The translations under genes and the position numbers were made by a program. Positions 1-24,000 of a stretch of 24,000 nucleotides of DNA are shown in pieces. Below the pieces are notes generated by a model. The model made no database searches. It was given only the letters and a program-made list of their open reading frames with translations, and had not been told where the DNA came from. Location of the stretch: the NCBI GenBank assembly GCA_023410055.1, contig JAEYQK010000054.1, forward strand, positions 24,758 through 48,757, in the 5' to 3' direction. The DNA is from Acidobacteriota bacterium (lineage in GTDB: Bacteria; Acidobacteriota; Terriglobia; Terriglobales; Acidobacteriaceae). Numbering within the stretch: the first letter of the stretch is position 1; the number at the start of each line of letters is the position of its first letter.

Positions 1-1095
1 GAGCACGAGTCCATGGATGTTCGTGACTTCGGCATTCCCGTCTGCAAGCGAGTAATGCGCGCGCAGGTCGCGGACATCGCCCCTGAAGCTCGGACCGTTC
101 ACCGCCAGCCCGGGACTAAACAAATCCCCACTCAACGTGGCCGTCTTCAACATCGGCTCGTTCGGCGCGCTCTGGTACTTCGCCGTTCCATTCAGCTGAA
201 TCACGCCCACCGGCAATGTCGGATCATTCAGAATGTGCCGGAACTCTCCCGTCGCAAGCCGCGCCTGATAGTTGGCCTGCAACGACGGTTGCGAGTAGTT
301 CTCTACTGCGGCGTTCACGACAACTCGCGAGCTACCGCTGGTCAGCACTGCATTGCGCAAATTGAACTTGTCTCGCGTTGCCGAGAACTCGGCCGTCAGT
401 CCGTGTGGTATCGGCTTGTACTTACCAACGACCAGCCGACCGTTGCCGTAACCAAACATGCCTGCGTATTCCTGCGCACTGGTACTGAACCGCGACTGGA
501 ATTCCAGGTCATGCAGGTCCGCATACATGTCGCTCTTTTGGTCGTTGTAGTACGCCTCGCCGTTATTCAGTACGGCATGCCTGATTCCTAGATCGAATAC
601 GTTTGTCTGGCTCTGGCCACTAGTCTCGGGCGTCGGCAGATTGTTCTTTCCGTTCTGATCGACGATCAATCGAACGACAGGATGATCTACTCGTATCTCC
701 TGCAGATACCACGTACGTCTCAGCAGTGACGTGATCTTTACTGCGACCTGGACATGCTGCACCGAAAGCAACGGTACATTCCCATACGGCGGCGCGCCGT
801 GCACGACCGCGTCATACAGTTCCAGAGTCGGACTGATCCCCGAAAAGTGAAGCGCGAAGTCCCTCGCCGTTACTTGCGTTCCCAGCGATGCACTCGCCTT
901 TTGTTGCGCCACCGCCAGGATGTAGTCGTGGAACTTGCGGCTGTGCAGCAGGACAACCACGGCAACGACGATCAGAATGATGAGCACTCCGATCACGCCC
1001 GCAGTCCAGGCGAGTACTTTCTTCCATGAAAAATGCCGGACAGGTCGTTCCGGCGGAAGCCCACCCCTCGGCGGCTGTTGTGGTAGTGCGCTCAA
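1..1095 (-). CDS. TamB/AsmA-like translocation-and-assembly module protein, N-terminal part (3' end lies beyond the left edge)
   Basis: Absent from the ORF track because it has no stop inside the window. My own minus-strand translation from ~1095 stays open to position 1: ...RHFSWKKVLAWTAGVIGVLIILIVVAVVVLLHSRKFHDYILAVAQQKASASLGTQVTARDFALHFSG...RVDHPVVRLIVDQNGKNNLPTP... This is one N-terminal TM anchor followed by a beta-rich region, as in TamB N-termini. It lies directly downstream of an Omp85 gene. The candidate TTG start (1095-1093) overlaps the Omp85 TGA stop (TTGA), but the start codon is uncertain. Plus-strand ORFs 13..591 and 754..1029 are antisense shadows. Confidence 0.7.
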   Translation of the reverse strand, partial: MSALPQQPPRGGLPPERPVRHFSWKKVLAWTAGVIGVLIILIVVAVVVLLHSRKFHDYILAVAQQKASASLGTQVTARDFALHFSGISPTLELYDAVVHGAPPYGNVPLLSVQHVQVAVKITSLLRRTWYLQEIRVDHPVVRLIVDQNGKNNLPTPETSGQSQTNVFDLGIRHAVLNNGEAYYNDQKSDMYADLHDLEFQSRFSTSAQEYAGMFGYGNGRLVVGKYKPIPHGLTAEFSATRDKFNLRNAVLTSGSSRVVVNAAVENYSQPSLQANYQARLATGEFRHILNDPTLPVGVIQLNGTAKYQSAPNEPMLKTATLSGDLFSPGLAVNGPSFRGDVRDLRAHYSLADGNAEVTNIHGLVL

Positions 1096-4082
1096 AATGC
1101 TTGTCCCAATGTCACAAAGATCTGTGTTGATTTGATTCCGGGAGGCGCATTCAAGTTGTGGCCAATATCTATACGCACCGGGCCGACCGGCGTCGTATAG
1201 CGAAACCCAAACCCTACGGAATTTGTGTACTGGCCGTGAAAGCCGATCCGCGGAAAGACGTTGCCGCCGTCGTAGAAAGTGACCAGTCCGAGGTTCTTCT
1301 TGATCGCGTCGAGCGGAATGCGGAATTCCGAGTTCAGGATCAGTAGCTCGTTGCCGCCAACCGGCACAGTGATCAACGAGCAGGTCGATGAGTCGGAAGG
1401 ATTACCGCAAGCCGGAATCGTGCGTTGTGGCCCGGCACCATTCAGCGGGAATCCTCGCAAGGTGCTGCCGCCACCAGAGAAGAACGCTTCGCTAATCGGG
1501 ACGTGGCTGCCTGCGAATGGCTTCTGCAGTCCGATGCGAACGCTGTTCGCCCAGATGATGTTCGCCGGAATCTTCTTATAGTAGGCTGTCTGCGCCAGCA
1601 GTCTGGCAAAATCTACGCTCGAGCCCAGCGCACTTGGGTTGAATTCCAGTTCAAAGCTCTCGTAAATACCCTTGTGCGCATCCAGCGGGTTGTCGCGCGT
1701 ATCACGAACGTACGACCCGCTGATCGTCGACAATCGCACATGACGATCCGGTTCCGGAACTAGATCAGGTATCAACAGTCGCGTGATCCCCGTCTCACGG
1801 AACTGGTAGCGAACGAAGAGAGTCTGGGTCTTGTCGGGATTAAGCGGCCGCTGCAGCTGCCACCCCGCCTCTCCGATTCGCGACGTGAATATCGGATTTT
1901 CGCTGTTGTGTTCGCCCGAGATCATCAGGTCCGAACGCCAGTTGGTCCACCAGAAGGAAGGATTGGTGTATGTAACCGAGCCTCGCTGATCGAGACGACC
2001 GGCAAACCCACTCAACAGCAGCGACTCGGCCTTGCCGCGCAGGTTCTTCCGCGTGTACTGAAACGTCCCCCGTGGTCCATAAAACGTCTTCTCGCTGGTC
2101 TTGAAACTTGACGGCAAGCCTACCGGCGGCAATCCTGGTACCGCCACGGTTCCGCTCGGAACGCTTCCGCCACGATTGATGATCTCGAATCCGACACCAT
2201 AGGAGATCGTATTCTTCTTTGCCTCGTGAACCTTGATTACCACGTCTTCCATCGTCTGTGTCGTGATGTGCCGTCGCGGATCAATCTCCGCCCAGTCGAA
2301 AATGTCTGGCTGATACAGATTGTTCTCGTCCGTGAGCATGTCGCGCTCGCGCAGCGGCGTGCCCGGTTGAATGTTCATCGTCTGCCTGCTGATAACCCTC
2401 TGCCTTGTATCCTGCCGTCCCAGCGTAATCACGTTGGCGACATGCACCTGCGGTCCTTCGTCGATCTCGTACGTTACTTGCAGTCGGTGTGGATCATTGC
2501 TGGCCTGCTGCACGGTCTCGCGGAAGGTCGCCGTCAAATAGCCCAGGTTGAGATATGTTGCCACGATTCTATTGCGGTCTTCGTTAACACGCTGCTGCGA
2601 GTACGCCTGTCCCGGCTGCAGCTTTAGTCCCTTCGGAGCAAGCCGCGACACGGGCTGCGTTTCATTGCCCTGAATCTTCAACGACTCAACGATGTCCTGT
2701 GGACCCTCATCTACGCGGAAATTGATTACAAGGTTGCCATTGCGGCCCGTCACCTCTGGCGTGACCTTCACCCCGCTAAACCCTGCGGCCTTATATAGAT
2801 TAGACAGGTTCGTCACACTGGTACGCACCAGTTTCTGGCTGAAGTCGCCGCGGGAAAAGAATCGACCCTTCTTGACCTTCACATTTGACATCAGTTCCTT
2901 GTCCGAGAAGTGGTTATTTCCGGTAATGTTGATTTCAGCGACCTTGTGCCGTCGCCCCTTTGTGATCGTGTAAAAGATCGTTTCGGCATCTGCCTGTTGC
3001 TGCTCTCTTGTCTCTACCTTGACTTCGAAATAACCCTTCTTCTGGAAGTGCGAAATAAGGTTCTGGCGTCCCTCTTGTATCAACTCAGGATTGAGCCCGT
3101 TCTGCTGGTACACCGGCAGCAGACTACGTCGCGTCCAGCTCCAAAGGTGCGCGCCTTGCACTTTCACGTGCACAACCGGACCCGTCGTTACATGGAAAAG
3201 CACATCCGCGCGATTCGTCTCCGGATTGTAGTTAGCCCCGACTAGCTTCACTTGCGCCGCCAGACGATCCTTTTTCATCAGCGCGTTTTCGAGGTACTGC
3301 GTGGCTTTCTTCAATGTGCCCGGCTTGAAAGTCTTTCCGGGACGAATCGCTGCGCCTCTCAATCGGGCCATGAACGAGTGCAGCACAGAGCGCAGGTGCT
3401 CCGTTTCCTGTGGAGTCGCACCTTCAATTTCGACGTTACCGAATTTGGCGCGCTTCCCCATCGTCGTACTAAAGAAGACGTTGACGAGTCCGTTCTGCTT
3501 ATCCACCTGCAGCTCCGGACGAACTTGCGCTTGAAAGTAGCCCGTCCTCCTGAAGAACGTCTCAAGAGCATCTCGCGCGTTCCGAACGTCGACCGGTGTG
3601 TACGCGCCCTGCGGAGGGTAATTCGCAACCTGCAGCAGCCGCGCGTACGAAAATCGGGACGTCGCACCTGGGAACCGATAAATGCCGAAATAGTCCGCTG
3701 GGTGCAATATGAATAGAACTCGCACTCCTTCCGTCTCCGGTCGTAGTTCCAACTCTACTTGCTGGAATCTGCCGAGCCCTTTCAGCGCCGCAACCGAATC
3801 ATCTATCTTCTTTTGCGAGAATGGCTGGCCCGCTTTCTGAGCTAGCAAAGGTGCCAACGCGCTGGTATCCAGGTTCGGCTGACCCGCCAGTTCGACCGAT
3901 AATACTTTCTGGCCCTCATAAGAAGGTAAGACTTCTTCCGTGCGCGGCGACGTCTTTGGCTGCTGACTGGGATGCTGCGTCGGGCTGCTCTGGCCCACCG
4001 AAAACGTCGGTACGCAACTCAGCAAGGCCATCGCGTGCACCATGCAAGTACGCAAGAAAGAACGTTTTCCGGGCTTAACCAT
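1092..4082 (-). CDS. Omp85 family outer-membrane protein (BamA/TamA-like, multiple POTRA-like repeats plus C-terminal beta-barrel)
   Basis: ORF 1092..4112 (1006 aa). It has a signal-like N-terminus and repeated POTRA-like units (VLSVELAGQPNLD.., VAEINITGNNHFSDKEL.., VESLKIQGNETQPVSRL..). The long barrel region ends in an aromatic residue (..TQIFVTLGQAF), typical of D15/surface-antigen barrels. The likely start is ATG 4082 (MVKPGKRSFL.., GGAGGG just upstream) rather than 4112. Confidence 0.9.
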   Translation of the reverse strand: MVKPGKRSFLRTCMVHAMALLSCVPTFSVGQSSPTQHPSQQPKTSPRTEEVLPSYEGQKVLSVELAGQPNLDTSALAPLLAQKAGQPFSQKKIDDSVAALKGLGRFQQVELELRPETEGVRVLFILHPADYFGIYRFPGATSRFSYARLLQVANYPPQGAYTPVDVRNARDALETFFRRTGYFQAQVRPELQVDKQNGLVNVFFSTTMGKRAKFGNVEIEGATPQETEHLRSVLHSFMARLRGAAIRPGKTFKPGTLKKATQYLENALMKKDRLAAQVKLVGANYNPETNRADVLFHVTTGPVVHVKVQGAHLWSWTRRSLLPVYQQNGLNPELIQEGRQNLISHFQKKGYFEVKVETREQQQADAETIFYTITKGRRHKVAEINITGNNHFSDKELMSNVKVKKGRFFSRGDFSQKLVRTSVTNLSNLYKAAGFSGVKVTPEVTGRNGNLVINFRVDEGPQDIVESLKIQGNETQPVSRLAPKGLKLQPGQAYSQQRVNEDRNRIVATYLNLGYLTATFRETVQQASNDPHRLQVTYEIDEGPQVHVANVITLGRQDTRQRVISRQTMNIQPGTPLRERDMLTDENNLYQPDIFDWAEIDPRRHITTQTMEDVVIKVHEAKKNTISYGVGFEIINRGGSVPSGTVAVPGLPPVGLPSSFKTSEKTFYGPRGTFQYTRKNLRGKAESLLLSGFAGRLDQRGSVTYTNPSFWWTNWRSDLMISGEHNSENPIFTSRIGEAGWQLQRPLNPDKTQTLFVRYQFRETGITRLLIPDLVPEPDRHVRLSTISGSYVRDTRDNPLDAHKGIYESFELEFNPSALGSSVDFARLLAQTAYYKKIPANIIWANSVRIGLQKPFAGSHVPISEAFFSGGGSTLRGFPLNGAGPQRTIPACGNPSDSSTCSLITVPVGGNELLILNSEFRIPLDAIKKNLGLVTFYDGGNVFPRIGFHGQYTNSVGFGFRYTTPVGPVRIDIGHNLNAPPGIKSTQIFVTLGQAF

Positions 4083-4310
4083 TACCCTCCGTACTCCACA
4101 AGACGGGATCACTCGCTGTCGTCGCGCGCCAGAGCAGGGAACTGCGCCTTGAACGGTGAGATGAAGGCGAGCTAAGGTCAGTTTTCCACCTCAGCAATCC
4201 CGCGGCGGCCTCTTGGCCCCGGTTCTCTGGCTTGGCACTGCCCGGCACCTGGATTTCGTAGAAATGCTGGGCCGCATTGCTCTTTCGTGTAGCCGAAAAA
4301 CGGGGTTAGC

Positions 4311-5543
4311 ATGGTATATTCGCGGCCAAGTACTATGGACTCATTGCACCCACTAGTTCTGCCATTATTCATCCTGCTTTCACTGGGATTGATCGGCGGG
4401 TTTGCGGCTTTCGTCCGCGACCGACGGCGTTTCGCCGGTTTTCGGCACCTCACAAAAGATGTGCTCAAACTCGGCAAGGCTGTCGACGGCGAAGTATTCC
4501 GTGACGGTACCGATCTCGTCGTCAATGGAACTTGGCGTGGGTGGCCGGTCGATATCCGCTTCTCCTACCTGGAAAACACCCCGGGTACTGACATTCGCAT
4601 GGGAGCCCCAGCCAGCTTCTCGCTCTTCGTTTCACCCCGTTCCATCAAGGCTCCCGAAGGTTCTGCCGCACTGCGCACGCAGGACGAAATGTTCAATGTT
4701 CGCGCCCAGGTGCGATCCAATCATCCTGCCGAAGCCGGCATTTTCCTGGGTTCCAAAGACGTTGTCCCCTCACTAACGAAGCTCTATCGTTCCTCGCAAA
4801 CCTACTTCCGGCTCACAAAGGGCTTGCTGGAGCTGACCGACCTGGAACCGCCGTCCGTAGGAGTGGTCCGAGGCGTTACCGCGCAATTGGACGCGATGAA
4901 TGCCCTGGCAACACTGCTGAAAGAAATGCCGGGCAGCTCGGAAATCAAGGTTGAACCGCTGAAGCGCGATCCGCGCTACGCATTTAAGATTGCCGTTCTC
5001 GCCGGAATCGCCGCCGCTGTCGTTGCGGTCTTTATGGCAGCTTCCGGCGGTCAGGACGAGGCCCCAGTTACGAAGCAGGCGTTCGTGCCGGAAGGAATTG
5101 CGGAAGCCGATGCGAAGCTGATTCCTGGAATATCCAAATGGCGACTCGCGCCCAGCCAGGCTTTCGATCCAAACGGAATCGGCTGGCTTCGGGGGAGTGG
5201 TATCGAAGCTGCCTCGCGTATCCCCGCCGCCTTTTCAGGCAGAGAGGGCGACACCGCCTACATCCTGACGAAGGACGACGGCTCAAAGCGCGTCGTGATT
5301 ATCAGTGCCGGACGCAACGTTTATGACGCCACGTATACGTATCTTGGCGTTGCCGCGCGAGTAAAGAAGAGCATCGTACCCTCAATAACGTGGGCGGGGA
5401 ATCCGTCCGAGGAACCGGACGGCGATGGCTTGTTTGTACTTCGTGCTCCCAACGACCCCGCCTCAGGGCTTATTATCTTTATAAAGGGTGATCGCATCAT
5501 TACCGCCGCACCCAAAGACTACCGCACTATTAGACTGGAGTAG
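4311..5543 (+). CDS. hypothetical membrane protein (two predicted TM helices, no domain recognised)
   Basis: 410-aa ORF. Hydrophobic segments are LHPLVLPLFILLSLGLIGGFAAFV followed by RDRRRF, and AFKIAVLAGIAAAVVAVFMAA. The stop lies 5 nt before the aminotransferase start, so the two are probably co-transcribed. Function unknown. Confidence 0.7.
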   Translation: MVYSRPSTMDSLHPLVLPLFILLSLGLIGGFAAFVRDRRRFAGFRHLTKDVLKLGKAVDGEVFRDGTDLVVNGTWRGWPVDIRFSYLENTPGTDIRMGAPASFSLFVSPRSIKAPEGSAALRTQDEMFNVRAQVRSNHPAEAGIFLGSKDVVPSLTKLYRSSQTYFRLTKGLLELTDLEPPSVGVVRGVTAQLDAMNALATLLKEMPGSSEIKVEPLKRDPRYAFKIAVLAGIAAAVVAVFMAASGGQDEAPVTKQAFVPEGIAEADAKLIPGISKWRLAPSQAFDPNGIGWLRGSGIEAASRIPAAFSGREGDTAYILTKDDGSKRVVIISAGRNVYDATYTYLGVAARVKKSIVPSITWAGNPSEEPDGDGLFVLRAPNDPASGLIIFIKGDRIITAAPKDYRTIRLE

Positions 5544-5548
5544 ACGCC

Positions 5549-6769
5549 ATGCTGCGCAAGAACCGGCTCTTTACACCGGGCCCAACCCCACTTCTGCCTT
5601 CTGCACAGAACGCCATGACAGCTGCCGTCATGCATCACCGCACGGCCGATTTCAAGAACCTGTTCTCGAAGACCATCGCCGACCTCAAGACCTTCATCGG
5701 TACGAAGAATGACGTGCTGATTCTGGCCTCGTCGGGAACCGGCGCCATGGAAGCCTCGGTCACGAATCTGACCGCGGCAGGCGACAAGGTTCTCGTTCTG
5801 ACTGCCGGAAAGTTCGGCGAACGCTGGCGCGATCTCGGCAAGACCTGGGGCTGCAACGTCGATCTCGTCACCAAGCCCTATGGCGAACGCATCGCTGCTG
5901 AAGACGTTAAAGATAAGCTGCTCGCCAAAGGACACGGCTATCGCTGCGTCTACATGCAGGCGACCGAGAGCTCGACCGGCGTACGCCATGACGTCGAAGG
6001 CGTTGCCAAGCTCGTAGCCGAATCAAACGCGCAGGGCGGCGACACGCTGCTTGTCATCGATGCCATTACCGGCCTCGGCACCACCCACTTCGACGTGGAC
6101 GGCTGGGGCATTGACGTGATCATCGGCGGCTCGCAGAAGGCGCTCATGATTCCCCCGGGACTCGCGTACCTCGCCGTGAGCGATCGTGCCTGGAAGCGCA
6201 TGGAACAGCCTCATTCGCCGTCGTATTACTTCAATCTGGCGAAGGAACGTAAGTCGCAGGTGAAAGGCGAAACCGCCTTCACCCCGGCGATCACGCTGGT
6301 TGCCGGACTCGGCGCCGCGCTGGACTTCGTTCGCGCCGCCGGTAAGGGTGATCTCGCTGCCGGACGCGAGGCGCTCATCAACAACGCCGAAACCTGCGCC
6401 GCCATGACCCGCGCCGCTGCTGCCGCGCTCGGACTGAAACTCTTCGCTCCGGTCGGCCCATGCGCCGCGTTGACGGCCATCAAGCCCCCCGAGGGCATGG
6501 ATTCGGGCGTAATCGTCAAAGAGTTCCGCGAGAAATTCGACGCCGTGGTCGCCAACGGTCAGGGTGACGAGATGAAGGGCAAGATGTTCCGCATCGCCCA
6601 CATTGGTCTCTACGACTACCTTGACACCATCGCGATCATCGCCGGACTCGAACAGGTCCTGGCCAAGGTCGCGCCCGGCCTGAACGTCCAGTTCGGCGCC
6701 GCCGTCAAGGCCGCCCAGGAAGTCTACGCCAAGTCGGTCGCCGAAGCCGGCAAGGCCATTGCCGGATAA
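5549..6769 (+). CDS. class V PLP-dependent aminotransferase (alanine/serine-glyoxylate aminotransferase family)
   Basis: 406 aa. The N-terminus LFTPGPTPLLPSAQNAM and the PLP-lysine context IIGGSQKALMIPPGLA are typical of fold-type I class V aminotransferases. Substrate cannot be assigned from sequence alone. Confidence 0.9.
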   Translation: MLRKNRLFTPGPTPLLPSAQNAMTAAVMHHRTADFKNLFSKTIADLKTFIGTKNDVLILASSGTGAMEASVTNLTAAGDKVLVLTAGKFGERWRDLGKTWGCNVDLVTKPYGERIAAEDVKDKLLAKGHGYRCVYMQATESSTGVRHDVEGVAKLVAESNAQGGDTLLVIDAITGLGTTHFDVDGWGIDVIIGGSQKALMIPPGLAYLAVSDRAWKRMEQPHSPSYYFNLAKERKSQVKGETAFTPAITLVAGLGAALDFVRAAGKGDLAAGREALINNAETCAAMTRAAAAALGLKLFAPVGPCAALTAIKPPEGMDSGVIVKEFREKFDAVVANGQGDEMKGKMFRIAHIGLYDYLDTIAIIAGLEQVLAKVAPGLNVQFGAAVKAAQEVYAKSVAEAGKAIAG

Positions 6770-6780
6770 TGATGCTTGTT

Positions 6781-6807
6781 GTGTAGGGACGGGGCTGTGC
6801 CCCGTCC
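6781..6807 (+). repeat. GTAG-headed GC hairpin, copy 1 (GTGTAGGGACGGGGCTGTGCCCCGTCC)
   Basis: 9-bp stem GGACGGGGC/GCCCCGTCC with loop TGT, 12 nt after the aminotransferase stop. An identical 27-mer occurs at 13031-13057. No T-run follows this copy. Confidence 0.8.
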
Positions 6808-6990
6808 AGATTAATGACAAAGTACCTGACAAAGCTCTCGTTTTTGCGGGGGCTTTGTTGTATTCAGAGAAAATACCGGGTGCGCCACCCTTTCCGCGCT
6901 GATTTTTTCAACTTGGGAACAGGTGGACGGGATGGCCCGGCCTGAACAGAATTTCGATTGATGTGACACAGTTGTATCGGAAAGAACACG

Positions 6991-7033
6991 TAGGGTGCCC
7001 CATTCTCGCGCAGCGAGGGTGGGGATTTTGACT
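6991..7033 (+). repeat. REP family 1, copy 1
   Basis: TAGGGTG head, then an 11-bp stem CCCCATTCTCG/CGAGGGTGGGG (two G-T wobbles) with loop CGCAG, then tail ATTTTGAC. Confidence 0.85.
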
Positions 7034-7117
7034 TACTTTCTGCTACAGCATGTTCGGATTCTGTAACAGGCGCAAGGTTGTACGAGCCAGAAGCACATTT
7101 CGCGTTAAGGTCGCTCC

Positions 7118-7699
7118 ATGCCTTGGGGACTCAAGCGCTTTCACGGAACGCGCGACCTTCACTTCATCACCTTCAGTTGTTATCGTCGCCAGCCGTTGCT
7201 CAATAGCCCTCACTCGAAACGTGCCTTCGAAGTGGTCCTCGAACAGGTACGGAGACAATACAACTTCTTCGTCACTGGATACGTGGTTATGCCCGAGCAC
7301 GTGCATCTTCTGATGAGCGAACCTGAAGACAAGAAACTCGCCTCGGCGCTGCAAGTGCTCAAACAACTGGTCGCGCAGCGACTCGGTGGCGGAAGTCAAT
7401 TCTGGCAGCCGCGCTACTACGACTTCAATGTCTGGAGCGAACTCAAGTGCAAAGAGAAGCTTCGCTACCTTCATCGGAATCCAGTAAAGCGGGGGCTCGT
7501 CGCGAGTCCCGAGGACTGGGAATGGAGCAGCTTTCGCCATTGGTTGACGGGCGGAACAGGTGTTGTCGAGATCGAGTCACAGTGGACCGCGCGTCGGCGG
7601 GAAAAGATGGGTATGGCAGTGAGGGTGAAAATCATCACACAAGAGATGAAAGCCCCACCCTCGCTGCGCGAGAATGGGGCACCCTCCAGATTGTCGTAG
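7118..7699 (+). CDS. REP-associated tyrosine transposase (RAYT; IS200-like Y1/HUH transposase)
   Basis: 193 aa. The N-terminus is MPWGLKRFHGTRDLHFITFSCY, the HUH motif is PEHVHLL, and the catalytic Tyr context is RYLHRNPVKRGLV. No tnpB or IS ends are present. The last codons (..PPSLRENGAPS) are encoded by the right-hand REP. Confidence 0.85.
   Translation: MPWGLKRFHGTRDLHFITFSCYRRQPLLNSPHSKRAFEVVLEQVRRQYNFFVTGYVVMPEHVHLLMSEPEDKKLASALQVLKQLVAQRLGGGSQFWQPRYYDFNVWSELKCKEKLRYLHRNPVKRGLVASPEDWEWSSFRHWLTGGTGVVEIESQWTARRREKMGMAVRVKIITQEMKAPPSLRENGAPSRLS
7649..7687 (-). repeat. REP family 1, copy 2 (inverted relative to copy 1)
   Basis: The plus strand reads AAAGCCCCACCCTCGCTGCGCGAGAATGGGGCACCCTCC, which is the reverse complement of the copy 1 core. 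Confidence 0.85.
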
Positions 7700-8043
7700 A
7701 ACGACTAATATCGCTTTAATACAATCGCATCTCAGGACGGGCCACCCCGCCCGCATAACACCGGCTAACGGGTCGGACTTTTCTGCGAGCATCTCGGGGG
7801 ACGTGATCCGAAGAAGCGCCGAGTATGAAAACGTATCAATAGAAATCTACGGGTTAGTTACGAGCCAAGAATCTGGCGACATTCTTGCCGTGGTTAACTG
7901 GAAGAAGAGAACGTGCGCGAGTTCTCAGTTGGCAAATGACTTGACATTTCGTCCGCTCTCAAAACCGAGTCGGTAATGGGTACGATGACAGGTGGCCCGG
8001 CCTGACAGTTACTCAACTCAGCAAGAGAATACTTAGGGTGCCC

Positions 8044-8087
8044 CATTCTTCGCGAAGCGAAGGGTGGGGCTTTTGACTTCTTGTCAC
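8044..8087 (+). repeat. REP family 1, copy 3
   Basis: TAGGGTGCCCCATTCTTCGCGAAGCGAAGGGTGGGGCTTTTGAC. It has a 12-bp stem with a paired T/A insertion relative to copy 1, and loop CGAAG. Confidence 0.85.
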
Positions 8088-8246
8088 TTCAGGATTGGAT
8101 CTTCCACTCCAAACCGGCCTTCTGTTCTGATTTCGTAAATTCTCAGCCCCTCACGTTATAACTTCCGGAAATCGTCGTATTGTCTATTCAGAACAGATCG
8201 CACCGTGTATTGCGTGATTGATTAACAGGCCTCGCGCCAGTGCCCA

Positions 8247-8337
8247 CCAGTCACGGCAGTCGCTCATCACTCAGAGACTGATGCTTAACTCCTTTAGAAT
8301 CGTCAGTCACACAGACGAGATAGGGGGAGGGGTGGGG
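8247..8337 (-). repeat. ~90-nt 3'-UTR element, diverged copy C
   Basis: By manual alignment, GCTTAACTCCTTTAGAATCGTCAGTCA...GGGGGAGGGGTGGGG matches 16966-17016 (GCAGCTAACTCGTTTAGATCATCAGTGA...GGTGGGGGGAGGGG) at roughly 24/30 in the core, with looser matching in the CAGTCA-repeat part. Confidence 0.55.
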
Positions 8338-8379
8338 CGGTAACAAGGCAGTAAACTTCATCAGTTCATTGCCTAAGAA

Positions 8380-8415
8380 GCCGAGTGGTGCAACAGTAAT
8401 GTCGAACCACTCGGC
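8380..8415 (-). terminator. hairpin downstream of the secreted-protein gene (possible terminator)
   Basis: 10-bp stem GCCGAGTGGT/ACCACTCGGC with a 16-nt loop, 13 nt after the stop at 8428. Only a weak T-rich tail (CTTCTT) follows on the minus strand. Confidence 0.4.
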
Positions 8416-8427
8416 CCTGAAACAGAA

Positions 8428-9258
8428 CTACGGAATGCGCGCGGCCAGCTTCGTGGCTGCCGCGACCGCTTGTTGCGGATCAGGCATGTTCGCGTAGCCC
8501 GCGATGTAGCGACCCTTGCGGAAAATGCAGATTCCTTGCAGATACTGCGTGTTGGCCTGAAAAGCCTCGTCCGCAACCTGCGCGGCTGAAGACTCTGCAA
8601 AGCGTGTGCGCAGTTTATTCATGGTCTGCACCGCCGCTTCGACCGATGCTTCGGGGACGATGAACGCCTGCCCAACTTTGTACTTGGCAATGAACCCGCG
8701 CTTCAACTGACGCAGACCAAGAACACTCTCCGGCACCAGTCGCGACGAAGTCTGGTCTTCCTTCGGGAACCAGTCGAGCGCTTCCGGAAGCGTGCTCTGT
8801 CCTTGGAGATGCTCGTCGATCTTGGCCGCAAACGCCTTCAGCGCCGCGGTGTGGTCACCGTCAGGACTAGCGCCGATTTCTGCGTAGTACTTGCCCTTGG
8901 CGAAGGTCAGACGCCGCGGCTGCACCTGGCCAATCGTTCCGATCTTCGTCGTGGGCAGGTTCGGGTCAGCATTTGCCGCGAACATGCCATAGGCAAGATC
9001 GGGACTCTCCATCTCGGAGATGTCGATGACGAACGTGTTCGGACCAGACTTGCAGGTGATTCCCTGCATGCTGGTGAACGCGTAGAGCAGGTAGCCCTCG
9101 GCATTCCCGTCCATGTACTCGTAGAGCGTGTCGGGGGTGTAGTGGCGCGTCGTTCCGGACTGTTCCCAGCCCGGAACGAATTGACAACTGAGCGGCTCCT
9201 GCGCCGAAGCAACCGCTGCGATCAGCAGAACAAATGCTAACCAGAGGCCCTTTTTCAT
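8428..9258 (-). CDS. secreted protein of unknown function
   Basis: 276 aa with a Sec signal peptide (MKKGLWLAFVLLIAAVASAQEP). Its ATG overlaps the stop of the upstream reductase gene (ATGA at 9255-9258). No domain recognised. Confidence 0.8.
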   Translation of the reverse strand: MKKGLWLAFVLLIAAVASAQEPLSCQFVPGWEQSGTTRHYTPDTLYEYMDGNAEGYLLYAFTSMQGITCKSGPNTFVIDISEMESPDLAYGMFAANADPNLPTTKIGTIGQVQPRRLTFAKGKYYAEIGASPDGDHTAALKAFAAKIDEHLQGQSTLPEALDWFPKEDQTSSRLVPESVLGLRQLKRGFIAKYKVGQAFIVPEASVEAAVQTMNKLRTRFAESSAAQVADEAFQANTQYLQGICIFRKGRYIAGYANMPDPQQAVAAATKLAARIP

Positions 9259-10415
9259 GCGAACAGTTCCTCAGCGCGCTGCATCCGTGCCGAAACCCTT
9301 ACGCCCTGCGGACACTGCACGGTGCACCCAGCGCAGTCGCCACAGAGACTCGGAGCCTGCTCGGAAGAAATCACCTTGAAGTGCTCGCGGCCGAGTGCGT
9401 ACTGACCGTAGCCTTCGGCATACATAACTGACCGCAATACTTCGGCGACAGGCAATCCCTTCGCGCAAGTGCCTTCGCACTCTCCGCACATGTTGCAGTA
9501 GACAGGACGGATCAACTCACGCTGCGAAGCGAGCAGCTTGTTGTCCGATCCCGCGAACGGCTGCGCCATGGCCTTCAGGTTCTCGTCCAGTTGGTCCATG
9601 TCGGTCATGCTGGGGATGGTGGTGCCGATGTTCTTGTTCTTGAGCGTCCACTTGAGAGCCGACAGCATTGCCCCCTCGCGGCTAAGCTTCTCGCGAATCG
9701 CGTCGCCCGGACGCAGGCTGCGGAAGCCACCGGCCATGACCTTCATGGCCACGATTCCGATGCCGGCTTTGGTTGCCGTTTCAATCGCCGCATCCAGGCC
9801 GTCGGCCATCGAGAAGTTATAGCTGATGAGTGCCACGTCGAAGGCGCCCTTCTGCGCCATCCAGGGCAGCAATTCCTTCTGGCCGCTATGCGAGCTGACG
9901 CCGGCGAAGCGGATCTTACCTGCTTTCTTGGCGATCTGCTGCGCTTCGATCATATCGTCGCGAACGTCGGAGGGCGCGTTCTTGCCATGCAGATACCAGA
10001 TGTCGACGAAGTCGGTGCCGAGTTCTTTCAGGCTGGTATCGAGATCTTTCAGCAGGCTGTCTTTGTCCTTGGCTCCCGACTTGGTCGAAAGCACGATGTC
10101 CTTGCGCTTATTCTTGAGGGCGGCGCCGACCATGCGCTCGTTGTTGCCCTGCTGGTAAACGCGGGCGGTGTCAAAGTAAGTGATGCCGATGTCAGCGGCG
10201 CGCGTGATCACGCTAGGATCCGATGTGATCATGCAACCAAATCCGACACTAGTGACTTTCAGTCTAGTTCGACCGAGGGTTCGGTGCTCGAGTCTGACCT
10301 TAGAGTTAGCTGGTGCGGATACTGTCTTTTCGGTATCGAAGAACCCCAGTTTGGCTCCAATACCTGCAATCGGAAGGGCTAGCCCAGCAGAGAGAAAATC
10401 ACGTCGAGATTTCAT
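9255..10415 (-). CDS. Tat-exported aldo/keto reductase with C-terminal 4Fe-4S ferredoxin-like Cys clusters
   Basis: The probable start is M11 of the ORF (MKSRRDFLSAGLALPIAG, a twin-arginine motif). The AKR-like core contains GITYFDTARVYQQGNNERMVG and VDIWYLHG. The C-terminus carries CNMCGECEGTC and CGDCAGCTVQCP. Confidence 0.85.
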   Translation of the reverse strand: MKSRRDFLSAGLALPIAGIGAKLGFFDTEKTVSAPANSKVRLEHRTLGRTRLKVTSVGFGCMITSDPSVITRAADIGITYFDTARVYQQGNNERMVGAALKNKRKDIVLSTKSGAKDKDSLLKDLDTSLKELGTDFVDIWYLHGKNAPSDVRDDMIEAQQIAKKAGKIRFAGVSSHSGQKELLPWMAQKGAFDVALISYNFSMADGLDAAIETATKAGIGIVAMKVMAGGFRSLRPGDAIREKLSREGAMLSALKWTLKNKNIGTTIPSMTDMDQLDENLKAMAQPFAGSDNKLLASQRELIRPVYCNMCGECEGTCAKGLPVAEVLRSVMYAEGYGQYALGREHFKVISSEQAPSLCGDCAGCTVQCPQGVRVSARMQRAEELFA

Positions 10416-10477
10416 GAGGCACCTTAACTGAAAACAAAAGTACAATATAGGAGCACAGGTATCTTACTTCTGCCGCC

Positions 10478-11623
10478 GTGAGGATTACAGTGGATTTTTC
10501 GCGTAGACGTTTCTTCCATTTCGCCGGGGCCGGCGCAGGGCTCTTGCTTCAATCAAAAGTACTCAACGGGTTGACCTCCTCAGAGGTGGATTCGGGAAAG
10601 TCGACTCCGTCTAGCGCGAAGGGTTCCACTCCGGTTGCATCTCCACGCACGCAGGTAGCGCTCGTCAAAGGCGAGAACCGCCGCAAGAACATTGAGCAGG
10701 CGCTATTAACCATTGATAAACAGGTTCAGGCCGGACTCAAGGGCAAGAAGTACGTCATCATCAAGCCCAACAACGTCTCGACTGAGAACCAGCTGGCCTC
10801 AACCCACATCGACGCCATCTACGGCGTCCTTGACTATCTCGCACCCCGCTTCCGTGGTCCGGTGGTCGTTGCCGAATCCTCTGCCGGCGACACGCTTGAA
10901 GGCTTCGAGAGTTTCGGCTACCACGCGCTGGAGAAAGACAAATCGCAGAAGGTGACCCTGGTCGACCTCAATCGCGAGGACAAGTACGAGAGCGTAACCA
11001 TACTCGACTTCGACTTACACATCGCGCCTGTGCGGCTGGCCGCCCGCCTGTTTGATCCCGATGCGTACGTCATCTGCTGCGCGATATTGAAGTCGCATAA
11101 CGCCGCCATCGCCTCTCTGTCGGTGAAGAACATGGTGCTGGGCGCTCCACTGCACGGCCCCAACGGATGGCGCTCCTGGAATGACAAGCGCAAGTATCAC
11201 GCAGGCATTCGCCAGATGCACTACAACATGCTGGTGACGGCCGAGAAGATGCGTCCACATTGGGGCGTCGCCGTGATCGACGGCTTCGAGGGCATGGAAG
11301 GCAACGGTCCCACGCAGGGCGTCCCCGTGCAGTCGAGAATCGCTATCGCGTCCACGGACTTCCTTGCCGCCGATCGTGTCGGACTCGAAACCATGGGAGT
11401 CGATCCCGAATGGCCCGGCTATCTGACCTACTGCGCGAAGGTCGGTCTCGGACAGTATGATCTGTCGAAGATCGAGGTCGTCGGTCCGCCGATCGCTTCG
11501 GTACAGAAGAAGTACCGCCTGCACAACGACGTCGAGCGCCAGTTGCAGTGGAGAGGGCCGATGGAAGACCTGCCTCCGAGAATGGGCCGTTTGATGGACG
11601 AACAGAGCTTCAAGTACGTGTAG
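10478..11623 (+). CDS. Tat-signal DUF362 domain protein
   Basis: GTG start with the twin-arginine motif FSRRRFFHFAGAGAG. The core resembles the DUF362 family as I remember it (YVIIKPNN, AILKSHN, IDGFEGMEGNGP). It is divergent from the reductase gene across a 62-bp spacer. Confidence 0.8.
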   Translation: MRITVDFSRRRFFHFAGAGAGLLLQSKVLNGLTSSEVDSGKSTPSSAKGSTPVASPRTQVALVKGENRRKNIEQALLTIDKQVQAGLKGKKYVIIKPNNVSTENQLASTHIDAIYGVLDYLAPRFRGPVVVAESSAGDTLEGFESFGYHALEKDKSQKVTLVDLNREDKYESVTILDFDLHIAPVRLAARLFDPDAYVICCAILKSHNAAIASLSVKNMVLGAPLHGPNGWRSWNDKRKYHAGIRQMHYNMLVTAEKMRPHWGVAVIDGFEGMEGNGPTQGVPVQSRIAIASTDFLAADRVGLETMGVDPEWPGYLTYCAKVGLGQYDLSKIEVVGPPIASVQKKYRLHNDVERQLQWRGPMEDLPPRMGRLMDEQSFKYV

Positions 11624-11644
11624 GTGCTACTCGAAAAGAACTCT

Positions 11645-11681
11645 TAGGGTGCCCCATCCTTGCGCAGCAAGGGTGGGTTTT
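11645..11681 (+). repeat. REP family 1, copy 4
   Basis: TAGGGTGCCCCATCCTTGCGCAGCAAGGGTGGGTTTT. It has a 10-bp stem CCCATCCTTG/CAAGGGTGGG with loop CGCAG. Confidence 0.85.
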
Positions 11682-11879
11682 CTCAGCAGGTGACACTTCG
11701 ACACCATACCGGCGAAACGACACCCGTGAAGTTCGGCGATGCAACCGTCATGCGGAGCCCAGTGTTGGACTTTGTTCGTTTTCCACAAATCCTCATAACT
11801 CCTGCTGAATTCAACGGTTTTTTTTGATATAAGGTAAGCGAAGAAGATGCGCTTTGTTGTGATCGGAGGCTAGGAAGCC

Positions 11880-12998
11880 ATGGAAATCACCGTTAGCAAG
11901 TTCGACCTGCTCAAGGAACTCACGGCGACCCAGGGAGTGGTCGAGCGAAAGACCACCATCCCCATTTTGTCGAACTTCCTTTTTGAAGCCGCCGAAGACA
12001 AGTTGTCCATCACGGCCACTGACCTAGATCTCAGTCTGCGCACTTCGTGCCCCGCGAAGATCAAGAAAGACGGCTCCTGCACCATCCCGGCCCGCAAGCT
12101 CTACGATTACGTAAAGCTTCTTCCGGACGGCGACATCAGCATCAAGCTGCTTGACAATCATTGGGTCCAGATCCGTAGCGGACGTTCGAACACCAAGATG
12201 GTAGGCATGGCCCGCGCCAACTTCCCGAGCCTGCCAGCGTTCCCGACCGCGGGCGTCGTGAAGATCCCCGCGCAGATCCTGCGCACATTGATTGCCAAGA
12301 CTATCTTCGCCATCTCAAGCGAGGAATCCCGTTACACCCTGAGCGGCGCTCTTCTCGTACTGAAAGCTGAAGCCATCGCAATGGTCGCCACCGACGGGCA
12401 TCGTCTGGCGCACATCGAGAACACCACCGCGCGCTTCGACGGCATCAACGACATGCGCATCCTGGTGCCAAAGAAGGCGATGGCCGAGCTGAACTCGCTG
12501 CTGCAGTCTTCCGACGCCGAGACCATCGAGTTCGCCAAGGACGAATCGACGCTCTTTTTCCGCGTCGGTGGACGCCTGCTGACAGCACGCCAGTTGACGG
12601 GCCAGTTCCCGAACTACGAAGCGGTCCTGCCGCGCGACAACAATAAGATGGTCGTCGTGCACGGAGAAGATCTCAACAGCGCCATCCAGCGCGTCGCCCA
12701 GTTCGCCGACGAACGCTCCGGCGCCATCCGCCTGCGTCTGGACAAAAACGAGATTCGCATCTCGTCCTCTTCGACCGACACGGGCGAGTCCGAAGACTCG
12801 ATCGAGACGACGTTCGCGGGCGATCCGCTCGTAATCGGCTTCAACAGCCAGTACCTGCTCGACTTCCTGAAAGCCGCCAGCGGCAAGGACGTCCAGCTCG
12901 AATTCAAGGACCCGCAATCCGCCGGTCAACTCCGCCCCGCCGAAAACGGCGACGGCGACTTCAAGTACCGCTACGTCGTCATGCCTATGCGCATCTGA
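11880..12998 (+). CDS. dnaN: DNA polymerase III beta subunit (sliding clamp)
   Basis: 372 aa. MEITVSKFDLLKELTATQGVVERKTTIPILSNFLFEA... ends ...YRYVVMPMRI. GGAGG lies 10 nt upstream of the ATG. Confidence 0.95.
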   Translation: MEITVSKFDLLKELTATQGVVERKTTIPILSNFLFEAAEDKLSITATDLDLSLRTSCPAKIKKDGSCTIPARKLYDYVKLLPDGDISIKLLDNHWVQIRSGRSNTKMVGMARANFPSLPAFPTAGVVKIPAQILRTLIAKTIFAISSEESRYTLSGALLVLKAEAIAMVATDGHRLAHIENTTARFDGINDMRILVPKKAMAELNSLLQSSDAETIEFAKDESTLFFRVGGRLLTARQLTGQFPNYEAVLPRDNNKMVVVHGEDLNSAIQRVAQFADERSGAIRLRLDKNEIRISSSSTDTGESEDSIETTFAGDPLVIGFNSQYLLDFLKAASGKDVQLEFKDPQSAGQLRPAENGDGDFKYRYVVMPMRI

Positions 12999-13030
12999 CG
13001 CGTAGTTACATGATGGATCAGAATTTGTTC

Positions 13031-13064
13031 GTGTAGGGACGGGGCTGTGCCCCGTCCTTTTCGT
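13031..13064 (+). terminator. GTAG-headed GC hairpin, copy 2, followed by TTTTCGTT (probable dnaN terminator)
   Basis: The same 27-mer as 6781-6807, here followed by a T-run, starting 33 nt after the dnaN stop. Confidence 0.65.
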
Positions 13065-13120
13065 TCAGGAGAGATGAACCGCGAAGGTAACGCACTCCGC
13101 TTCTTGCCCGCGCCCAGTGG

Positions 13121-13211
13121 CCCCCCTCCCCCCGGGGGTATTCGTACCACTGATGATGTAAACGAGTTAGCTGCAAAAATCTGACTGATGCTGACTGGCG
13201 TTTGACTGACA
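13121..13211 (+). repeat. ~90-nt 3'-UTR element, copy A
   Basis: CCCCCCTCCCCCC...CACTGATGATGTAAACGAGTTAGCTGCAAAAATCTGACTGATGCTGACTG... The 50-nt core 13148-13197 matches the reverse complement of 16945-16994 with one mismatch by eye. Confidence 0.85.
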
Positions 13212-13407
13212 GCCGACGAGTGTCCCGGGCTCCGCCGTATCGCAGCAGAGCTACCAATTCGTCATCCAAAGCCGCCAACACAAATCGCGCCTAGTCGAGG
13301 AATTGTGTTCTTCGTAGTCACGATAGCACTGATTTGCGCGAAGCAAACAAGCGCCTGTGAAAATTCCGGAAAATGGAACAGAGGTTGGAACGCTGGCCTC
13401 CGGCCGG

Positions 13408-13600
13408 CTGTCGCGAGGACGTCTCGTCCTCGCCTGCCGCGACGAGATTCGCATCAGAAACACAGCCTCAGCCCGGGCGGTCCGAGCCGCGCAGCGGCGT
13501 GAGTTAACTAGCCGGGGGCGTAAGCCCCCGGTCCAACGTCGCAAATCAATCCGCGTCCCGCAAGGGACGGCACGAATTTAGCCCGGCACGCAGTGCCGGG
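13408..13600. repeat. cluster of distinct GC-rich hairpins (BIME-like array)
   Basis: 13413-13433: 9-bp stem GCGAGGACG/CGTCCTCGC. 13475-13487: GCCG-CGCAG-CGGC. 13512-13531: 8-bp stem with GTAA loop. 13554-13569: 6-bp stem with GCAA loop. 13582-13600: 7-bp stem with CGCAG loop. Spacers share AACGTCGCA(A/C)AT. Confidence 0.75.
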
Positions 13601-13700
13601 TAAACGTCGCACATGACAGGGAAGTCGTGGAGAGGCGCCGGAGGGTTGCGTATCGGTCGGAAATCTCGGCCTACCGGGTTCTATACATCCGTAATCCTGA

Positions 13701-13726
13701 GCGCAGCGAAGATCTGCGCGTTTTTT
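13701..13726 (+). terminator. intrinsic-terminator-shaped hairpin on the plus strand
   Basis: GCGCAG-cgaagat-CTGCGC-G-TTTTTT. On the minus strand the hairpin is preceded, not followed, by the homopolymer run, so it does not serve the ADOP gene. It is embedded in a family 2 REP-like sequence (GTAATCCTGAGCGCAGCGAAGATC). Confidence 0.45.
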
Positions 13727-13765
13727 CTGCGCCCGCCACAACGGCTACCTAGCATCTTGCGCACG

Positions 13766-16327
13766 TTATTCATTCCGCAATATAGCCACTATGTCCATTT
13801 TGACAATCGGGCGCGTGGCGGACCATACGCTTGCCGAAGCGATAGCAGCCAGGAAGAACAGGACGCTAACGGACGTCACTAAGCCAGCTGGCCTCGCTCC
13901 ATCTACTATCGCGCGCAACAAGTGCCCTGTGAGTTGTGCTCCAGCAATTCCAAGGACAGCGCTGGCCAAAACTACGAGCAATTCTCGTTTCAGTAGTATG
14001 GCTCGAAGATGTTCCGGCGTCGTACCGAGTGCCATCCGCACCCCAAGTTCCTGTTTTCTCTGAGTGATTGTGTGGGAAACGATTCCATACACACCGATTA
14101 CAGCCAGCAGGAGTGCAAATCCCGCGAAGAACCATACCGCAGTCCGATAGAACTTGGGGACAACGAAGGCCTCATCCAACCGCTGCTCCATAGTCTTTGC
14201 GCCGAACAAGGGGACTTCCGGGTCGACCGACTGGATGGTATCTCGAATCGCCGCAAGGTGATCTTCGGCTCGGCCATCCACGCGCACTACAAACGTCGAA
14301 AAGAAGCTGCCAGGAGCTGCAGACGGGATGAAGACCTGATTTCCATTTGCTGAATCAGACCCGTACTCCATTCCCCTCACGACGCCGATGATCTTCCACG
14401 AGGCGTCTTTGCCGATCGTTAGCTGATGCCCTATTGCATCCTTAGGCGCGCCATAGCCCGAGGCGAATCGCTCATTTACTACCGCAACTCTGGCGGCCGA
14501 GTGGACTTCGGCGTCCGTGAACTCGCGGCCATAGAGGACGCGTCCACCCATAGTCTGGAAATATCCTGACAAAACCGGGACAAGCCCGGAATTGCCTTTG
14601 GGTGCCCGTCCATCCATACCAAACGGACCACCAATGAAAGCTGTCGCGTAGAGCGGAAGAAATTCGGTTGCACTGGCGGAAAGGACGCCGCGCACTTTGC
14701 GCAAACGATCCAAAACGTTCTCGAAATATGGCAGTTGGTGTTTCTCCAACTGATGAGTAGTGCCTTCCAGCGAAACGCTTACCGTGACCAGGCCTCCGGC
14801 ATCGTAACCGCGATCGATCTTCATCAATTTGAGTAGCCCCTGCGCTAGCGATACCGAGCTTGCGAGGAAGACGACTGTGAGCATCACTTGTGCGCCGACC
14901 AGGCTCTCACGAATCCAACGCGAGCTTCGAACAGCAACCAGACTTCGTGAACCTGATATAACCGTCCGGCCCATGTATCGCACCGGCAGGATACTGCAGA
15001 TCAACGTCGTCGCTATGCAAACGAATGCCGTGAATGCGAGGACACGTCCGTCCAAAATGCAATATGACTGTGATCCCAGCGCAGGCGGTTCGACCTTCGC
15101 TGCAAGAGAACTCGTCCAGTACGCAACCGTCAAACCAGCCAGAGACGCCGCGAAAGAAAGCAAGAAGCACTCTGTTACTAACTGTCTTATCAGCCGGCCA
15201 CGGCTTGCCCCCAAAGCCGACCTTATGGACAGCTCCGGTGCACGATCAGCGGTTCGCGCAATCAGCAGATTCGCAATGTTCGTGCACGCAAGCAGCAGCA
15301 CGAGACACGTTGCGACCATGAACGTCAGCGAGGCTTTCTTCACTGGGCCTGCAAGCGCATCCTGAAGCGAGCTCATGCTCGCAGGTGGAAAGGCTTTGTC
15401 GACCCTGCCGAACTGCTGCGAAAGCCTTCCGGCCTCCAAATCGAAGGCGGCACGTGCTTGCTGCCATGAGGTGCCGGACTTCAATCGCGCCACAGTGGAC
15501 CAGCCATTATTCTCTGGTCTAAACGCGGCCGGCTTCCAGAGAACAGTCTTCCCGGGATAATCAAAGCCTGGTGGCGCAACACCAATGATCGTTAGCGGCA
15601 CCCCATCGATGCGGATGGTTGTGCCTAGGACGTTTCGATCACCTCCGAAAAGGTCTTGCCAGAGCCCATATCCGATAACAGCCACTGCATTGCGTCCCGG
15701 CGTTCCCCATCCGGTACCATTCACGTCATCTTGCGGAGCAAATCCGCGCCCCAATACGGGCGTCGAGCCAAGTACAGAGAAGAAATTCCCGGACGTCTGA
15801 GTTGCGTGCACACGGCTCGCACGGCCAGTTCCGCCAAGGTTCACGTCGAATTCCTCAAACAGCGCGGCGTCGTCGAGATACGCGCTCTGTTGCCGCCATT
15901 GATGAAATTCGATAGAAGTGTCATGTGGCGGAATGAATTCGCGCAGTCGGACAAGCCGCTCCGGTTCCTGAAATGGCAGGGCGCGCAATAGCCGTGCGTT
16001 CACCACGCTGAAAACACCTGTGGTCGCGCCGATGCCTATCGCGAGCGCACCAATAGCGAACGCCGTATGCCATGGACGGCACGCCCATATTCGAAGAGTG
16101 AATCGGACATCCTGCCGCAACTCATTCGTAAATTGCACGGGAATCGAAACCGCCAAATCGGCTACCAGTCTGATCCAAAGGGCAACAAAATCGAGAGGGC
16201 CTTTGCATTCGGCCAGTTCGTCGCAGAATTCCCGCTCTACTGCTCTGGCATAGTTCTCGCGAAACCCTGTCGGATAGAGCCTCAGCAGGCAGCGATACAG
16301 CATCACGGAAAGTCGTGCATCAGGCAT
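13766..16327 (-). CDS. ADOP-family permease (duplicated FtsX / MacB-like periplasmic domain ABC-type permease)
   Basis: ORF 13766..16447. The likely start is M41 (ATG 16327, MPDARLSVMLYRCLLRLYPTGFRENY...), overlapping the padR stop by 8 nt. There are two MacB-like/FtsX halves with multiple TM segments, and no ATPase gene is adjacent. A PadR regulator next to an orphan duplicated permease is the acidobacterial ADOP arrangement. Confidence 0.85.
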   Translation of the reverse strand: MPDARLSVMLYRCLLRLYPTGFRENYARAVEREFCDELAECKGPLDFVALWIRLVADLAVSIPVQFTNELRQDVRFTLRIWACRPWHTAFAIGALAIGIGATTGVFSVVNARLLRALPFQEPERLVRLREFIPPHDTSIEFHQWRQQSAYLDDAALFEEFDVNLGGTGRASRVHATQTSGNFFSVLGSTPVLGRGFAPQDDVNGTGWGTPGRNAVAVIGYGLWQDLFGGDRNVLGTTIRIDGVPLTIIGVAPPGFDYPGKTVLWKPAAFRPENNGWSTVARLKSGTSWQQARAAFDLEAGRLSQQFGRVDKAFPPASMSSLQDALAGPVKKASLTFMVATCLVLLLACTNIANLLIARTADRAPELSIRSALGASRGRLIRQLVTECFLLSFAASLAGLTVAYWTSSLAAKVEPPALGSQSYCILDGRVLAFTAFVCIATTLICSILPVRYMGRTVISGSRSLVAVRSSRWIRESLVGAQVMLTVVFLASSVSLAQGLLKLMKIDRGYDAGGLVTVSVSLEGTTHQLEKHQLPYFENVLDRLRKVRGVLSASATEFLPLYATAFIGGPFGMDGRAPKGNSGLVPVLSGYFQTMGGRVLYGREFTDAEVHSAARVAVVNERFASGYGAPKDAIGHQLTIGKDASWKIIGVVRGMEYGSDSANGNQVFIPSAAPGSFFSTFVVRVDGRAEDHLAAIRDTIQSVDPEVPLFGAKTMEQRLDEAFVVPKFYRTAVWFFAGFALLLAVIGVYGIVSHTITQRKQELGVRMALGTTPEHLRAILLKRELLVVLASAVLGIAGAQLTGHLLRAIVDGARPAGLVTSVSVLFFLAAIASASVWSATRPIVKMDIVAILRNE

Positions 16328-16682
16328 GCCTGGGCACTCCGAACCTGGCCGCAGCCAACTCCACCAACTCGCGCATCCTGGACGCTTCTGCCTGGGCCAC
16401 CTTGCGGCCACTCGGCGTGATCCGATAATACCGACGACGTTCGTCATCGAGATGCGGGTCCGGGCGGTTTTCGGACTCCTCCACTAATCCAAGCTCCAAC
16501 AATTTGTTGATCGATCCGTAGAGAACGCCCGGGCCGAGATTCAGTTTTCCGCCGGTGCGCTCCCTGATCTCGCGCTTAATCGCGTATCCGTGTCGTTCGC
16601 CTGCGCCCAAGGAAAGAAGGATGTGGAACATGGCAGGGGAAAGAGGCACGATCTCTGAAGCGGAATCATCAGCGTTCGACAT
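16320..16682 (-). CDS. PadR family transcriptional regulator
   Basis: 120 aa with a winged-helix PadR signature: GERHGYAIKREIRERTGGKLNLGPGVLYGSINKLLELGLVE...RRYYRITPSGRK. Confidence 0.9.
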   Translation of the reverse strand: MSNADDSASEIVPLSPAMFHILLSLGAGERHGYAIKREIRERTGGKLNLGPGVLYGSINKLLELGLVEESENRPDPHLDDERRRYYRITPSGRKVAQAEASRMRELVELAAARFGVPRHA

Positions 16683-16745
16683 ACTAGTACATAATCAGAC
16701 ATAGTAGTACCGATGTCAATCCATTTTACAGACGGCTGGCTATTG

Positions 16746-16910
16746 CCATTCAAGCCCGTTCTCCGGTCTAGTGGAAAACGCACCCTCATCGCTTTCAGTT
16801 CCTTGTTCCACTTTCCGGAATTTCCATAGCCCTTTGTTCACTTCACGCAAATTGCTGCTACATTGGTTCCGTTGGTGCACCGTTCAAAGCACGGTATTGG
16901 CTTGAGTGGG
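16746..16910 (+). repeat. split hairpin: arms CCATTCAAGCC / GGCTTGAGTGG separated by 139 nt
   Basis: CCATTCAAGCCC (16746-16757) and TTGGCTTGAGTGGG (16897-16910) are identical to the two arms of the compact hairpin at 20014-20044 (minus-strand reading). Confidence 0.6.
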
Positions 16911-16930
16911 ATAACGAGGGCTAGGGATCC

Positions 16931-17017
16931 TCAGTCAGACGTCAGTCAGCATCAGTCAGATTTTTGCAGCTAACTCGTTTAGATCATCAGTGATAGCGGG
17001 AAGGTGGGGGGAGGGGT
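16931..17017 (-). repeat. ~90-nt 3'-UTR element, copy B (inverted relative to copy A)
   Basis: TCAGTCAGACGTCAGTCAGCATCAGTCAGATTTTTGCAGCTAACTCGTTTAGATCATCAGTG...GGTGGGGGGAGGGG. It ends 15 nt from the obg stop. Confidence 0.85.
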
Positions 17018-17031
17018 ACCCGAGATAAAAA

Positions 17032-18096
17032 CTAGCCGACCGTCCGCTCTATCTCTGCGCCGGTTGGCTCGGGAGATTGTGCGCGGAGGGTGACGACCTG
17101 TTCGCCGATGGCCCACTTCAGCTTGTCCACGCCTTCGCCGGTTACGGCGGAAATGGGATAGAGCGCGAGCTTCTTGCGGGTGCAGAAGCGCTTCAGCTTG
17201 GCGAGCTTCTCTTTGTTGGCGACGTCGCACTTCGACGCGACAACCATGACGGGCTTCAGTTCGAGTCCGGCGCCAAAGCTCTCCAGTTCGTTCATGATGA
17301 CGTTGAAGTCTTTGACAGGATCGGGGCGTCCGCTGGCGTCGGAGACATCGACCAGGTGAACGAGCAGGCGCGTGCGTTCGACGTGCCGCAGAAACTGCGT
17401 TCCCAGCCCGGCGCCGGTATGTGCGCCTTCGATCAGGCCGGGGATATCGGCGACCACGAAGCTAATCTGGTCTGGCTCGCTCCGATCGCCCAGAGCCACG
17501 ACACCGAGATTCGGCTCAAGCGTGGTGAACGGATAATCGGCGATCTTCGGTCGCGCGGCTGAAATGCGCGAGATCAGCGTAGATTTGCCGACGTTCGGAA
17601 AACCGACGAGGCCGACATCTGCAAGCAGCTTGAGTTCGAGACGAAGATGAAATTCTTCGCCAGGCTGACCGGGTTCATGTTCACGTGGAGCTTGGTGCGT
17701 CGAGGTTGCGAAATGCTGATTACCGCGACCGCCGCGTCCACCCTTGGCGACTATGTACTTCTCATCAGGGCGCAAGAACTCGTGAATCAGCTCACCGGTC
17801 TCGTCATTGAAAACGAGTGTACCGACAGGAACCTTCAGGACGACGTCCTCGCGGCTCTGGCCCGTGCAGTTGGAGCCGAGACCGTGTTCGCCGTGCCGTC
17901 CCTTGTATTCGGGATTGAAACGAAAATGCACGAGCGTGTTGTGGCGCTCACTGGCTTCCATGACGATGTCGCTGCCCTTACCACCGTCACCGCCGCTGGG
18001 GCCCCCGCGAGGAACGTACTTCTCGCGGCGAAAGGCCATGCAGCCGTTGCCGCCGTCGCCGGCTTTGACTCGGATTTTCGCTTCGTCGATAAACAA
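17032..18096 (-). CDS. obg: GTPase Obg/CgtA
   Basis: 354 aa. The glycine-rich Obg fold is [41 protein letters not shown]. GTPase motifs are [18 protein letters not shown] and SKCD. The start codon is TTG. Confidence 0.95.
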
Positions 18097-18101
18097 AGGA
18101 G

Positions 18102-18129
18102 GTTCTCAGTTCTCGGTTCTCAGTTGCCA
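18102..18129. repeat. tandem heptamer repeat (GTTCTCA GTTCTCG GTTCTCA GTTGCCA)
   Basis: Four consecutive 7-nt units lie directly upstream of the obg start. No inverted partner was found nearby. Confidence 0.7.
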
Positions 18130-18200
18130 GAAAATGCGCAGCCCGGCGCGATGGCCGGGCTCGACATTCTTGCTTCACCCGAGTATTCGCGGTAAGGGTA

Positions 18201-18227
18201 GGGATTCCTCGCTGCGCTCGGAATGAC
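18201..18227 (-). repeat. REP-like family 2 (minus strand GTCATTCCGAGCGCAGCGAGGAATCCC)
   Basis: ATTCC/GGAAT arms surround GAG-CGCAG-CGA. A related sequence, GTAATCCTGAGCGCAGCGAAGATC, lies at 13691-13714 on the plus strand. Confidence 0.55.
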
Positions 18228-18301
18228 AACCAATCAGTATCCGGCTCGAAACAAACTCTTCCGATCTGGAAAGATCCGTTCCGATCCGTTTGAATCCGTG
18301 G

Positions 18302-18562
18302 TTACGCTTCTTTCGGTTCGACTTCGACAAACCGTCCGGTTTGGCCGCGGTCAACGAATTTGATGACGCCCGTAACCTTCGCGAACAGGGTGTCGTCTTT
18401 GCCGCGACCGACGTTCTCGCCCGGCTTGATCTTGGTGCCGCGCTGACGCACGATGATGGTACCGCCGGGGACGAGCTGTCCCCCGAATGCCTTTACGCCA
18501 AGCCGCTGCGCGTTCGAGTCGCGGCCGTTTCGTGAAGTTCCTTGTCCTTTTTTATGTGCCAT
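18302..18562 (-). CDS. rpmA: 50S ribosomal protein L27
   Basis: 86 aa, [31 protein letters not shown]... Confidence 0.97.
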
Positions 18563-18569
18563 AACAAGT

Positions 18570-18640
18570 CCTAGTACCTAGTACCTAGTTGCTAGTTGAA
18601 CCCGTCCGCTAAGAACTGGGTACTAGGTACTAGGTACTGG
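18570..18640. repeat. heptad-built inverted repeat in the rplU-rpmA spacer
   Basis: Arm CCTAGTACCTAGTACCTAGTTGCTAGTT (18570-18597) and arm AACTGGGTACTAGGTACTAGGTACTGG (18614-18640). Both arms have 7-nt periodicity, and the complementarity is imperfect. Confidence 0.8.
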
Positions 18641-18645
18641 TTTTT

Positions 18646-19119
18646 TTACTTTTTGCTGCTCTTCTTGGCAGCCGATTTCTTTGCCGGAGCCTTCTTGGCC
18701 GCAGTCTTCTTCGCAGCCGCCTTCTTCGCCGGAGCCGCCGAAGCTTCGATCGCCTCAGCAGACTTCTTCGGGGCCTTGGCTTTCTTCTCAGGAAGCGCCG
18801 GGGCGTCGAAGGTCTGTCCGTCAACGCTGATCTGCGTGATGCGAACCGCGACGAACGACTGGCGATGACCGTTCAGCTTCTTGTATTGCTTCTTCTTCTT
18901 GTAGTGGAAGACCAGGACCTTATCGCCCTTGCCTTCTTCGACTACCTGACCGACCACGCGCGCGCCCTCGGGCTTCGAGATCTTGCCGTCGTTGGCAACG
19001 GCGACGATATCGCCGAATTCCACGCTGCCGTTCTCGGCCGGCGCGAGCTTTTCAACTTTGACGACGTCGCCGGGTGCGACGCGATACTGCTTTCCACCAG
19101 CGCGGATTACCGCGTACAT
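18646..19119 (-). CDS. rplU: 50S ribosomal protein L21 with ~55-aa Ala/Lys/Pro-rich C-terminal extension
   Basis: The real start is M15 of ORF 18646..19161 (MYAVIRAGGKQYRVAPGDVVKVEKL). The core is ~104 aa. The tail is ..PEKKAKAPKKSAEAIEASAAPAKKAAAKKTAAKKAPAKKSAAKKSSKK. Confidence 0.93.
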   Translation of the reverse strand: MYAVIRAGGKQYRVAPGDVVKVEKLAPAENGSVEFGDIVAVANDGKISKPEGARVVGQVVEEGKGDKVLVFHYKKKKQYKKLNGHRQSFVAVRITQISVDGQTFDAPALPEKKAKAPKKSAEAIEASAAPAKKAAAKKTAAKKAPAKKSAAKKSSKK

Positions 19120-19425
19120 ATTGTCTCCTCTGCCTCGCCCGCGAAAACATAATATTCCCAATGCCGCACGAGCCTATTGGCACGCGAAGGCAGCAGGCGG
19201 GTGGCCTCGTGTGATTATTGCGCTTGCACACCGACCGGAAACCAAAAGGAATCCCCCGAAGGGGGCATGAGTCGGTCACAGCCTGTCTGATTCTACACAG
19301 ACACGACTGCTACGGCCGTGGTAGTACACGCAAAGTATAGATTCTACCGTGTGGAAAGCAGAGCGTCAAACGGGAAAGACATCGGGCGATCTGGTGATCG
19401 GGTCATCTAGCCATTCAAAGCGACG

Positions 19426-21705
19426 CTAATCGTTCGCTTGTTGCATCGCTGAGGCTAGGCCTGTGGGTGCGGTCCTCTTTTTGGCCTGTATTTCGATATA
19501 GACATTCACCAGCGACACGGCGGCCGGTGTCACCCCCGGGATGCGCGAGGCCTGGCCGATGGTCTGGGGGCGGACGCGCTGGAGCTTCTCTTTCATCTCG
19601 CGCGAGAGGCCGCTGACCGTCGAGTAGTCGAACCAGTCGGGAATTCGGCGCTGCTCGGCTTTGCGAAGGCGCTCGATGGCCTTCGTCTGCTGGCCGAGGT
19701 AGCCGGCGTACTTAATCTCGGTCTCGACCGACTTGAGTTCGTTCCAGATTTGAGAAGAAACTTGAGGGTGCCCCATCCTTCGCGCAGCGAAGGGTGGGTC
19801 TGTTCTAAACGCAGACAATAGCGGCTTGCGATTGCTCAGTTCCGTGCATTCATCCGCAAACGAGTGAGCGCGGCTAGTGCGGGATTCGAAGAACGCGGGG
19901 CTGAGTTCTCGAAGAACCGGGATTACGTCCTCGATCTGGACACCAGGGCGCTTGAGCACTTGGGCCAGCGTGGAGCCGAGGGCGTTGGAAAGATCGGTCG
20001 CGTTTCTTTCATCCCCACTCAAGCCAACAGAGGGCTTGAATGGGCCACCATTGGACGAAGCATCCAGAATCTCTCCTTCTGGTTCAACGTCCGCATCGCC
20101 GTTATTGCGAACTCCAGACGCCATACGTTCTTCCAGCGCGCGCGCGATCTTCTCCAGCGTCCCGCTGTTGACGCGCGTCTTTTCGAGCAGGTTGCTGAGG
20201 GCTTTCATGCGCTCTTGTTTGTCGAGGTAGTCGGCCCAGGCATCGTCGCGGATGAGGCCAATGCGGCGCCCGTACGGCGTGAGTCGGCGGTCGGCGTTGT
20301 CGATGCGCAGGTGCAACCGGAACTCGGCGCGCGAGGTGAACATCCGGTAGGGCTCGTTGGTGCCCTTGGAGATCAGGTCGTCGATAAGGATGCCGGTGTA
20401 GGCCTCGGTGCGATTGAGCACAAGAGGTTCTTCGCCCTTGATCTTCAGCGAGGCGTTGATGCCGGCCATGATGCCCTGGCACGCGGCTTCTTCGTAACCA
20501 CTCGTTCCGTTGATCTGACCAGCAAGATATAGTCCTGCGATCTTCTTGGTTTCCAGCGTGCGCTTGAGTTCCGTCGGATCGACCGAGTCGTACTCAATGG
20601 CGTAGCCCGGACGCAGCATGTCGGCCTTATCGAGGCCGGGGACGGAGTGCACCATCGCAATCTGCACGTCGTGCGGCAGCGAGGTACTCATTCCATTGAC
20701 GTAGATCTCGTGCGTGTGGACGCCCTCGGGTTCAAGAAAGAGCTGGTGCGTCGCGTGGTGCGGGAATTTGACGACCTTGTCCTCAATGCTTGGACAGTAT
20801 CGTGGACCGATACTTTTGATCTGGCCGCTGTACATCGGCGAGCGGTGAACGTTTTCCTTGATGACGCGCTGCGTCTCTTCGGTGGTAAAGGCGATGTAGC
20901 ACGGCACCTGAGCGTCGTGGTGCGTCACGCGGCGGGTGCGGAAGCTAAACGGCGTCGGGTCGGCATCGCCCGGTTGGACCTTGAACACGCTCCAATCGAT
21001 CGTGCGACCGTCGAGACGTGGAGGCGTGCCCGTCTTGAGGCGCACGACGCGGAAGCCCAATCGCCGTAGATGCTCTCCCAGCAATTGCGAAGGCGATTCA
21101 CCGCTGCGTCCGGCGGGATACTGCTGCTCACCGCAGTGGATCAGCCCGTTGAGGAACGTGCCCGTCGTAATGATCACGGCCTCAGCGCGAACTAGACGGC
21201 CGTCGCGCAGCTTTACGCCACGAAGAATCAGTGGCGAGTGGTTAGTGGCGAGTGGCGAGTCGTCTGCTGCGTCTTGCTGGCCACTGGCCACTGAGCACTG
21301 GCCACTTTCTTCTGTAATCAATTCCGCCACTTCTGCCTGCTTTACGTGCAGATTGGGCTCGCTCTCGAGCAGCTCTTTCATCTTCAGGCGGTACTGCTGC
21401 TTGTCACACTGGGCGCGGGGAGACCAGACGGCGGGACCGCGCGACGTATTCAGCAGACGGAACTGGATGCCGACCGCGTCGGTCACCTCGCCCATGATCC
21501 CGCCAAGCGCGTCGATCTCACGCACGAGGTGTCCCTTGGCGATGCCGCCCACGGCAGGATTGCAGGACATCTGCGCGATCAGATCGGCGTTGAGCGTATA
21601 CAGCGCGGTCTTCAAACCCATGCGCGCCGCAGCCATCGCGGCCTCGCAGCCAGCATGGCCTGCACCAACGACCACCACATCGAATTGTTCGGAGAAGGAG
21701 AGCAT
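19426..21705 (-). CDS. mnmG: tRNA uridine-5-carboxymethylaminomethyl(34) synthesis enzyme MnmG (GidA), 759 aa with three repeat-derived in-frame blocks
   Basis: FAD-binding N-terminus [23 protein letters not shown], plus [47 protein letters not shown] and C-terminal [18 protein letters not shown]. It is about 130 aa longer than E. coli MnmG (629 aa, from memory). Confidence 0.93.
19764..19800 (+). repeat. REP family 1, copy 5, inside the mnmG coding sequence (antisense to it)
   Basis: GAGGGTGCCCCATCCTTCGCGCAGCGAAGGGTGGGTC. It has an 11-bp stem with loop CGCAG, and in the mnmG frame it is translated as ..[13 protein letters not shown].. Confidence 0.85.
20014..20044 (-). repeat. 12-bp hairpin inside mnmG (minus strand CCCATTCAAGCC-CTCTGTT-GGCTTGAGTGGG)
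   Basis: The stem is perfect apart from one G-T wobble on the mnmG sense strand (an A-C mismatch on the other strand). It encodes ..[13 protein letters not shown].. The arms recur at 16746 and 16897. Confidence 0.75.
21230..21306. repeat. heptad-built inverted repeat inside mnmG
   Basis: Arm AGTGGCG AGTGGTT AGTGGCG AGTGGCG AGT (21230-21260) and arm CTGGCCACTGGCCACTGAGCACTGGCCACT (21277-21306). About 25 of 30 positions are complementary. It encodes [26 protein letters not shown] in frame. Confidence 0.8.
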
Positions 21706-21837
21706 CAGCTAATCGCGAAGATCCTATCGAAATTCTACCGGAAGTCCTCCGTTGCCGCCTTTGAGCCCGCGTGCTATTCTGCCGAGCGACTCAGAAATCA
21801 TCTCTCAGAGCAGTACCTAATTGGAGGGCCTGTGAAA

Positions 21838-22350
21838 GTGCGTCGCCTGTTGTGTGCTGTTCTGTTGCTGTCTCTAGCCGTTCCACTTTGCTCCGCTGCC
21901 GATCGCGGACCGTCCACGCCGGAAGAGCGGGCGCGAGCGGTTGAGATTGCAAAGAAAATGGAAGCAGCTCCGCTTGGCAAAGAAATCAGGAATGATCGGG
22001 AATGGCTGCTTATGTTTGCCATTCAAGTTCCCGACATATCGGTTAAGATTTGCCCCAGCCCTCTTTACGATGTCCTTCCGAAGAAGTACAAGTATGGACC
22101 AGAGTTGACAGGGCAGATGCTGGCGTCAAGCTTGGCTTTTGCCATTGAACATCCAGACAAAGCGAAGGATGACAATGCCATGTATCAAGCCGGGCTGGAA
22201 GGTGCCCTTCGCGCCTACGAAGCGATCGTAAAGCAGGAACCGAAAGGTCGCGTTGATAAGGTCGATGAGTTGATTAAGGCCAGGGACAGCGCGGGACTTG
22301 CAGAATACGTTAAGACGGTGGCGGCAAAGAGCTGTAAGAGTGACAAGTAG
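21838..22350 (+). CDS. small secreted protein of unknown function
   Basis: Only the distal part of ORF 21346..22350 is credible. A GTG at 21838 (or 21832) follows GGAGGG at 21823-21828 and gives MRRLLCAVLLLSLAVPLCSAADRGPS... (signal peptide). The upstream part of the ORF is antisense to mnmG. Confidence 0.65.
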   Translation: MRRLLCAVLLLSLAVPLCSAADRGPSTPEERARAVEIAKKMEAAPLGKEIRNDREWLLMFAIQVPDISVKICPSPLYDVLPKKYKYGPELTGQMLASSLAFAIEHPDKAKDDNAMYQAGLEGALRAYEAIVKQEPKGRVDKVDELIKARDSAGLAEYVKTVAAKSCKSDK

Positions 22351-22425
22351 ATTCTGTGTGCGAGTCCACGATGGCCTCGCGCCAGCCAGCCGGGACAGCG
22401 GCGCTACGTTCTCAGGCGGAGCCGC

Positions 22426-22863
22426 TCAATGTCCCGTGTGGTACGGGTGCCCTTTGATGATCGTAAACGCCCGATAGATCTGTTCCAGCAGCACGATCCG
22501 CGCCAACTCGTGCGCCAGCGTCATCTTTCCAAAAGACAAGGTGAAAGAGGCCGCGCGACGGGTCGCCTCGTTGAAACCATCAGCCGGACCAATCGCCAGA
22601 AGCATCGTTTGCGTGCCGCGGTCCTGATGATCGCGCAGAAAGACTGCGAATTCCTCCGACGAGACTTGCTTTCCCCGGGAGTCCAGCAGCACGACGTAAG
22701 GCCGGGTGCGTTCCGTGGCGATCAGGTCAAGCAGTGCCTGTTCGTTCTTCAGTTCGTGCGACTCGGTGGGAATGTATCGTGCGATACGTTTCAGATATTC
22801 GGCGGTGAGCCTCTGGATCGCTGACTCTTTCGTTTTGCCGATCCAGGCGATTCGAAGCTTCAT
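22426..22863 (-). CDS. rlmH: 23S rRNA (pseudouridine1915-N3)-methyltransferase RlmH
   Basis: MKLRIAWIGKTKESAIQRLTAEYLKRI...LLAIGPADGF...SFGKMTLAHELARIVLLEQIYRAFTIIKGHPYH matches the SPOUT RlmH family. ATG at 22863 is preferred over GTG at 22869. Confidence 0.9.
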   Translation of the reverse strand: MKLRIAWIGKTKESAIQRLTAEYLKRIARYIPTESHELKNEQALLDLIATERTRPYVVLLDSRGKQVSSEEFAVFLRDHQDRGTQTMLLAIGPADGFNEATRRAASFTLSFGKMTLAHELARIVLLEQIYRAFTIIKGHPYHTGH

Positions 22864-22870
22864 GAACACA

Positions 22871-22957
22871 TAGTACTCAGTACCCGGTACTCAGTAACCC
22901 AGTAAGTTCCAAAGGCGTCTCGATTCTGAGTGCTGAGTGCCGAGTACCGGGCACTGG
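22871..22957. repeat. heptad-built inverted repeat in the cytochrome c - rlmH spacer
   Basis: TAGTACTCAGTACCCGGTACTCAGTAACCCAGTA (22871-22904) pairs with TCTGAGTGCTGAGTGCCGAGTACCGGGCACTGG (22925-22957). There is a perfect 10-bp core CCCGGTACTC/GAGTACCGGG, and both arms have 7-nt periodicity. Confidence 0.75.
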
Positions 22958-22958
22958 T

Positions 22959-23423
22959 TCACTTCGTTTCCGCCGTAGTTATCTCAGATTTCAGCGACTT
23001 CAGATATGCCGTCACTGCCGCAGCATCTTCGCTCGTAAACCGATATGGAGGCATCGGTGGCCTGGGTTGCATGCCCGTGATGGTTTCGCCGGTGGTCAGA
23101 AACTTGATCGCGGCCTCGTCGGACCAGCCGGGGAGCCCGGCGAGACGGGGCGCTTGCTCGGCCCAAGGCATGGAGACGGCCGGTTTGAACATGACGGGCG
23201 CTCCCATAAGCTGCTTTTCAACCACGAGTTCGCCTTTTTCGTTTCGCGGAGTGTGACAGTCACTGCAAAGTCCGACGCCTTCGACCAGGTATTTGCCACG
23301 CGCGATGACCTCGGGGGACGGAATCGATGTTGGCTTTTCTTTGGACTTCTGCGAAAAGAGCGGCAATACCGATAGGCAACCAACAACTAGCACGGCTGCG
23401 AGTAGACGGAACTTTACCTTCAC
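22959..23423 (-). CDS. mono-haem c-type cytochrome (exported)
   Basis: Haem-binding CSDCH motif with a distal Met candidate (..GMQPRPPMPPY..) and signal/anchor KFRLLAAVLVVGCLSVLPLF. The likely start is GTG 23423, 9 nt after GGAGG, rather than ATG 23480. Confidence 0.8.
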   Translation of the reverse strand: MKVKFRLLAAVLVVGCLSVLPLFSQKSKEKPTSIPSPEVIARGKYLVEGVGLCSDCHTPRNEKGELVVEKQLMGAPVMFKPAVSMPWAEQAPRLAGLPGWSDEAAIKFLTTGETITGMQPRPPMPPYRFTSEDAAAVTAYLKSLKSEITTAETK

Positions 23424-23558
23424 GATCACAAACCTCCGGGAAATTTCGTTACGATGTGCGCCGGATCGAAGCTCCGGCATAGAGCCGTTTGATCAGGTTT
23501 TCTGAATCAGGTTCTTTTGAAGCAGATTCGATGCGGAAGGTTGTATGCAGTTTAGAAA

Positions 23559-23616
23559 CTGGCTGGTACCCGGCACCTGGTCGACTGCGTTCCACCAGGC
23601 ACCAGGCACTCGCCAG
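23559..23616. repeat. heptad-built inverted repeat in the rsfS - cytochrome c spacer
   Basis: CTGGCTGGTACCCGGCACCTGGT (23559-23581) pairs with ACCAGGCACCAGGCACTCGCCAG (23594-23616). Confidence 0.75.
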
Positions 23617-23619
23617 CAA

Positions 23620-24000
23620 CTACTTGTTCGCTTTCTTCTTCGGCGCGGCTTTCTTCGCAACAGCCTTCTTTGCGGGCTTCGCGGCCGTCTTCTTTGCTGC
23701 CTTCTTTGCTGGCGTACTCTTCTTCAGATCGTCGGGATGAAGCTTTTTTGCACTTTTCCAAAGACGTTCAAGGTCGTAGAATCCGCGCGCCTTTTCGGAA
23801 AAAACATGCACCACGAAATCAACATAGTCGAGCAGCACCCACTCGGCCTGCTTGTAGCCTTCGACGCTCTTGGGACGGAAGCCAAGTTTCTGGAGACGTT
23901 CTTCGACCCCATCAGAAATTGCCTGAAGCTGGCGCGGATTACTTGCGGAGCAGATAACAAAGTAGTCCGTAAATGCGCCGGAATTCTTTTCCAGTTCGAG
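23620..24000 (-). CDS. rsfS: ribosomal silencing factor RsfS (5' end beyond right edge) with Ala/Lys-rich C-terminal tail
   Basis: My own translation in the frame of ORF 23620..23838 stays open to position 24000: LELEKNSGAFTDYFVICSASNPRQLQAISDGVEERLQKLGFRPKSVEGYKQAEWVLLDYVDFVVHVFSEKARGFYDLERLW... This is the iojap/RsfS family. The tail is ..KKSTPAKKAAKKTAAKPAKKAVAKKAAPKKKANK. Confidence 0.88.
   Translation of the reverse strand, partial: LELEKNSGAFTDYFVICSASNPRQLQAISDGVEERLQKLGFRPKSVEGYKQAEWVLLDYVDFVVHVFSEKARGFYDLERLWKSAKKLHPDDLKKSTPAKKAAKKTAAKPAKKAVAKKAAPKKKANK

Follow-up and report, generated by a model that had tools for sequence, protein, structure and literature searches.

The analysed window, a 24,000-nucleotide stretch of acidobacterial DNA, contains an intact mnmG gene with three in-frame blocks that hold hairpin repeats of the kind found in intergenic DNA. 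MnmG is a universal and essential tRNA-modifying enzyme of solved structure and normally constant length that works together with MnmE on tRNA and whose loss alters decoding. The gene and the repeats inside it are the following:

19426-21705, minus strand: mnmG ORF, 759 aa, intact, analysed with Pfam, phmmer, AlphaFold and Foldseek
21229-21303, minus strand: block 1, aa 135-159 (25 residues), an inverted repeat of tandem heptads
19993-20139, minus strand: block 2, aa 523-571, part of the C-terminal helical domain; E. coli MnmG has 9 residues at this site
20013-20049, minus strand: hairpin in block 2, a variant of REP family 1 encoding 12 residues
19759-19884, minus strand: block 3, aa 608-649, of which aa 634-649 are REP-coded
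19765-19798, plus strand: REP family 1 copy in block 3, antisense to mnmG, encoding 13 residues

The ORF starts with ATG, contains zero internal stops and, as the initial annotation had pointed out, is longer than usual, exceeding E. coli MnmG (629 aa) by 130 aa. The surplus is held in the three blocks, each with a hairpin repeat inside it. Pfam GIDA matches aa 9-426 (E = 5e-168, against a 391-position profile) and SAM_GIDA_C matches aa 678-732 (E = 8e-26), and the match to GIDA_C_1st covers only the first 36 of 96 positions. MnmG structures in the PDB match the protein at E = 1e-185, and in the phmmer alignment to solved MnmGs the match is broken into three by gaps covering query aa 135-162 and about 513-657. 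Both the GIDA FAD-binding/insertion domain and the C-terminal helical domains expected of MnmG/GidA are present. The dinucleotide-binding GxGxxG motif (GAGHAG at aa 14) is retained together with SCNPA (Cys48) and GPRYCPS (Cys304), the counterparts of the catalytic residues C47 and C277 of E. coli, and all three motifs are invariant across 131 sequences. Judged by sequence and predicted structure, the protein is MnmG/GidA, an enzyme of tRNA U34 cmnm5 synthesis. Synonymous differences from locus L001 (98% identity) number 52 outside the blocks and 4 inside them, nonsynonymous ones 9 and 4, and mnmG is under purifying selection.

Block 1 is a heptad inverted repeat and blocks 2 and 3 contain one REP family in opposite orientations. 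On the gene strand, block 1 consists of (AGTGGCC)n, a 17-nt loop and (TCGCCAC)n. The heptad inverted repeat first reported at 21230-21306 is recovered by TRF as period-7 arrays at 21277-21306 (4.3 units) and 21230-21260 (4.4 units), which are imperfect, with unit matches of 82-83% and at most 4.4 units. Its predicted RNA fold has an energy of -37.6 kcal/mol (z = -4.3), with 0 of 200 shuffles as stable, and a mismatch in each heptad. The right arm of block 1 is identical at 23/23 positions to an intergenic array at locus L002, and E. coli MnmG has 0 residues at this site, between D133 and R134. The block 2 hairpin has the layout GGTGGCCCAT-TCAAGCC-loop-GGCTTGA-GTGGGG, with the plus orientation of the REP on the gene strand, and forms a 12-bp stem at 20014-20044 (-21.7 kcal/mol, z = -2.7). 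Its arms had been said to recur in the window and are found at 16899-16910 (12/12) and 16745-16756 (11/12 to the matching arm). The initial annotation had treated this hairpin as a separate family; it is really a REP family 1 variant, matching an intergenic copy at locus L074 with the canonical GGGTGCCCCAT head at 34/38 positions and sharing its TCAAGCC stem with 3 of 129 metagenome REP copies. The assignment of the block 3 repeat to family 1 stands, with the 33-nt core at 19766-19798 matching 8036-8068 at 31/33 positions. The 12-mer AGGGTGCCCCAT occurs 5 times in the window compared to a chance expectation of 0.04. The equation of the surplus with repeats is accurate in that each block holds one, but of roughly 116 block residues in this genome only about 50 can be recognised as repeat-coded. 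In blocks 2 and 3 about half is without recognisable repeat origin, including aa 608-633 of block 3, a clade-specific, confidently modelled stretch with no detectable repeat origin.

REP family 1 flanks a transposase gene in the same window, and its copies outside mnmG are largely intergenic:

7118-7699, plus strand: RAYT gene (REP-associated tyrosine transposase), 193 aa, HUH motif HVH
6992-7028, plus strand: family 1 REP on the 5' side of the RAYT gene, with GTAG in front of it
7649-7685, minus strand: family 1 REP overlapping the 3' end of the RAYT reading frame, in inverse orientation to the copy at 6992-7028
8035-8068, plus strand: REP family 1 copy, intergenic
11646-11677, plus strand: REP family 1 copy, intergenic, 3' of a DUF362 gene
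16745-16910, plus strand: REP of the block 2 hairpin subtype, probably split, with arms at 16745-16756 and 16899-16910 and about 140 nt inserted between them

The RAYT protein matches NCBIfam NF047646 at 105.9 bits (cut-off 80) and Pfam Y1_Tnp, and its best solved relative is 4ER8, TnpA-REP. The two REPs flanking the gene are inverted, as expected for a cognate RAYT, and 97% complementary. Altogether the window holds five canonical copies (three intergenic, one overlapping the 3' end of the RAYT ORF and one in mnmG), one variant and one split copy. A metagenome scan identified 131 copies, 93 of them spanned by no open frame; family 1 has the characteristics of a REP, a 20-40 bp imperfect palindrome in many, mostly extragenic copies. 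All 6 outer variable stem positions are paired in 103 of 129 metagenome copies. The tetranucleotide tag is GTAG in one and TTAG in two of the five window copies. Upstream of the 129 metagenome copies GTAG is not conserved, and positions -2 and -1 are occupied mostly by CC. By its copies flanking the RAYT gene, REP family 1 can be assigned to the RAYT-associated kind, and it was presumably spread by the RAYT transposase. The remaining 38 metagenome copies are spanned by open frames, most of which looked short or spurious. Ten such frames of at least 320 aa were read and only three accepted after Pfam checks, namely those of LigA, RNase R and an ASPIC/FG-GAP protein, which carry the REP in frame on metagenomic contigs of related bacteria. 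Frames at loci L086 and L119 were rejected as in-frame cases, with the REP lying upstream of the likely start codon.

Heptad-array hairpins are likewise found outside mnmG:

18570-18638, minus strand: heptad inverted repeat with unit CCTAGTA in the rplU-rpmA spacer (-39 kcal/mol, z = -6.1)
22874-22957, minus strand: heptad inverted repeat with units CTCAGCA and ACTGAGT, rsfS-rlmH intergenic (z = -6.3)
23560-23615, minus strand: heptad inverted repeat with unit GCCTGGT, intergenic, upstream of rsfS (z = -6.4)
18102-18125, minus strand: lone array of the heptad CTGAGAA immediately upstream of obg

The unit CTGAGAA also builds the site-1 arms of mnmG in six other genomes. A strict detector of heptad inverted repeats overlooked the window's own copies and a relaxed version was therefore used. 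Of the heptad arrays, 55% have AGT or ACT in the unit compared to a chance expectation of 14%. An Rfam scan returned no family for any of the hairpins, a description of the period-7 hairpin class was not found in the literature, and the class appears to be new. A nearby replication origin, considered with dnaN in the window, was set aside, the GC-skew profile being without a clear switch.

The three blocks are present throughout Terriglobales, are lacking in outgroup MnmGs and differ in content between genomes. We compared 83 mnmG genes (the query and 82 other loci) with a total of 233 blocks to an outgroup of 137 full-length MnmGs that represent other clusters at 50% identity. Outgroup medians are 0, 9 and 0 residues at sites 1, 2 and 3 with a length of 629 aa, and E. 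coli MnmG has 0, 9 and 4 residues. Terriglobales homologues are 671-815 aa long throughout, with blocks of 5-63, 1-78 and 2-83 aa at the three sites, ranges which mean that near-empty sites exist within the order; site 1 is only 5-12 aa long in six genomes. In all 82 other loci the ORF is uninterrupted, synteny is conserved and the blocks are in frame. Matches to non-mnmG flanking DNA (265 kb) were found for 66 of 233 blocks compared to 2 of 233 length-matched control stretches of conserved gene body. Outside conserved ORFs lie 48 of 50 matched places, and the remaining two are antisense shadow ORFs. Blocks also match each other across sites and in both orientations (236 matches between sites 1 and 2, 302 between sites 1 and 3 and 45 between sites 2 and 3). 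We recognised at least 12 repeat families; their members are shared between sites, occur in either orientation and are also found in intergenic DNA. Signature peptides of 12 families mark 58 of 78, 35 of 79 and 40 of 76 blocks at sites 1, 2 and 3 and are absent from the remainder of all 83 proteins. The block repeats are likewise missing from the conserved neighbouring ORFs (about 85 kb of sequence). This extreme concentration of repeats in mnmG exceeds what loop tolerance alone explains.

Among close relatives, the heptad unit at site 1 differs by lineage (AGTGGCG or AGTCGTT) with the partner arm changing accordingly, a family 1 REP with covarying inner stems occupies site 2 or site 3, in three genomes each, and one site can contain unrelated sequences of similar length. 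These mutually incongruent site patterns indicate turnover. Nesting, with REPs located between heptad arms, occurs in about a dozen loci, and the site-1 arms of several loci are chimeric and non-complementary. Taken together, the comparison indicates that the three sites are long-standing, order-wide hot spots with changing contents rather than three one-off events.

The insertion sites map to loops of the predicted structure. An AlphaFold model based on a 131-sequence alignment (pLDDT 91.6, pTM 0.93) matches solved MnmG structures in Foldseek at a target-normalised TM of 0.90. A first run with a shallow alignment of 57 Terriglobales sequences had given a mean pLDDT of 57.6 and was unusable. 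Model confidence is low only at aa 131-160, 531-570 and 631-650 and in the C-terminal tail, so that the structural check proposed initially places the repeat-coded stretches in low-confidence loops. Block 1 (pLDDT 69/51/71) is flanked by two confident beta-strands, and block 2 has values of 57/45/41/64. In E. coli numbering the sites correspond to D133|R134, about 489-499 and 535-539. Site 1 is a beta-hairpin turn of the FAD-binding domain while sites 2 and 3 are inter-helix links in the C-terminal helical domain, and none of the three is among the MnmE-contact residues listed in PMC12397908. According to the predicted structure, the inserts are located at the protein surface and the fold is intact.

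These results suggest that hairpin repeats repeatedly colonised three permissive MnmG loops in Terriglobales and persist as tolerated, translated passengers, an explanation we consider likely. The initial proposal of three in-frame surplus blocks built around intergenic-type repeats is borne out by outgroups lacking the blocks and by the matches of block DNA to intergenic sequence, and on sequence comparison the blocks can be described as derived insertions in intact ORFs. Frame and stop-codon conservation over 233 blocks points to their translation. The colonising elements would be the genome's own interspersed hairpin repeats and of two kinds, REPs, presumably RAYT-spread, and heptad inverted repeats, whose arms are short 7-nt tandem arrays. 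Only insertions in frame, without a stop and in permissive loops would survive, so that the elements would be translated as disordered surface peptides with the protein core untouched. A resident hairpin in a loop-coding stretch may then serve as a target for further hairpin elements, and slippage, recombination or template switching may cause turnover of the hairpin arms; as a consequence, site content would differ between lineages while the site itself persists. RAYT-mediated insertion, near-neutrality of the inserts and the mechanisms of turnover are what we infer from this pattern.

Selection could also act on the nucleic acid. The hairpins, especially the site-1 heptad repeat, might be selected mRNA or DNA structures with the peptides as by-products, and candidate roles are translation pausing, mRNA stability or processing, and protein binding. 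Site-1 arrays occupy a fixed position in 83 genomes, the unit and its partner arm change together, and hairpins of like design are present at the conserved operon spacers rplU-rpmA and rpmA-obg in the query, L001 and L002. Heptad arrays number 5.5 per kb in blocks compared to 0.11 in flanks, which take in intergenic DNA, and 0.03 in the rest of mnmG. This 50-fold density over flanks, combined with the fixed position of site 1, could reflect selection on the nucleic acid. Hairpin potential, scored against dinucleotide shuffles, is significant (z < -2) in 42 of 77, 18 of 76 and 16 of 59 blocks at sites 1, 2 and 3 compared to 1 of 77, 2 of 76 and 4 of 59 controls. These z-scores were used in place of a comparison of whole-block minimum free energy with same-length windows of the same gene, which gave a weak and composition-confounded signal (30%, 20% and 11% of blocks below the 5th percentile); self-inverted BLAST matches, also tried as a hairpin measure, were uninformative at site 2. 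Arguments against selection on structure are the 45% of site-1 blocks that have no significant structure, the non-complementary, chimeric arms at several loci, the six genomes with a minimal site 1, the mismatch in every heptad of the window hairpin and the zero Rfam family matches. Overall, we regard selected structure as an improbable explanation of the blocks. A related proposal, that heptad-array hairpins form an undescribed acidobacterial repeat class whose locations stay constant (in 83 genomes at mnmG site 1, in three close relatives at the rplU-rpmA and rpmA-obg spacers) and are not passively tolerated junk, is somewhat less doubtful yet still unlikely. On this proposal, the concerted replacement of the 7-nt unit along and between arms would point either to homogenisation or copying by an active mechanism or to selection on a nucleic-acid structure within an essential ORF, for example to control MnmG synthesis.

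An ancestral origin of the blocks, as low-complexity linkers of acidobacterial MnmG with no more than a resemblance to repeats and no insertion involved, is very improbable. Every Terriglobales homologue is long with the same three sites filled, and aa 608-633 are conserved among close relatives and confidently modelled, as expected for such linkers, but the orthologue alignment contains no homologous linkers of fixed length. The blocks are absent from outgroups, their DNA matches intergenic sequence and the RAYT-flanking REP, identical sequences appear at different sites and in both orientations, close relatives can have unrelated sequences of similar length at one site, and near-empty sites are found within the order. 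Equally remote is the idea that the heptad arrays act as a phase-variable contingency switch in which gain or loss of 7 nt would frameshift MnmG and alter translational fidelity. A 7-nt step changes the reading frame, the ORF contains arrays of 3-4.4 units and MnmG loss is established to alter decoding. However, the frame is kept in all 83 genes, the short, imperfect arrays differ from the long, near-perfect ones of contingency loci, and no frameshifted allele is present among the 120 homologues listed. An assembly artefact or inactive gene copy, conceivable for an uncultured organism with repeats as a classic cause of misassembly, is the least credible reading given an independent assembly (L001, ENA) with all three blocks and only point differences, the excess of synonymous changes, the intact catalytic motifs, the 82 other intact and syntenic loci and the agreement of the model with solved MnmG.

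Under the preferred reading of tolerated, translated passengers, the 233 blocks from 83 genomes, with at least 12 repeat families, represent a natural and datable record of mobile hairpin DNA insertions. It makes testable how often selfish or structural DNA turns into protein sequence, which sites tolerate it, whether hairpins draw further hairpins and whether such peptides gain function. mnmG is a common marker gene, and the blocks will also bias its alignments and phylogenies and disrupt domain calls, as with the broken GIDA_C_1st match here.

Several known systems share features with these repeats. Cyanobacterial STRR heptanucleotide repeats, reportedly described by Mazel and colleagues in 1990 with STRR1 said to be CCCCAGT and STRR3 CAACAGT, are likewise dispersed tandem 7-nt arrays, and many units observed here contain AGT or ACT. 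The period-7 arrays differ from STRRs in unit sequence, phylum and host (heterocystous cyanobacteria for STRR) and are paired as inverted repeats inside an ORF; no literature linking STRR to acidobacterial heptad arrays was found.

Rickettsia palindromic elements (RPEs), reportedly described by Ogata and colleagues in 2000 and 2002 and by Claverie and Ogata in 2003, are palindromic interspersed repeats present in non-coding DNA and in frame in unrelated housekeeping genes with ORFs intact, and their inserts are thought to sit on the protein surface. The likeness drawn in the initial annotation is justified, with the same repeats found in non-coding DNA and in frame in an intact ORF whose orthologues lack them. 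In contrast, RPEs are 100-150 bp long and form Rickettsia-specific families without a known transposase, whereas 33-37 bp REPs with a RAYT and heptad-array hairpins are found here in a free-living soil phylum, and many families in turn occupy three fixed sites of one enzyme across an entire order. The elements of 33-77 nt do not belong to RPE-1 to RPE-10, being acidobacterial and without an Rfam or other match. RPEs are also covered in PMC10969869 and PMC3733652.

Intragenic REPs have a precedent as well. Di Nocera et al. (2013, PMC3733652) reported GTAG/CGTC-tagged REPs, single or as dimers, encoding 20-82 aa within DNA-repair genes, DNA ligase, RNA helicases and tRNA synthetases. The claim that in-frame insertion was new for REP/RAYT-type repeats was therefore too strong, since both RPEs and these intragenic REPs precede it. 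As in that study, RAYT-associated repeats lie within ORFs that often encode nucleic-acid enzymes, here MnmG, LigA and RNase R. gidA/mnmG and Acidobacteriota are absent from the intragenic and supplementary lists of PMC3733652, which describes neither order-wide recurrent hot spots nor nesting, and the GTAG tag is not conserved in family 1. The REPIN/RAYT systems (Nunvar 2010; Bertels and Rainey 2011, PMC3116915) similarly combine a single RAYT with inverted flanking copies of a dispersed REP, but REPINs are described as extragenic, whereas copies lie in frame inside essential genes here. In-frame fusions of MITEs (ERIC, BOX, Correia, QMITE1; PMC10969869) also involve small non-autonomous elements that are occasionally read through in host ORFs; those are sporadic and strain-specific, in contrast to the same loops being fixed order-wide. 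The Terriglobales mnmG genes extend the RPE and intragenic-REP phenomenon to free-living Acidobacteriota and tie it to a RAYT in a single window, and what appears to be new is the order-wide triple hot spot together with hairpins built from 7-nt units.

The mnmG gene of the window (the query; 19426-21705, minus strand) forms an uninterrupted 759-aa ORF with an ATG start and no internal stops. By homology its product is clearly MnmG, a tRNA-modifying enzyme: it matches Pfam GIDA (E = 5e-168) and SAM_GIDA_C (E = 8e-26), and phmmer aligns it to MnmG structures solved for Aquifex, E. coli and Chlorobium (E ~1e-180). These PDB alignments are broken at aa 135-162 and ~513-657. The GIDA domain comprises 418 residues versus a 391-position Pfam profile, and GIDA_C_1st is matched over its first 36 profile positions and no more. 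Alignment with E. coli MnmG (629 aa, NC_000913) located the extra residues in the three surplus blocks described in the initial annotation, with a further C-terminal tail of ~12 aa.

Site 1, E. coli D133/R134 junction: 25 residues in the query, 0 in E. coli
Site 2, E. coli ~489-499: 49 residues in the query, 9 in E. coli
Site 3, E. coli ~535-539: 42 residues in the query, 4 in E. coli

When 1.84 billion cluster representatives were searched with HMMER, Terriglobales MnmGs all fell in one cluster. Because the next 137 full-length MnmG representatives (median 629 aa) have medians of 0, 9 and 0 residues at sites 1, 2 and 3, the blocks are insertions. The 120 closest homologues are all 685-815 aa long. 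Across loci from 80 species-representative Terriglobales and four closer relatives, every fetched mnmG is uninterrupted (671-802 aa) and carries variable blocks at the identical three sites (5-63, 1-78 and 2-83 aa). The predicted block peptides are recognizable translations of many different interspersed repeats, for example CHPERSEAEPNEVEGPAV, EGHDFSRA, HVGTAAPGCPAE, RMGHP, SPRRHGDTE, NPRESVA, TTDNRQ/VVSCQL, NDQRPTTND, ENRELRTEN, LETRNSKLET and SPLATNH. At least one repeat family was recognized in 58 of 78, 35 of 79 and 40 of 76 blocks at sites 1, 2 and 3, respectively, with zero occurrences of these peptide patterns in the remainder of 83 proteins. The representative of the Terriglobales cluster, P0121, has a Ser/Pro/Lys-rich low-complexity C-terminal third where other proteins have a helical domain, probably because the gene call in its source assembly is frameshifted.

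The hairpin repeat of block 1, (i), consists of period-7 arrays at 21277-21306 and 21230-21260 (TRF) and as RNA would form a long hairpin (-37.6 kcal/mol, z = -4.3). Intergenic DNA of the window holds hairpins of the same design built from other 7-nt units, as well as a single array.

18570-18638: heptad inverted repeat, rplU-rpmA spacer, fold z ~-6
22874-22957: heptad inverted repeat, rsfS-rlmH spacer, fold z ~-6
23560-23615: heptad inverted repeat upstream of rsfS, fold z ~-6
18102-18125: single heptad array directly upstream of obg (TRF)

Per kb, blocks contain 5.5 heptad arrays, compared with 0.11 for flanks and 0.03 for the remaining mnmG. The obg-upstream array lacks an inverted partner in three related genomes, those of the window, L001 (a 98%-identical independent assembly; 6580-6602) and L002 (another comparison locus; 6423-6447); its position is kept and its unit swapped, being CTGAGAA in the query and L001 and CTCGCCA in L002. 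AGT/ACT occurs in 55% of heptad-array consensus units versus 14% of random heptamers (window and loci L001-L082), which suggests a common AGT+NNNN unit design that recalls the STRR units of cyanobacteria. Separately, 15-nt periodic DNA encodes the Lys/Ala-rich C-terminal tail (AAKKxAAKK) of ribosomal protein L21 (18646-18751); an ORF lying upstream of rsfS ends in a tail formed by the same periodic DNA (23620-23731).

The repeats of blocks 2 and 3, (ii) and (iii), belong to one short palindromic repeat family, REP1. The core of (iii) (19766-19798) matches 8036-8068 at 31 of 33 positions, and five copies of its 12-nt head AGGGTGCCCCAT are present in the window, versus 0.04 expected by chance. 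Hairpin (ii) (20014-20044, 12 bp) folds at -21.7 kcal/mol, and its arms recur, as claimed initially, at 16899-16910 and 16745-16756. Assignment of (ii) to the family of (iii) follows from an intergenic copy in another genome, GGGGGTGCCCCATTCAAGCCCGCCTTTGGCTTGAGTGGGGAC (locus L074, BLAST), which joins the canonical REP1 head and tail with the inner stem of (ii). The family thus has a layout of fixed head GGGTGCCCCAT, variable self-complementary 6-7 bp stem and fixed tail GTGGGG. All six outer variable stem positions are paired in 103 of 129 metagenome copies; the stems TCAAGCC of (ii) and CCTTCGC of (iii) are each found in 3 of 129. Within mnmG, (ii) and (iii) are oppositely oriented. Canonical copies look like intrinsic terminators given their 3' T-run (ATTTTG, e.g. 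7023-7034 and 8064-8075; T frequency 53-70% at +2 to +5 in the 129 copies); sense-oriented REP1 inside mnmG has ATGAAAG in place of ATTTTG.

The label "REP/RAYT-type" is correct since the window contains, in the classic arrangement, a complete REP-associated tyrosine transposase (RAYT) gene between inverted REPs. ORF 7118-7699 (+) matches NCBIfam NF047646 (105.9 bits, cut-off 80) and Pfam Y1_Tnp, has E. coli TnpA-REP (4ER8) as nearest solved relative of its product, and has 97% complementary inverted REP1 copies at both sides (6992-7028 and 7649-7685). The 3' REP codes for the last ~13 residues of the ORF (KAPPSLRENGAPS). A second, GTAG-tagged REP family (GTGTAGGGACGGGGCTGTGCCCCGTCC) is represented by 100% identical copies at 6781-6807 and 13031-13057, each just 3' of a gene (aminotransferase and dnaN), and related REPs, GGACAGCC...GGCTGTCC, lie inside mnmG blocks of other genomes. 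An element of 190-250 nt is also present twice in the window (13145-13380, minus; 16804-16995, plus; 65 nt at 94%, 57 nt at 79%), convergent with the adjoining genes dnaN and obg, each copy containing (TCAGTCAGNN)x3 and terminating in GGGGGGAGGGG; the second copy sits within a split REP. This element may represent either a small RNA gene or a mobile element. Just upstream of its first copy, in a 770-nt intergenic region dense in short GC hairpins, is a match to the Rfam Acido-Lenti-1 RNA motif (13485-13531, minus; 37.5 bits, gathering score 37).

Turnover of the blocks is visible among the query and four close relatives (80-98% identity).

Site 1: AGTGGCC/G with TCGCCAC in the query, L001 and L002; AGTCGTT with GACCAAC/GACGAAC in L084 and L085
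Site 2: REP1 variant in opposite orientation in the query and L001; REP1 reading RMGHP in L002, L084 and L085
Site 3: REP1 in the query, L001 and L084; unrelated Ser-rich element in L002 and L085

The three site patterns are incompatible with a single tree, which implies repeated gain, loss or exchange of repeats at these sites. The inner stems of the three RMGHP copies covary. At site 1 the two arms alter jointly between lineages; in certain genomes the arms are of two different heptad types and are not complementary, and in about a dozen genomes REPs are nested between the arms. Selection on the site 1 hairpin itself, or its active homogenization, is a minority possibility.

Insertion of genomic repeats is also indicated at the DNA level. 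Hairpin potential scored against dinucleotide shuffles was below z = -2 in 42 of 77, 18 of 76 and 16 of 59 blocks at sites 1, 2 and 3, versus 1 of 77, 2 of 76 and 4 of 59 controls. Non-mnmG DNA (265 kb of flanks) was matched by 66 of 233 blocks versus 2 of 233 length-matched stretches of conserved gene body. These matches fall in 50 places: 48 outside conserved ORFs and two that are antisense artefacts. Blocks of different sites match one another in both orientations, which vertical descent of a linker is unable to yield.

The gene appears to be functional. Its product retains the FAD motif and the two catalytic cysteines, and the query differs from its 98%-identical counterpart by 52 synonymous and 9 nonsynonymous changes outside the blocks and by 4 and 4 within them. 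AlphaFold performed poorly with a shallow alignment and was rerun with 131 sequences (mean pLDDT 91.6, pTM 0.93); the resulting model superposes on solved MnmGs with a target-normalized TM of 0.90. Low confidence is confined to the C-terminal tail and three segments, and the blocks are modelled as loops.

Residues 131-160: turn joining strands 126-133 and 159-166; 10-residue pLDDT means 69, 51, 71
Residues 531-570: between a helix ending at 529 and one starting at 565; 57, 45, 41, 64
Residues 631-650: REP-coded portion of block 3; 72, 63

Residues 608-630 of block 3 are clade-specific and confidently modelled (pLDDT 93, 91), with no detectable repeat origin. A 2025 cryo-EM paper (PMC12397908) lists the MnmG residues that contact MnmE, and these include none of the three sites.

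Scanning metagenome contigs with the REP1 pattern yielded 131 copies in 120 loci, 93 of them without any spanning open frame. Three conserved proteins contain REP1 in frame in their interior, so in-frame REP insertion occurs proteome-wide at low frequency; all three copies read xMGHP, matching the strand and frame used in mnmG.

L138, 11725-11762: NAD-dependent DNA ligase, in the adenylation domain
L151, 9219-9256: RNase R, between the RNB and S1 domains, adjoining a second REP type
L181, 9964-10001: ASPIC/FG-GAP protein, interior

Neighboring conserved ORFs (~85 kb) contain zero such repeats, so that mnmG is unusually heavily loaded.

The three in-frame hairpin-repeat insertions in mnmG are thus real and their initial interpretation was essentially right. 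We consider it likely that genomic hairpin repeats were inserted, translated and tolerated in permissive loops, with reading frame and stop codons acting as the filter. The textbook case is the Rickettsia palindromic elements (summarized in PMC10969869). The belief that intragenic REP/RAYT repeats were undescribed is incorrect, as Di Nocera et al., 2013 (PMC3733652) reported GTAG/CGTC REPs within genes of Opitutus, Thauera, Rickettsia and others, coding for 20-82 aa, often in DNA-repair genes, ligase, RNA helicases and tRNA synthetases. We found no literature precedent for three fixed order-wide hot spots in one universal enzyme with serial and nested colonization by many families, for heptad-array hairpins translated as predicted 7-aa periodic peptides, or for a RAYT, its REPs and predicted translated copies together in one window. 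MnmG and Acidobacteria are absent from the intragenic REP lists of the Di Nocera survey, and novelty beyond known intragenic REPs lies in hot spots kept across the order and in hairpins made of heptad arrays.
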